Below are positions 1 to 64,000 of a stretch of DNA of 64,000 bases, in pieces (the stretch's first letter is position 1; every line of letters begins with the position of its first letter). The stretch covers positions 152,496-216,495 of the forward strand of contig JBAZQY010000002.1 in assembly GCA_041663185.1 (NCBI GenBank). The letters are read 5' to 3'. The notes beneath the pieces are model-generated. The model was not told the origin of the DNA. It was given only the letters and a program-made list of their open reading frames with translations, and ran no database searches. Made by a program: the position numbers and the translations under genes. The stretch is from Minisyncoccota bacterium. GTDB taxonomy: Bacteria; Patescibacteriota; Minisyncoccia; Phycocordibacterales; UBA9973.

Positions 1-784
1 GTATCATTTTGTCATTTTGCAAAATGTTTGAATGTTCTTTTTTGAGATCGCGGATTAAATACAATACCGCTGTTTTTAAACCGGAAAAAGAAAAATCGTA
101 ATCTTTTGAATACATCATTGGACGAGGAAGTTTTATTCTTAATTTTTCATTCTTAATTCTTAATTTTCGAGCTTGGTCTGCCAAGCGAGATATCTCTGGT
201 CCACCAGGATAAGGAAGCCCAAGCATGCGTGCTACCTTATCGAATGCTTCTCCGGATGCGTCGTCTCTTGTCCCGCCAATTTTTTTATATTTCATAAAGT
301 TTTTTACTAAAACAAGTTCTGTGTGTCCACCTGAGACCAGTAGCGAGAGCACTGGGAATATTTTTTTATTTTGAGTGACTGTGAAAGTTTTTCCTTTTTG
401 GGGAAATATAGAAAATATGTGCCCCTCCATGTGGTTTACCGGAACAATTGGAATTTTGTATTTATCCCCAAGTTCTTTGGCAAAAACAATTCCTGTCCAA
501 AGTGCTGGTTCAAGTCCTGGACCATAAGTGACAGTAATTAAATCGATTTTTTCTATTTTTATTTTTGCTTGTTTTAAAGTTTTTTCAAAAATAATTGGCA
601 GATTTTTTTGATGTTCTCTTTTGGCAAGAGCCGGAAAAACACCCCCATACTCGGCATGGATTTTTATTTGTGAATTCGTATTGTTTGCTAGAATCCTGAA
701 AATGTCATTTTTACCACTTATTTTTACTTCCAAAATACTTATTCCAGTATCATCGCACGATGTTTCAATTGCTAAAATTCGCAT
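1..784 (-). CDS. tsaD: tRNA N6-adenosine threonylcarbamoyltransferase TsaD (Kae1/Gcp family), 3' part runs off the window start
   Basis: Reverse-strand translation from the ATG (revcomp of cat at 782-784) gives MRILAIETSCDDTGISILE...HMEGHIFS...VLSLLVSGGHTELVLV...DKVARMLGLPYPGGPEIS. This is the typical TsaD N-terminus and metal-binding His motifs. It is absent from the ORF track because no stop lies within the window. Confidence 0.8.
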   Translation of the reverse strand, partial: MRILAIETSCDDTGISILEVKISGKNDIFRILANNTNSQIKIHAEYGGVFPALAKREHQKNLPIIFEKTLKQAKIKIEKIDLITVTYGPGLEPALWTGIVFAKELGDKYKIPIVPVNHMEGHIFSIFPQKGKTFTVTQNKKIFPVLSLLVSGGHTELVLVKNFMKYKKIGGTRDDASGEAFDKVARMLGLPYPGGPEISRLADQARKLRIKNEKLRIKLPRPMMYSKDYDFSFSGLKTAVLYLIRDLKKEHSNILQNDKMI

Positions 785-840
785 AGAGACACTATATCAT
801 AAGGGTTTTTATTTGACTATTTATATGATAAACTCATCTT

Positions 841-1419
841 ATGGAGAAAAAACACATAATAACGATTGCTGGTAAGCTTGGAAGCGGAAAATCTTCAACT
901 TCTAAAAGAGTGGCTAATCTTTTAAATTATGAGAGAGTCTCTACTGGTGAGTTTATGCGATTGATGGCTGACAAAAAAGGAATCGCATTAGATGAATTAA
1001 GTAAAATAGCCGAAGCGGATATTTCCATAGATAAGCAATTAGATGATTATAATTTAGAAATAGGAAAAAAAGAAAATATTATTTTAGATTCTCGGCTTGG
1101 TTTTTATTTCATTCCTAATTCTTTTAAAGTATTTCTTGAGCTTGATCCTAATGTTGCCTCAGAAAGAATTCTAGAAGATAAAAAAACAAATCCTAATCGA
1201 CACACAGAGGCGACTGGAGTTTTTGATACAAAAGAAAGTATAATTGAAAGCATAAATAATCGTCTATCAAGCGAGAGAAGAAGATATAAACAGTTATATG
1301 GAATTAATGATTTAACGGCGCATGAAAATTTTGATTTGGTTATTGATACCTCTAAGATGCCGTTAGAAGAAGTCTCTCAGAAAATTATAGAAGAATATAA
1401 TAATTGGTTAAACAAATAA
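841..1419 (+). CDS. cytidylate kinase-like P-loop nucleotide kinase
   Basis: N-terminal Walker A motif (IAGKLGSGKSST), about 190 aa, with the overall shape of a (d)CMP kinase-like family. The assignment is from motif memory only. Confidence 0.55.
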   Translation: MEKKHIITIAGKLGSGKSSTSKRVANLLNYERVSTGEFMRLMADKKGIALDELSKIAEADISIDKQLDDYNLEIGKKENIILDSRLGFYFIPNSFKVFLELDPNVASERILEDKKTNPNRHTEATGVFDTKESIIESINNRLSSERRRYKQLYGINDLTAHENFDLVIDTSKMPLEEVSQKIIEEYNNWLNK

Positions 1420-1424
1420 ATAAG

Positions 1425-2822
1425 ATGAAAATACTAAGCGAATTATTAGAAGATATAAAAGTAATTGAAAGCCATGGAAATCTTGATGCTCGAGTGTCTT
1501 CTGTTTCGCTTAATTCAAAAACTATTGAACCGAGGTCATTGTTTGTCGCATTAGTTGGAAATGTCGTTGACGGACATATATTTATTGATGAAGTGGTTGA
1601 AAAAGGAGCTACTGTGGTAATTTATGAAAATGATCCCAAGGAGTTTAAGAGTGGCGTGACTTATTTGAAAGTGACTGATACTCATAGTGTTGTAGGAATA
1701 ATCGCTGATAATTTTTACGGGAATCCGTCTCGCAAGTTGAAATTAGTTGGAGTGACTGGCACAAACGGTAAGACTACAACAGTGACATTACTCCATCAAC
1801 TTTTTCGTAATTTAGGATATAAGGTAGGAATGATTGGGACAGTTGTTAATAAAATAAATGATAAATTTTATGAAGCTACTAGAACAACTCCGGACCCAGT
1901 TAGTTTGAATAAATTACTGGCCGAAATGGTAGATGAAGGTTGTGAATATTGTTTTATGGAAGTCTCATCTCATTCTGTCTGCGAAAAGAGAATTTCTGGA
2001 CTTTCTTTTGTTGGGGGTATATTTACAAATCTTACGCTTGATCATTTGGACTATCATAAAACAATAGATAATTATTGTAATGCCAAAAAAAGTTTTTTTG
2101 ATATTTTACCTGCGACAGGTTTTGCAATTGCAAATATTGATGACGAGAAAGGGGAGTATATACTAAGTACTACAAAAGCCCATAAATATACAATGAGTTT
2201 GAAACAAGAGGCAGATTTTAATGAACGACTTGAGACAAAACTAATCGGCGAATTTAATATGTATAATGTTTTAGGTGTATATGCTGTGGCTGTTTTACTC
2301 GGACAGGATAGGGAAAAAGTTAAAGAATTAATAAGGGAACTAGATGGAGCTCCAGGGAGATTCCAGGCAATTAAAAGCAAAAATAATATTACCGGAATTG
2401 TTGACTATGCTCATTCACCAGATGCCTTAGAGAATGTTTTGAAAACAATAAACCAAATGAAAGGAGATGGACGAGTTATTTCTGTTGTTGGGTGTGGCGG
2501 AGATCGAGATAAAAGTAAACGTCCAATTATGGCAAAGATTGGCTATGAAATGAGCGACATTCTTATCCTTACATCTGATAATCCAAGAAGTGAAAAACCT
2601 GAAGATATTTTAAGTGAAATGCAGAAGGGAATTCCGCTTGATGGTATAGATAAAGTTGAGATTATTATTGATCGGCGGATAGCAATTCAAAAGGCCTGTG
2701 AACTTGCCAAAGAAGGGGATTATATTTTAGTGGCCGGTAAGGGCCATGAAAATTATCAAGAAGTAAACGGAGTCAAAACCCATTTTGATGATATGGAAGA
2801 ATTAAAAAAATATTTGGAATAA
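1425..2822 (+). CDS. murE: UDP-N-acetylmuramoyl-L-alanyl-D-glutamate--2,6-diaminopimelate (or L-Lys) ligase MurE
   Basis: Mur ligase motifs GVTGTNGKTTT and DYAHSPDALENVL are present. The track ORF begins at a TTG at 1404, and the ATG at 1425 (MKILSELLED) is the more likely start. Confidence 0.9.
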   Translation: MKILSELLEDIKVIESHGNLDARVSSVSLNSKTIEPRSLFVALVGNVVDGHIFIDEVVEKGATVVIYENDPKEFKSGVTYLKVTDTHSVVGIIADNFYGNPSRKLKLVGVTGTNGKTTTVTLLHQLFRNLGYKVGMIGTVVNKINDKFYEATRTTPDPVSLNKLLAEMVDEGCEYCFMEVSSHSVCEKRISGLSFVGGIFTNLTLDHLDYHKTIDNYCNAKKSFFDILPATGFAIANIDDEKGEYILSTTKAHKYTMSLKQEADFNERLETKLIGEFNMYNVLGVYAVAVLLGQDREKVKELIRELDGAPGRFQAIKSKNNITGIVDYAHSPDALENVLKTINQMKGDGRVISVVGCGGDRDKSKRPIMAKIGYEMSDILILTSDNPRSEKPEDILSEMQKGIPLDGIDKVEIIIDRRIAIQKACELAKEGDYILVAGKGHENYQEVNGVKTHFDDMEELKKYLE

Positions 2823-2825
2823 ATT

Positions 2826-2859
2826 ATTATTTTGTCATTTTGCAAAATGACAAAATAAT
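2826..2859. promoter_or_regulatory. 34-bp perfect palindrome (attattttgtcattttgcaaaatgacaaaataat), candidate operator or hairpin between murE and the Cys-rich gene
   Basis: Perfect dyad symmetry was checked base by base. It lies 9 nt upstream of the ATG at 2868. A 21-nt copy of one half (attttgtcattttgcaaaatg) occurs at 6-26 inside tsaD. Confidence 0.4.
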
Positions 2860-2867
2860 CATAAAAA

Positions 2868-4538
2868 ATGGAAACAGAAAAAAGAATTTGTAAAAAATGC
2901 CAGCAGGAATTCATTTTAGACCAAGATGATTTTTCATTTTACGAAAAAATGAAAGTACCTGTACCTGAAATTTGTCCGGATTGCAGATTTAAAATGCGAG
3001 CAATGTGGAGGAATGAAACCACTTTATATTCAGGGCAGAAATGTGGTTTGTGTAATGATAGTATTATAACTGTCTATAATAGTAAGAATAATTTTAAGGT
3101 TTTTTGTTATAAATGTTTTTTATCTGACTCATGGGATGCGAAGGATTATGCAAAAAATTATAATAAGGAGGAATCTTTTTTGGGTCAATTTCATGATCTT
3201 TTTAGGAAAGTTCCAAAGAAAAATTTATCAATAGATTTATCAAGTGGTCCTATTATAAATACTTCATATGCGAATGGGGCAGGAGGTATGAAAAACTGCT
3301 ATATGGTTTTTAATGGTGGAGGCGGAGAGGATATGATGTATTGTCGTGGGATAATGAAAGCCAAAGAAATTAGTGATTGTTATTTTGGTGAAAACATAGA
3401 GTTATCGTATGAATGCATTCACATAAATAAGTCGACAGGTATTACTTTTGGAGATAGTATTGTCGGATGTGTTGATTGTATGTTTTTAAAAAATTGTAGT
3501 GGCCTTACTAATTGCTTTGGGTGTGTAAATTTAAGAAATAAAAGTCATTGTTGGTTTAATGAACAGCTCACTCGTGATGAATACACGGATAGGCTAAAAG
3601 AAATAAATGGAAGTTATTCTAAAATAGAAGAAATGAAAAAAAAGTTTTGTGATTTTTGTTTGTCGTTCTCTAATCGAGAAAATCATAATATAAAAGCTAT
3701 TGATTGTACGGGGGATTATTTATTTGATAGTAAGAATCTAAAAGAATCGTTTGAAGTAACTGAATCAGAAAATTGTAGATATCTTTGTTATACAAAAAAA
3801 ACAAACGATTCATTAGGGGTAATGGGTTTTGGAATAAAATCGGAACAATTGTTAGAAGTTGTATCTACTGGATATTCTAGTAACATAATATCTTCAAATG
3901 GTATCGATGGTTCTCAAAATATTATGTATTCAAATTCATTACATAACTGTCATGATTGTATTGGTTGTGATGGTCTTAAAAATGCTGAGTACTGTATTTT
4001 AAATAAACAATATAGTAAAGAAGAATATGAAAAGTTTAAAGAACACATAGTTAAAGAACTCACAGAATTGGGTATTCATGGGTTAATGATGCCTCCAGAA
4101 ATTGCTCCATTTGCTTATAATGAGACAATTGCTCAGGATAATATGCCTTTGACTAAAGAGGAAGCTATCGCAGAGGGGTTCAGATGGGAAGATGATATTC
4201 AGATGACGAAAGGGAAGGAAACATTGCAACAAGAAGCAATTCATGATCATATAAATGAAGTCAAAGATGAAATTACAAAAGAAATATTAAGGTGTATAAA
4301 TTGTGAACGGAATTATAAGATTACAGAACAAGAATTATTGTTTTACCGAAAAATGAAATTACCAATTCCAAGAAAATGCTTCTTTTGCCGCCATCAGGAT
4401 CGTATAAAAAGAAGAGGTCCGTATAAATTCTGGGATAGAAAATGTGACCATTGTGGAAAAGATATCAAAACCAATTACTCACCAAATAGTCCAGAGATTA
4501 TTTACTGTGAGGATTGTTATAAGCAGGAAGTAATATAA
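2868..4538 (+). CDS. large Cys-rich protein with N- and C-terminal zinc-ribbon-like CxxC pairs and internal Cys-repeat units; function unknown
   Basis: The 556-aa ORF carries many CxxC pairs. Similar terminal modules occur at both ends: CKKCQQEF..FYEKMKVPVPEICPDCR and CINCERNY..FYRKMKLPIPRKCFFCR..CDHCGKD..CEDC. Internal repeats such as NCFGCVNLRNKSHCWFNEQ and DCIGCDGLKNAEYCILNKQ are also present. It sits between murE and murD. Confidence 0.7.
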   Translation: METEKRICKKCQQEFILDQDDFSFYEKMKVPVPEICPDCRFKMRAMWRNETTLYSGQKCGLCNDSIITVYNSKNNFKVFCYKCFLSDSWDAKDYAKNYNKEESFLGQFHDLFRKVPKKNLSIDLSSGPIINTSYANGAGGMKNCYMVFNGGGGEDMMYCRGIMKAKEISDCYFGENIELSYECIHINKSTGITFGDSIVGCVDCMFLKNCSGLTNCFGCVNLRNKSHCWFNEQLTRDEYTDRLKEINGSYSKIEEMKKKFCDFCLSFSNRENHNIKAIDCTGDYLFDSKNLKESFEVTESENCRYLCYTKKTNDSLGVMGFGIKSEQLLEVVSTGYSSNIISSNGIDGSQNIMYSNSLHNCHDCIGCDGLKNAEYCILNKQYSKEEYEKFKEHIVKELTELGIHGLMMPPEIAPFAYNETIAQDNMPLTKEEAIAEGFRWEDDIQMTKGKETLQQEAIHDHINEVKDEITKEILRCINCERNYKITEQELLFYRKMKLPIPRKCFFCRHQDRIKRRGPYKFWDRKCDHCGKDIKTNYSPNSPEIIYCEDCYKQEVI

Positions 4539-4540
4539 TT

Positions 4541-5911
4541 ATGCAAAATTACAAACAACAATTTAAGGATAAGAAAATTACAATTATGGGATTGGGTATT
4601 TTGGGGAGAGGGGTGGGATATACAAAATTCTTGGCTGAATGTGGGGCTGATTTGATTGTGACAGATTTGAAAACGAAAGAACAACTTGCAACTTCAATAC
4701 AAGCATTAAAAAAGTTTAAAAATATTAAATTTGTTTTAGGTGAGCATCGGTTGGAAGATTTTATAAACAGAGATATGGTGATTAAAGCGGCAGGTGTTCC
4801 CATAGATTCTATTTACATAAAAGAGGCCAAGAAAAATAAAATCCCAGTTGAGATGGACGTGTCTCTTTTTGCTAAGTGTGCTCCTGGTGTAATGATAATC
4901 GGAGTGACGGGGACAAGAGGCAAATCAATGACGACAACTTTGATTTATCAAATATTGAGACAGAATATAAAAGACAACAATGTCTATGTGGGTGGTAATC
5001 TTCGTGGAGTTGCGACCTTACCACTTCTTAAAAAAGTAAAAGCGAGGGATATTTTAGTTTGTGAACTTGATTCATGGCAATTGCAGGGTTTCGGAGAAGC
5101 AAAGATTTCCCCACACATTTCAGTATTTACGACATTCATGCCTGATCATATGAATTATTATAAGAATTCGATGAAAGATTATTTTAATGATAAGGCAAAT
5201 ATTTTTAAGTATCAGAAAAAAAATGACGTACTAATTATTCGTCCAGGGATGAAGAAGTTTATAAATAAAAAAGAAGTTAAGGGTAAACTTGTAGTTATAA
5301 ATTCAGAAAAAGTAAAAAATTGGAAGTTCAATGTTCCAGGTATTCATCATCGAGAGAATTTAGCTTGTGCTGTGGCTGTGGCAAAGCAACTTGGTATTTC
5401 AGAGGTAAAGATTAAAAAATCAATTACGGATTTTAAAGATTTAGAAGGGCGGCTGCAACTTTTGCGAACGTATAAAGGAATAAAAATATATAATGACAAT
5501 AATGCGACAACCCCAGAAGCAACAATTGCTGGGATTGAAGCATTAGTTGACCAGCCCCGAACCCGGTTCAGGGCTAGCCCTGAACCGGGTTCGGGGCAAA
5601 GAAGAATAATTTTAATCTGTGGAGGTTCAGACAAGGGTCTTCCTCTTGATAATTTTGTTAAAACTGTAAATAAATATTGCAAAGCAGTAATTTTTCTTGA
5701 GGGGAGTGGTACAGAAAAATTACTGAGTAGTAAGCAGAAAGTAGTAGGTATTAAGGTAAAAACAATCAAAGAAGCGGTACAAGAAGCAATTAAACAAGCC
5801 AATAAAGGAGATATAATTTTGTTTTCTCCAGCGTTTGCATCGTTTGGAATGTTTAATAATGAATATGAACGTAACGATTTGTTTATGAAGATTATTAGAA
5901 GTTTAAAATAA
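4541..5911 (+). CDS. murD: UDP-N-acetylmuramoylalanine--D-glutamate ligase MurD
   Basis: N-terminal Rossmann motif (ITIMGLGILGRGVG) and Mur ligase P-loop (GVTGTRGKSMTTT) are present, with adjacent mur genes as context. Confidence 0.9.
   Translation: MQNYKQQFKDKKITIMGLGILGRGVGYTKFLAECGADLIVTDLKTKEQLATSIQALKKFKNIKFVLGEHRLEDFINRDMVIKAAGVPIDSIYIKEAKKNKIPVEMDVSLFAKCAPGVMIIGVTGTRGKSMTTTLIYQILRQNIKDNNVYVGGNLRGVATLPLLKKVKARDILVCELDSWQLQGFGEAKISPHISVFTTFMPDHMNYYKNSMKDYFNDKANIFKYQKKNDVLIIRPGMKKFINKKEVKGKLVVINSEKVKNWKFNVPGIHHRENLACAVAVAKQLGISEVKIKKSITDFKDLEGRLQLLRTYKGIKIYNDNNATTPEATIAGIEALVDQPRTRFRASPEPGSGQRRIILICGGSDKGLPLDNFVKTVNKYCKAVIFLEGSGTEKLLSSKQKVVGIKVKTIKEAVQEAIKQANKGDIILFSPAFASFGMFNNEYERNDLFMKIIRSLK
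5555..5596. repeat. 42-bp perfect GC-rich palindrome (ccccgaacccggttcaggg-ctag-ccctgaaccgggttcgggg) embedded in-frame in murD
   Basis: Both 19-nt arms and the 4-nt centre were verified. The local GC is far above the window background. It encodes PRTRFRASPEPGSG, which looks like an extra loop placed before the conserved IILICGGSDKG segment. Confidence 0.6.
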
Positions 5912-5915
5912 TTTT

Positions 5916-6536
5916 ATGAAAAAACAAATAATATTTATAAGAGGAGGAGAAGTGTTTGATAATATGGAAGACATGTATGAGTATTTAAGAACTGTAAAAT
6001 GCGATCCGTATAATAAGACAAAAGAGTGGAGGGATTGGATAATATGGGCACTTGAAGAATCTTATGATTTAATATGTCCGCTGATGCCAAACAAGCAGAA
6101 TGCTGATTACACAGCTTGGAAAATATGGTTTGAAAGACACTTCGAGTTTATTACAGATGATAATCCTATTTTGATAGGACATTCTTTAGGTGGCGCCTTT
6201 CTCCTTAAATATTTATCTGAAAATGGTTTTTCTAAAAAAATATTACAGTTACATTTAGTAGCACCTTATGTTGAAAATAATGGTATTTATTTAGAAAAAT
6301 TAAATACTTTTGCTTTTGATATTAAAAAAATAAATAAAATTAAAGATATGTGTAATGAAATACATCTTTGGCACTCAAGGGATGATAATTCTGTTCCTTT
6401 TTCTCACAGTGAGTTAGTTAAAAAAAATATTTCTACTGCAGAATTCCATATCTTTGATGACCGTGGGCATTTTCGACAACCTGCCTTCCCTGAGATATTA
6501 GAAGTAATAAATAAATCAATATATGAAAGAAATTGA
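5916..6536 (+). CDS. alpha/beta serine hydrolase, RBBP9/YdeN-like
   Basis: Nucleophile elbow GHSLGG, followed by a downstream acidic residue and His (SRDDNSVPF..DDRGHF). Size is about 200 aa. Confidence 0.6.
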   Translation: MKKQIIFIRGGEVFDNMEDMYEYLRTVKCDPYNKTKEWRDWIIWALEESYDLICPLMPNKQNADYTAWKIWFERHFEFITDDNPILIGHSLGGAFLLKYLSENGFSKKILQLHLVAPYVENNGIYLEKLNTFAFDIKKINKIKDMCNEIHLWHSRDDNSVPFSHSELVKKNISTAEFHIFDDRGHFRQPAFPEILEVINKSIYERN

Positions 6537-6729
6537 GAAAAAATATACAAAAAAACAAACGATTAAAATCCTTAAAAGACTGGTAGATTCTTTGGCTAAA
6601 GGTAAAGCTTTTCGAATGCAAATAAAAGGGAAAAAAGTTTATGTTTCAAAAGAAACGGAAATAGAAATAGAATACGAGAAAGACAAAAAGAAAGAAAAAG
6701 TTGAGATTGAAATTAAATGGGAAAAATAA
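6523..6729 (+). CDS. amphi-Trp domain small protein
   Basis: 68 aa, Lys/Glu-rich, ending in the EIEIKWEK pattern characteristic of amphi-Trp domain proteins. It overlaps the upstream gene by 14 nt. Confidence 0.5.
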   Translation: MKEIEKKYTKKQTIKILKRLVDSLAKGKAFRMQIKGKKVYVSKETEIEIEYEKDKKKEKVEIEIKWEK

Positions 6730-6730
6730 G

Positions 6731-7147
6731 ATGAAAAAGGTTGTATTTATTGATCATGGTAATATGCTTCGAAGTCCAATTGCAAAGGCTATTTATAATC
6801 AACTAGCAAAAGATGGTTCTTTGGCTTATAGTTATGGTACTCATGTGTTAGAGCAAGGATATCAAGGCAAAAAACTTTCTTCATTTAAAAAATTAGAAAT
6901 AGAAATCAATGAGATGAAAAAATATGGACTAGATATTTCTAACGAATATTGCGAACAGCTAAAAGAAGAATATCTGAAAGATGCTGACAAGGTTATTGTT
7001 ATGTTAGAAAAAGAATTTATTCCAGAGTGGCTGAATAATTATAAATGTGAACATTGGGAAATTCCAAATCCAGAGGCTCATACAAGCCAAATAATTGAAG
7101 ATATAATTAAATTAATTAAGAAAAAAGTTTTAAAATTAATAAAATAA
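6731..7147 (+). CDS. low-molecular-weight phosphotyrosine phosphatase / ArsC-like fold protein with Asp in place of the P-loop cysteine
   Basis: The N-terminal VFIDHGNMLRSPIAKAI aligns to the LMW-PTP CxGNxCRS P-loop with a C-to-D change. The size (about 139 aa) fits. The ATG at 6731 is preferred over the track start at 6701. Confidence 0.45.
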   Translation: MKKVVFIDHGNMLRSPIAKAIYNQLAKDGSLAYSYGTHVLEQGYQGKKLSSFKKLEIEINEMKKYGLDISNEYCEQLKEEYLKDADKVIVMLEKEFIPEWLNNYKCEHWEIPNPEAHTSQIIEDIIKLIKKKVLKLIK

Positions 7148-7149
7148 AA

Positions 7150-7178
7150 AAGACGGGCCGTTAATCGACCCGCCTCTA
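7150..7178. terminator. imperfect hairpin plus T-run between convergent genes
   Basis: gacgggccgttaatcgacccgcctc followed by tattttta; the stem is imperfect. Confidence 0.3.
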
Positions 7179-7181
7179 TTT

Positions 7182-7991
7182 TTATTTATATATAATCAAA
7201 ATAACTTTTCTTGCACAGGTTTTTCCTCCTGTGGCATCGTAACAATGATCCCACCAACATAGACTAGGGGATGTCTGCATCTTCTGGTAACTTATTCTCT
7301 TGGATTTAAATCCGTGAAGAATAAATTGTTCTCCGATGATACTTGGCACTGACACTCCGCCATGCTTTTCCCCAAGAGGCACTGCATTTTCTGCGTAATT
7401 GTTTTGGAGGAAACTCAGTACCATTTTATTCGCTGTTTCAGATCCTGGCTCTTCGATATCATACCTAAATGAATCTGGCTCCAGTCCACCCACTATGAAT
7501 ATTTCATAATCATAGGATTCATGAGCATCAGCCAACTTAGCAATATTATCGATTACACTCCAATGTTCCCTGAATTTCTGGCCGTGAAATATCTGAAGTT
7601 TATCAATAACCGAATTAAATCCTGCCTTGGCGGTAATTAATAGATCATTCCTTTTATCATGGTAAATCACAATCGGACTGCATTCTGTTGTTTCAAACAT
7701 AACCGCAGAATTTTTTTCAATAGCAAGCCCATCTGTTTGTGGGCCCTTCATAATTTTCATATTTCCAATGCTCATAAACTCTTGGAAATCTGAGGGTTGG
7801 GAAAGTTCAGCAGTAAATCCTGAACAATCTGGCCAATACAGAGTGGAAACGTCATTGTTTCGCAATATTGATAGTAGCTCCGGGTGATTACGCAAATCTT
7901 TTTCTAAACTTTCAGTTGTATCTAACATCAGAATATCTATTCTGCCCGAAAGCGAAAAAATCGAGGGATTGGTATTTTCCTGGTTTTTCAT
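7182..7991 (-). CDS. hypothetical protein (269 aa) with a C-terminal CWWDHC..GGKTC motif
   Basis: Long ORF on the minus strand, diverging from murC. No family was recognised. Confidence 0.55.
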   Translation of the reverse strand: MKNQENTNPSIFSLSGRIDILMLDTTESLEKDLRNHPELLSILRNNDVSTLYWPDCSGFTAELSQPSDFQEFMSIGNMKIMKGPQTDGLAIEKNSAVMFETTECSPIVIYHDKRNDLLITAKAGFNSVIDKLQIFHGQKFREHWSVIDNIAKLADAHESYDYEIFIVGGLEPDSFRYDIEEPGSETANKMVLSFLQNNYAENAVPLGEKHGGVSVPSIIGEQFILHGFKSKRISYQKMQTSPSLCWWDHCYDATGGKTCARKVILIIYK

Positions 7992-8095
7992 TGGTATATT
8001 TATTTGGTTATTTTCAATTTTATTTTTATATTAACACAATTTATATAGGATGTCTAAGAGTTATAAATTATCAATTTTTGTTGTATTATGTAAAC

Positions 8096-9469
8096 ATGGA
8101 TTTAGATTTATCCCTTGGCCGTAGTCATACGAACGAGGCAAAAATTAAAAATGTTCACTTTATTGGTATTGGTGGAATCGGTATTTCAGCGGTGGCGCGG
8201 ATGATGCTAGAGGAGGGGAAGAATGTTACCGGGCAGGATATGCAGGATGGGGAAATTGTTAATGAGCTTCGTTTACTCGGTATAGATATCAAAATTAGAC
8301 AATCATATGAAAATATTCCGAAAGATACAGATCTTGTAGTCTATACAATTGCTATCGAATATTATGACCCAGAATTATTTAAAAAACTGAAAGAAAGGAA
8401 TGATATAGCAATCAAATCTTATCCCGAAATGCTTGGGGTGATAAGTAAGGATAAATATACAATTGCAATTTGTGGAACTCATGGGAAGACTACAACAACA
8501 GGAATGATCTCACAAATTTTGATTGACGGTGGGAAAGACCCGATGGTGATTGTTGGAAGTTTATTAAAAGGTAAAACTAATTTTATTGCGGGTAAAAGTG
8601 ATTTGTTTGTAGTTGAGGCTTGTGAGTACCGAAGATCATTTTTGAATATTAATCCAAACGTTTTAGTTATTACAAATATTGATGAAGACCATTTGGATTA
8701 TTATAAAGATATAGAAGATATTAAAAATGCCTTCCATGAGATGGTGATGAAAGTACCAGAGGATGGATATGTAATTTGCAACCCAGATGATGAAAATATT
8801 TCGGATGTTATTAAGGGGATAAAGGCAAAAGTAATAAATTGGCAAGATTATTTTGATGCAGGTTTGAAATTAAAAATTCCTGGGATACATAATAAGAAAG
8901 ATGCCGCGGCGGCCATGGCCGCCGCGGCTACTCTTGGTATTTCTCAATCCTCTGCAAGGGGAGTCCTTGCAGAATTTCCGGGGACATGGAAACGTTTTGA
9001 ATTCAGGGGAAAACTTTCTAATGGAATACTTCTTTATGACGATTATGCTCATCATCCGACAGAAATTATGGCTACACTCGAAGGTTTTCGGGAATTGTAT
9101 CCAAAAACTGACGGCTGGAAAATCACAGTTATTTTCCAGCCACACCTATTTTCACGCACCAAATTACTTCTAGATGACTTTGCGAAAAGTTTTTCTGATG
9201 CTGATGAAGTTCTTGTTTTACCAATTTACTATGCTCGGGAAGTTGATGATGGAACAATAAGTTCAGAAATTTTAGCGGGGGAGATAAACAAACACACCAA
9301 CAATGCAAAATCTTTTTCAGATTTTAATGAAGCAGAAAAATCTCTGGAAGTCGGACCTGCCTCGCCAACGAGTCAAGGCGGGCTTCCAGAAATGGGTGAT
9401 AAAAATATTATTGTGACAATGGGGGCAGGAGAAGCTTCAAAAATTGGAGATTTCCTATTAAAAAAATAA
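8096..9469 (+). CDS. murC: UDP-N-acetylmuramate--L-alanine ligase MurC
   Basis: The sequence reads IGIGGIGISAVARMML, GTHGKTTTTGMI and DYAHHPTEI. The track ORF start at 7868 overlaps the divergent gene and contains only non-coding-looking sequence. The ATG at 8096 (MDLDLSLGRS) is preferred. Confidence 0.9.
   Translation: MDLDLSLGRSHTNEAKIKNVHFIGIGGIGISAVARMMLEEGKNVTGQDMQDGEIVNELRLLGIDIKIRQSYENIPKDTDLVVYTIAIEYYDPELFKKLKERNDIAIKSYPEMLGVISKDKYTIAICGTHGKTTTTGMISQILIDGGKDPMVIVGSLLKGKTNFIAGKSDLFVVEACEYRRSFLNINPNVLVITNIDEDHLDYYKDIEDIKNAFHEMVMKVPEDGYVICNPDDENISDVIKGIKAKVINWQDYFDAGLKLKIPGIHNKKDAAAAMAAAATLGISQSSARGVLAEFPGTWKRFEFRGKLSNGILLYDDYAHHPTEIMATLEGFRELYPKTDGWKITVIFQPHLFSRTKLLLDDFAKSFSDADEVLVLPIYYAREVDDGTISSEILAGEINKHTNNAKSFSDFNEAEKSLEVGPASPTSQGGLPEMGDKNIIVTMGAGEASKIGDFLLKK
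8903..8928. repeat. 26-bp perfect GC-rich palindrome (gccgcggcggccatggccgccgcggc) inside murC
   Basis: Verified self-complementary. It encodes the AAAAMAAAA stretch of the conserved Ala-rich MurC segment using only GC-rich Ala codons in a low-GC genome, and it contains NcoI-like and SacII-like cores. Confidence 0.5.
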
Positions 9470-9487
9470 TTGTGATATAATAAAAGA

Positions 9488-10297
9488 ATGAAAAAATATT
9501 TTCTTTCCATACTAATCATAATATTGACCATCATCGCTTTTCCAATTTCTGCAGAAGTGGTGACTAATTCCGGATTTATTCCTGGGCAAATCTGGTACTC
9601 AAAAGATACTTTAGTTGAGGGAGAAACTGTAAATATCCATACGGCAATTTGGAATGGTGAGAAAGAATCGCTTTCTGTGAAGGTAGAATTTTATGACAAA
9701 AATGTTATTTTAGGAAGTAGAGATGTTGTCTTATCACCATCAGAATTGAAAGATGTATTTGTTCCCTGGAAGATTACCTCGGGAGACCATGTTATTTCTG
9801 CAAAAATTATCTCATCACTAGCTACTATTTCTGGGAAAAAAGAAAAAGTGACTCTTGATCGTGTGACAACCTCGACAGATAAACAATTTGTCCCAGTTGT
9901 CGTGAAGAACGCACAAGGTGAATCAGTCTCTGGAACAAGTTCCTTGAAAGATCAAATAGATAATGTCGTTCCTGATAAGGTTAGCACTTCTGTGGCCAAT
10001 GGTTTTACCGTAGTAGATAATTTTCGAGATAAAACATTCACGCAAGTCTCGACAGTTCGAGATGACACCCAAGAAGAAATAAATCTTCTGAAAACAAAAG
10101 AAAAAACAGTCGCTGAAACTTTGAGTACAAAAAACAATATTGAAGATGCCACCGAAAAACCAATTGCTTATATTAAACTTTTTATTTTTTCAATCCTGGC
10201 GCTCATTTTTGGGAATAAAATAATTTTTTATGGACTTCTGGCTATTGTCGTTTTCTTTGTATTGCGTTATTTATATCGCAAAATTAGAAATAGATAA
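9488..10297 (+). CDS. secreted/membrane-anchored hypothetical protein (N-terminal signal peptide, C-terminal TM)
   Basis: The N-terminus is hydrophobic (MKKYFLSILIIILTIIAFPISA), and a C-terminal TM helix precedes a basic tail. It lies within the division/cell-wall cluster. Confidence 0.55.
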   Translation: MKKYFLSILIIILTIIAFPISAEVVTNSGFIPGQIWYSKDTLVEGETVNIHTAIWNGEKESLSVKVEFYDKNVILGSRDVVLSPSELKDVFVPWKITSGDHVISAKIISSLATISGKKEKVTLDRVTTSTDKQFVPVVVKNAQGESVSGTSSLKDQIDNVVPDKVSTSVANGFTVVDNFRDKTFTQVSTVRDDTQEEINLLKTKEKTVAETLSTKNNIEDATEKPIAYIKLFIFSILALIFGNKIIFYGLLAIVVFFVLRYLYRKIRNR

Positions 10298-10348
10298 TAT
10301 AAAATATATTTGTCAAATCTAGACTCTTTAGGGTACAATTGATTCGTA

Positions 10349-10612
10349 ATGAAGAGAGTCATTTTTGATATAATTTTATTTATTTCAGTATTTATTTTTC
10401 CTTGGTGGATAAGTGCTATTTTATTGCTCGGGGGGATTTTTCTTTTTAATAAATTTTACGAATTTATTATAGCCAGTGTAATTATTTTTGCCTTATATTC
10501 TGTTCCTGGGGTCAGGTGGATATCCTCGCCAGTCATTTTTTCACTGTTTATAATAATCTTTTATATTATGGTTGAATATTTTAAAAATAGAATTATCTTA
10601 TATAAAAAATAA
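10349..10612 (+). CDS. small integral membrane protein (87 aa)
   Basis: Two or three predicted TM helices, flush against the downstream PBP gene. Confidence 0.4.
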   Translation: MKRVIFDIILFISVFIFPWWISAILLLGGIFLFNKFYEFIIASVIIFALYSVPGVRWISSPVIFSLFIIIFYIMVEYFKNRIILYKK

Positions 10613-10615
10613 AAA

Positions 10616-12313
10616 ATGTCTTTTCACATTAATCACAGAAGAATAAAAAGAGATATTGACCCAGATGAAATTTTTCTGGATTCTAAAAATTTACCTGATT
10701 TCAACAAACAACAATTTGAAGGTAGATTAGAAAAGGCAATACCCAAACATTCAGTGCTACTGGTAGGAGCTTTTTTCTTGGTAGTTGTTTTTATTTTTGT
10801 GGGACAAGTTATAAATCTTCAAATAATAAAAGGCGAGGCATATTTTAAAAAAAGTGAAAATAATACATTGATGGAAAGACCGATTTTCGCAGACAGGGGA
10901 CTTATCTATGACCGTAATCAAGTTCTTCTTTCTTGGAATACTTGGGCAAAAGAAGATATAAATAAATTATCTTCACCAGAAAGATCTTATTATGATGCTT
11001 CCGGATTTGGATTACTTCTTGGTTATGTTAGTGCGCCAGCCAAAGACTCCTCTGGGTATTATTGGCAAGATAATTTTATCGGGAAAGATGGTGTTGAAAA
11101 ATTTTTTAATGATAATTTAACTGGGGTTAATGGAGTTCGTATTACTGAGACTGATGTGAGTGGAGTTATTCAATCAGAAAATATGATTCAATCTCCCAAG
11201 GCCGGTGAAAATCTTACATTATCGATTGATTCAAGAATTCAAAAGAAAATGTATGAATCAATGTCGTCGATGGCCAGGAATGTAAATTTTCAAGGAGGAG
11301 CCGGTGTCATGATGGATATAAAAACAGGGGAGTTACTCGCTCTGACAAGCTATCCAGAATATAATGGGAATATTTTATCTCTCGGTAAAGACAGTAAAAC
11401 GATAAGCGGATATTTTGCTGACAAACGGAAAGTTTTTTTGAATCGAGCAGTCTCAGGACTTTATAGTCCGGGGTCAACCGTCAAACCATTTCTTGGTTAT
11501 GGTGCCTTGATTGAAAATGTTATTAGTCCTCTTAAATTAATTTTTTCTAATGGGTCAATTTCAATTCCAAATCCATATTTCCCTGACAAAAAATCTGTCT
11601 TTAAAGATCATGGAACATTTGGTTATGTGGATATGAGGAAAGCGATTGCCGTTTCGTCTGACGTATATTTTTATCAAATCGGTGGAGGATTTGAAAGCCA
11701 AAAAGGTTTAGGTATTTTAAATATAGATAAATATATAAGATTGTTTGGTATTGGAGAGAAAACTGGGGTAAATCTGGGTGGAGAAAAGGATGGAACAATT
11801 CCGACACCAGAATGGAAAGCTAAAACTTTCAAGGGTGAACCATGGCGAGTGGGAGATACGTACAATACCGCTATTGGTCAGTATGGTTTCCAAGTCACAC
11901 CGGTTCAAATGGCTCGAGCAGTAGCAGGTATTGCCAATATGGGAACGATTTATACTCCACACATCACACTTGCTGATAAAAATTTTGAATCACCGCAAAT
12001 GACAATACCAGTTGACCCTGATAAAATGAAAGTTATACACGAAGGAATGCGAATGGCGGTGACGGAAGGGACTTGTATGGCCCTAAATATTCCGAGCGTT
12101 AAGGTCGCGGCTAAATCTGGAACTGCTCAAGTTGGGCTAGGTAACACAAATACTAACTCGTGGATAATTGGCTTCTTCCCGTATGAAAATCCGAGATATG
12201 CATTTGCCCTTGTCATGGAGCGTGGACCCAAAGAGGCCTCCGGAAATGCGACGAGGGTAATGAGTGAAGTCATTGATTACATGAGCGTCTATACTCCAGA
12301 ATACTTTCAATAA
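10616..12313 (+). CDS. penicillin-binding protein 2-like class B transpeptidase
   Basis: N-terminal TM anchor, SxxK (GSTVKPF), SxN-like (SSD) and KSG/KTG (AKSGTAQ) motifs. Confidence 0.85.
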   Translation: MSFHINHRRIKRDIDPDEIFLDSKNLPDFNKQQFEGRLEKAIPKHSVLLVGAFFLVVVFIFVGQVINLQIIKGEAYFKKSENNTLMERPIFADRGLIYDRNQVLLSWNTWAKEDINKLSSPERSYYDASGFGLLLGYVSAPAKDSSGYYWQDNFIGKDGVEKFFNDNLTGVNGVRITETDVSGVIQSENMIQSPKAGENLTLSIDSRIQKKMYESMSSMARNVNFQGGAGVMMDIKTGELLALTSYPEYNGNILSLGKDSKTISGYFADKRKVFLNRAVSGLYSPGSTVKPFLGYGALIENVISPLKLIFSNGSISIPNPYFPDKKSVFKDHGTFGYVDMRKAIAVSSDVYFYQIGGGFESQKGLGILNIDKYIRLFGIGEKTGVNLGGEKDGTIPTPEWKAKTFKGEPWRVGDTYNTAIGQYGFQVTPVQMARAVAGIANMGTIYTPHITLADKNFESPQMTIPVDPDKMKVIHEGMRMAVTEGTCMALNIPSVKVAAKSGTAQVGLGNTNTNSWIIGFFPYENPRYAFALVMERGPKEASGNATRVMSEVIDYMSVYTPEYFQ

Positions 12314-12332
12314 AATACCCCTTAGATATTTA

Positions 12333-12380
12333 CCCCATAGGCAAGGCCTATGGGGTAGGCCTAGGGGGTATTTGTTTTTA
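12333..12380 (+). terminator. rho-independent terminator downstream of the PBP gene
   Basis: ccccatagg-caagg-cctatgggg hairpin, then a T-run. Confidence 0.6.
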
Positions 12381-12563
12381 AAGAAGATAATTTTGCCCTT
12401 TTCTCTTTACTTTTTTATGAAAAAATGTTAGTATAGACCCATTATTTATCCCGTTATAAATCATAAGTATGAATTACGGGATTTTATATTTAGTGTAGTG
12501 CGGAGGAAAACCTTATAAGTTAATTTTTGTATCGGAATCCAAGGGTTCTATACTAACAATTAT

Positions 12564-13028
12564 ATGGAAGAAACAAACTATATCACAGAAGACAAAAAAC
12601 AAGCACTGAAAGACGAACTTCATAATTTGAAAACTATAAAACGTAAAGAAATACTTGAAGCACTTGAAGCGGCTCGAGCTCTTGGTGATTTATCTGAAAA
12701 TGCTGAGTATCATCAAGCTCGCGAAGATCAAGGTAAAACCGAAGATCGAATAAATCAAATTGAGCACATGCTCAGGTCTGCCATTGTTGTTAAAAAACAT
12801 TCAAGTAATAATGTAGAAATTGGTACAACTGTCAAAGTTAAGAGAGAAGATAGTAAAGAACCGATTACTTACAGTATTGTCGGGGCAGAAGAAGCAGATA
12901 TGGCCAATAATAAAATTTCTAATAAATCTCCACTCGGCGAGGCTCTTTTTGGAAAGCGTAAAGGGGATGTCGTATCTATCAAAACTCCCAAGGGACTAGC
13001 CAAATACACTCTTATTGATATACAATAG
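12564..13028 (+). CDS. greA: transcription elongation factor GreA
   Basis: N-terminal coiled coil with acidic finger (DLSENAEYHQAREDQ) and a C-terminal FKBP-like domain; 154 aa. Confidence 0.9.
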   Translation: MEETNYITEDKKQALKDELHNLKTIKRKEILEALEAARALGDLSENAEYHQAREDQGKTEDRINQIEHMLRSAIVVKKHSSNNVEIGTTVKVKREDSKEPITYSIVGAEEADMANNKISNKSPLGEALFGKRKGDVVSIKTPKGLAKYTLIDIQ

Positions 13029-13034
13029 AGATAT

Positions 13035-14522
13035 ATGGCAGGAATAAAAGAATTACGCGATGAGCGAATAAAGAAAATAGAATTATTAAAGAGTGCAGGG
13101 ATGAACCCATACCCAGCATCTGTTCCGCGGGACTACTCAATTGCCGAAGTTAAAAATTTTTTTGACAAACTTATAACAGAATCGGAAAAGAAAAATATTT
13201 CTATTGCCGGTCGAGTTATTGTCGTCCGAGGGCAAGGAGCAATCTTGTTTGTGGTCTTACAAGATGGAGTAGAAAGATTGCAGGCTGTTTTGAAGAAAGA
13301 TTCTTTAGATGAAGATTTATTTAATTTGTTTGTGAATACAATTGATAATGGAGATTTTATTTCAGTCACTGGCTCATTGTTTATTACTCAAAGAGGGGAG
13401 CAAAGCATTTTGATTAAAAGTTGGCAAATGGCCACCAAAGCGCTACTACCATTGCCCGATAAATGGGCTGGTCTGCAAGATCAAGAAGAAATCTATCGTA
13501 AACGATATCTAGATATTTTAATGGATAAAGAAGTTTACAATCGCTTTGTTCTTCGTTCTAAAATTATTAAATTTATTCGAGAGTTTTTTGATAATAAAAA
13601 CTTTTTGGAAGTAGAAACTCCTATATTGCAAACTCAAGCCGGAGGAGCGATGGCGAAAGTGTTTGAGACATATCATAATGATTATGCGATGCCAATGGTT
13701 TTGCGTATTGCTCTTGAGCTTGACCATAAAATGCTGATGACGGGTGGCTATGAAAGAGTTTATGAAATTGGTAAAAATTTTAGAAATGAAGGTACAGACC
13801 CGACGCACTTACAAGAATTCACGATGATGGAATGGTATGCTGCTTACCAAAGCCTTGAGACAAATATGAAATGGACAGAAGAGCTTATTAAATTAATTGC
13901 GAGTGATTTAATCGGGAAGACATCATTTAAGGTTTATGATAATGAAGGGAATGGAACAGATGTCGAGTTGGGTGGGGAGTGGCCACGAGTGACGTTCGAT
14001 TCTTTACTTAAAAAAGATGCAAATATTGATATTGAAACAATTACGGAAGAGGAAGCACGTAGAGAAGCGATAAAATGGGGAATAAAAGAAGAAGAAGCAG
14101 AGAAACTGGGTCGCGGTAACTTACTCGATAAAATTTACAAGAAATCTTCCAGGATTAAAATTATTAATCCGACTTTTGTGACAGATTTTCCTGGGGATTT
14201 GAAACCTCTGGCTCAACAGAATGAAAATGGAACAGCGAAAGTTTGTCAGTTGATTATTGCTGGAGCAGAAATTACAAATCAGTATGCTGAATTAGTAAAT
14301 CCAAAAATCCAACGCGATCTTCTCATCGCTCAATCAAAGGCCAAAGAAGGGGGAGATGAAGAAGCAATGCAAGTTGATGAAAATTTTTTGACTGCAATGG
14401 AGCATGGCATGCCACCGATGACTGGATTTGGAATGGGCATAGACCGACTGGTAGCAATATTTACAGAACAAAAAAATCTCAGGGATGTTATTTTCTTCCC
14501 AATAATGAAACCAAGAGAATAA
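13035..14522 (+). CDS. lysS: lysine--tRNA ligase (class II)
   Basis: N-terminal OB anticodon-binding domain and class II motifs (FLEVETPIL, FRNEGTD..H..EFTMME, GMGIDRL). Confidence 0.95.
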   Translation: MAGIKELRDERIKKIELLKSAGMNPYPASVPRDYSIAEVKNFFDKLITESEKKNISIAGRVIVVRGQGAILFVVLQDGVERLQAVLKKDSLDEDLFNLFVNTIDNGDFISVTGSLFITQRGEQSILIKSWQMATKALLPLPDKWAGLQDQEEIYRKRYLDILMDKEVYNRFVLRSKIIKFIREFFDNKNFLEVETPILQTQAGGAMAKVFETYHNDYAMPMVLRIALELDHKMLMTGGYERVYEIGKNFRNEGTDPTHLQEFTMMEWYAAYQSLETNMKWTEELIKLIASDLIGKTSFKVYDNEGNGTDVELGGEWPRVTFDSLLKKDANIDIETITEEEARREAIKWGIKEEEAEKLGRGNLLDKIYKKSSRIKIINPTFVTDFPGDLKPLAQQNENGTAKVCQLIIAGAEITNQYAELVNPKIQRDLLIAQSKAKEGGDEEAMQVDENFLTAMEHGMPPMTGFGMGIDRLVAIFTEQKNLRDVIFFPIMKPRE

Positions 14523-14534
14523 AAAATATTAAAA

Positions 14535-14565
14535 AGACCCAGGTAATTTACCGGGGTCTTTTTTG
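14535..14565 (+). terminator. rho-independent terminator after lysS
   Basis: agacccagg-taattta-ccggggtct followed by tttttt. Confidence 0.6.
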
Positions 14566-14579
14566 ATAGAGATAATCTA

Positions 14580-14765
14580 TCAGAATCCTGATATCTGTCC
14601 TTTGGGGACAAATGGCATATCAATCTCTCCCTCTTTGCAAATAGAGGTGGTTGATTCTTTTTGTGCACTTTGAAGGGCATAAATTGTTTTGGAAAACGGC
14701 CAGAAGCCTATTTTCTTTGCAACAATAAAATATACTCCAGGCGGGTAAATGACATTTTTTTTCAT
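14580..14765 (-). CDS. small hypothetical ORF (61 aa), possibly not a real gene
   Basis: The ORF lies in the gap between lysS and mraZ, and nothing else supports it. Confidence 0.2.
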   Translation of the reverse strand: MKKNVIYPPGVYFIVAKKIGFWPFSKTIYALQSAQKESTTSICKEGEIDMPFVPKGQISGF

Positions 14766-14844
14766 GGCCTTAAATTTACTATAAATTATATAACAAAATA
14801 AGCTTTTTGTCTATTTTTAGAACCCTTAGTTATCCACAGATTTA

Positions 14845-14915
14845 AAGTGGGGAGGGTTGTTTGTTTTGTGGGATAAAGTGGTGTATAATTAAAGCAAGTG
14901 GGATACAGTGGGAAA
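14845..14915 (+). promoter_or_regulatory. mraZ promoter with a GTGGG direct-repeat array (candidate MraZ operator)
   Basis: GTGGG(G/A) or GTGGT repeats start at 14847, 14868, 14878, 14898 and 14908, spaced 10 or about 20-21 bp apart. A TATAAT box at 14884-14889 and a TTGTTT -35-like element at 14861-14866 (17-bp spacer) overlap the repeats. Confidence 0.55.
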
Positions 14916-14949
14916 AGATAAAATAGTAAATATTCCACTTTTTAATTTT

Positions 14950-15384
14950 ATGTTAATTGGCGAATACACTCACACACTAGACGATAAAAATAGAATGTCT
15001 CTACCCGTAAAATTCCGCAAGGAGATGGGGAAAAGTGTTGTCGTTGCCCCAGGGCTAGACAACTGTCTTTCAATTTTTACAACGCACGAGTGGCAAAAAA
15101 TTTCAGGAAAATTATCTGACTCATCAATGCTCGCTAGTGACAATAGAAGTTTCTCGAGATTTATGTTTGGTCAAGCTGTCGTCGTCGATGTCGATACAAA
15201 TGGCCGAATACTAATCCCGGAAAATTTGAAAAATCGTTCAGGCTTATCTAGTAAGGTTGTTGTTATTGGTGTGCAGAACCGCGCCGAAATCTGGAATGAG
15301 AAAGCATGGAATGATTACAAGAAAGTAGTGGAGAAGCAGGCAGATGCCCTGGCAGATAAATTAGGGCAAATAGGTGTTCTTTAA
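14950..15384 (+). CDS. mraZ: transcriptional regulator MraZ
   Basis: MLIGEYTHTLDDKNRMSLPVKFR matches the MraZ N-terminus with its duplicated DxxxR motif. The ATG at 14950 is preferred over the track start at 14908. Confidence 0.9.
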   Translation: MLIGEYTHTLDDKNRMSLPVKFRKEMGKSVVVAPGLDNCLSIFTTHEWQKISGKLSDSSMLASDNRSFSRFMFGQAVVVDVDTNGRILIPENLKNRSGLSSKVVVIGVQNRAEIWNEKAWNDYKKVVEKQADALADKLGQIGVL

Positions 15385-15385
15385 A

Positions 15386-16282
15386 ATGAAACATATTTCT
15401 GTATTACTAAGTGAATCAATTGATGGGCTAGAAATAAAGCCAGGTGAAATTATTGTTGATGGAACACTCGGAGGTGGTGGACATACACTTGAAATAATCC
15501 GTCGTCTTGGAAACAAAGTGAAAATAATTTGCCTCGACTTAGACACTGACGCAATCAGAAGAGCAAAGAAATTAATAGACAAAACATTGGGTGATGTAGT
15601 CTACCAGACAGCTGGGTTCCAAGATATTGAGCAAGTGCTTGATGGTTTGAAGATAAAAAATGTCGATAAGATTCTACTTGATTTGGGGCTAAGTTCATTT
15701 CAATTGGAAGAAGGAGATAGGGGATTCACATTTTCAAAAGATGAACCACTTCTAATGACAATGAAGAAAAATCCAAACTCAAATGATTTAACTGCTTATG
15801 AAATTGTGAATACTTGGGGAGAAGAATCGTTGGCGGATATAATTTATGGTTTTGGAGAAGAAAAATATTCAAGAAAAATTGCCAGGGCGATAGTAGAAGC
15901 TCGCGAAGAAAAGGAGATAAAGACAACTTTTGATTTGAATGAAATTATTGAAAAAACTGTTGGCAAATTCTATCGAGGTAAAAAAATTCATCCATCAACT
16001 AGGACCTTCCAAGCATTAAGAATTGCGACTAATAGTGAATTAATTAATTTGGAAAAAGTAATACAAAAAGGTTTCGAAAGATTATCAATCAGGGGAAGAA
16101 TGGCCATTATTAGTTTTCATAGTTTAGAAGATCGCATTGTCAAAAAAGCATTTTTAAAATTAAAACAAGAAGGTTGTGCAAATATTATTACAAAAAAACC
16201 AATAGTGCCGAGTGATGAAGAAATTAAATTAAATCCTCGTTCACGTAGTGCTAAATTAAGATTAATAGAAAAAACAAAGTAA
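15386..16282 (+). CDS. rsmH: 16S rRNA (cytosine1402-N4)-methyltransferase RsmH (MraW)
   Basis: The sequence reads HISVLLSESIDGL..DGTLGGGGH, with a DLG motif (LLDLGLSS). It immediately follows mraZ. Confidence 0.9.
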   Translation: MKHISVLLSESIDGLEIKPGEIIVDGTLGGGGHTLEIIRRLGNKVKIICLDLDTDAIRRAKKLIDKTLGDVVYQTAGFQDIEQVLDGLKIKNVDKILLDLGLSSFQLEEGDRGFTFSKDEPLLMTMKKNPNSNDLTAYEIVNTWGEESLADIIYGFGEEKYSRKIARAIVEAREEKEIKTTFDLNEIIEKTVGKFYRGKKIHPSTRTFQALRIATNSELINLEKVIQKGFERLSIRGRMAIISFHSLEDRIVKKAFLKLKQEGCANIITKKPIVPSDEEIKLNPRSRSAKLRLIEKTK

Positions 16283-16286
16283 ATAT

Positions 16287-16610
16287 ATGACAAAAGCAAA
16301 AGCAATCACAAAAGATATCACAGAAAATATTAAAACACAAAAAATGTTACTTCGAGTGTTGATTTGTAGTTCAATCGTTTTGTGCGCTGTCTATATTTAT
16401 CTTATTGGTTCTATAACTTTCAATATTATTGCCCGCAAATCATTAGAAAATACAGCAACTAACCTAGCCAATAGTGTGAATCAACTTGAATTGACCTATT
16501 TGAATAATGTGAAGGGAATAGATAAAGAATATGCTTTTTCAAAAGGATTTGTAGATGTTCATCAAAATATTTTTGCAACAAGAGATATTAATCATGTCGC
16601 TATTCGCTAA
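16287..16610 (+). CDS. FtsL-like small bitopic division protein
   Basis: 107 aa with a single TM helix and then a coiled coil, in the conserved position between rsmH and ftsI. Confidence 0.5.
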   Translation: MTKAKAITKDITENIKTQKMLLRVLICSSIVLCAVYIYLIGSITFNIIARKSLENTATNLANSVNQLELTYLNNVKGIDKEYAFSKGFVDVHQNIFATRDINHVAIR

Positions 16611-18316
16611 TGAAATTATCATCGTTCCAAAAGAGAATAAGGGTTTTGATTGGTTTTGTTCTTTTAGTGTCTATCATTCTCTTGGGTAGACTTTTTTTTG
16701 TTCAGGTTATTCATAAAAACTTTTATATTTTGCGTGCCGATAAGCAATATGTCACTCCGGCGGGTAATATATTTGATCGTGGTTCAATATATTTTTCTAA
16801 AAAAGATGGTTCACTTGTGACTGCTGGGACAGTAACTTCAGGATTTAAGCTGACAATGGTTCCAAAGAATATTGTTAATGCTTCGGATGTTTATACACAA
16901 TTAAGTCCATATTTACAAATGGATGAAGATACTTTTTTAACAAAAGTTTCCAAAATTGATGATCCATACGAAGAAATTGCAACAGGTTTAAATAAAGAAC
17001 AAGTTACAGAAATTGAAAATCTCAAAATTAAAGGGCTTTCTATTTTTAAAGATAATTGGCGATTTTACCCTGGAGGAAATCTTGCTTCGCATACGCTTGG
17101 TTTCTTAGCTTATAAAAATGATTCTCTGGTTGGTCAGTATGGATTAGAACGTTTTTATAATAGTACACTTTCTAATAGAGAAGATGAAGACTATGTGAAT
17201 TTTTTTGCTGAAGTTTTTTCAAATATTAGAGATACAATTTCAGATACAAATAGAGGTGATGTTATTACAACGATTGAACCGTCCACGCAATCTACCCTAG
17301 AAGGTGAGCTTGCGTCAGCTTTAGAGAAATGGAAAGCTGATCAAGCCGGTGGAATAATTATTAATCCACAAACTGGAGAGATATATGCTATGGCAGGATT
17401 ACCAGATTTTGATTTAAATAATTTTAGAAAAGTAGAGGATGTCGGCGTTTATCGTAATCCTTTAGTTGAAAATGTTTTTGAATTTGGGTCAGTTATTAAA
17501 CCATTGGTGATGATGGGGGCGATTGACGCGGGAGTTGTTACTCCAGAGACAACTTATTTTGATAATGGATTTATCGTTGTAGATAAAAAGACAATAAATA
17601 ACTTTGATAAAAAAGGGCGTGGACTTGTGACGATGCAAGATGTCCTTAATCAATCCTTAAACACTGGGATGGTTTTTGTTGAAAGTAAACTCGGGCATGA
17701 CAAATTTCGCGCTTATTTAAAATCGTATGGAATTGGAGAAAAAACGGGGATTGATCTTCCCAATGAAACTTCTGGTCTTATAAAAAATATTGATAGTCCT
17801 CGAAATATTGAATATGCCAATGCCGCTTTTGGTCAAGGGATAGCCTTGACTCCGATTGAAGCAGCCAGAGCGTTTGCGATTATTGCTAATGGGGGCAAAC
17901 TCGTGACACCACACCTAGTTAAAGAAATAAAATATGACAATGGACTTTCCAAAAATCTTGATTATCCTTTCATTAAAGAAAATATAATAAAAAAAGAATC
18001 ATCTGATACTGTGACTAGAATGCTCATTAAAGTTTTTGAATCTTATGATAACGGAGTGCATAAATTTAATAATCACAGCGTTGCCACAAAAACAGGTACG
18101 GCACAAGTAGCAAAGGAAGACGGGAAGGGGTATTATACAGATCGTCATATGCACTCATTTTTTGGATATTTTCCAGCTTATGAACCCAAATTTTTAGTTT
18201 TTCTTTTTCTTAAAAATCCTAAAGAAGTCAAATATGCTTCCCAAACATTAATTCCACCTTTTATTAATATCACTAAATTTATTATAAATTATTATAATGT
18301 TCCACCCGATAGATAG
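16610..18316 (+). CDS. ftsI: peptidoglycan D,D-transpeptidase FtsI-like (class B PBP)
   Basis: TM anchor plus SxxK (SVIKPL), SxN (SLNTGM) and KTG (KTGTAQ) motifs. The TAATG overlap with the upstream gene suggests translational coupling. Confidence 0.85.
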   Translation: MKLSSFQKRIRVLIGFVLLVSIILLGRLFFVQVIHKNFYILRADKQYVTPAGNIFDRGSIYFSKKDGSLVTAGTVTSGFKLTMVPKNIVNASDVYTQLSPYLQMDEDTFLTKVSKIDDPYEEIATGLNKEQVTEIENLKIKGLSIFKDNWRFYPGGNLASHTLGFLAYKNDSLVGQYGLERFYNSTLSNREDEDYVNFFAEVFSNIRDTISDTNRGDVITTIEPSTQSTLEGELASALEKWKADQAGGIIINPQTGEIYAMAGLPDFDLNNFRKVEDVGVYRNPLVENVFEFGSVIKPLVMMGAIDAGVVTPETTYFDNGFIVVDKKTINNFDKKGRGLVTMQDVLNQSLNTGMVFVESKLGHDKFRAYLKSYGIGEKTGIDLPNETSGLIKNIDSPRNIEYANAAFGQGIALTPIEAARAFAIIANGGKLVTPHLVKEIKYDNGLSKNLDYPFIKENIIKKESSDTVTRMLIKVFESYDNGVHKFNNHSVATKTGTAQVAKEDGKGYYTDRHMHSFFGYFPAYEPKFLVFLFLKNPKEVKYASQTLIPPFINITKFIINYYNVPPDR

Positions 18317-18318
18317 TT

Positions 18319-19623
18319 ATGACCAAACAAATATTTAAAAAAATTATAATATTCATTATTACTTGGCAAGCCAAATTGGTGCTAGCCAAATATCATCCCA
18401 AAATTATTGCGATTACTGGATCAGTCGGTAAAACATCGACTAAGGATGCTCTTTTTACTGTTCTATCAAAATTTAAAATAGTTAGAAAAAGTGAAAAAAG
18501 TTTCAATAGTGAGATAGGTTTACCATTGACTATTTTAGGGCTACCGAATGGTTGGGATGATCCTTTTGTTTGGCTTGTAAATATTCTTCATGGTTTTGCT
18601 CTAATATTATTTAGGAAGCCTTATCCAGAATATTTGATTCTGGAAGTGGGAGTAGGGAAGCCGGGAGATATTAAAAAGAATGTTGTCCCTTGGTTGAAAA
18701 CTGATGTAGTGATTGTTACTCGTTTCCCTGATAGACCAGTACATGTTGAGTTTTTTGAATCAGCCGAGAAAATTATAGAAGAAAAAAGTGCTCTAGTATC
18801 TACTTTAAAGAAAAATGGAGTGCTAATATTAAATCACGATGATGAAAAAGTTTACGCTCTCCACCAGAAATCAAATTGCAAAACTGTCTCTTACGGGATG
18901 CACGAAAACTCGACTTACCATTCAATGTATCCAACTTATTCTTATAATACAAAACATAATCATAAAGTTCCCAATGGAATTAATTTTAAATTAGAATATG
19001 AAGGGAATACTTTCCCAGTAATTTTACCTAATGTTTTAGGAATGCATAATGTTGGTCAGGCTCTTGCAGCTGTGGCTTGTGCCCATGAACTTGGTTGTGA
19101 TTTACTCGAATCAATTCGGGCGATCAGTGAGTATTCTACTCCTCCTGGTCGGTTATCACTTATTGAAGGGATGAAAGATTCAATTATTATTGATGACACT
19201 TACAATTCATCTCCAGTGGCGATGGAGTCAGCGATAGAGGTATTGAGAGACATTGAAGGCAAAAGAAGAATTGCTGTACTTGGAGATATGCTTGAATTGG
19301 GTAAATTTACCGAAGAAGAACATCGTCTTGTTGGAGGGAAAATATTTGGTGTCGCTGACATTTTAATTACTGTTGGGCCAAGAGCGAAATCTATAGTAGA
19401 AGGGGCTAAAGAGAGTGGTTTTATAAAGAAAAATATTTATAGTTTTGATTCAGTAAAAACGACTGGTGAATTTTTAGAAAAAATGATAGAAGAGGGGGAT
19501 ATTATCCTAATCAAAGGTTCCCAAGGAGTACGCCTAGAACGTGCTGTAGCGGCTATTATGGAACATAAAGAGATGAAAGGTAAACTTCTATGTCGCCAAG
19601 ATAAAGAATGGCAAAATCGCTAA
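18319..19623 (+). CDS. murF: UDP-N-acetylmuramoyl-tripeptide--D-alanyl-D-alanine ligase MurF
   Basis: Mur ligase P-loop ITGSVGKTSTKD, in the mraZ-rsmH-ftsL-ftsI-murF order. Confidence 0.9.
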   Translation: MTKQIFKKIIIFIITWQAKLVLAKYHPKIIAITGSVGKTSTKDALFTVLSKFKIVRKSEKSFNSEIGLPLTILGLPNGWDDPFVWLVNILHGFALILFRKPYPEYLILEVGVGKPGDIKKNVVPWLKTDVVIVTRFPDRPVHVEFFESAEKIIEEKSALVSTLKKNGVLILNHDDEKVYALHQKSNCKTVSYGMHENSTYHSMYPTYSYNTKHNHKVPNGINFKLEYEGNTFPVILPNVLGMHNVGQALAAVACAHELGCDLLESIRAISEYSTPPGRLSLIEGMKDSIIIDDTYNSSPVAMESAIEVLRDIEGKRRIAVLGDMLELGKFTEEEHRLVGGKIFGVADILITVGPRAKSIVEGAKESGFIKKNIYSFDSVKTTGEFLEKMIEEGDIILIKGSQGVRLERAVAAIMEHKEMKGKLLCRQDKEWQNR

Positions 19624-19652
19624 AATAACGAATAAAAAATAGAAATAAAAAT

Positions 19653-19682
19653 GCCCCGGTCGCAAAAATTCGCGACCGGGGC
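19653..19682 (-). terminator. GC-rich hairpin terminator (T-run on the minus strand) between murF and the convergent gene
   Basis: gccccggtcgc-aaaaatt-cgcgaccggggc, with a U-tract on the minus-strand side. Confidence 0.55.
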
Positions 19683-19708
19683 ATTGTGTGCCGGTTATCA
19701 ATTAGTGA

Positions 19709-20149
19709 TCAATTAATAACCATAGCATCAGGATTTTCTTTACCATTGATTTTACAAGGTCCGCCAGATCTGATGACCGGATATATGTTTTCGGGGAAAA
19801 ACTTTAATAACTCAAAAATGTCATTAAAGTTTTTGGAATAGTTTAATGAATTCCACCCCCCAGTATACTCACTTTTTTGGAGTAACTGGAATAGGATTTC
19901 ATTTTTTTCCCCGATGTGAATTTCCAAACATCGGTGAGGGAACTCCCCTGAGATAAACATCTCAAAGAGATAAATATACCCTCCAAAATCAGAGGGAATA
20001 ATTGGGTTGGTTTCTCTGGAAATCGTTATTTTGACTTCCGGGATATTCTCACCTTGGATGGAGAACATCGCTTTGATTAAATACTTCTCAGAAAATACTT
20101 CCCTTAAAAAATTTAACAAAAATTCCTGGGTATTGTTTCTTGTTTTCAT
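19709..20149 (-). CDS. hypothetical protein (146 aa)
   Basis: A clean ORF, but no motif was recognised. Confidence 0.5.
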   Translation of the reverse strand: MKTRNNTQEFLLNFLREVFSEKYLIKAMFSIQGENIPEVKITISRETNPIIPSDFGGYIYLFEMFISGEFPHRCLEIHIGEKNEILFQLLQKSEYTGGWNSLNYSKNFNDIFELLKFFPENIYPVIRSGGPCKINGKENPDAMVIN

Positions 20150-20292
20150 GCTATATTTTTTAGAATGTGAATGTTTTTATTTTTTATCAGTATAATATAT
20201 TTTTGCTCTCGAGTCAAATCTATTGACTTTTAATTTAAATTATGTTATCATTTAAGTAAATACTCTGAAATCAAAAACTAAACCTTAATAAT

Positions 20293-20901
20293 ATGAAAAA
20301 AATATTCTTTTTATTCATTGTCTTTTCAGCATTTTATGTAAGTGCTTTAAAGGCAGAGGGGACGGATTCACTGTCTCTTTCAGAAAAATTCTTTTCGAAG
20401 TTCACCGAAGTCACGGTGAGCTATGGAGGAATTGCCCAGAGCCGGTTATATTTTACCCAGGATCTGGATAATGAAAAGGAAACTAATCTTATTTGTTTTC
20501 CCTCCAAATTTATCCAGTTAAACGGAGGGGCTAATATTACGGTTAGGTCTCTCAAGACCGTTCATGTCTTTACCCTTGCTATTTTTGACCTCAGCTTTAG
20601 ATTGAAAAATGGATACTATTTCCATATTCCCCGTTTGGGTGATTTAGAGTGGGATGCCTATGTTATTTATTCGAAATCGTTTTGTGATTTCGGTAGTGAA
20701 AATAATTTTAGCCCCAAATTTCATTGGGGGACTAATTATCTTGGGGTAGGGCTGGAATGCCCAATCCCTGGGATTTATACCAGCAAGGATAATCCTCTGG
20801 AGATAGTTCCTTTTTTTGAAATCGGCAACGATTTCCGGGGAAACATTCTTCCCATATTGGGATTTCGGATTAATTTCCCGCATTATATTTGGGAGAGATA
20901 A
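20293..20901 (+). CDS. secreted hypothetical protein (signal peptide)
   Basis: MKKIFFLFIVFSAFYVSALKA signal-like N-terminus. A possible TTGACT-17-TATCAT promoter lies at about 20223-20252. Confidence 0.55.
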   Translation: MKKIFFLFIVFSAFYVSALKAEGTDSLSLSEKFFSKFTEVTVSYGGIAQSRLYFTQDLDNEKETNLICFPSKFIQLNGGANITVRSLKTVHVFTLAIFDLSFRLKNGYYFHIPRLGDLEWDAYVIYSKSFCDFGSENNFSPKFHWGTNYLGVGLECPIPGIYTSKDNPLEIVPFFEIGNDFRGNILPILGFRINFPHYIWER

Positions 20902-20928
20902 TATGTTTATCTACTCTAATGATATTTT

Positions 20929-20958
20929 AGCCAACGCGCAAGTGTTGGCTATTTTTTT
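20929..20958 (+). terminator. rho-independent terminator
   Basis: agccaac-gcgcaagt-gttggct followed by attttttt. Confidence 0.55.
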
Positions 20959-20977
20959 ATTTTTCAAATCACATAAT

Positions 20978-21010
20978 AAAAAATAACCTCCCGAGAGAGG
21001 TTATTTTTAT
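20978..21010 (-). terminator. hairpin terminator for the small minus-strand ORF
   Basis: aacctc-ccgaga-gaggtt flanked by T/A runs on both strands. Confidence 0.45.
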
Positions 21011-21014
21011 ATGA

Positions 21015-21134
21015 CTATTGAGCTGGGGTTTCTTCAGCAGCTGGAGTTTCTGTAGTCTCCGGAGTTTCTGGGGTTGTTGTATCACAAGTACAAGGGTCAT
21101 TGCCACATTTAGGGCATTTTGTTGTTTCGTCCAT
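21015..21134 (-). CDS. small Cys-rich protein, 39 aa (MDETTKCPKCGNDPCTCDTTTPETPETTETPAAEETPAQ)
   Basis: Hand-translated from the minus strand. It is below the 60-aa track cut-off. It has a CPKCG..CTC zinc-knuckle-like motif and its own terminator hairpin. Confidence 0.3.
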   Translation of the reverse strand: MDETTKCPKCGNDPCTCDTTTPETPETTETPAAEETPAQ

Positions 21135-21383
21135 ATTTTATTTAGAATTAATTAACAATAAACACATTAACAGCCAGTCGACTAACTTGCCATTATTAGC
21201 ACCTAGTGACATTATATCTTAAATAACCATAAAAACCTATTTATTTATCAGAGGATTTTTTGGTGTTGACAATATTTTCTTCAAATAATAAAATTAGACT
21301 TACGTAATATCTATTTGTTTTAATGTGTGGAGTTTTTATCTATTTGTTAAAAAATTTATTAATTAATAATTATATAAAAATAT

Positions 21384-21839
21384 ATGAAAAAAATATTAAT
21401 TGTTGTTGGAGTTCTTGTGTTAGTTATTGTAATTGTGGTTATTTTAGTTCAAAAAAACAAAGCGGGGGATTTAAAAGGGTTTGTGGATACTAATTCTTTG
21501 CCAATTGAGGCACCTTCTTCGAATCAGCAGGAGTTAACTAATTTGGAAAATTCTACCACCCAAAATAAAGTATCTTTTGCTATCAATGGGGGTAATTTTT
21601 ATTTCAAACCAAATATTATTACTGCCAAGCAAGGTGATGTTATTAGTGTCACCTTTAAAAATGATGATGGTTTCCATGATTTTGTTATTGATGAATTTAA
21701 TGTGAAAACTCAAACCCTAAAATCAGGCGGGGAAGAAACAATTACTTTTACGGTAGATAAAAAGGGGAGTTTTGAATTCTATTGTTCAGTTGGATCTCAT
21801 CGCCAGATGGGTATGAAGGGTACCCTGATTGTTGAATAA
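21384..21839 (+). CDS. cupredoxin (plastocyanin/azurin-like blue copper protein), membrane-anchored
   Basis: N-terminal TM helix. Type-1 copper ligand pattern H (FHDF) ... C-x2-H-x2-M (YCSVGSHRQMGM). Confidence 0.75.
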   Translation: MKKILIVVGVLVLVIVIVVILVQKNKAGDLKGFVDTNSLPIEAPSSNQQELTNLENSTTQNKVSFAINGGNFYFKPNIITAKQGDVISVTFKNDDGFHDFVIDEFNVKTQTLKSGGEETITFTVDKKGSFEFYCSVGSHRQMGMKGTLIVE

Positions 21840-21862
21840 GAAGTTGTTAAATAATCAAAAAT

Positions 21863-21895
21863 AAATACCAAGGACTAGCCTTGGTATTTATTTTT
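21863..21895 (+). terminator. rho-independent terminator after the cupredoxin gene
   Basis: aaataccaagg-actag-ccttggtattt followed by atttttg. Confidence 0.6.
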
Positions 21896-21914
21896 GACAT
21901 TTACTTACTATATT

Positions 21915-22052
21915 TTAGCCTCTAATAAGTCTGAAAATAATTACTATAATAGCAATTACAATCAGAATATGAATAAACCCTCCCAAGGTAAAGGAAGTTA
22001 TCATTCCAAGTAACCATAAAATAATTAAAATAATAGCTATTATCATTAACAT
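21915..22052 (-). CDS. DUF5670-like small membrane protein (45 aa)
   Basis: Hand-translated as MLMIIAIILIILWLLGMITSFTLGGFIHILIVIAIIVIIFRLIRG. The GWLLG...GGxIHxLLVIAIIV pattern is typical of the lmo0937/DUF5670 family. It is below the track size cut-off. Confidence 0.45.
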   Translation of the reverse strand: MLMIIAIILIILWLLGMITSFTLGGFIHILIVIAIIVIIFRLIRG

Positions 22053-22086
22053 ATTTTTTCGAATTCCTCTTTGATGAGATTAATTG

Positions 22087-22611
22087 TTAAAGTGAACTTA
22101 CAAACCACCCAAACAAACTGAATTGTTCTTTTTGTTCAAGGATAAACTTCTCGACCTTACTTTGTTCATCGTTCAAAAAATTTATTTGAGTATCAATTTG
22201 ATTTTTACTTATTTCATCTTTTGCTTCCATTTTTATAATTCCCAGAGAATAATTTAAATTTTTTATCTGAACTAATTGAAAATTGAGTACCTTTAAATTA
22301 TTACCAATTAAAAGTTTCTTTATCTTACTCCCATTTTTTATATTAAATATTGCCTTATTTATTTCTCCTGTAGAGAAATTTTGTTTCTCAGTAATGTTTT
22401 CTAATTTTGTTTTTTCTGTTTCAATTAAAATATCGCGATCTTTGATAAGTTTTGAATCATTAAAATTTTTTACTAAATCAGGAGAGAGGGAATTGCTCTC
22501 TAAAATGTTTAACTCATTATTTATTTCAAATTCAAAAGCGTCAACGTTAGCAAAAGATATTAACATAAATATTACCAACAGCCCTTTTTTAATTTTATTT
22601 ACTATGTTCAT
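22087..22611 (-). CDS. secreted hypothetical protein
   Basis: Signal-peptide-like N-terminus (MNIVNKIKKGLLVIFMLISFANVDA) and a Lys/Asn-rich body. Confidence 0.55.
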   Translation of the reverse strand: MNIVNKIKKGLLVIFMLISFANVDAFEFEINNELNILESNSLSPDLVKNFNDSKLIKDRDILIETEKTKLENITEKQNFSTGEINKAIFNIKNGSKIKKLLIGNNLKVLNFQLVQIKNLNYSLGIIKMEAKDEISKNQIDTQINFLNDEQSKVEKFILEQKEQFSLFGWFVSSL

Positions 22612-22693
22612 ATATAAATTTATTTTCGTTTTCTAAACAACTCTCTATATATAGATGACGTTAGACAAAGTAAATATATTACAACTATTTCTT

Positions 22694-23287
22694 TCAAGTT
22701 TTATTTTTATGATCTTTTTTTAATCCATCAATTTCTTTTTTTAATTTCAAAATTTGAACTTCAAGTTTTTTAGTTTGTTTTGTGAGATTAGCTTCTACAT
22801 AATTTGCATGACTGGCAAGTGTTTCAGCCACAAGCATTATTTCGGTGACATCTTCCATCGCTAGAAGAATGATTGGAGGAAATGTTTCAAGTGTTGTGTC
22901 TTCTTTAAAATGAATTTGACGAGCATTTAATATCATCACCTTGCGTCCAATAATAGGGAACTCATGAACAACCTCAAAACCCTTAAAAAATGTATTTTTA
23001 GGTAAAATATCTTCTAAAAGTTTTTTTAACGCGGGAATATTCCATTGTCCATCTCCCAATTCATATACAAGTTTGTTTTGAGTTTCTTGTAATTCAACTT
23101 GAAATGTTCGGAAAAATGATTCATTGGCTGTCATCACTCTTAAATCTTTATTTAGAATTAACACTGGCTCTCGCACGACGTCAACTACCGTTTTTATATA
23201 TGTCCAACTTTTTGACCACAATTCTTTTATCATTTTTGTCTCATTTTGGCTAATAATTTTACTAGAATCTTTTTTATTTTTTTTCAT
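22694..23287 (-). CDS. PAS domain protein with a C-terminal coiled coil
   Basis: Central PAS-like fold (VLILNKDLRVMTANESFFRTF..ELGDGQW) and a heptad-rich C-terminus. Confidence 0.5.
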   Translation of the reverse strand: MKKNKKDSSKIISQNETKMIKELWSKSWTYIKTVVDVVREPVLILNKDLRVMTANESFFRTFQVELQETQNKLVYELGDGQWNIPALKKLLEDILPKNTFFKGFEVVHEFPIIGRKVMILNARQIHFKEDTTLETFPPIILLAMEDVTEIMLVAETLASHANYVEANLTKQTKKLEVQILKLKKEIDGLKKDHKNKT

Positions 23288-23517
23288 ACCCCTTATGCCG
23301 TAATAAGGATAAAATTATTACAGTTCGCTATTAGTTATCTAAAGTGCTATACTTTAGTATCGAGATTATATTTCTCGGCAAAACAATTATTGTAATGCCA
23401 ATGCCACAAGACCCTACAACTCACTCTCTCAAATAACCATACAGAAATCAATATATTCTAATTACTACATTGTGATTGTAATAATTATGTAATTAAAAGT
23501 CGTGAAAAACGGCATAT

Positions 23518-24045
23518 ATGTATATGTCTCAAATAAAAGAGAAGAAAAATAAAGAAAATAAAGATATATTAAATCAAGCCCACCAAAATTTTTCAAAAGG
23601 GCTTAATTCTTATGCTTATTTCAAGATTCACAATCGTACTATTAGTACAGATTTAGTCCAAGATACTTTCATCAAGACATGGAGTTATTTAGTTAGGGGT
23701 GGGAAAATTGATATCATGAAGGCTTTTCTTTATCATATTTTAAATAATCTTATTGTTGATCAATATCGCAAACACAAAACTCTTTCACTTGATGATCTTA
23801 TGGAAAAAGGGTTTGAGCCCAAAGCAAGTGAATTTGATCCCAATTTTGATATTTTAGATGGCAAAACAGCGCAATTGATGATTAAATGTCTTCCCGATAA
23901 ATATAGGAAAGTAATGCTTATGCGATACGTCCAAGAGTTAACCCTTAAAGAAATTTCTTTAATCACCGGAAAATCAAAAAATAATATAGCAGTCCAAATA
24001 CATCGAGGACTTGAAAAATTAAAATTATTGTATCGTCGCGCGTAA
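23518..24045 (+). CDS. ECF-type RNA polymerase sigma-70 family factor
   Basis: Region 2 (LVQDTFIKTWSYL..DQYRKHK) and region 4 HTH (LTLKEISLITGKSKNNIAVQIHRGLEKLK). Confidence 0.8.
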   Translation: MYMSQIKEKKNKENKDILNQAHQNFSKGLNSYAYFKIHNRTISTDLVQDTFIKTWSYLVRGGKIDIMKAFLYHILNNLIVDQYRKHKTLSLDDLMEKGFEPKASEFDPNFDILDGKTAQLMIKCLPDKYRKVMLMRYVQELTLKEISLITGKSKNNIAVQIHRGLEKLKLLYRRA

Positions 24046-24059
24046 ATGTCCTTTCTGTC

Positions 24060-24091
24060 ATATATCTCCAATACAGAGATATATTTTTTTA
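24060..24091 (+). terminator. rho-independent terminator after the sigma factor gene
   Basis: atatatctc-caataca-gagatatat followed by ttttttt. Confidence 0.6.
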
Positions 24092-24219
24092 TCTATTCGT
24101 ATCCTAAACTGTAATACCTTCAGGGCTGGCTCGGCATCATAATCAGTGAATGATGTTGGATAAGTAATTTAGTCGATTATCAATCCGAAATAGTAATTAT
24201 TAATGTTTATAAAAATAAT

Positions 24220-26145
24220 ATGAAAAAGTATTTTTTAATTAGTGGAATTCTGGTGTTTGTTTTAATTGGTTTGTTTACTCTAAATAGTAATGTCTTTGCT
24301 GTATCTGTGGAACCACAAGCTATAGTTACTACTTCAGATACAGAGGCAGAACCCCCAACAGCAACTATCATAGCCACAAAGATTGTTTGTGATAATGAAA
24401 AAGATTTACCAGATTGGGGGAGTGGTGGAGCTGATATAACAGAAAATACTGCCATGAGTTTTGTTTTAGAAAATAATAATTGTCAGATAGTCCCTTGGAC
24501 ATTTGAATGGTCTGTTGATTGGAATACTAACCCCGGAGATAATCTTTTATCTGGTGGAGAAGGGTGGAATTCTTTTGAGGGCAAAGCAGAGATATCAACA
24601 GGAAAAGGATTAAATATATTAGTTCGTGAACGAATGAAAGATGAATATATCCCATTTACAGGACCAAACGATAAGGATGCTATTTCAGCAGAATTTTATT
24701 GTAATACAGATGTTTTAGCTTATGATAATTATGAATGGATAAATTCCATAGCTCCGGATGAAGTGTATTACTGTGTTGGATTTAATGTTTTAAAAGAAAT
24801 TTCACCGGAACCAATAAATGGTGGATGGAGTGCATGGAGTGAAAAAAATAATACCTGTGGATATTCAGGAACCCAGACAAGAACATGTACTAATCCCTCT
24901 CCAGCCAATGGTGGGGCAGATTGTAGTTTGTTAGACGGTGGAAATTTGACTCAGGCATACACAAATGATGCTTGTGGAATAACCCAACAGTGTAATATTA
25001 AAAGTGACAATACCAATGTTCTTGGAAACAATAGAGGTAGTGCAGTTCCAACATGGAAATCTACCAATTGGGTTCAATCAATCCCAACATCGAGTGCTTT
25101 ATGGATATGGAATGCATATCATGTTACGGCAGAGAGTGCAAAAAATGGCGAGAATGAGACCTTTACTAAAACATTTAACGTTGGAGAAAATATTACCTCG
25201 GCAAGTATTAAATTAGCTGTTGATAATGGATATAGATTAGAAATAAATGGGACAGAGGTGATAAATAGAATGGCTGATCAATATAAATATACTAATTTTC
25301 AATCTCTGACAACAATAGATATAAAAAGTTATCTAGTTACAGGAACAAATACTATAAAATTTTACGTCAGAAATTATTCATCATCATCTAATAGCCCAAC
25401 AGTTAATCCAGCCGGACTCATGTATGATCTTACTTTAGTGAGTGATACTTGTTCAGTAAATAATGAAGCGGTTGTTGTAAATGGCGGATGGAGTGCTTGG
25501 AGTACGAAAGATAATTCTTGTGGAATAACAGGAACGGAAACTCGTACTTGTACAAATCCAAGTCCTCTAAATGGAGGGTTGGATTGTAGTTTACTTGATG
25601 GAGGAAATTCCTCACGAGTGTACACAAATGATGCATGTGGTAGTACACCGATTGATATGTGTCTAAATATTGAAGGAGTTCAAACAACAATTCCAAATGG
25701 AATGGAAGTAAATAATGATAAAGAATGTACAGAGATAGAATCTAGGGACAGCGGTTCAACATATGGTTCTAGATCTACTAAAGTAGCAATAGCTAATGCT
25801 AATGAAGGAAGAGTCCTCGGAGCTAGTACTTCTTGTGGACAATATTTGTTTACTTATATCAAATATGGAACTACTAATGATAAAAGTGAAGTAATTAAAT
25901 TGCAACAATTTCTAAATGAGTATTTGACTTTGAATCTTCCAGTTGATGGATACTATGGATTAGAAACATATAATGCCGTCAAAACATTTCAACTCAAACA
26001 TTCTCCGGAAGTCTTAAGACCATGGGTGGGTGTTAGTTTGAAGAATGAGTCAAAAGGTACTGGTTGGATGTATAAAACAACTCAAAGATGGATAAACATG
26101 ATAAAGTGCCCAGAGTTAAATTTACCAATGCCAATTTTACCATAA
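24220..26145 (+). CDS. large secreted protein with two thrombospondin type-1 (TSP1)-like repeats and a C-terminal PG_binding_1-like domain
   Basis: Signal peptide. Two copies of [15 protein letters not shown]..[25 protein letters not shown]...TNDACG (WSxWS plus six Cys). The C-terminal [25 protein letters not shown] matches the LxxxG..DGxFGxxTxxAVxxFQ peptidoglycan-binding pattern. Confidence 0.8.
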
Positions 26146-26155
26146 ATACCAAAAA

Positions 26156-26188
26156 ACAATCCCCCTAACAGGGGATTGTTTTTTTTAT
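26156..26188 (+). terminator. rho-independent terminator
   Basis: caatcccc-ctaaca-ggggattg followed by tttttttt. Confidence 0.6.
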
Positions 26189-26222
26189 TGAATAATAAAA
26201 AACACTGACCCTGGGGTCAGTG
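26186..26222 (-). terminator. terminator for the minus-strand membrane protein gene
   Basis: acactgaccc-tgg-ggtcagtgt with a U-run on the minus strand. Confidence 0.5.
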
Positions 26223-26279
26223 TAGTTCTTAATATAAAATTCAAACCAATATTTTTTTGTTTTGTATTTATTACATGGG

Positions 26280-26873
26280 CTACTGTCCTTTTTCTTTGAA
26301 GTATCTCTCGATATTTATTTTGTACCATTCCGGAGGAATTTTCTCCTTGAACCAGATACTGTTTTCATAATTATCCAGCTCCATTACAACTTTGTAAATT
26401 AGAGTGACCATGAATACTACAGAGAATACTGAAATTCCGCCAATCCATGCACTTGAGAAAGGGAAGAACATAACAAAGAAAACAAAAACGAAAGTTATTC
26501 CAGCTACCGGTAAATGAATTAATATTGGCAGCTGTTCATCTCGGTAGAGTAAGAAAGTTTCCAGGTCATTTTTTACCACAGCTTTTGAAACAATTTTATA
26601 CTCGTCCAGAACCTTATTCACAGCATATCCCGCAAAGATGACGTAGGTAAATGCTGAGAACATCAGGGAGATGAAAAGTATTGCATTTTCGTCTTCTTTG
26701 GGAAAGCTCCAGTCGAAGTGATAAATTGTCATCCCCCATACAAGCGCGGATATAATTCCGGCATAAATAGATTTTGTCACGACAGGGCTATGCCGTTTAA
26801 TTGTGACCCACTTTCTGTTGTGAGGAATATAATTCCTCGCATGTTTCGGTTTCGAAGTTTTTGAAGGATCCAT
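26280..26873 (-). CDS. integral membrane hypothetical protein (about 4 TM helices)
   Basis: Multiple hydrophobic helices and a clean ORF. Confidence 0.55.
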   Translation of the reverse strand: MDPSKTSKPKHARNYIPHNRKWVTIKRHSPVVTKSIYAGIISALVWGMTIYHFDWSFPKEDENAILFISLMFSAFTYVIFAGYAVNKVLDEYKIVSKAVVKNDLETFLLYRDEQLPILIHLPVAGITFVFVFFVMFFPFSSAWIGGISVFSVVFMVTLIYKVVMELDNYENSIWFKEKIPPEWYKINIERYFKEKGQ

Positions 26874-27017
26874 TTTTTCTAATATTTAGATTTAATGATA
26901 TTTTTCGATAAGATATTATCATGAGATGAGATGTTTGTCAATATGGTTTGAAAATACAAGTGAAGGGGAGTATGATTGAAGGGTAATTAAAAATTAAGAA
27001 TTTGGAAGATAATATAT

Positions 27018-27416
27018 ATGGAGAATTTTCAGATAAAAAATATTTTTGATAATATTTCAAAAGGCGAAATGGATCAAGTCGCCGGGATAAAAATCACTCA
27101 TTTGGCTGGCGGAGAAGATTTGAGTTTTTATTTGGCCGAAATAGAATCACATAAAAAGATCAATGCACATTACCACGCAGATGGTACTGAAATCTATCAA
27201 ATATTCGAAGGTTCCGGAGAGATTCGGATTAGTAAAAATGAAAATACGAATCATTGGGATATTAAAAAAATAGTAAAGAAAGGGGACTGCTTTTCGGTAC
27301 AAGAAGGCGAAGTCCATCAATTAGTAAATACCGGAGAAGAAAAACTCATTTTACTTTTCGCTTGCCCGAAATCCCATTTATCAAACGATAGAACCGTGGT
27401 TGCGATAGAAAATTAG
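27018..27416 (+). CDS. cupin domain protein
   Basis: Two-His cupin motif 1 (HYHADGTEIYQIFEGSGEI) and motif 2 (GEVHQLVNTGEE). Confidence 0.65.
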   Translation: MENFQIKNIFDNISKGEMDQVAGIKITHLAGGEDLSFYLAEIESHKKINAHYHADGTEIYQIFEGSGEIRISKNENTNHWDIKKIVKKGDCFSVQEGEVHQLVNTGEEKLILLFACPKSHLSNDRTVVAIEN

Positions 27417-27514
27417 AAATAACAAATAAACCCAAGGGTTGTAAAAATTGTATTTTTTTGTTATTTTAAGTGAGTAATAATTCGTAATTCCTAATTGGTA
27501 ACTATTAATTATTT

Positions 27515-27580
27515 TGGCCCCATCGTCTAACGGTTAGGACATCGCCTTTGAAAGGTTGAAGTTTGGGATGGGACCCAAAC
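27515..27580 (+). pseudogene. degenerate tRNA-like element: exact copy of the first 33 nt of the downstream tRNA-Glu, then diverged
   Basis: GGCCCCATCGTCTAACGGTTAGGACATCGCCTT is identical to 27709-27741. The following sequence does not form a canonical anticodon/T-arm/acceptor (a GTTTGGG/CCCAAAC hairpin replaces them). Confidence 0.4.
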
Positions 27581-27708
27581 AAAAAACCTGTGATAGTATT
27601 ATATGAGTTATAACGAAATAGAATACAGAACAGGTGTACTGCTTCTGTAAGAAGGTAAATTCTGAGGTCGATTCGAATCGAACTTTGATTAAAATAAAAT
27701 AAAAAATT

Positions 27709-27780
27709 TGGCCCCATCGTCTAACGGTTAGGACATCGCCTTCTCAAGGCGGTAATCAGAGTTCGATTCTCTGTGGGGTC
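27709..27780 (+). tRNA. tRNA-Glu (anticodon CTC)
   Basis: A 72-nt cloverleaf was folded by hand. It has a 7-bp acceptor stem (GGCCCCA/TGGGGTC), a D arm (GTCT..GGAC), an anticodon stem TCGCC/GGCGG with loop TTCTCAA, and a T arm CAGAG-TTCGATT-CTCTG. No CCA is encoded. Confidence 0.8.
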
Positions 27781-27832
27781 ACAAACGCGGTATTCAAAAA
27801 GAGTGCACTTCTGCACTCTTTTTCGCGTTTGT
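27781..27832 (+). terminator. nested hairpin terminator after the tRNA
   Basis: caaacgcg...aagagtgca-cttc-tgcactctt-ttt...cgcgtttg. Confidence 0.5.
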
Positions 27833-28032
27833 GAAGACGGAAGCATATTTTTCTAGTAAGAAAAATAGCTGAGTCCGGGGCTGGAAAATTTGCTTTTGAC
27901 GAAAAGCAAATTATTGTGGCTCACATAGATTATGCATGCGAAGCATACAAAATTTATTTTAACGTTGGAGTTTGAGAAAATTAAAAAGCCACTACTATAA
28001 TTCGTGGCTTATTTTAGCAACCTACGGACACG

Positions 28033-28386
28033 TTAATTTTTCGAGATAACCTCCAGCAAGGGTTTGAGTCTTTCGGAGCGCTGAAGTTTTACTGTCCATT
28101 CGGTTTTTTCTTCAGGGTTTAATTTCCTGTATCCCTTAATTCCCACATGCTTTCCCTTGACCTTTTCGTTGGAAATATATAACCGGTCTGTCCAGACGTC
28201 ACTTACAGGATAGGGAATTTTAGAGTTTTCCAGTAAATCCACCAGCTTGAAACCAAGCAACATCGTAGCGCCAGTAATTGATCCAACTTCCTTTTGCTTT
28301 ACAAAATATGGTTCTTTACGACCATCTTCAAACTCAATCAAAATGATAGAGTTCTCATCAATTTCTGAATGAATTAAGTATTTCAT
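28033..28386 (-). CDS. hypothetical protein (117 aa)
   Basis: Clean ORF at the edge of the defence island, with no motif recognised. Confidence 0.5.
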   Translation of the reverse strand: MKYLIHSEIDENSIILIEFEDGRKEPYFVKQKEVGSITGATMLLGFKLVDLLENSKIPYPVSDVWTDRLYISNEKVKGKHVGIKGYRKLNPEEKTEWTVKLQRSERLKPLLEVISKN

Positions 28387-28516
28387 TTTGTGAGAATTTA
28401 GTTAAACACTTTTTTCTTCACATTACCTCATATTTCGTATTTTGGCAAGATAGGGAAGTAAATACCCATATATTCTTTACAATTTGATTCCAATTTTGTC
28501 CCACCTGAGGTTCATC

Positions 28517-28545
28517 TAACGGGAATAGCAAGAACCGTTCTTGCT
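28517..28545. promoter_or_regulatory. 29-bp near-perfect palindrome upstream of the C-protein gene (candidate C-box/operator)
   Basis: gaatagcaagaac-c-gttcttgctattc, with 13-nt arms perfectly complementary. It lies about 70 nt upstream of the preferred C-gene start, between divergent genes, so it is not a terminator. Confidence 0.4.
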
Positions 28546-28617
28546 ATTCAGGGGGTTTGGTGAGGAATGCGGGGGCGACCCTGTATTGTATTATATGGCA
28601 ATTTGGAATATTACGCA

Positions 28618-28860
28618 ATGGAATATTATAATAATCTTATGCCTAGAGCAATATATACAAAAGACCATAATGAAATTGTTAAGCGCTTAGTAAAAGCACG
28701 ACTAGAGTCTGGACTAGGACAAGTTGAAGTTGCTAAAAAATTAGGGAAAACTCAATCATATCTTTCTAAAATAGAATCCGGACAAAGAAGATTTGATGTT
28801 TTGCAATTAAAAGAATTTGCAAAACTTTATAAAAAACCATTAGACTATTTTGTTAAATAA
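28618..28860 (+). CDS. restriction-modification controller (C) protein, XRE-family HTH
   Basis: About 80 aa from the in-frame ATG at 28618 (MEYYNNLMPRAIY...). HTH_XRE pattern: GLGQVEVAKKLGKTQSYLSKIESGQR. Its 3' end overlaps the next gene, as in C-R operons. The track start at 28567 is an alternative. Confidence 0.7.
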   Translation: MEYYNNLMPRAIYTKDHNEIVKRLVKARLESGLGQVEVAKKLGKTQSYLSKIESGQRRFDVLQLKEFAKLYKKPLDYFVK

Positions 28861-28864
28861 ATAT

Positions 28865-29428
28865 ATGAAAAAAAATAAAATTACTGTAACGATTAATAAG
28901 AAACAAATCAAGCTTGATATCTTAAAAATAGAAAGCTCTGATAAAGCTAAATTACGAACAATATTTAAGCGTTGGTTGGAACTTAGTAATTTACTTAAAA
29001 GTCTTGGTTCAAGAGGGGTAAATATACCAGAAGGACTTACAGAAAGTTTATTTTGCTTGGAAATGAATTCTGCTAGGGTTATTAAAGCATATAATTCAAA
29101 AGGTTCATTTGATACAATCAACAGGAATAATAATAAAAGACAACAGGTAAAGGCAACAAGTAGTAGTGGTCCTACTTCATTTGGACCAAATTCTTTTTGG
29201 GATGAAAATGAGTTATATTTAATGGATTTTGTTGGAAAGGATGGAATAATAGATGGAACTTTTAGTATTTATAGAATTCTTGATAAATATATTTATCTCT
29301 CTAAGGTAAATAAAACTGAAAGATTATCAGATCAACAGGCCCAAAAAAGAAGACCCAGGATGGATTTAAGGAAAGATGTTGTAATAAAATACAAATTAAA
29401 ACCAATTAAAAAAGGTTCTATCGTTTAG
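28865..29428 (+). CDS. candidate type II restriction endonuclease (small, basic, no recognisable fold)
   Basis: 187 aa directly after and overlapping the C gene, and convergent with the methyltransferase. The assignment is positional inference only. Confidence 0.35.
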   Translation: MKKNKITVTINKKQIKLDILKIESSDKAKLRTIFKRWLELSNLLKSLGSRGVNIPEGLTESLFCLEMNSARVIKAYNSKGSFDTINRNNNKRQQVKATSSSGPTSFGPNSFWDENELYLMDFVGKDGIIDGTFSIYRILDKYIYLSKVNKTERLSDQQAQKRRPRMDLRKDVVIKYKLKPIKKGSIV

Positions 29429-31006
29429 TTACTCCATTGCTTTCATCATCTGTTTAGCCACAGCTTCTACTACTGGAACACTCACAGAGTTTCCAAATTG
29501 TTTATACAATGCAGAATCTGCTAAAGGAGGTAATTTAAAACTATTTGGAAATCCTTGTATTCTTGAACACTCAAGGGGTGTTAATTTTCTTATTCCTTTC
29601 TTATCTTTAATTATCGGAACATTGTGTCCACCCATTCCCATGTTAGCTGTAAGTGTAGGGCAAACTCCACTTTTATTCTCTCTGACATATTGTCTTCTCC
29701 ATTGATATACTTTTCCTTCTTCTTTTACATCTTTTTTTAGTTTTTCAAAAAGAGGCTTTCCGTTGTAATAGTATTTCTCAGAAACATTTTTCTCTAATAA
29801 ATCAGTAATTTTTACATTAAGTTTAATAGGCTCAGGAAATGTAAATTTATCTGAATACTCTTTATTTTTAAACCCAACGATATATATACGTTCACGATTT
29901 TGAGGGACATTACCATATTCCATTGTATTTAATACTTTTGCTTTAACATGATATCCTAAATCTTTTAGAGTTTCTTCAATTATTCTAAATGTGTTGCCTT
30001 CGTCATGGCTTTTTAGATTTTTTACATTTTCAAGTAAAAATCCTTCTGGATTTTTTGCTTTAATAATTTTGGCTATATCAAAGAATAAATTACCTCTATT
30101 TTTTGGATCATCAAATCCTTTACGATATCCTGCAATAGAAAAAGCCTGACAAGGGAAACCTCCTAATATAAAATCAAATTCTGGTAAATCATTAATCCCT
30201 ATTTTTCTTATATCTTCAACTATCAATTTTGAATCTTTAAAATTAAGATCATATGTTTGCTTACAGGGTGCATCAAAATCATTTGCAAAAACTGTTTTAA
30301 ATCCTGCATTTTCAAATCCCATTCTTATGCCACCTATTCCAGCAAATAGATCTATTGTTTTAAATCCGTGTTTTGTTTTCTTTTGAGGTTTTACTTCCTG
30401 TTCTATTTTTGGATTACTTATAATCTGAACAACTACACCACGAACTTCAACTTCTTTTCTGTAAAAAGGAAGCATTGATTGATTCCTAGGTTCTAGTCTA
30501 AATCTATTTTTATCTCGATATAGTTTTTTTAATGTTGCTTCATTGTCGTCAATAATAGCAACTACGGTTTGTCCGTTTTCAGCCACTGATTGCTTTTTTA
30601 TTATTACAATATCCCCATTAAATATTCCTTCTTCTATCATACTGTCTCCTTGGACTCTTAGTGCATAATAATCTTTAGGACTTTTAATATTTGAGTTAAT
30701 TATTGAAATGGCATCTTGTTTATCTTCAATCGCTTCTATTGGATAACCTGCTGCGATAGTTCCCATAACTGGTATTTCAATGATTTGAAAATTTTCTTTA
30801 TTAGTTTCTATACTTCTTGATAAATTATCAGACTTTGAAATGTAGCCTTTTTCTTTTAAAGCGTTTACATGTTCATGTACAGTAGAAATTGCTTTTAATT
30901 TAAATTTCTTTCGTATCTCGTCATTAGTAGGAGATATACCATTTTCATTGATATATGAGTTAATAAAATCCAGTATTAATTTTTGTTTTTTTGTTAGTGT
31001 TTGCAT
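29429..31006 (-). CDS. LexA repressor (HTH + S24 peptidase) fused to a DNA (cytosine-5)-methyltransferase
   Basis: N-terminus: MQTLTKKQKLILDFI..ISPTNDEIRKKF..ISTVHEHVNALKEKGYI (LexA DNA-binding domain), Ala-Gly site (IAAGYP), S24 catalytic Ser (VQGDSM) and Lys (EATLKKLYR). C-terminus: m5C-MTase motifs I (DLFAGIGGIRMGF), IV (GGFPCQAFS), VI (ENVKNL), VIII (QNRERIYIVG), IX (RKLTPLECSRIQGFP) and X (QFGNSV). The track ORF extends 21 codons upstream to 31069. The ATG at 31004-31006 matches the canonical LexA start. Confidence 0.85.
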   Translation of the reverse strand: MQTLTKKQKLILDFINSYINENGISPTNDEIRKKFKLKAISTVHEHVNALKEKGYISKSDNLSRSIETNKENFQIIEIPVMGTIAAGYPIEAIEDKQDAISIINSNIKSPKDYYALRVQGDSMIEEGIFNGDIVIIKKQSVAENGQTVVAIIDDNEATLKKLYRDKNRFRLEPRNQSMLPFYRKEVEVRGVVVQIISNPKIEQEVKPQKKTKHGFKTIDLFAGIGGIRMGFENAGFKTVFANDFDAPCKQTYDLNFKDSKLIVEDIRKIGINDLPEFDFILGGFPCQAFSIAGYRKGFDDPKNRGNLFFDIAKIIKAKNPEGFLLENVKNLKSHDEGNTFRIIEETLKDLGYHVKAKVLNTMEYGNVPQNRERIYIVGFKNKEYSDKFTFPEPIKLNVKITDLLEKNVSEKYYYNGKPLFEKLKKDVKEEGKVYQWRRQYVRENKSGVCPTLTANMGMGGHNVPIIKDKKGIRKLTPLECSRIQGFPNSFKLPPLADSALYKQFGNSVSVPVVEAVAKQMMKAME

Positions 31007-31137
31007 ATTGCTAAATAATATATGTTTTGCTACAATTCTATTATAACCGAATATATACCGAAAGTGCAAGCAGTTACCTATAGATATTATAAATAACTGT
31101 TACAAGTCGAAATTTATTAAAAAATAAAACGATTTTT

Positions 31138-32040
31138 ATGTCATCAATTATTCAAGATTTACAAATTGAAGCTACAGATCAAAGTAACTCATGCTCAGAT
31201 TTATTAAGAAAAGCGAAGATTGTTGCTGTTAAACTCGATTTAGAAGAGTTTGCAGAGTGGATAGAAAAAGAATTAAATGGATACAAAGGTTTCTCAAATA
31301 AAGACCTCCCAGATTATAGAATAGTAAGTGGAGAACCAAAAGCTTGGAATCCATATCATGGCTGGCAACCTATTTTGTTTGGTGATACAGAGGCTGGAGA
31401 TATCATGGCAAAAAGAGGCGTAATGCAACCCATCGGTGAACTTGATGATCTTGCAAAAACAGATTCAAGTACTTTCATGATTGATTACAATACTTCTGCC
31501 AAAAAACAAATAATGGAGGCTATTGGCTTTGAAACAGATATAAAATTTATGATAGGTAGAACTGCCGTTACTGGGATCTTGGATGGTGTACGAAATTTAA
31601 TACTTGATTGGGCTTTAAGATTAGAAAAGGCAGGTGTAGCAGGAGAAGGTATTTCTTTTTCTAAAGAAGATAAAGAGAGAGCAAAAATAACTGGTGATAT
31701 CTATAATGTAGGTCATATCGAAAATTTTGCTGGTACATTAGGAAATGTGTCTGATGATGTTACTCTTAATGTTCATCAAATTAATACGAAATCAATAGAA
31801 GAAATAAAAAAATTAACTGATCAAATTAATAAATATACCCCAGATATTGACTTACCAATAGAAAGAAAAAGTGAAGTTAATGATATAGTTACAGAATTAA
31901 AGAATGAGCTTTCTAAAAAATCACCGGAACAATCCAATATAAAATTGGCATTAAGGTCGTTAAAAACTATTTTTGAAGCTGTAGCAGGAAATGTTATTGC
32001 ACAAGGTATTATTGTTGAGATTAGTAAGTATATTCACTAA
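31138..32040 (+). CDS. AbiTii-like abortive infection protein
   Basis: The N-terminal pattern IIQDLQIEATD..CSDLLRKAKIVAVKLDLEEFAEWIEKELNGY resembles the AbiTii family signature. This is recalled from memory rather than searched. Confidence 0.55.
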   Translation: MSSIIQDLQIEATDQSNSCSDLLRKAKIVAVKLDLEEFAEWIEKELNGYKGFSNKDLPDYRIVSGEPKAWNPYHGWQPILFGDTEAGDIMAKRGVMQPIGELDDLAKTDSSTFMIDYNTSAKKQIMEAIGFETDIKFMIGRTAVTGILDGVRNLILDWALRLEKAGVAGEGISFSKEDKERAKITGDIYNVGHIENFAGTLGNVSDDVTLNVHQINTKSIEEIKKLTDQINKYTPDIDLPIERKSEVNDIVTELKNELSKKSPEQSNIKLALRSLKTIFEAVAGNVIAQGIIVEISKYIH

Positions 32041-32044
32041 TTAA

Positions 32045-32689
32045 ATGAAATCCATAAAAGATTTTATCAATTTATTAAATCAAAACCTTGGCTTAATTCA
32101 AGCAATTTCAACAATTATACTTGTCATTATTACAGCATGGTATGCTATTTCTACTAAACGAATGGCAAATTTAATGAGAGCACAAATAACATCTAAAATT
32201 AAGATAGAAAATACATCAATAGGTTCACAGTTTAATGAAGATTGGATATTAAAACACGGTTTTGATAAAAATAGTTTCTTAACAATAAAAGCTATTTTTG
32301 ATATCAGAAATGAAGGAAATGCCTCAGGTAGTATTTATAAACCGTCTTTAGAGATTAGTCTTCCTGTAATTAATTTATCTTTTAAAATTGGTCCAAAAAC
32401 TAAATCCTATGAAGATTATAATTTTAAATCAAATGGCAATATGACTTCTTATGATACTAGAACGATAAATCATGGAACTTCAATATTTTTGCAAGGCGGT
32501 GGTTCAGAAAGAATAGAACTTAATTATCACTTTGACATCAATACAGATGATAAGCTAAATTTTACAAATGAAGCTAAAAAGAATCCGTCTAATATTAAAT
32601 ATTATTTAATTACAATCGATAATTTTGGAAGAGAACATAAGATTTTAGTTTCTGATATAAAAGAAGAAAGAAATTTTGGACTTAAATAA
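32045..32689 (+). CDS. membrane-anchored partner protein of the AbiTii-like gene (N-terminal TM, beta-rich body)
   Basis: Separated from the upstream gene by 4 nt. The TM helix is LGLIQAISTIILVIITAWYAIS. Confidence 0.45.
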   Translation: MKSIKDFINLLNQNLGLIQAISTIILVIITAWYAISTKRMANLMRAQITSKIKIENTSIGSQFNEDWILKHGFDKNSFLTIKAIFDIRNEGNASGSIYKPSLEISLPVINLSFKIGPKTKSYEDYNFKSNGNMTSYDTRTINHGTSIFLQGGGSERIELNYHFDINTDDKLNFTNEAKKNPSNIKYYLITIDNFGREHKILVSDIKEERNFGLK

Positions 32690-32696
32690 TACATAA

Positions 32697-32731
32697 AAAG
32701 AAAGCTCCCAAAGAAAGCGGGAGCTTTCTTT
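32697..32731. terminator. bidirectional hairpin terminator (13-bp stem)
   Basis: aaagaaagctccc-aaagaaagc-gggagctttcttt between convergent genes. Confidence 0.6.
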
Positions 32732-32748
32732 GGGAGCGATGTTTTAAT

Positions 32749-33402
32749 TTACTTCGTAACTAACCATGCACGTGACCAGATTCGGCAAATGTGATAATAG
32801 TCATTTTCAAGCATGAAACCGAAAGACAATTCTTCGCGCATGAAATGTCCATCTCCACCAAAAAGTCCACTGAGTCCTTTTTCTTTGTCTTGCGTAAATG
32901 AAGTACCCCAACGCTTACGTTCACTTTCGATAAATAGCCAGAGAGTTTCTACGACGGTCATTTGTTGATCAACGAAATTATCATATTCGTTTTCGTCTTT
33001 TATTGCACCGAACAAATAACGCAATCCAAATTTGGGAACAACCCTAATTTGCGTAATATAACCATCTTTGCCTGGTTTTTCAGATTCAGCACCAAATAAT
33101 GCAAAATCTTTTCCTGGATTAACAACCTGAGCAGATTGAATATCCATTATGCGCACCAAAGCTTCAAAGTCTGCTTTTGTAATGGAGTTATCGAAATAAA
33201 CAATTCCTCCACAAGCATCTTGTTCTGGGGCTCCTAAAAATGGATTCCCGTCATTTCTTTTTTGATAACCATAAAAACTGTTACCCATTGGAGCAAATTT
33301 TGAAAGATCTCCTGGTTCAACTTTAAGTTTATTATCGGAATAGATTAGTGGTGAAATACGAACTTTATCACCCATGTCAAAAATAATTCTTGTCGTTTCC
33401 AT
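32749..33402 (-). CDS. hypothetical protein (217 aa)
   Basis: Clean ORF on the minus strand at the right edge of the defence island, with no motif recognised. Confidence 0.5.
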   Translation of the reverse strand: METTRIIFDMGDKVRISPLIYSDNKLKVEPGDLSKFAPMGNSFYGYQKRNDGNPFLGAPEQDACGGIVYFDNSITKADFEALVRIMDIQSAQVVNPGKDFALFGAESEKPGKDGYITQIRVVPKFGLRYLFGAIKDENEYDNFVDQQMTVVETLWLFIESERKRWGTSFTQDKEKGLSGLFGGDGHFMREELSFGFMLENDYYHICRIWSRAWLVTK

Positions 33403-33579
33403 GTTAATAACATTTTAGATTTAATTGATTATCACAAAAGACTTTTATAAATCTTCTCTAATAATCAATCAAATCTAATTTCAAAGAACTAACCTTATCT
33501 ATACATTATACTCCTTTTTGAGTTAAATGTCAAGCTCTGAAACCCCCTATATTTAAGCCCTATTTGTTATAATCTATAT

Positions 33580-34137
33580 ATGTCAGATGAAATCACACCA
33601 AAGGAAGAAGTAACGGTAGAAGCTCCAATTGAGCCTGTTCCCGCTTCTGTAAAAGACTCCAGCGAGGCAATGTCTGAGCCTATAGAAACTATTCCCTCAG
33701 AACCAGAGATTCCAGCTGTTGAACCAAAACCAACTCTAAATTCCACTATGGAATCGGGTGCAACGGCTCAAATACCAGGAAATGAGCCGTTGGACACACC
33801 AGAGGAGAAACCTCTGGCTCCGTCTGAACCTAAAAAAGAAATCCCATTAGAGCCAACGAGTCCACAAGTGAACCCTGCCTCTAATGGGACAGGGAAAAAT
33901 CTAGCTCGTGAGTTACTTGTACAAGCTAAAAATGCAATCCAATCTAGAAAAAGAAAAAAGTTGGATAAAATTATGACTTTGTTTGCGAAGCAAACAAAGA
34001 TAACAAACGACGAAGTTGAGAAACTTCTTCATGTCTCGGATGCAACAGCAACTCGGTATTTATCGCAACTAGAAAAAGAAGGAAAAATAAAACAAAACGG
34101 AAAAATAGGAAAATCTGTATTTTATTTCAGAATTTAA
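33580..34137 (+). CDS. Pro/Glu/Ser-rich protein with a C-terminal winged-helix DNA-binding domain
   Basis: Low-complexity PE-rich N-terminal half. The C-terminus reads KITNDEVEKLLHVSDATATRYLSQLEKEGKIKQNGKIGKSVFY, which is wHTH-like. Confidence 0.5.
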   Translation: MSDEITPKEEVTVEAPIEPVPASVKDSSEAMSEPIETIPSEPEIPAVEPKPTLNSTMESGATAQIPGNEPLDTPEEKPLAPSEPKKEIPLEPTSPQVNPASNGTGKNLARELLVQAKNAIQSRKRKKLDKIMTLFAKQTKITNDEVEKLLHVSDATATRYLSQLEKEGKIKQNGKIGKSVFYFRI

Positions 34138-34180
34138 TTTCAGTCTTTAAATACTAATCTTTTCGTGTTATAATCAATAA

Positions 34181-34870
34181 ATGCAGGATTTAGGAACACT
34201 ATATATCGTGGCGACGCCGATTGGGAATATGGAAGATATTACTCTTAGGGCAATTCGGGTGCTGAAGGAGGTGGATTATATTTTGTGTGAAGACACTCGG
34301 ACGACGCAGAATTTACTGAATAAATATGACATTAAAACAAAAACGATGAGTTACAATACTCATAGCACTGAAAACAAAGAATCGGTTGTTATTAATTTGA
34401 TAAAGGCTGGGCAAAGTTTTGCCCTAGTGTCTGATGCTGGAACTCCTTGTATATCTGATCCGGGAGTCCTTCTGATATCTAATATAAGAAAAGAATTTGG
34501 AAAAGAGGCCAAAGTCTCGCCAATTCCTGGACCAAGCGCTTTGATCTCGGCACTTTCAGCCAGTGGTATTTCATCGGCGGAATTTATTTTTCTTGGTTTT
34601 CTGCCACACAAAAAGGGGAGGCAAAAATTATTTAAAGAAATAAAAGAAACGGATAGAGTAGTAGTTTTTTATGAATCAACTCATCGAATTTTGAAAACTC
34701 TTGAATCGCTCGATACTTTTGTCCCCAAAAGAGAAGTCATGATTGCTCGCGAAATTACAAAAAAGTTTGAAGAATTTGTCAAAGGGACACCAAAAGAATT
34801 ATTGGAACATCTTAATAGTGATAAAGATAAGCAAAAGGGGGAGTTTGTCGTGATTGTTTCTCCTTCATAA
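34181..34870 (+). CDS. rsmI: 16S rRNA (cytidine1402-2'-O)-methyltransferase RsmI
   Basis: Tetrapyrrole-methylase-fold N-terminus GTLYIVATPIGNMEDITLRAIRVLKEVDYILCEDTR. Confidence 0.85.
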   Translation: MQDLGTLYIVATPIGNMEDITLRAIRVLKEVDYILCEDTRTTQNLLNKYDIKTKTMSYNTHSTENKESVVINLIKAGQSFALVSDAGTPCISDPGVLLISNIRKEFGKEAKVSPIPGPSALISALSASGISSAEFIFLGFLPHKKGRQKLFKEIKETDRVVVFYESTHRILKTLESLDTFVPKREVMIAREITKKFEEFVKGTPKELLEHLNSDKDKQKGEFVVIVSPS

Positions 34871-35104
34871 ATGGAGTATAATAAAAGAATGAGAAAAGAA
34901 AAAACTTTATTTATTATTGGCTTGTGGGTAATGTTGTTGCCCTTTTTAGGTTTTCCTAATTCTTGGCGAAAGATATTATTTCTCATAACTGGGTTAGCCA
35001 TTATATATCTGGCATATCTATTTTATTTAGAAATTAAAGCGCGCCTATCTAAAGATACGAATCATAGTAAAACATTTGTAGACAATATCGGTAGTGGAGA
35101 ATAA
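34871..35104 (+). CDS. small membrane protein (77 aa)
   Basis: Two hydrophobic helices, tightly packed between rsmI and the next gene. Confidence 0.4.
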   Translation: MEYNKRMRKEKTLFIIGLWVMLLPFLGFPNSWRKILFLITGLAIIYLAYLFYLEIKARLSKDTNHSKTFVDNIGSGE

Positions 35105-35106
35105 AT

Positions 35107-36336
35107 ATGCTATCTAAAAAAAAGATAAAAGTAATTTTTATAACTGGCCTCGCATTGGTATTATGCGGGGTAATTGTTTTTTATATTTTGCCATTAGTTT
35201 ACGGAAGTAATATAGAGTATGACCAGAATAAAGATTCATCTATCAGTGATAAAAATAATTTAAAAAATAGTGATGATAAGATTGAGAAAGAGAACTTGGT
35301 CAAAAGTGAAAATGCCCAAGCACTTATTCCGGTGACTCATATTGCCACCCCGGAGCACGTCCGAGCACTTTATATGTCTGGTTGGGTTGCTGGCTCAGAA
35401 GATTTTCGTAATTCATTAGTAAAAATTGTCGATCAGACAGAGTTAAATGCTGTGGTCATTGATATAAAAGATTCAACGGGGCGAATTAGTTTTGCCACGG
35501 ACAATTTGGAGATTCAAGAAATGGGGAGTTCAGAAAACCGTATAAAAAATATTCGTGCACTTACTTCACTACTTCACTCTAAGAATATTTATATCATCGG
35601 CCGTGTTTCAGTTTTTCAAGATCCATATCTGACAAAGTTAAAACCAGCCTGGGCGATAAAAAGATTGAGTGATGGGGGAGTCTGGAAAGATCGTAAGGGT
35701 TTATCATTTCTTGATCCAACAAATAAAAATGTTCATGATTACATTTTAGATATTTCTTTGTATTCTTATAGTGTTGGGTTTGATGAAATAAATTTTGATT
35801 ATATCAGGTATCCTTCTGATGGAAATATGAAAGATATTAATTATAATTTAGCAACTGGAGAAACTCGTTCAGATAATATGGAAAAGTTTTTTAAATATCT
35901 CAGAACTGAAATTAAAAAAGTAGATAACATTCCTATTTCAGCTGATCTCTTTGGGCTAACAACAGAAGCCAAAGATGATATGGGTATTGGTCAAGTTTGG
36001 GAGAAAACTATACCGTATTTTGATTTTGTTTGTCCGATGGTTTATCCATCTCATTATCCTCCTGGACATGCCGGATACAAAAACCCCGCTCTTTATCCAT
36101 ATGAAGTCATAAACAGAGCCCTGGCTAGTGCTGTAGTCAAAACTAAGGCCATTAATCAAGACCCCAAGAAAATCCGCCCATGGCTTCAAGATTTTGACTT
36201 AGGGGCTACATATACAAAAGAATTGGTTAGAGCTCAAATGAAAGCTACATATGATAATGGTTTAAATTCGTGGATGTTATGGGATCCAAGCAATAAATAC
36301 ACTCCTTCCGCATTAGAGGTTGAAACAATAAATTAA
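35107..36336 (+). CDS. membrane-anchored putative glycoside-hydrolase-like TIM-barrel protein (DUF4015/GHL-like)
   Basis: N-terminal TM. The body reads RALYMSGWVAG...LNAVVIDIKD..GRVSVFQDP, resembling the YngK/DUF4015 pattern. This is from memory. Confidence 0.45.
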   Translation: MLSKKKIKVIFITGLALVLCGVIVFYILPLVYGSNIEYDQNKDSSISDKNNLKNSDDKIEKENLVKSENAQALIPVTHIATPEHVRALYMSGWVAGSEDFRNSLVKIVDQTELNAVVIDIKDSTGRISFATDNLEIQEMGSSENRIKNIRALTSLLHSKNIYIIGRVSVFQDPYLTKLKPAWAIKRLSDGGVWKDRKGLSFLDPTNKNVHDYILDISLYSYSVGFDEINFDYIRYPSDGNMKDINYNLATGETRSDNMEKFFKYLRTEIKKVDNIPISADLFGLTTEAKDDMGIGQVWEKTIPYFDFVCPMVYPSHYPPGHAGYKNPALYPYEVINRALASAVVKTKAINQDPKKIRPWLQDFDLGATYTKELVRAQMKATYDNGLNSWMLWDPSNKYTPSALEVETIN

Positions 36337-36360
36337 TTTTGTAATAATAAAGATAGAATT

Positions 36361-37578
36361 ATGAAATATAAAATTTTAAAACAATTTGGTTATGTAATTA
36401 TTTCCTTGATAATTATTACTGGAATTTTAGGATTGGGTGTTTATCTTGGATATTCACATCGCCCAGAAATAGACAAAGTCACATCTATTATCAATAAAAC
36501 TCCACAAGTAGAAACAACAGCGGATTTTAATTCATTTTGGAAAGTCTGGAATATTTTAAATGAGAAATCTATTTATAATGACCAGATAAAAGATCAAGAT
36601 CGTGTCTGGGGAGCCATCTCGGGGCTGGCTTCTTCACTTGGAGATCCATATACAGTCTTCTTTCCACCGAAAGAGAATAAAGAGTTCACCGAAGAGATTT
36701 TGGGCTCATTTGATGGTATTGGAGCGGAGATAGGAATGAAAGAAAATATCTTGACGATTATTGCTCCACTCAAGGATACTCCAGCATGGAAAGCAGGTAT
36801 CAAGAGTGGAGATAAAATTATAAAAATAAATAAAGAAAGTACAGTTGATATGACAGTTGATGAAGCGATTGATTTAATTCGAGGGCCTGCCGGGACTACT
36901 GTGAGCTTAACGATTCTTCGATTGGGAGAAAATGAAGCCCGTGAATTTGTTGTTGCTCGAGAAAGTATCGCTGTGCCAACTTTAGATACGAATTTACGAG
37001 ATGATGGAATTTTTGTTATTACCCTGTACAGTTTTTCTGAAAACTCTTCTAATTTGTTTAGAGAAGCATTGATGAAATTTATTGATTCTGGTTCCAGCAA
37101 ACTTATCTTGGATTTACGTGGTAACCCTGGTGGTTATCTGGATTCAGCTGTGAATATTGGCTCATGGTTTATTGATGAAGGTAAAACGATTCTGAGTGAA
37201 GATTTTGCTGATGGGCGTGAACCTAAAACTTATCGCAGTCGTGGTCCGCGTTTGTTCAATGAGCATCTTTCACTCATCGTGCTTGTCGATGGAGGTTCTG
37301 CTTCTGCTTCTGAAATTTTAGCCGGAGCTCTTCGAGAGCATAATATTGCGACTTTGGTTGGAGAAAAGACTTTTGGTAAAGGTTCTGTCCAAGAATTAAT
37401 AAAGATCACCGATGAGACATCTCTCAAGGTTACTGTTGCGAACTGGCTTACTCCCAACGGCGTTTCTATTTCTCTCGAAGGACTTACTCCAGATATTATT
37501 GTGCCTTATACCCAGAAAGATTATGAGGCTAAAAAAGACCCACAAATGGATAAAGCGATTGAAATATTATTAAAATAA
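36361..37578 (+). CDS. carboxyl-terminal processing protease (S41 family) with a PDZ domain
   Basis: PDZ (GIKSGDKIIKIN), S41 motif LDLRGNPGGY, Ser in GSASASEILAGAL and Lys in TFGKGSVQ. Confidence 0.85.
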   Translation: MKYKILKQFGYVIISLIIITGILGLGVYLGYSHRPEIDKVTSIINKTPQVETTADFNSFWKVWNILNEKSIYNDQIKDQDRVWGAISGLASSLGDPYTVFFPPKENKEFTEEILGSFDGIGAEIGMKENILTIIAPLKDTPAWKAGIKSGDKIIKINKESTVDMTVDEAIDLIRGPAGTTVSLTILRLGENEAREFVVARESIAVPTLDTNLRDDGIFVITLYSFSENSSNLFREALMKFIDSGSSKLILDLRGNPGGYLDSAVNIGSWFIDEGKTILSEDFADGREPKTYRSRGPRLFNEHLSLIVLVDGGSASASEILAGALREHNIATLVGEKTFGKGSVQELIKITDETSLKVTVANWLTPNGVSISLEGLTPDIIVPYTQKDYEAKKDPQMDKAIEILLK

Positions 37579-37585
37579 AAAAATT

Positions 37586-38023
37586 ATGAAAGTTATCTTA
37601 CTTACAGATATCCCAAAAGTTGGAAATAAATATGATGTTAAAGATTTCAAAGAGGGCTATGCTCAGAATGTTCTTCTAGCTAAAGGGTTAGCAATTCTAG
37701 CGACTCCAGTCGAGCTTGCAAAATTAGAAGCCAGAAAAAGACAGACAGAAAAAAAGAGGGAAGAAGAAATGAAATCTTTTATAGAATTGATTGCAACTGT
37801 GGGCAATAAAGTGATTACCATAAAAGCCAAAGCCAACGATAAGGGGCATTTATTTAAAGCGGTTGGTCCTAAAGATGTTGTTGTTGCAATTAAAGAAATT
37901 GCTGGAGTAGAAATAGATGAAAAATCTATCATAATGGAACACATTAAAACTCTTGGCACTTATAAAATTTCTATAAAAAAAGGTGATCAGAAAGGGGAGT
38001 GTGAAATTTTAATAATAAGATAA
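37586..38023 (+). CDS. rplI: 50S ribosomal protein L9
   Basis: MKVILLTDIPKVGNKYDVKDFKEGYAQNVLLAKGLA is the typical L9 N-domain; 145 aa. Confidence 0.9.
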   Translation: MKVILLTDIPKVGNKYDVKDFKEGYAQNVLLAKGLAILATPVELAKLEARKRQTEKKREEEMKSFIELIATVGNKVITIKAKANDKGHLFKAVGPKDVVVAIKEIAGVEIDEKSIIMEHIKTLGTYKISIKKGDQKGECEILIIR

Positions 38024-38052
38024 AAAAATTCCCGATATATCGGGAATTTTTT
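38022..38052. terminator. bidirectional hairpin terminator between rplI and rpmA
   Basis: aattcccgatatatcgggaatt flanked by A/T runs. Confidence 0.6.
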
Positions 38053-38053
38053 G

Positions 38054-38326
38054 TTAGATTACGTGGACGATTTTTTTGACTGATGATGAGCGGTTGAAAT
38101 TTATTTTTCTTTTTGTTCCATATTTTATAGTACCTTCTTTAAGAGCAAAAAGAGTATGATCTTTGCCAAGACCGACATTGTTTCCTGGAAGAATTTTTGT
38201 ACCACGTTGTCGGATAATGATTGAACCAGCTTTTGCTTTTTCACCAGCGTAAAGTTTCGTACCTAAGTACTTTGGATTTGAGTCTGTTAAGTTTTTGGCC
38301 GAACCCCCGGCCTTTCTATGTGCCAT
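38054..38326 (-). CDS. rpmA: 50S ribosomal protein L27
   Basis: [29 protein letters not shown]...[28 protein letters not shown]. Confidence 0.9.
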
Positions 38327-38410
38327 GAAATGTTTATTAGTAGTTTACTGGCTAATGACAGGATTTTATCCTCAGAAAGGACTAGCAAACTACATTTGAA
38401 TAAATTATAA

Positions 38411-38812
38411 TTGAACTGTATGAGTATATCTGATTTTTTATATAAAATCAAGAGCCAAATTGACATTGACAAGATTACTTTTTTGTATCTTTGTATAATA
38501 ATAGGGGTGGGGATTAGTGCTTTTGGTTTGGGTCGGCTATCTGTCGATAATAATTCCGAGAGAAGCAATAATATAATTATTACAGAAAATGACAACTTAT
38601 TACTTAGGCAAGATAAAAATAATTCTGATGATTACCTGACGCCATCCATGCAATCAGCCGAGAGAAGGTATGTGGCCTCAAAAAATGGTAAAATGTATTA
38701 TAGTCCTGGTTGTAGTGGAGCTAAAAGAATTAAACCAGAAAATGAAGTTTGGTTTAGCACGACGGAAGAAGCTGAAAAATCCGGTTATGAATTATCTGTT
38801 CTGTGTAAATAA
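38411..38812 (+). CDS. membrane-anchored protein with a C-terminal Ada-like zinc-binding domain
   Basis: TM helix, then YVASKNGKMYYSPGCSGAKRIKPENEVWFSTTEEAEKSGYELSVLC. This resembles the Ada N-terminal metal-binding pattern (FYxxKTtgIYCRPsC...kpENvvfFxtxeeAxxaGfRPC). Confidence 0.45.
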   Translation: MNCMSISDFLYKIKSQIDIDKITFLYLCIIIGVGISAFGLGRLSVDNNSERSNNIIITENDNLLLRQDKNNSDDYLTPSMQSAERRYVASKNGKMYYSPGCSGAKRIKPENEVWFSTTEEAEKSGYELSVLCK

Positions 38813-38820
38813 ATAAACAA

Positions 38821-39720
38821 ATGAAAATACGTTATCAATTTTTTATAATTATTTTTGTTGGACTCTCTCTTTTTATTTTAAGAGAGGATTTTTTGTCTGT
38901 TGTAAAAAATATTTCCTCATCTTTAAATAAAGAAGATAAGCCAAGTATTCAATTAGAAGAGGAGCCCCTCTTACTCGGACAAGCTGATACTCCAGGGCCT
39001 TTACGGGTCGTTAATGATTTGTTAAATATCAACAGTGATGCAAAGTTATCTAATAATAATATTATTGTTCTCACGAATAAGAATAGAAAAGAGAATGGCG
39101 GGCTAGCTCCATTAATGGAAAATTCGAAATTAAATTTATCCGCCAGTAAAAAATTACAAGATATGTTTGATCATCAATATTTTGAACATACTTCGCCAAC
39201 TGGAGTTGGGGTCTCAGATCTTGGCAACGAAGTGGGATACAATTACATTTTGATTGGCGAAAATTTGGCCATGGGCAACTTCCAAGATGATAAGGCTTTG
39301 GTGGATGCTTGGATGGCAAGTCTAGGTCACCGCGCCAATATTTTAAATAAAAATTACACAGAGATCGGAATAGCTGTTGGGCAGGGTCAATTTGAAGGCA
39401 AAAATATTTGGATGGCTATTCAACATTTCGGTACTCCTCGAAGTATTTGCCCAGTTGTTGACCAGGTTCTTTATGGAATTATTAATGCCAATCAAAGTCA
39501 AATTAAAGAAATGGAGCAAGATCTTATCTTACGCAAAGAAATGATCGATAATGGAGCTGTTTACGAGGGGAGTAGTCGTAATGAGCAAGTTGATCAATAT
39601 AATGATTTGGTAAATATTTATAATGATTTAATTGCAAACACAAAAGAAAAAATAAAAAATTATAATAATCAAGTGCAAGCATTTAATTTCTGTCTTTCTG
39701 GTATTAATAATTCCGATTAA
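38821..39720 (+). CDS. CAP (cysteine-rich secretory protein/PR-1/YkwD-like) domain protein, secreted
   Basis: N-terminal TM/signal. CAP motifs GHRANILNKNYTEIGIAV and HFG...; coiled-coil C-terminus. Confidence 0.75.
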   Translation: MKIRYQFFIIIFVGLSLFILREDFLSVVKNISSSLNKEDKPSIQLEEEPLLLGQADTPGPLRVVNDLLNINSDAKLSNNNIIVLTNKNRKENGGLAPLMENSKLNLSASKKLQDMFDHQYFEHTSPTGVGVSDLGNEVGYNYILIGENLAMGNFQDDKALVDAWMASLGHRANILNKNYTEIGIAVGQGQFEGKNIWMAIQHFGTPRSICPVVDQVLYGIINANQSQIKEMEQDLILRKEMIDNGAVYEGSSRNEQVDQYNDLVNIYNDLIANTKEKIKNYNNQVQAFNFCLSGINNSD

Positions 39721-39928
39721 TTTGGTTTTCCACAAGAGTGGGGTAGTGTCAAGAAGCCTATTTATAGCTATATTTTTAAGATAGAAGGACGTCGCACAAT
39801 ATATCTTTGCGACACTCTTGTTTTTTAAAACAATCCTTATTATTATTAGGGTTATTATGATGCCTCAATTTTTCATTGATTGTGCGACATCAAAAGTCGA
39901 TATTATAAATAAAATAATTTAAAAATAT

Positions 39929-40180
39929 ATGAAATTTGAAGAAAATGTAAAATTATTGACTGCCCTATCGAATCCATATGACATGTCTGCTACCGGTGGA
40001 CCTGTTGGTGTTTCTCATAAGGTTCGTTTGAATATCAATGGTGAGATTTTTGTTGCTAATGCGACAGAAGATCAGGTTAAGGAATATTCAAAGTTTGAGG
40101 GTAAGGACGGTGTTGCTGTTTTGAATTTTACTTCTCCAAAGGAGAAGTTACGTTTGAGTTTGGTTTCGTTTTCTGTGTAG
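39929..40180 (+). CDS. prophage small protein (83 aa), possible ssDNA-binding gV analogue
   Basis: First ORF after the left repeat. The size and beta-rich composition fit gV, but there is no motif support. Confidence 0.35.
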   Translation: MKFEENVKLLTALSNPYDMSATGGPVGVSHKVRLNINGEIFVANATEDQVKEYSKFEGKDGVAVLNFTSPKEKLRLSLVSFSV

Positions 40181-40255
40181 TGTTTTAAACTTGCTGACCC
40201 TTTTGGAATTATTCGTATTTTATTTGTCCTTTAGGGTCGGCATGTTTAGAAAATT

Positions 40256-40870
40256 ATGAAAAAAATTATTTTATCAATTATTCTTGCATTTATTTTTACT
40301 TTTGGTTGCAATACTGCTATTGCTGATGATAATTTTGATTATGTTACTCAAACTTTTGTAGTTACTCTTGATTCTTCTGTTATTACTAACATGTATTCTT
40401 CTCCTTATGAGATTTTACCTTCTCCTGGTTCTGGTAAGTACATTGTGGTTGATACTGCTAATGCTCATTTTGTTCCGACTGTTGGGAGTAATTATTCTGG
40501 TGGGGGAAATGTTCGACTTGTTGAATGTAGTGGTGGTAGTTATCAAACTCAATTAGTGGTTTCTTCATCTGTAATTAATTCTGGTGTTGAGTTTTTTACT
40601 TATGCAATTTATCAAAATAATTCTTATTACCATGAATCTGATCCTGTTTGTGTTACAAATTTAACCTCAGCTTTTTCTGGTAATGGCGGTACTTTAACTT
40701 TTTATCTTCAATATCACGTTGTTGATATTTCTTCTCAGTCTTTTGTTTCTTCTACTGACTCCCCCTTTTTTCCACCGGGTTTAGTTTGGTTTTTGGAGTT
40801 TGGTGTTTTAACCTTTCTTTTCTTTTATGTTATGAAATTTATTATTAAGTATTTTGGAAAAATATTATGA
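40256..40870 (+). CDS. prophage secreted Ser-rich protein with a C-terminal TM (putative virion/minor coat protein)
   Basis: Signal peptide, Ser/Val-rich body and a C-terminal hydrophobic anchor. Confidence 0.5.
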   Translation: MKKIILSIILAFIFTFGCNTAIADDNFDYVTQTFVVTLDSSVITNMYSSPYEILPSPGSGKYIVVDTANAHFVPTVGSNYSGGGNVRLVECSGGSYQTQLVVSSSVINSGVEFFTYAIYQNNSYYHESDPVCVTNLTSAFSGNGGTLTFYLQYHVVDISSQSFVSSTDSPFFPPGLVWFLEFGVLTFLFFYVMKFIIKYFGKIL

Positions 40871-41001
40871 GTGATGAGTATTCAACAATTTATATTTTAG
40901 TTACTTCTTATCTTCCTCGGATTTTATTTTTAATATTTTTTCCTGCTGTTTTGGTCGGTGTAGCGTTTAACTTTATGAAAAATCCTTTGCGTAATATATG
41001 A
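40867..41001 (+). CDS. prophage small hydrophobic protein (44 aa), g7/g9-like candidate
   Basis: Hand-translated: MSDEYSTIYILVTSYLPRILFLIFFPAVLVGVAFNFMKNPLRNI. ATGA overlap with the next small ORF. Confidence 0.25.
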   Translation: MSDEYSTIYILVTSYLPRILFLIFFPAVLVGVAFNFMKNPLRNI

Positions 41002-41105
41002 GTTTATCTGAATTACAACAATTATCGATAGAAGTTATTGCTACTGCTTTGGTGTGTGGATTTTTGTTTGCTCTTTTCATAGCCCTTTTTGGTCATGAAA
41101 AGTAG
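40998..41105 (+). CDS. prophage small hydrophobic protein (35 aa), g7/g9-like candidate
   Basis: Hand-translated: MSLSELQQLSIEVIATALVCGFLFALFIALFGHEK. Confidence 0.25.
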   Translation: MSLSELQQLSIEVIATALVCGFLFALFIALFGHEK

Positions 41106-41140
41106 GTCGTAATTATTAGAATTAATTTAACAAGTATTAT

Positions 41141-41341
41141 ATGGAAATTGGAGTTATAGGAAATTGTTTGACTGTTGCACAAGCGACTTGTACGGGTACT
41201 GGAGTTATGAAGGAGTTAGGAGGTGCGTTTTATGGTTACTCTGGTGCTTTGGTTACAATTCTAGGGGCTGTTATCGGAATTGGGGTTGCTTACTTGGTGT
41301 TCCGTTTCGGTTGGAGAAAAGTTAAGGGTTCTACAAAGTAG
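41141..41341 (+). CDS. inovirus major coat protein-like (copy 1)
   Basis: 66 aa with an amphipathic N-terminus, a hydrophobic TM (ILGAVIGIGVAYLVF) and a basic C-terminus (RFGWRKVKGSTK), as in g8p. Confidence 0.6.
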   Translation: MEIGVIGNCLTVAQATCTGTGVMKELGGAFYGYSGALVTILGAVIGIGVAYLVFRFGWRKVKGSTK

Positions 41342-41400
41342 AATTCTTATGTGGGGTCGTAATTATTAATTAATTTGTATATTAATTTATACCAAATAAC

Positions 41401-41553
41401 ATGACTGCAAGTGCAATGACAACGTTAGTTACCGACACTTTAACATCATATGGTGGAGCATTACTTACAATTCTAGGGGCTGTTATCGGAATTGGGGTTG
41501 CTTACTTGGTGTTCCGTTTCGGTTGGAGAAAAGTTAAGGGATCAACAAAATAA
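41401..41553 (+). CDS. inovirus major coat protein-like (copy 2)
   Basis: 50 aa. The 3' about 95 nt are nearly identical to copy 1 (same TM and basic tail) and the N-terminus differs. It is below the track cut-off. Confidence 0.55.
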   Translation: MTASAMTTLVTDTLTSYGGALLTILGAVIGIGVAYLVFRFGWRKVKGSTK

Positions 41554-41557
41554 AATA

Positions 41558-41612
41558 CCCCTCGTATGCGAGGGTCTGCTCGACCTTTAGGGCGAGCAAG
41601 CCCTCGCACGTG
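41558..41612 (+). terminator. GC-rich hairpin cluster after the coat genes
   Basis: ccctcg-tatg-cgaggg and gctcg..cgagc / gccctcgc hairpins. A terminator follows the major coat gene in Ff phages. Confidence 0.45.
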
Positions 41613-42920
41613 AGATTAATTGCGAAAATTATCATGAAAAAAGTTATACTCAAAAGTGTTTATGTTGGCTTGCTCGTTCTAGGGTTCGGGCTGGGTATTT
41701 CGCATTTTGTTTTTGCTGATGAAAATTATCGTGTTCCTGCTCATTTAGAAAATAATTCTCAAATATTTTGTGATAATCCTCCCTGGAATGGTACTGATGG
41801 TTATTGGGTTTCTTGGGGTGCAAGTATTGGAGCTCAGGTAGCTGAATTTCCTTTTGAATATCCCTTAGGTGGTAATGGTACAGCAACGATTTGTACCGGG
41901 AATGCAAATGTTCCTTATGGTGGAGCTGATGGTAATTTTTCTGATCATACTGGTACAGCTTATGAAACTTTTTATACAGATAGTGCTCGTACTCAAATTT
42001 TTGGTTTTATAGAATTTTCTTGTGTTGATAATGTTGGTTGTTCTATTGTTGAAAGTATTGCTGAAACGTGTTTAGATGGTATTCAAAATCAAGATGAAAC
42101 CGCTATTGATTTTGGAGGTGTTTGTCGTTTTTCTTCTCGTTTGTATCATATTTCTCCTGTAAGTGATTCTACTACTTCTTCATCTGTGTTTGATATTGTT
42201 TATAAATATTATGTTAATAGTGTTGATGATTCTGATTTGGATAAGGTTTTGGTTACTGTATGTCCTCGTTCCTATTCTTTCGATGATTGTCAGATTTTTG
42301 AACACGATATTACTACTTATGATTCTTTGGTTGAAGTTACTGATGAGTTTACTGCTGTAACTGGTCAAAATGGTCTTTATGAAGTTGCTGTTTCTCTTTG
42401 GAATGGAGATTATGATGTTTCTTGTTCTTGGTATCAAGTTTTTTGTACTCCTACTACTTCTCGTATGGGTCCTGGTGATTTGTGGACTTTTAATGTGATT
42501 AATCAATCTGGTGAGTATGGTACTCCTGAGGTTATTTTAGATACTGATTTTTATGTGAATGATTCTTGTGGATCTACTGATTTAGGTTGTCAAATAAAAA
42601 ATGCTATAAAATGGTTTTATGTTGTATCCCCTACTACTCTGCAATCTTTTTCTAATTTGAGTTTACAGGATTCTGTTCCGTTTTCGTATATTTATGATGT
42701 TGGTAATTTGTATGATGAGTTATTTGAAAATGGAGGGTCTGCTGAGATTGATATTCATGTTACTACTCCTATTGGACAGATAACTTTTATTAATGCAGAT
42801 ATGATTGAGGGTGTTCCGTATGCTTCTACCATTAAAACAATTTTAGGTGCGTTACTTTATTTGTTTACAGCAATGACAGTTTATAAATTAGTATTAAATA
42901 CTTTTCATTCAAAAGTATAA
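41610..42920 (+). CDS. inovirus g3p-like adsorption/minor coat protein
   Basis: 436 aa with a signal peptide, a Cys-rich body and a C-terminal TM anchor (ILGALLYLFTAMTVYKLVL). Confidence 0.5.
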   Translation: MRLIAKIIMKKVILKSVYVGLLVLGFGLGISHFVFADENYRVPAHLENNSQIFCDNPPWNGTDGYWVSWGASIGAQVAEFPFEYPLGGNGTATICTGNANVPYGGADGNFSDHTGTAYETFYTDSARTQIFGFIEFSCVDNVGCSIVESIAETCLDGIQNQDETAIDFGGVCRFSSRLYHISPVSDSTTSSSVFDIVYKYYVNSVDDSDLDKVLVTVCPRSYSFDDCQIFEHDITTYDSLVEVTDEFTAVTGQNGLYEVAVSLWNGDYDVSCSWYQVFCTPTTSRMGPGDLWTFNVINQSGEYGTPEVILDTDFYVNDSCGSTDLGCQIKNAIKWFYVVSPTTLQSFSNLSLQDSVPFSYIYDVGNLYDELFENGGSAEIDIHVTTPIGQITFINADMIEGVPYASTIKTILGALLYLFTAMTVYKLVLNTFHSKV

Positions 42921-42926
42921 TTATAT

Positions 42927-43193
42927 ATGTTAGATTTTTTGGCTCAACAAGTTCATAGTTTCCTGTCATTCCTTATTGGGTTGTTTCCCTCTGGTACTGG
43001 TTTTCCTGAGGGCTTTCATACTGCTATGGCTACTCTTGGTGGTTATGTTCATTTGCTTGATCCTCTTGTTCCTATGGCTACTCTTTTAACTTGTGTTACT
43101 TTAATTTTTACTGTTGAGATTGCTATTTTTGGATTTAAGGTTTTGCGTTGGATTCTTTCCCATGTTCCCTTTTTGGGTGGTAAGGGTGTTTAA
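42927..43193 (+). CDS. inovirus g6p-like minor coat membrane protein
   Basis: 88 aa and very hydrophobic, located between the g3p-like gene and Zot. Confidence 0.4.
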   Translation: MLDFLAQQVHSFLSFLIGLFPSGTGFPEGFHTAMATLGGYVHLLDPLVPMATLLTCVTLIFTVEIAIFGFKVLRWILSHVPFLGGKGV

Positions 43194-43217
43194 TTATTAG
43201 TTTTTAAAATAAAATAC

Positions 43218-43925
43218 ATGGCTATATTTGAAATTTGTGAGGGTGCTCCAGGTCAAGGTAAGAGTTTATATACTGCTCGTCTTACTAGACGTATTTTGAT
43301 TCGTAATAAAAAATGGTTTAAAAAAACTGGTGTTATTCGTCCGATTTTTTCTAATTTAAAATTTTCAGAAGCTTTTGAGGAGGAGGGAAAAGATTTTATT
43401 TTTTATTGGTCTGATACTGCTGAATTAGTTAAGCTTTCTGATTGCGATATTATCTGGGACGAAATTGCGACAGAATTAGACAGTCGCAATTTCGCTGAAT
43501 TGACTGTGGAAATGAAAAGATTTTTATCGCAATACAGAAAGCGTGGTATTGATATTTATGCTAATACTCAGGATTTCTCAATGATTGATAGACGTGCCCG
43601 TTTGATGATTTCTGCTGTTTATACTCTTTATAAAGTTTTGGGGTCTAGGGATATTTCTACTACGAAACCGAATCCTAGTGTTATTTGGGGGCTTGTTATG
43701 ATTCGTCGTGTTCAAAATTTTAAAGAGGATAACCCTGAAAAGAAAAAGTATGATTTTATGCCCTCTTTTATGTTTATAGAAAAAGAGTTAGTTTCTCTCT
43801 ATGATACTCGTCAGGATATTCCTATGGGTCGTCCGGCTCCTTTAAAGCATAAAGTTTTGTATTGTGAATTCTATGGCGTTAAAGGTCATCAATGTGAAAA
43901 TCATTGTAAAGTGGTTCATTCATGA
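43218..43925 (+). CDS. Zot-like (g1p) phage morphogenesis ATPase
   Basis: Walker A (EGAPGQGKSLYT) and Walker B (DIIWDE), with a Zot-family N-domain layout. Confidence 0.85.
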   Translation: MAIFEICEGAPGQGKSLYTARLTRRILIRNKKWFKKTGVIRPIFSNLKFSEAFEEEGKDFIFYWSDTAELVKLSDCDIIWDEIATELDSRNFAELTVEMKRFLSQYRKRGIDIYANTQDFSMIDRRARLMISAVYTLYKVLGSRDISTTKPNPSVIWGLVMIRRVQNFKEDNPEKKKYDFMPSFMFIEKELVSLYDTRQDIPMGRPAPLKHKVLYCEFYGVKGHQCENHCKVVHS

Positions 43926-43972
43926 CTTGATATAACCACATAACATGTAAATTATTAAAATATACACTTAAA

Positions 43973-44707
43973 ATGATTTTATATAGAAAATATGGTAAAA
44001 CAATCGAAATTACAAAAACTCAAAAAGAACCCTCCCCCATTCGTCGGGTATCAAGTTCCCGAAAAAATGGCGAACCTTTGGCTGTTAGACGTGCCGATTC
44101 AGTTCGTCGGACCAAAAGAATATGTCTGCGCCGATTGTTATCTGCTATTGAGGAGCTTGGATCTCCGTTATTCATTACGCTCACCTTTCAGGGTAGTGCC
44201 TCAGATGTATTATTTAGTTCCAGTGCTCTCACTCGTTTCCAAAGGAGGTTGTCAATTTCATTTCCAAACTCTCAATCCCTCTTTGTTCCCGAACTCTCTC
44301 CTGGTGGGAGAATCCATTTTCATGGCTTGCTCTTTGGAGTGTCGCAAGAGTGGGGTGATGTTAAAAAAGGTAAACGTACCATATCAATCGGTCGAGAAAG
44401 AAAAGAGAGGGTTTTCTCAAAATTGTGGGGATTCGGTTTTGTTGATTTGCTCCAAACTGATGGCTCTCCCCGATTGGCTTATTACGTATCAAAATACGTA
44501 ATTAAAGCGTCGTATGAGCCGTTTTTAACTCCTTTACGACTTGTAAGAACTTCCCGGGGGTTTCCTAAACCGACCGAGTATAGATTTAAAACTGAAAGCG
44601 AGTTTAATTATTTATTTTCTCGTATGAAATTACGCAATGTTTGGGAGTTTTCCACTTATACGCCTTATTTAGGTAAGGTATCAAAAATTTTTTATGATAT
44701 AATTTGA
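43973..44707 (+). CDS. rolling-circle replication initiator (HUH endonuclease Rep)
   Basis: Motif I FITLTF, motif II HFHGLLF (HUH) and motif III YYVSKYVIK (catalytic Tyr pair). Confidence 0.85.
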   Translation: MILYRKYGKTIEITKTQKEPSPIRRVSSSRKNGEPLAVRRADSVRRTKRICLRRLLSAIEELGSPLFITLTFQGSASDVLFSSSALTRFQRRLSISFPNSQSLFVPELSPGGRIHFHGLLFGVSQEWGDVKKGKRTISIGRERKERVFSKLWGFGFVDLLQTDGSPRLAYYVSKYVIKASYEPFLTPLRLVRTSRGFPKPTEYRFKTESEFNYLFSRMKLRNVWEFSTYTPYLGKVSKIFYDII

Positions 44708-44709
44708 TT

Positions 44710-53266: not shown

Positions 53267-56200
53267 TTATCGATTCAAAACTTCACGAGTTAATGGCCCA
53301 ACAATTCCATCATCATCTAATCCATTTGCCAGCTGGAATTTCATAACCGCAGCTTTTGTTTTTGGTCCAAAGATTCCATCGGCAAGACCGCAATTATAAC
53401 CAGCAGTATTTAGGAATTTCTGAAGTTCTATGACTTCATTACCCTTTGAGCCAAGCTTCAAGGGTAAAGTGAAAATGAATTTTTCAGCACCGAGAACTTG
53501 TCCAAGAATTGGAGTAATAGTAGGAATTGGTCTTATGTAACTTCCAGATGATCCTCCACCACTGCTTGATGTCGATTGACATGCATCGTTTGTAATTATT
53601 CTAGTAGAATTTCCTCCATCAATTGCACTACAAGGAATTCCCCCGTTGGTTGGTTCTGTACAAATACGAGTTTGGGTATATATTAATCCACATTGTTCGT
53701 TTACGGGGCTCCACGCACTCCAAACTCCATCTATTGGTAATGGAGTATCGTCGACTACCTCACAATTAGTTCCATTTGTATTTGCACTACCAGGAGTTAT
53801 ACAAACATAGGCAAAATCAGCCGAGTTATTATTTGTATCTTGTCCATCTGGATATCTTGAAATACTATGCGGAGTTGAATCAGTAGGAGCTAAATCAGCT
53901 TGAGCGCCTGTGCCTTCAGTATAACCTGCCACACTTCCTTCATAACTTACTGTATCAATTATAGTATTAGTTGAATCAAATATAGCAACCGCATCTGCTC
54001 CAGCTCCTCCATTTTGGATTAAATCAGTATTAGGTGATATATCAAGATCACAATTTATAACTGTAGCTGTATTAGAACAAATTATATAATAATCACCAGA
54101 ATTTAAATTAACACTAGGTAAATTTATAGTTTGATAAAGCACAATCCCAGTCCCATTAATCAAACGCACTTCATAATTATCAAGATTAATTACTCCCTCT
54201 CCGATATTTTTTAATTCGACAAATTCAGCTATATCAGCACTTGGTTGATCATAATCAATTTCATTTATTACTAATTCAGTTGAAGTTGGAGGAACAATTT
54301 CTGTTTCTGTCACATTCACAGTTCGTGTGATTGGCGAAGCGACATTTCCTGCACTATCTGTGGCTGTGTAAGTAATTGTGTAAGAGCCAGCTGTATTTGT
54401 ATCCACAACACCAGAAGCATTAACGACGATTGAGCTATCAACAATATCAGAAGCAGTTGCACCAGGATCAATGAAAGTATCCCCAACTATTAATTCCATT
54501 GGATTTACTCCAAGAAGTGTAATGACTGGAGCAGTTGTATCAACAACTATTACTGATCTTTCTGCTTGATTAGCCGATGTGCCCCAAGAATCCGTTACAT
54601 TGTAGAATATTTTATGAAGTCCAAGCACAAGTGTGTCTATTGGTAATCCAGTCGTAACAATAAGACTTGAGATATCAGCACCGATTTTATCTTCCGCTGT
54701 TGCTCCCTCATCCATATATATAGAACCAGCCTCAAGATCTAATACATTATAACCAGTTCTGTAAATTATCGGCTTATCTTTGTCAACAGCATTAACTTCG
54801 ATTGTTTTTTCTGAAGAATTTTCTTGATTATCAGTTGCTTTATATGTGACGTGATAAGTGCCAAGAGCACCAGTATCTACATTATTATCTGTTACCTCAC
54901 AAGGAAGTGGTGATCCATCAACTAAGTCGGAAGCAGCACAAGTTGGTTCAGAAAATTCTTCATTTATCCAAGTATCAATTGAATCTGAACTTGCAATATT
55001 TATAATTGGACCAGTCGTATCCTCGATTGTTACAAGAGAAGTTACTTCTTCTGAAATATTTCCAGAATGATCAGTCGCTTTCCAGTTCACAATAGTTTCC
55101 CCAAGAGGAAAAGTTGTCGGAGTATAAGAAATTATTGGATTTTCGTCAGCAATATCTGTGGCAACTGCTTGAATAAGAGTCGGATTTGTTAATGGTCCAG
55201 TTGCTTCAAAAATTTGATCAACTGGAGCCGTAATGGTTGGAAGAGTGGTATCAGTAATTATTACCGCAAAACTATTTGTGGCAGTATTTCCAGCTGTATC
55301 TGTTGCACTACATTCAACATCATTAGATCCCACCGGAAAAGTTGAACCAGATTCCGGAGTACAATTTACTGTTGGAGTAGCTGGATTTGTGTCTGTCGCA
55401 GTTGCTGTAAAGATTGCAACAGCACCATTGTGGCTAGTAGCCTCTTCGGTAATTGTAGTTGGCAAAGTTAATACTGGAGCAGTATTATCAACATCTATAG
55501 AAACAGATGCAGATAATGCATGATTTCCTGCTTCATCATATGCGTCAACCCAAATATTATGAACTCCATCCGTCAAAGAAGTTGTGTCAAAAGAAATTGA
55601 ATATGGAGAATTTGTATCTTCGCCAATTTTTACTCCAACAACACTTGAATGCCAAAATTCTACTTTTGAAATATCGGCGGTTGTATCACTAGCGTTAGCC
55701 TCAATTGTGATTGTTCCATTGACTAAACTACCAGAAGAAGGAGAAGTGACAGAAGAAGTTGGGGCAGTTTGATCTATACCACCAATAGCATTAGACATTT
55801 TATATGTAGTATTTGAAGCAGAATCAATTGCTCGATAACAAACTTTTTTACCATTATCTGATTCAGATGTGAATGTTTGACTTGTATAAGAAATAAAAGT
55901 TAAAGATGAATCACAGACAGAACCAGTTGTGTTACTCATTTTTAGAGTTCCCTCATTAGCACTTGCGGTGATAGTTTTACTTTGAGCAGGAGTGGTCCCA
56001 GGTTCATTAATAGTAATTTCTGGAGCAGTAGTGTCTGGAGTGTAATAAACGGTAACAGAAATATTATCAACTGAAGCAATTCTTGTTCCACCGGCAGTCC
56101 GAGTGATAGATAAACCAACACCAAAATTTGATGAGTTAATATCACTAGCTGTCCATGTTGTCCCCCATTTCTCAGTTTCACTTCCATAAGTCACGATAGT

Positions 56201-56599
56201 ATCGGTTGTTGGCCAAGCTTCGGAAGTCTTGGCTTTATTACTACTTGTTGCCGAAAGACCCTTAAACACTTTGACATATTTATCACTGACAACAGAGGGA
56301 GAACACCCAGCAACTTTACAGGCTTGTTTTTTTTCAATATTTACTTTGATTCCATTGATTGTTGAACCAGCTGGAATAGAAAATCCAAAGTTACTTGCTC
56401 TTAGATAATCTGAAAAATAAGTTGCATCTTCCATTTTGAGTGTTGCGTAGGTATTATCTGAAGTTGTTGCATTGTTTGGATTTGTCCAAACAATGCTTGA
56501 ACCAGTAAATGAAGTGTCAGCTACCACCGTAGGATTACCAGAGACTTCTATAACTGAAGAAGTCGCCATTAAACTATTTGTAAATGTTAGACCAAACAA
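53267..56599 (-). CDS. giant secreted adhesin-like protein (1110 aa) with Ig-like repeats, a lamin-tail domain, a TSP1-like repeat and a PG_binding_1 domain
   Basis: Signal peptide. Thr/Ser-rich repeated beta domains. LTD motif LVINEIDYDQPSADIAEFVELKNIG. TSP1-like DGVWSAWSPVNEQCG..TQTRICTEP..GGIPCSAIDGGN..TNDAC. The C-terminus ELQKFLNTAGYNCGLADGIFGPKTKAAVMKFQ is a peptidoglycan-binding pattern. Confidence 0.85.
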   Translation of the reverse strand: MFGLTFTNSLMATSSVIEVSGNPTVVADTSFTGSSIVWTNPNNATTSDNTYATLKMEDATYFSDYLRASNFGFSIPAGSTINGIKVNIEKKQACKVAGCSPSVVSDKYVKVFKGLSATSSNKAKTSEAWPTTDTIVTYGSETEKWGTTWTASDINSSNFGVGLSITRTAGGTRIASVDNISVTVYYTPDTTAPEITINEPGTTPAQSKTITASANEGTLKMSNTTGSVCDSSLTFISYTSQTFTSESDNGKKVCYRAIDSASNTTYKMSNAIGGIDQTAPTSSVTSPSSGSLVNGTITIEANASDTTADISKVEFWHSSVVGVKIGEDTNSPYSISFDTTSLTDGVHNIWVDAYDEAGNHALSASVSIDVDNTAPVLTLPTTITEEATSHNGAVAIFTATATDTNPATPTVNCTPESGSTFPVGSNDVECSATDTAGNTATNSFAVIITDTTLPTITAPVDQIFEATGPLTNPTLIQAVATDIADENPIISYTPTTFPLGETIVNWKATDHSGNISEEVTSLVTIEDTTGPIINIASSDSIDTWINEEFSEPTCAASDLVDGSPLPCEVTDNNVDTGALGTYHVTYKATDNQENSSEKTIEVNAVDKDKPIIYRTGYNVLDLEAGSIYMDEGATAEDKIGADISSLIVTTGLPIDTLVLGLHKIFYNVTDSWGTSANQAERSVIVVDTTAPVITLLGVNPMELIVGDTFIDPGATASDIVDSSIVVNASGVVDTNTAGSYTITYTATDSAGNVASPITRTVNVTETEIVPPTSTELVINEIDYDQPSADIAEFVELKNIGEGVINLDNYEVRLINGTGIVLYQTINLPSVNLNSGDYYIICSNTATVINCDLDISPNTDLIQNGGAGADAVAIFDSTNTIIDTVSYEGSVAGYTEGTGAQADLAPTDSTPHSISRYPDGQDTNNNSADFAYVCITPGSANTNGTNCEVVDDTPLPIDGVWSAWSPVNEQCGLIYTQTRICTEPTNGGIPCSAIDGGNSTRIITNDACQSTSSSGGGSSGSYIRPIPTITPILGQVLGAEKFIFTLPLKLGSKGNEVIELQKFLNTAGYNCGLADGIFGPKTKAAVMKFQLANGLDDDGIVGPLTREVLNR

Positions 56600-56691
56600 A
56601 ACTAAAACAGTTACGAAACTAATTGAAAAATAGACATAATAAAGTGCATATCAAGTGGATAAAATTATGTGTAAAATATCCTTACAATTAT

Positions 56692-57426
56692 TCATTTTTT
56701 GTTTAAATAATACTTTCTTTTAGTTTCCGGTAACCGTTCAATAGTATATCGGAGCATAGTCCGAGGCATTTTAGTTGTATAAATATCTAGAAATGCAATT
56801 AACTCTTTTTCGGATACCCTCTTCCCAATTTCTCGAAGCATCCAGCCGACAGCTTTATGAATGAGGTCGTGCTTATCTTTTAAAAGTATTTTTGCAATTC
56901 TAAAAGTCCACTCCGATTCTCCTTTATAGATAAATGCAAATGTAGAAACAATTGCAATCCGACGCTCCCAAATATTTTTTGAATTTGCAAGTTTAGTGAG
57001 GATTGTTTTTTTAAATGTATCACTTTGGTCGTATAAATAATTTCCAATAATGTATCCTGCAGATAGATCAACTAAATCCCAGTTATTAATATACTTAGTG
57101 TGTTTCAAATAAAAATTAAATATTTTTTTATGACTCTCCGCTAGGACTTTCCTAGCGGAGAGGGGGGAAGATTTATATTTATGAACTAAGATTAATAAGG
57201 CGATGAGGCGAACTTCGTGGTATTTGTTTTTAATAAGTTTTGAAATATCAGGAAGTGGAATATCACCATATTTTACTGCAATTTTTCGGGCTTCGGGAAC
57301 AGTAATTCCCAAAAACAAATCCCCTTCTCCATACTGACCTTTGCCAGTCTTGAAAAACCAAGACAAGTTTTTAGCTTTCTCGTAATTTTTATGTGACATT
57401 ATTTCTTTCATAATTTTGTTATACAT
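56692..57426 (-). CDS. DNA alkylation repair protein (AlkD/AlkC-like HEAT-repeat glycosylase family)
   Basis: The N-terminus reads NYEKAKNLSWFFKTGKGQYGEGDLFLGITVPEARKIA..WDLVD, an AlkD-like pattern. Confidence 0.7.
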   Translation of the reverse strand: MYNKIMKEIMSHKNYEKAKNLSWFFKTGKGQYGEGDLFLGITVPEARKIAVKYGDIPLPDISKLIKNKYHEVRLIALLILVHKYKSSPLSARKVLAESHKKIFNFYLKHTKYINNWDLVDLSAGYIIGNYLYDQSDTFKKTILTKLANSKNIWERRIAIVSTFAFIYKGESEWTFRIAKILLKDKHDLIHKAVGWMLREIGKRVSEKELIAFLDIYTTKMPRTMLRYTIERLPETKRKYYLNKK

Positions 57427-57514
57427 ATTTCAATTATATCATTTAAAAAAATAAAATCCGTTTTAATCCTTGTGGGGAATTAAAACGGATTTTTAATATC
57501 TTATGCTAACTAAA

Positions 57515-57853
57515 TTATTTTTTCCCCCAATCACGAAAATTAAATAAGGGAAAAATAAAAATGAAAAATATAACCGACCCAATTCCTGCATACATTAAAA
57601 CTGGATTGTTAATATTGAAGCTATACCAAGCAGATATTTTGATACCCGCCGCTGGGTCATATTGGGTTATGTCCAAAACCCAATATGCTACGTAAGCTAC
57701 AGTTACAAAACCCCATAACCCAATAAGATTATCAAATAATGAGGGTAATGAAGGGGTTACATTTTTTACAATATTTTTCAAAAAATCTATCAACCGATAG
57801 ACTCCAAAAATTACTGAAACGACAGCAATTTTTAATAAGGAAATCTTTGTCAT
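57515..57853 (-). CDS. integral membrane hypothetical protein
   Basis: 3-4 TM helices in 112 aa. Confidence 0.5.
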   Translation of the reverse strand: MTKISLLKIAVVSVIFGVYRLIDFLKNIVKNVTPSLPSLFDNLIGLWGFVTVAYVAYWVLDITQYDPAAGIKISAWYSFNINNPVLMYAGIGSVIFFIFIFPLFNFRDWGKK

Positions 57854-57906
57854 AGTTGTGAATTTTAAGTTTAATCAATTATACCATAAACTAATACTAA
57901 AAGTCA

Positions 57907-57944
57907 AGCTCAAAAAAGCCCTTTATAAAGGGCTTTTTTGAGCT
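57907..57944 (-). terminator. long hairpin terminator downstream of atpC
   Basis: agctcaaaaaagccc-tttataa-gggcttttttgagct. Confidence 0.6.
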
Positions 57945-57962
57945 GTTTTCTTATTTTTATAA

Positions 57963-58406
57963 TTATTTTCGGTATTTTTTAGTTCTCCACTTATCGGCAA
58001 TCTTGATTCTATTAAGTGATCTTTCGAGTTCTGTTTCAAAGTGTTCAAAGTCAACAATTTCATTATTCTCTGCCTGTTTACGAAGCTCTTCAGCTTTGGC
58101 TTTAGCTTTTTCAATTTCTTCTTCGGTGATGTCTCCAATGTGCTCGGCAAAGTCAGCCAAGATTGTGACGGTTGTCACGTCACCATCTTTTTTTGTTTCA
58201 ACGAATCCACCGACAACACCCATAGGAATATGTTCCCCATCATTTTGAGCAACGATATCACCTGAGGCAAGTGATGCGACAAGAGGAATGTGGTCAGGCA
58301 GAATTGTTATCTCCCCTTCTGTCGTTGGAATTGTAACCAAATCCACCAATTCTTCTAGAATTAATTTTTCTGGTGTGACAATTTTTAATTGTAATTTTTT
58401 TGACAT
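57963..58406 (-). CDS. atpC: F0F1 ATP synthase subunit epsilon
   Basis: KIVTPEKLILEE..VTIPTTEGEITILPDHIPLV, with a C-terminal helical hairpin. Confidence 0.9.
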   Translation of the reverse strand: MSKKLQLKIVTPEKLILEELVDLVTIPTTEGEITILPDHIPLVASLASGDIVAQNDGEHIPMGVVGGFVETKKDGDVTTVTILADFAEHIGDITEEEIEKAKAKAEELRKQAENNEIVDFEHFETELERSLNRIKIADKWRTKKYRK

Positions 58407-58528
58407 ATATGTATTTGCGGAGGTGTATGTTTAAAATTTATGAGTAGGTGTGGGCGCGCCGGAGCGAGCTTTGCGAGCGGAGAGGGATAAGCGAGTAAAT
58501 TTTAAATATACACTGACGCAATGCTATT

Positions 58529-59911
<1,383 letters not shown>

Positions 59912-59916
59912 TTAAT

Positions 59917-60001
59917 TGCGGAACAAATTATTTTATGAAAAAATGTCTGGCTCCTCGTCCTCCCTCCTCCGAGGACTTTTTTCAGAATATAATTTGTGTA
60001 G
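59917..60001. repeat. 85-nt intergenic repeat, copy 2 (between atpG and atpD)
   Basis: See copy 1 at 48639-48723. Both copies are in the same orientation relative to the flanking minus-strand genes. Confidence 0.7.
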
Positions 60002-60029
60002 CTTTTTTAATAATATTAATAATAATTTT

Positions 60030-60980
60030 TTAACCGACACTTGCCATCCCGGCACTAATTTCTGATATTTCCCTTGTAATTCCTGCCTGACGAGCCTTGT
60101 TAAATACTAATGTTAGGTCATCAATCATTTCTCCGGCGGCCTCGTTTGCATTCTTCATGGCGACCATTCGGGATGATTGCTCACTCGCGCTTGATTCAAG
60201 GATCATCTGGTATATTTGCATTCTGGTTAATTTCTCGGCTAAGCTTTCAAGTAATTTATCAGTATCTCCTTCAAACAAATACGGTATCTCCCTTGTCTCG
60301 CCATAGCTACTTGCGGAGGCGGATTTTTTGTCTGGCAACTTCTCATTCAAATTCCCGCTAATTTCTTCTCGGATGTCTTCTTTTGAGATTGGCAGAATTT
60401 TTCTGATTTTTGGTTTTTGGGTTAAGGCTGAAACGAAATCAGTATAAGCAATGTAAACATTTTTATAATTACCATTTTTAAATTCATTAATAATTAAAGT
60501 TGAAATTGGCACAATATCTGATACTTTCAAATTTATGTCTGGCATTTCGGCAAATGTTGCCACAATATTTTGTCCAGTTTTGCGCATAGCACTGTCACCC
60601 TTTTTTCCAACTGAAATAATATCTATTTTTTCCGAGGAGGTATTTTCTTTTAGCATCAGAATGGTTTTCTTTATGATCTGCGAATTATATCCACCACATA
60701 AACCGCGATTTGAAGTGATAAGAACAATAAGATTTTTGTCATCAGAATTACCACTTGTCGCCTTTCCGTTATTTGTAAAAAATGGATGAGTAATTTCTTC
60801 CAAGCGATTTGAAAGTGATGTCAAAACTTCCCAAGAATAACTGGCATAAAGACGAGATGAAAGTGTTTGCGAAACCGCTCTCTTCATTTTTGAAGCAGAA
60901 ACAAGCTCCATCGCTTTCGTGATTTTCTTTGTGCTTTTAACACTCGTTATTCGTCTTTTAATCTCTTTGGTACTTGGCAT
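60030..60980 (-). CDS. atpG: F0F1 ATP synthase subunit gamma
   Basis: N-terminal IKRRITSVKSTKKITKAMELVSASKMKRA and a C-terminal ITREISEI..G helix. Confidence 0.9.
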   Translation of the reverse strand: MPSTKEIKRRITSVKSTKKITKAMELVSASKMKRAVSQTLSSRLYASYSWEVLTSLSNRLEEITHPFFTNNGKATSGNSDDKNLIVLITSNRGLCGGYNSQIIKKTILMLKENTSSEKIDIISVGKKGDSAMRKTGQNIVATFAEMPDINLKVSDIVPISTLIINEFKNGNYKNVYIAYTDFVSALTQKPKIRKILPISKEDIREEISGNLNEKLPDKKSASASSYGETREIPYLFEGDTDKLLESLAEKLTRMQIYQMILESSASEQSSRMVAMKNANEAAGEMIDDLTLVFNKARQAGITREISEISAGMASVG

Positions 60981-60997
60981 TTATTTTAATGAAGAAC

Positions 60998-62500
60998 TTA
61001 CTTTGTAAACGATTGCTTAAAATCTCCCATTACTTTTACTAATTCAGCTTCGCCAGCATCTGTCCACATTTTTTCTGTTGTAACTTCCTTATAAAAAGTT
61101 TTAGCATTTCGTCTGGTATATTCAATTAATCCTTCTTCGAAAGTTTTAATTTTATCAATGGCAATATCGTCCATGAACCCTTTGGTCAAAGCATAAAGAA
61201 CAACAACTTGGTCCTCTGTTGCCATCGGTGCGTATTGAGGTTGCTTTAATACTTCTACAGCACGTTTCCCACGTTCTAGCTGATTCTTCGTCGATTCATC
61301 AAGGTCAGAACCGAATTGAGAGAATGCTTCCAGTTCGCGGAATTGAGCAAGATCAAGCTTCAATGTTCCTGAAACTTTCTTCATGGCTTTAATTTGAGCA
61401 GCTGAACCAACACGGGAAACCGAAAGTCCAACGTTAACAGCTGGGCGAATTCCTTTGTAGAATAAATCAGTTTCTAGGAACATTTGTCCATCAGTAATTG
61501 AGATAACGTTTGTCGGAATATATGCGGTCACGTCGCCTGATTGAGTTTCAACAATTGGCAGTGCAGTAATAGAACCTCCTCCATATTCTTTATTTCTTCG
61601 GCAAGCTCGCTCTAATAATTTTGAGTGCAAATAAAAGACATCTCCTGGGAAAGCTTCACGGCCTGGTGGTCGGCGAAGAAGCAGTGAGATTTCACGATAA
61701 GCCACAGCGTGCTTTGAAAGATCATCATAAATTATCAAAACATCTTTTCCTTGGTCCATGAAATTCTCAGCAATAGTAACTCCAGTATAAGGAGCGATGT
61801 ATGAAAGAGCAGCCGATTCAGAACTCCCAGCCGAAACGATAATCGTGTAATCCATTGCTCCACCTTCTTCGAGTCGTGTCTGAAGTTTTCGAAGCTTAGA
61901 ATCTTTTTGACCAATTGAAACGTAAACACAAATCATGTCTTGTCCTTTTTGATTTAAGATTGTATCGATAGCGATAGCAGTTTTTCCTGTCTGGCGGTCA
62001 CCGATAATAAGTTCACGTTGACCACGGCCGATTGGAATAAGCGCATCAATTGCTTTAATACCTGTCTGAACAGCCTGAGAAACTGATAAGCGAGTAATAA
62101 CCCCAGGGGCAACCTTTTCGATTGGGCTATTCTTTTCGGTTTTAATTGCTCCTTTACCGTCAATTGGTTCACCAAGAGCGTTCAAAACACGACCAATTTG
62201 AGCATTTCCGACTGGAACTGAGAGAATCTTTCCTGTTGATTTAACCTCATCACCTTCGCGAATTTTTGTGAAGTCACCAAGAATAATAACTCCAATGGAA
62301 TCTTCTTCGAGGTTTAGAGTTACGCCAGCTTCACCGTTTGGGAATGAGACCATTTCTGAAGCTTTGATATCTGAAAGTCCTGAAATTTTTGCAATACCAT
62401 CGAAAACCTCAATAACGTGTCCGACTTTTTCAGCCTTGACATCATCTTTCCATTTTTCGATTTGTTTTCTTAAATTTTCTACAATGTGATTTTTTGTCAT
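60998..62500 (-). CDS. atpA: F0F1 ATP synthase subunit alpha
   Basis: Walker [12 protein letters not shown] and alpha-subunit collinearity. Confidence 0.97.
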
Positions 62501-62524
62501 ATATTCCTTGGTTCGCCGTGGCGA

Positions 62525-62932
62525 CTAATTGGTTACTAAATAATTTTTTAATCTATTTATTTTGCTTTTTAATGTCATGTCTATAATTTCATCTCCGACC
62601 TCAATTTTGATTCCTCCTAGAAATTTATCATCGGTTTCAAATTCTAGAATTGCATTTTTGACTTTGTATCTCTTTTTAATAAAATGTTCAATTTCGCTCA
62701 CTACTCCTTTTTTTATCTCTGCTTTTGAACTGATCTTTGCTCTGACGACTTCTTCATTTTTATCAATCAGTTTTTGTAATTTATTTAAAATTTCTTTGGA
62801 CTTACCGAGCGCATGTTTTTCTGAAAGTAATTTAACAGTATTTTTGAGTATAACTTCAAGTTCCACTCCACTTTTCTCATTAGTGGATTCGTAGATTGCT
62901 CGAGCGATGTTGTTAACTGAAATAGTTGCCAT
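62525..62932 (-). CDS. atpH: F0F1 ATP synthase subunit delta (short, OSCP-like)
   Basis: Position between atpF and atpA. The C-terminal EIIDMTLKSKINRLK delta-like motif is present; only 135 aa. Confidence 0.65.
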   Translation of the reverse strand: MATISVNNIARAIYESTNEKSGVELEVILKNTVKLLSEKHALGKSKEILNKLQKLIDKNEEVVRAKISSKAEIKKGVVSEIEHFIKKRYKVKNAILEFETDDKFLGGIKIEVGDEIIDMTLKSKINRLKNYLVTN

Positions 62933-62933
62933 A

Positions 62934-63425
62934 TTAAATATTCTTTAATTGATCGACTGTTTTTTGGTCAAACTTGTCCCCTGCTTGTGACTCTAATAAT
63001 TTTTCTGTTGCCTTGACCACAAGAGAAACGATTTCCTGCTTGGCTTCTTCTACCATTTTCACTTTTTCAGACTCAAGAACCTTCTTGCCGTTTAAAATCA
63101 GTGCATCAACTTCTTTTTTAGCATTTTCCATCATTTCGGCTTTCTTTACCTCGACTTCTTTTTTGCCTTCTTGGAAAAGAATATTTGCTTCTTCTTTTGC
63201 TTTTAGAATAACACTTTCATATTCTTTCTTTGTCTTTATGAGTGTTTCGGCATTTATTTTTGCATCTTCTACTCCTTTATTTATACGATTCTCTCTTTCT
63301 GACATCATCTTCTTTAATGGTTTTAGAGCGAAGAAATATAGAACCAAAAAAACTACCAAAAAGTTTAATGCCTGAGCAATGATTATTTTCCAATCTATGT
63401 GAAATGTTGTTATCAATGATTCCAT
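62934..63425 (-). CDS. atpF: F0F1 ATP synthase subunit b
   Basis: Single N-terminal TM then a long charged helix, in the operon position. Confidence 0.75.
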   Translation of the reverse strand: MESLITTFHIDWKIIIAQALNFLVVFLVLYFFALKPLKKMMSERENRINKGVEDAKINAETLIKTKKEYESVILKAKEEANILFQEGKKEVEVKKAEMMENAKKEVDALILNGKKVLESEKVKMVEEAKQEIVSLVVKATEKLLESQAGDKFDQKTVDQLKNI

Positions 63426-63538
63426 GTTTTAAATAATTAAAAATTAATAATTAAGAATTACGAACTAAAAACGAAGAAGCTTTAGCTTCTTACTCCTAGC
63501 CATTTGAAAAATCAACTGACTAGATGTAAATAGCAAAA

Positions 63539-63805
<267 letters not shown>

Positions 63806-63899
63806 CTAAAGGGCTCCGACACGATAAATAATTTCAATAATTTATTCCGCCTAACGATTTTGTATTAATAATAATTTCGACGACTAATAATAATTTCTA

Positions 63900-64000
63900 C
63901 TACGTCACAGCTTGAACATGTTTTTCTGCGTGTTCATGCTCCCCGCCTTGACTCGGCGAGGCAGGTTCGTGTTCATCGTGATCTTGTGAAGCAATTGTGA
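63900..64000 (-). CDS. 3' end of an upstream ORF running off the window (possibly atpB with a His/Glu-rich C-terminal tail)
   Basis: Minus-strand frame reads ...TIASQDHDEHEPASPSQGGEHEHAEKHVQAVT* with a stop at 63900-63902. It sits where atpB is expected upstream of atpE, and a-subunits end in ...EEH-like motifs. It is locally GC-rich. Weak. Confidence 0.3.
   Translation of the reverse strand, partial: TIASQDHDEHEPASPSQGGEHEHAEKHVQAVT

Follow-up and report, generated by a model that had tools for sequence, protein, structure and literature searches.

The locus lies within a 64,000-nucleotide stretch of the Minisyncoccota contig JBAZQY010000002.1 (hereafter the window). It comprises three genes, two co-oriented and a third converging on them, as the initial annotation had it:

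28639..28860, plus strand: controller (C) protein gene, HTH_3 type, likeliest length 73 aa (an 80-aa reading starts at 28618)
28865..29428, plus strand: gene for a Type II restriction endonuclease (R) of the Bsp6I family, 187 aa (PF09504; PADLOC)
29429..31006, minus strand: LexA-C5 methyltransferase fusion gene (M), a single uninterrupted ORF of 525 aa

The stop codons of the endonuclease and fusion genes abut with a 0-bp gap. The fusion protein is organized as follows:

residues 1-64: LexA winged-HTH domain
residues 86-87: Ala86-Gly87, the self-cleavage site
residues 79-198: S24 autoprotease, with Ser122 and Lys160
residues 199-214: variable linker
residues 215-525: C5 methyltransferase

Profile searches bear out the initial reading of one continuous LexA and cytosine-5 methyltransferase polypeptide. 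In Pfam, LexA_DNA_bind (PF01726) matches residues 1-64 (E=9e-17), Peptidase_S24 matches residues 79-193 (E=2e-29), and DNA_methylase (PF00145) matches residues 215-521, covering profile positions 1-323 of 324 (E=1.7e-94). In NCBIfam, the lexA equivalog model TIGR00498 scores 178.2 bits over residues 1-198 against a cutoff of 110.95, and the dcm model TIGR00675 scores 347 bits.

The Ala-Gly site and S24 Ser/Lys dyad recognized at the outset align residue for residue with E. coli LexA. The region of residues 1-64 corresponds to E. coli residues 1-65, IAAG (84-87) to A84-G85 of the solved protein, and GDSM (120-123) and TLKKL (158-162) to S119 and K156. Cleavage site, dyad and winged HTH thus all find their counterparts in LexA, the SOS repressor (TIGR00498; PDB 1JHH, 3JSO, 3K2Z). 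As judged by alignment, the LexA part is full-length, with all catalytic and cleavage residues intact. The methyltransferase part can be aligned along the full M.HhaI, and its catalytic domain is complete, with motifs I (FxGxG), IV (PCQ), VI (ENV), VIII (QxRxR) and X. Across 36 sequences F221-G223-G225, P285-C286-Q287, E326-N327-V328, Q369-R371-R373 and G505-N506 are invariant. An AlphaFold model of the fusion was too poor in quality for its domain arrangement to be read.

The fusion is widespread. All of the best 120 database matches (E≤1e-275) extend over the full length, share the three-domain layout and show 76-100% identity. Relatives detected by tblastn occur in 372 GTDB species-level genomes, nearly all Patescibacteria, and the family, with at least 120 protein clusters, is concentrated in uncultivated members of this group. 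For comparison we fetched 80 of the tblastn loci, whose matches span essentially the whole protein. An assembly or frameshift error joining lexA to a neighbouring dcm gene, the artefact named in the initial annotation, has practically no probability: the same 521-528-aa layout recurs in independent NCBI, JGI, ENA and Logan assemblies as well as in the 80 fetched loci, and the linker, variable as it is in sequence, is in frame throughout.

Conservation reaches the residues required for cleavage. A86, S122 and K160 are invariant in 80/80 sequences, and G87 and I84 are each retained in 79/80. Median dN/dS is 0.10 for the DNA-binding domain, 0.11 for S24 and 0.05 for the methyltransferase; by this measure the LexA part is under strong purifying selection. 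Synonymous sites are saturated (median dS >1.6), and conservation between genes is therefore not explained by recent common descent. In agreement with the original impression that such a fusion is little described, we found no description of it in the searchable literature, and neither reviews of restriction-modification (R-M) regulation nor a 2026 preprint on methyltransferases of the CPR (Patescibacteria) mention it.

Similarity and site avoidance both bear on the identity of the endonuclease. The 187-aa gene, at first assigned by its position, is borne out as a restriction endonuclease by matches to RE_Bsp6I (PF09504; 34.7 bits, cutoff 25, E=1.8e-8, profile positions 8-167 of 179) and to PADLOC REase_II (2.9e-20). 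Of all 5-mers, GCWGC and GCSGC show the strongest depletion, both in the window (O/E 0.30 and 0.63) and in the pooled loci (O/E 0.54 and 0.61); the same analysis of window and pooled loci shows no depletion of GCGC. From this avoidance we infer that the system targets GCNGC. In its PF09504 match and its avoided site the locus resembles GCNGC systems of the Bsp6I/Fnu4HI type.

Upstream of the endonuclease lie the C gene and its control region:

28523..28549, no strand assigned: palindrome GAATAGCAAGAAC-C-GTTCTTGCTATTC, a perfect 13+1+13 repeat
28603..28632, plus strand: C/R operon promoter, with -35 TTGGAA at 28603-28608 and -10 TATAAT at 28627-28632
28604-28613 and 28619-28628: direct repeats TGGAATATTA, a C-box-like putative operator overlapping the C/R -35 and -10

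The C protein matches HTH_3 (E=3.6e-13) and has homologues in 31/80 related loci by tblastn; together with the conserved promoter repeats, this match upholds its earlier identification as an R-M controller. Other details of the initial annotation needed revision. ATG 28639, not 28618, is the likeliest start of the C gene, giving the 73-aa ORF usual among relatives; in some of these (for example locus L022) the ATG further upstream does not lie in frame. With the endonuclease starting at ATG 28865, a 4-bp gap takes the place of the reported overlap of the two genes. The promoter block is conserved in 20/20 related loci with a readable C-upstream length, and with ATG 28639 as start the transcript would probably lack a leader. 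The palindrome, first placed at 28517-28545 and read as an element regulating the C gene, precedes a G-rich motif at 28552-28568. Other long hairpins take its place in related loci; its sequence is not conserved, whereas the C-box-like repeats 55-80 bp downstream, overlapping the C promoter, are. The palindrome probably either acts as an insulating hairpin or marks where the cassette has its edge.

The region upstream of the fusion gene yielded a second candidate regulatory site:

31007..31039, minus strand: 5' untranslated region without a Shine-Dalgarno sequence, moderately conserved by alignment information content (AATTGTAGC..AA...GCAATATG)
31040..31045, minus strand: -10 hexamer TATAAT, by sequence reading
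31047..31062, minus strand: putative LexA-domain operator TTCGG-N6-TTCGG, a direct repeat of 11-bp period filling the -35/-10 spacer
31064..31069, minus strand: -35-like hexamer TTGCAC, 18-bp spacer

The -10 hexamer is TATAAT or TATACT in most of 78 aligned loci (consensus TATAaT). The -35-like hexamer matches at 3/6 positions, too weak for a consensus promoter scan, and a GCTTTG/TTG block is conserved there in relatives.

The initial annotation had suggested searching for dyad operators bound by the LexA domain. A conserved site was indeed found, as a direct repeat rather than a dyad. It is present in 78/80 loci, always with 6-bp spacing and always between -35 and -10. Each of 73 loci has one exact copy, and 2 stray matches turn up elsewhere in ~1.1 Mb; the 64-kb window holds a single exact match, and matches with one mismatch are at chance level. 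The site goes with the fusion gene rather than with C, being present also in ~49 loci without a C homologue by tblastn. It also co-varies with the recognition helix, in two or three independent events only: loci L076 and L080 have ATCGAAA-N4-ATCGAAA in place of the repeat and STAHHHV instead of STIHEHI in helix 3, and a six-locus clade with CTTCGGTAAA... has STVHQHI. A conserved candidate operator inside the fusion gene's own promoter strengthens the original idea of regulation by the LexA domain, as far as sequence comparison can speak to it. Direct-repeat LexA boxes of 11-bp period are known from Alphaproteobacteria (GTTC-N7-GTTC; PMC4951493). Most LexA boxes are palindromes, whereas the candidate operator is a direct repeat.

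Is the fusion simply its host's SOS repressor, controlling recA, uvr and other genes, with a methyltransferase domain acquired along the way? It passes the LexA equivalog model, and the NCBI pipeline labels it 'transcriptional repressor LexA'. Its distribution makes this very unlikely. The gene travels as a cassette: the immediate upstream neighbours are unique in 45/59 cases, and the proteins of distant Patescibacteria lineages share ~78% identity. A gene in the endonuclease position always accompanies the fusion. A separate stand-alone LexA lies within 10 kb of the fusion in four loci, which puts the two together in at least four genomes. In a search for a LexA-type regulon, the window and 73 loci had the candidate box nowhere but at the fusion's own promoter, and the window and the flanking sequence of the 80 loci contained no repair genes. 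Compared with LexA itself, then, the fusion is joined to an enzyme, rides on a mobile cassette and has one cognate candidate operator, with no regulon seen. An AbiTii gene adjoins the cassette, and the two belong to a small defence island. Its gene neighbourhoods and sequence identities mark it as a horizontally mobile Type II R-M cassette and a member of a large family rather than a one-off.

Among the closest parallels are methyltransferases of the SsoII type (M.SsoII, M.Ecl18kI, M.EcoRII; the M.MspI/M.ScrFI type), which likewise carry a DNA-binding domain N-terminal to a C5 methyltransferase. Their operator lies in the promoter of their own gene, which the methyltransferase autoregulates (PMC12707154, PMC3874152); the candidate operator described here has the corresponding position. 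Three differences stand out. In place of a short HTH the fusion carries a whole LexA (~200 aa, winged HTH plus S24), potentially cleavable in response to a signal; as far as tested, in a comparison made without an SsoII-specific model, this domain is not homologous to the SsoII HTH. The candidate operator is a direct repeat. Finally, unlike in SsoII and Ecl18kI, the R promoter is convergent, ~2.4 kb away (28603-28632), and has its own C protein and operator, so a methyltransferase bound at its operator cannot switch an overlapping R promoter as in those systems. In this respect the locus resembles the C-controlled systems PvuII, AhdI, Esp1396I and Csp231I, with the same small HTH_3 gene directly upstream of a co-oriented R gene, promoter-overlapping repeats and a probably leaderless transcript (PMC12707154). 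Known systems are usually described with a C protein or with an M-fused regulator; here the two occur together.

Combining these observations, we propose, at a probability of roughly 0.55, that the fusion is an SsoII-like dual-function methyltransferase and autorepressor whose cleavable LexA module gives a GCNGC Type II cassette an SOS-inducible boost of modification. The cassette would hold two separate control circuits. In the first, the C protein would control the C-R operon through the C-box-like repeats over its own promoter. In the second, the methyltransferase would be its own repressor: the LexA module, predicted to be dimeric through the S24 domain as in LexA, would bind TTCGG-N6-TTCGG in the M promoter spacer and hold M expression at a set point, following the logic of SsoII, Ecl18kI and EcoRII. 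Because the repressor module is a complete LexA, RecA* (the RecA-ssDNA filament arising with DNA damage or recombinational repair) would be expected to trigger self-cleavage at Ala86-Gly87. The cut would release the DNA-binding domain in an N-terminal fragment ending -I-A-A, leave the S24-methyltransferase body (~439 aa) as a free methyltransferase, and derepress the M promoter. Since the M and R stop codons abut, a more active M promoter may also disturb transcription of the convergent C-R operon. On balance, modification would rise transiently relative to restriction while repair synthesis and recombination make unmethylated GCNGC sites, giving a Type II system a built-in SOS-coupled restriction alleviation.

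S24 self-cleaving modules are familiar from lambda CI, SetR of SXT-type ICEs and UmuD, and repressors of mobile elements read host RecA* through them. Those proteins are stand-alone and govern lysogeny, transfer or mutagenesis, whereas here the S24 module lies within the effector enzyme of an R-M system.

The same locus could be explained without damage sensing, by a constitutive autorepressor in which LexA serves for DNA binding and dimerization only and cleavage goes unused or answers a trigger other than RecA*. The candidate operator is as expected for such an autorepressor, supporting autoregulation and being silent on cleavage. RecA-independent LexA-like regulators exist, among them IrvR of S. 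mutans (PMC7101444, in excerpt). In addition, neither the window nor the 80 flanking regions yielded a recA gene, an observation uninformative for genomes of ~1 Mb. A module kept for dimerization alone, however, would be free to lose its cleavage residues, and across 80 sequences Ala-Gly, Ser122 and Lys160 vary hardly or not at all even though dS is saturated, with dN/dS of ~0.1. Moreover, at 178 bits on TIGR00498 the fusion exceeds four stand-alone LexA proteins from similar genomes (113-142 bits). We consider this explanation unlikely, and yet the strongest competitor.

Cleavage could also act in the opposite direction. If it destabilized or inactivated the methyltransferase, for instance through degradation by ClpXP or Lon, RecA* induced by damage or phage would expose the host's new DNA to restriction, a suicide or addiction switch resembling abortive infection. 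Cleaved E. coli LexA exposes a latent ClpX signal, which the predicted N-terminal fragment ending -IAA resembles. LexA fragments are proteolysed in E. coli after cleavage, and if the same happened here the outcome predicted above could reverse. A place in a defence island beside AbiTii would suit such a switch, and R-M systems are known as addiction modules (PMC3874152). Against this, synthesis of new methyltransferase should rise once the repressor domain leaves the promoter; killing would be slow, given that existing methylation lasts and that hemimethylated DNA is as a rule protected; and no sequence feature marks the S24-methyltransferase fragment for degradation. We regard a suicide switch as improbable.

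The preferred reading, in which cleavage frees the methyltransferase and raises modification, combines two established concepts, methyltransferase-fused repressors and damage-induced restriction alleviation (PMC12707154). In Type I systems, alleviation has the outcome proposed here, less restriction relative to modification, and is achieved by ClpXP degradation of HsdR (PMC12707154; PMC11109961, in excerpt). There a host protease acts on R; here the M-fused repressor would cleave itself. Unmethylated sites arising from replication or recombination launch restriction alleviation, according to excerpts of PMC11109961, and we hypothesize by analogy that extra methylation during repair would benefit the host in the same way. 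The R-M reviews consulted describe no established equivalent for Type II systems, and how these spare the host when repair or recombination yields unmethylated sites is poorly understood. Damage-responsive alleviation being established only for Type I, a self-cleaving LexA autorepressor on the methyltransferase would be a self-contained solution and, if true, the first instance of SOS-coupled restriction alleviation carried by a Type II system itself. It would also be a LexA/S24 switch acting in cis on an enzyme, and a ready-made design for damage-inducible enzyme release. The SOS hypothesis is approachable with one recombinant protein and a 50-bp DNA fragment. Current annotation of the family as either 'LexA' or 'DNA (cytosine-5)-methyltransferase' could mislead reconstructions of SOS regulons and surveys of defence systems.

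A convergent ORF lies 0-38 bp past the M stop in 75/75 loci with enough sequence, and across loci at least eight unrelated endonuclease families occur as partners of this fusion. By this comparison of gene content, the endonuclease partner is freely swapped on the LexA-M platform. If the proposed control is real, GCNGC endonucleases would have been swapped onto a conserved regulatory chassis consisting of the LexA-M gene and its operator. A broader and more tentative proposal, to which we give slightly less than even odds, is that the whole family has a DNA-damage sensor of its own and consists of LexA-methyltransferase pro-forms repressing their own promoters, in which a RecA*-induced cut releases active methyltransferase, derepresses M and may damp R, with at least eight unrelated GCNGC endonucleases swapped onto the chassis. 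Unrelated endonucleases on a fixed M-plus-regulator platform make a clean natural data set on the recombination of R-M modules. To our knowledge, a LexA regulatory module is not a described feature of Bsp6I, Fnu4HI or NgoFVII systems. In some family members the same methyltransferase is paired with an NgoFVII-like endonuclease; we take the REBASE recognition sites to be GCSGC for NgoFVII and GCNGC for Bsp6I.

One polypeptide encodes both a complete LexA and a complete cytosine-5 (C5) DNA methyltransferase. The minus-strand gene at 29429–31006 is a single unbroken ORF, 525 codons from the ATG of the initial annotation, and both profile families match it. Pfam places three domains along the fusion protein:

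Residues 1–64: LexA DNA-binding domain (LexA_DNA_bind)
Residues 79–193: autoprotease domain (Peptidase_S24)
Residues 215–521: C5 DNA methylase, profile positions 1–323 of 324

The protein scores 178 bits against TIGR00498, the NCBI curated LexA equivalog (cutoff 111), and 347 bits against the dcm model. Residues 1–200 align end to end with solved Thermotoga and E. coli LexA, matching IAAG to the A84-G85 cleavage site, GDSM to Ser119 and TLKKL to Lys156, while the C-terminal 320 residues align over the entire M.HhaI. The earlier proposal of a whole LexA and a whole methylase in one chain thus holds for both halves. By eye, linker codons 199–216 contain no in-frame ATG, GTG or TTG, so the methyltransferase is not obviously made separately. 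We set aside an AlphaFold2 model as structural evidence, since it averaged a pLDDT of 59.7, all of the LexA part scored under 50, and its alignment was shallow (36 sequences, all at least 76% identical).

An artificial fusion created by assembly or sequencing error, a concern raised in the initial annotation, has next to no chance of being correct. The best 120 protein-database matches, drawn from NCBI, JGI, ENA and Logan assemblies, are all full-length with the same three domains at 76–95% identity, and the 80 related loci that we retrieved (L001–L080) cover essentially the whole protein. The database also holds an identical sequence from a Candidatus Paceibacterota MAG, named ‘transcriptional repressor LexA’.

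The LexA module is maintained by selection. All 80 translated genes encode Ala86, Ser122 and Lys160, and 79 of them encode Gly87. The DNA-binding domain has a median dN/dS of 0.10, S24 one of 0.11 and the methylase one of 0.05; synonymous sites are saturated across the family (median dS >1.6). Low dN/dS, saturated dS and conserved residues together indicate that the fusion lineages are old and their protease machinery has been kept by selection; the evidence points to a functional LexA part. Such machinery speaks against a module retained for dimerisation alone, which makes a purely constitutive autorepressor unlikely, though we leave it some weight.

LexA-methylase fusions are widespread, and almost all are found in Patescibacteria. 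When each GTDB species was represented by a single genome, 372 stretches contained relatives, from Paceibacteria, Nomura-, Moran-, Uhr-, Falkow-, Giovannoni-, Vogel- and Shapirobacteria among others. In a protein library clustered at 50% identity, the family comprises one full-length representative (P0121) plus fragments. A more distant full-length variant of 777 aa (P0223) adds an Eco57I-like N6 methylase domain to LexA-C5 MTase. Close relatives of the methylase also occur in other fusions, with a Bsp6I endonuclease (P0241, 539 aa) and with RadC/JAB (P0162, 571 aa). IMG/VR viral contigs yielded matches to the MTase domain only and no LexA-MTase fusion, and we rejected a phage origin on that ground.

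It is textbook knowledge that C5 methylases can bear a repressor domain at the N-terminus. What is new here is that this domain is a complete, apparently cleavable LexA. Sequences of these proteins became public no later than the GW2011 groundwater MAGs, annotated as LexA or as Dcm, never both. In keeping with the earlier judgement that the fusion is not widely described, we found no description of it in the R-M and LexA literature searched, a scope that left outside a 2017 study of the Patescibacteria LexA/SOS network (Sanchez-Osuna et al., PMID 28618189). A 2014 review of R-M regulation (PMC3874152) has no complete cleavable LexA fused N-terminally to a C5 methylase, a 2026 preprint on CPR methyltransferases does not mention one, and the word ‘LexA’ occurs nowhere in a 2025 EcoSal review of R-M biology (PMC12707154). 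The fusion should surprise specialists in both R-M and SOS, and can be tested with a single protein plus a short piece of DNA.

The fused methylase is paired with unrelated genes in the endonuclease position. In the window, the convergent 187-aa gene passes the Pfam gathering score for the Bsp6I family and has a PADLOC Type II REase match (3e-20), which substantiates the endonuclease role first assigned to it by position. Read from ATG 28865, it does not overlap the controller gene C, contrary to the initial annotation. A convergent ORF lies 0–38 bp past the methylase stop in all 75 loci with enough sequence, and these ORFs fall into eight families with no BLAST similarity between them:

28 loci: Bsp6I-like, window included
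9 loci: NgoFVII-like, strong PADLOC REase_II match
8 loci: PD-(D/E)XK_5
7 and 5 loci: two families with weak REase_II matches
12, 3 and 3 loci: three families without a family match

The three unmatched families may be new GCNGC endonucleases.

At least eight unrelated genes in the endonuclease position are therefore combined with a roughly 80%-identical LexA-MTase. The target-recognition domain of C5 methyltransferases sits between motifs VIII and IX, a region that hardly varies in this family. Of all 5-mers, GCWGC and GCSGC are the two most depleted, both in the window (observed/expected 0.30 and 0.63) and in the pooled loci (0.54 and 0.61). Within endonuclease groups the ratios for the two range over 0.30–0.71, with one exception, GCSGC at 0.88 in the smallest group. 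The closest solved homologue would point to GCGC (HhaI-like specificity), but GCGC shows no depletion in the same comparison and was rejected. The near-invariant recognition region, the GCNGC avoidance and the eight ORF families together argue for a GCNGC system in which the endonuclease is freely replaced while the methylase and its control region stay fixed; the family specificity is accordingly a prediction from avoidance and conservation. The sole GCNGC site within ~5 kb around the cassette, at 30750, falls in the codons of the Ala-Ala-Gly cleavage site. GATC is the window's most under-represented 4-mer (0.60) and GGCC is also low (0.71), which suggests further R-M pressure in this genome.

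The fusion gene carries a putative operator in its own promoter. In an alignment of the 160-bp upstream regions from all 80 loci, homology ends ~95 bp before the ATG. Further out, the loci have unrelated neighbours: of the 59 genes next upstream, 45 are unique. The strongest signal in the conserved block is a direct repeat, TTCGG-N6-TTCGG, of invariant 11-bp period, which occupies the whole spacer from a -35-like TTG block to a near-perfect TATAAT in 78 of 80 loci. In the window these elements are:

31064–31069, minus strand: -35 of the fusion promoter
31047–31062, minus strand: putative operator TTCGG-N6-TTCGG, from the 80-locus alignment
31040–31045, minus strand: -10 of the fusion promoter

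The interval 31007–31137 had been proposed for a dyad operator bound by the LexA domain; a candidate site does lie there, as a direct repeat and not a dyad. Direct-repeat LexA boxes of 11-bp period are known from Alphaproteobacteria (GTTC-N7-GTTC), and the Verrucomicrobia LexA box is palindromic (PMC4951493).

Two sets of variants suggest a link between the repeat and the DNA-binding domain. In L076 and L080, TTCGG-N6-TTCGG is missing; a different repeat, ATCGAAA-N4-ATCGAAA, lies a short way downstream of the -10, and the recognition helix is STAHHHV, as opposed to STIHEHI. A six-member clade pairs CTTCGGTAAA.. half-sites with STVHQHI. Such co-variation is what recognition of the repeats by helix 3 would produce, although the independent events are few.

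The operator belongs to the fusion gene alone. An exact match occurs once per locus in 73 loci, always at the fusion promoter; ~1.1 Mb contains only two others (L060, L069), 7–9 kb from the fusion gene and without surrounding promoter elements. It is likewise the only exact match in the 64-kb window, where one-mismatch matches are at chance level. About 49 loci carry it though tblastn finds no homologue of the window's C protein, so it tracks the fusion gene and not C. We conclude that the repeat is a putative autoregulatory operator outside any SOS regulon. The motif search of the window and the loci returned the autoregulatory site plus two strays, so we rejected a global LexA regulon and hold that role for the fusion very improbable.

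Some genomes carry a separate LexA as well. We found no second LexA within the 64-kb window, but four loci have a stand-alone copy within 10 kb of the cassette, each above the TIGR00498 cutoff (113–142 bits) and below the fused copy's score:

L005, 3305–3892: stand-alone LexA
L064, 8346–8888: stand-alone LexA
L068, 6063–6560: stand-alone LexA
L078, 7528–8076: stand-alone LexA

In those four genomes the fusion is thus not the sole LexA. Four such genes may exceed chance for ~1-Mb genomes. A tblastn search with E. coli RecA gave no recA match in the window and locus flanks, too little sequence to be informative.

A perfect DnaA-box consensus, TGTGGATAA, lies just upstream of the fusion -35 in 48 of 80 loci, 20–23 bp upstream of the first operator repeat (L003–L075). 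Of the 73 such boxes present in 1.19 Mb, these 48 make up two thirds. The window (31073–31083) has a degenerate version, as do L001 and L002, its closest relatives.

Our analysis shows a Type II cassette of predicted GCNGC specificity with two putative regulators, its methylase fused to an intact, selected LexA and provided with a private candidate operator. By analogy with the SsoII, Ecl18kI and EcoRII methylase-repressors and with LexA, we propose, at a probability of about 0.55, that the fusion represses its own promoter and that damage relieves this repression. Activated RecA (RecA*) would trigger cleavage at Ala86-Gly87, the DNA-binding fragment, ending -IAA, would be lost, and the S24-MTase body would stay active as the methylase promoter opens. 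The balance would thereby shift from restriction towards modification during repair, when unmethylated sites arise. Because both stop codons abut, the C-R transcript might also suffer interference from stronger transcription of the methylase gene. We give little credence to the opposite outcome, in which cleavage destroys the methylase and tips the cell into self-restriction. Damage-induced restriction alleviation is known for Type I enzymes (PMC12707154; PMC11109961); release of an active methylase, if true, would be its Type II counterpart.

The second regulator, C, is an HTH_3 protein with a promoter of its own. All 20 relatives with a long enough readable C-upstream region share a block, ATGGCAATTTGGAATATTACGCAATGGAATAT, upstream of C. 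The window's elements are:

28604–28613 and 28619–28628: two C-box-like repeats, TGGAATATTA, overlapping the C promoter
28627–28632: -10 TATAAT of the C promoter, with -35 TTGGAA, overlapped by the repeats

C most probably starts at ATG 28639 and has 73 aa, in place of the 80 aa from 28618 first assigned. Its transcript would begin at about that ATG, that is, leaderless. Leaderless transcripts are typical of C operons.

The palindrome that the initial annotation put in the C promoter at 28517–28545 is a perfect 13+1+13 repeat at 28523–28549, 55 bp upstream of the conserved block. Relatives carry different long hairpins at this position, some sharing a G-rich motif. Being unconserved, upstream of the promoter/operator block and without a TTCGG half-site, it was rejected as a C operator or LexA box. 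In a subset of cassettes the G-rich motif, GGGGTTTGG(G/T)GAGGAAT (window 28552–28568; L021 at about 3196, minus strand; L034 at about 5906, minus strand), accompanies long hairpins that lie a short way upstream of the C promoter, either beside them or within their loop. An Rfam scan of 27400–31400 returned tRNA-Glu only, with no match at the palindrome, 5'UTR or G-rich motif.

A small island that includes the cassette is bounded by tRNA-Glu (27710–27782) and by housekeeping genes from ~34 kb; further genes in it form a small defence island beside the tRNA:

31138–32040, plus strand: AbiTii abortive-infection gene (PF18864, 2e-43), divergent from the fusion gene
32045–32689 and 32749–33402: two unannotated ORFs

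Reading by eye places the cassette beside apparent tRNA 3' ends in three relatives. At least eight relatives (L006, L026, L033, L041, L044, L049, L065, L077) have vsr (PF03852, 2.5e-22), a gene absent from the window, as their divergent upstream neighbour. It lies ~90 bp upstream of the fusion gene, sharing the ~95-bp control region, and fits an active m5C methylase. Elsewhere in the window, 24220–26145 (plus strand) encodes a secreted-looking protein of 641 aa with a peptidoglycan-binding domain and two thrombospondin type-1-like repeats (WSAWS...CG...TRTCTNPSP), which is unusual for a bacterium.
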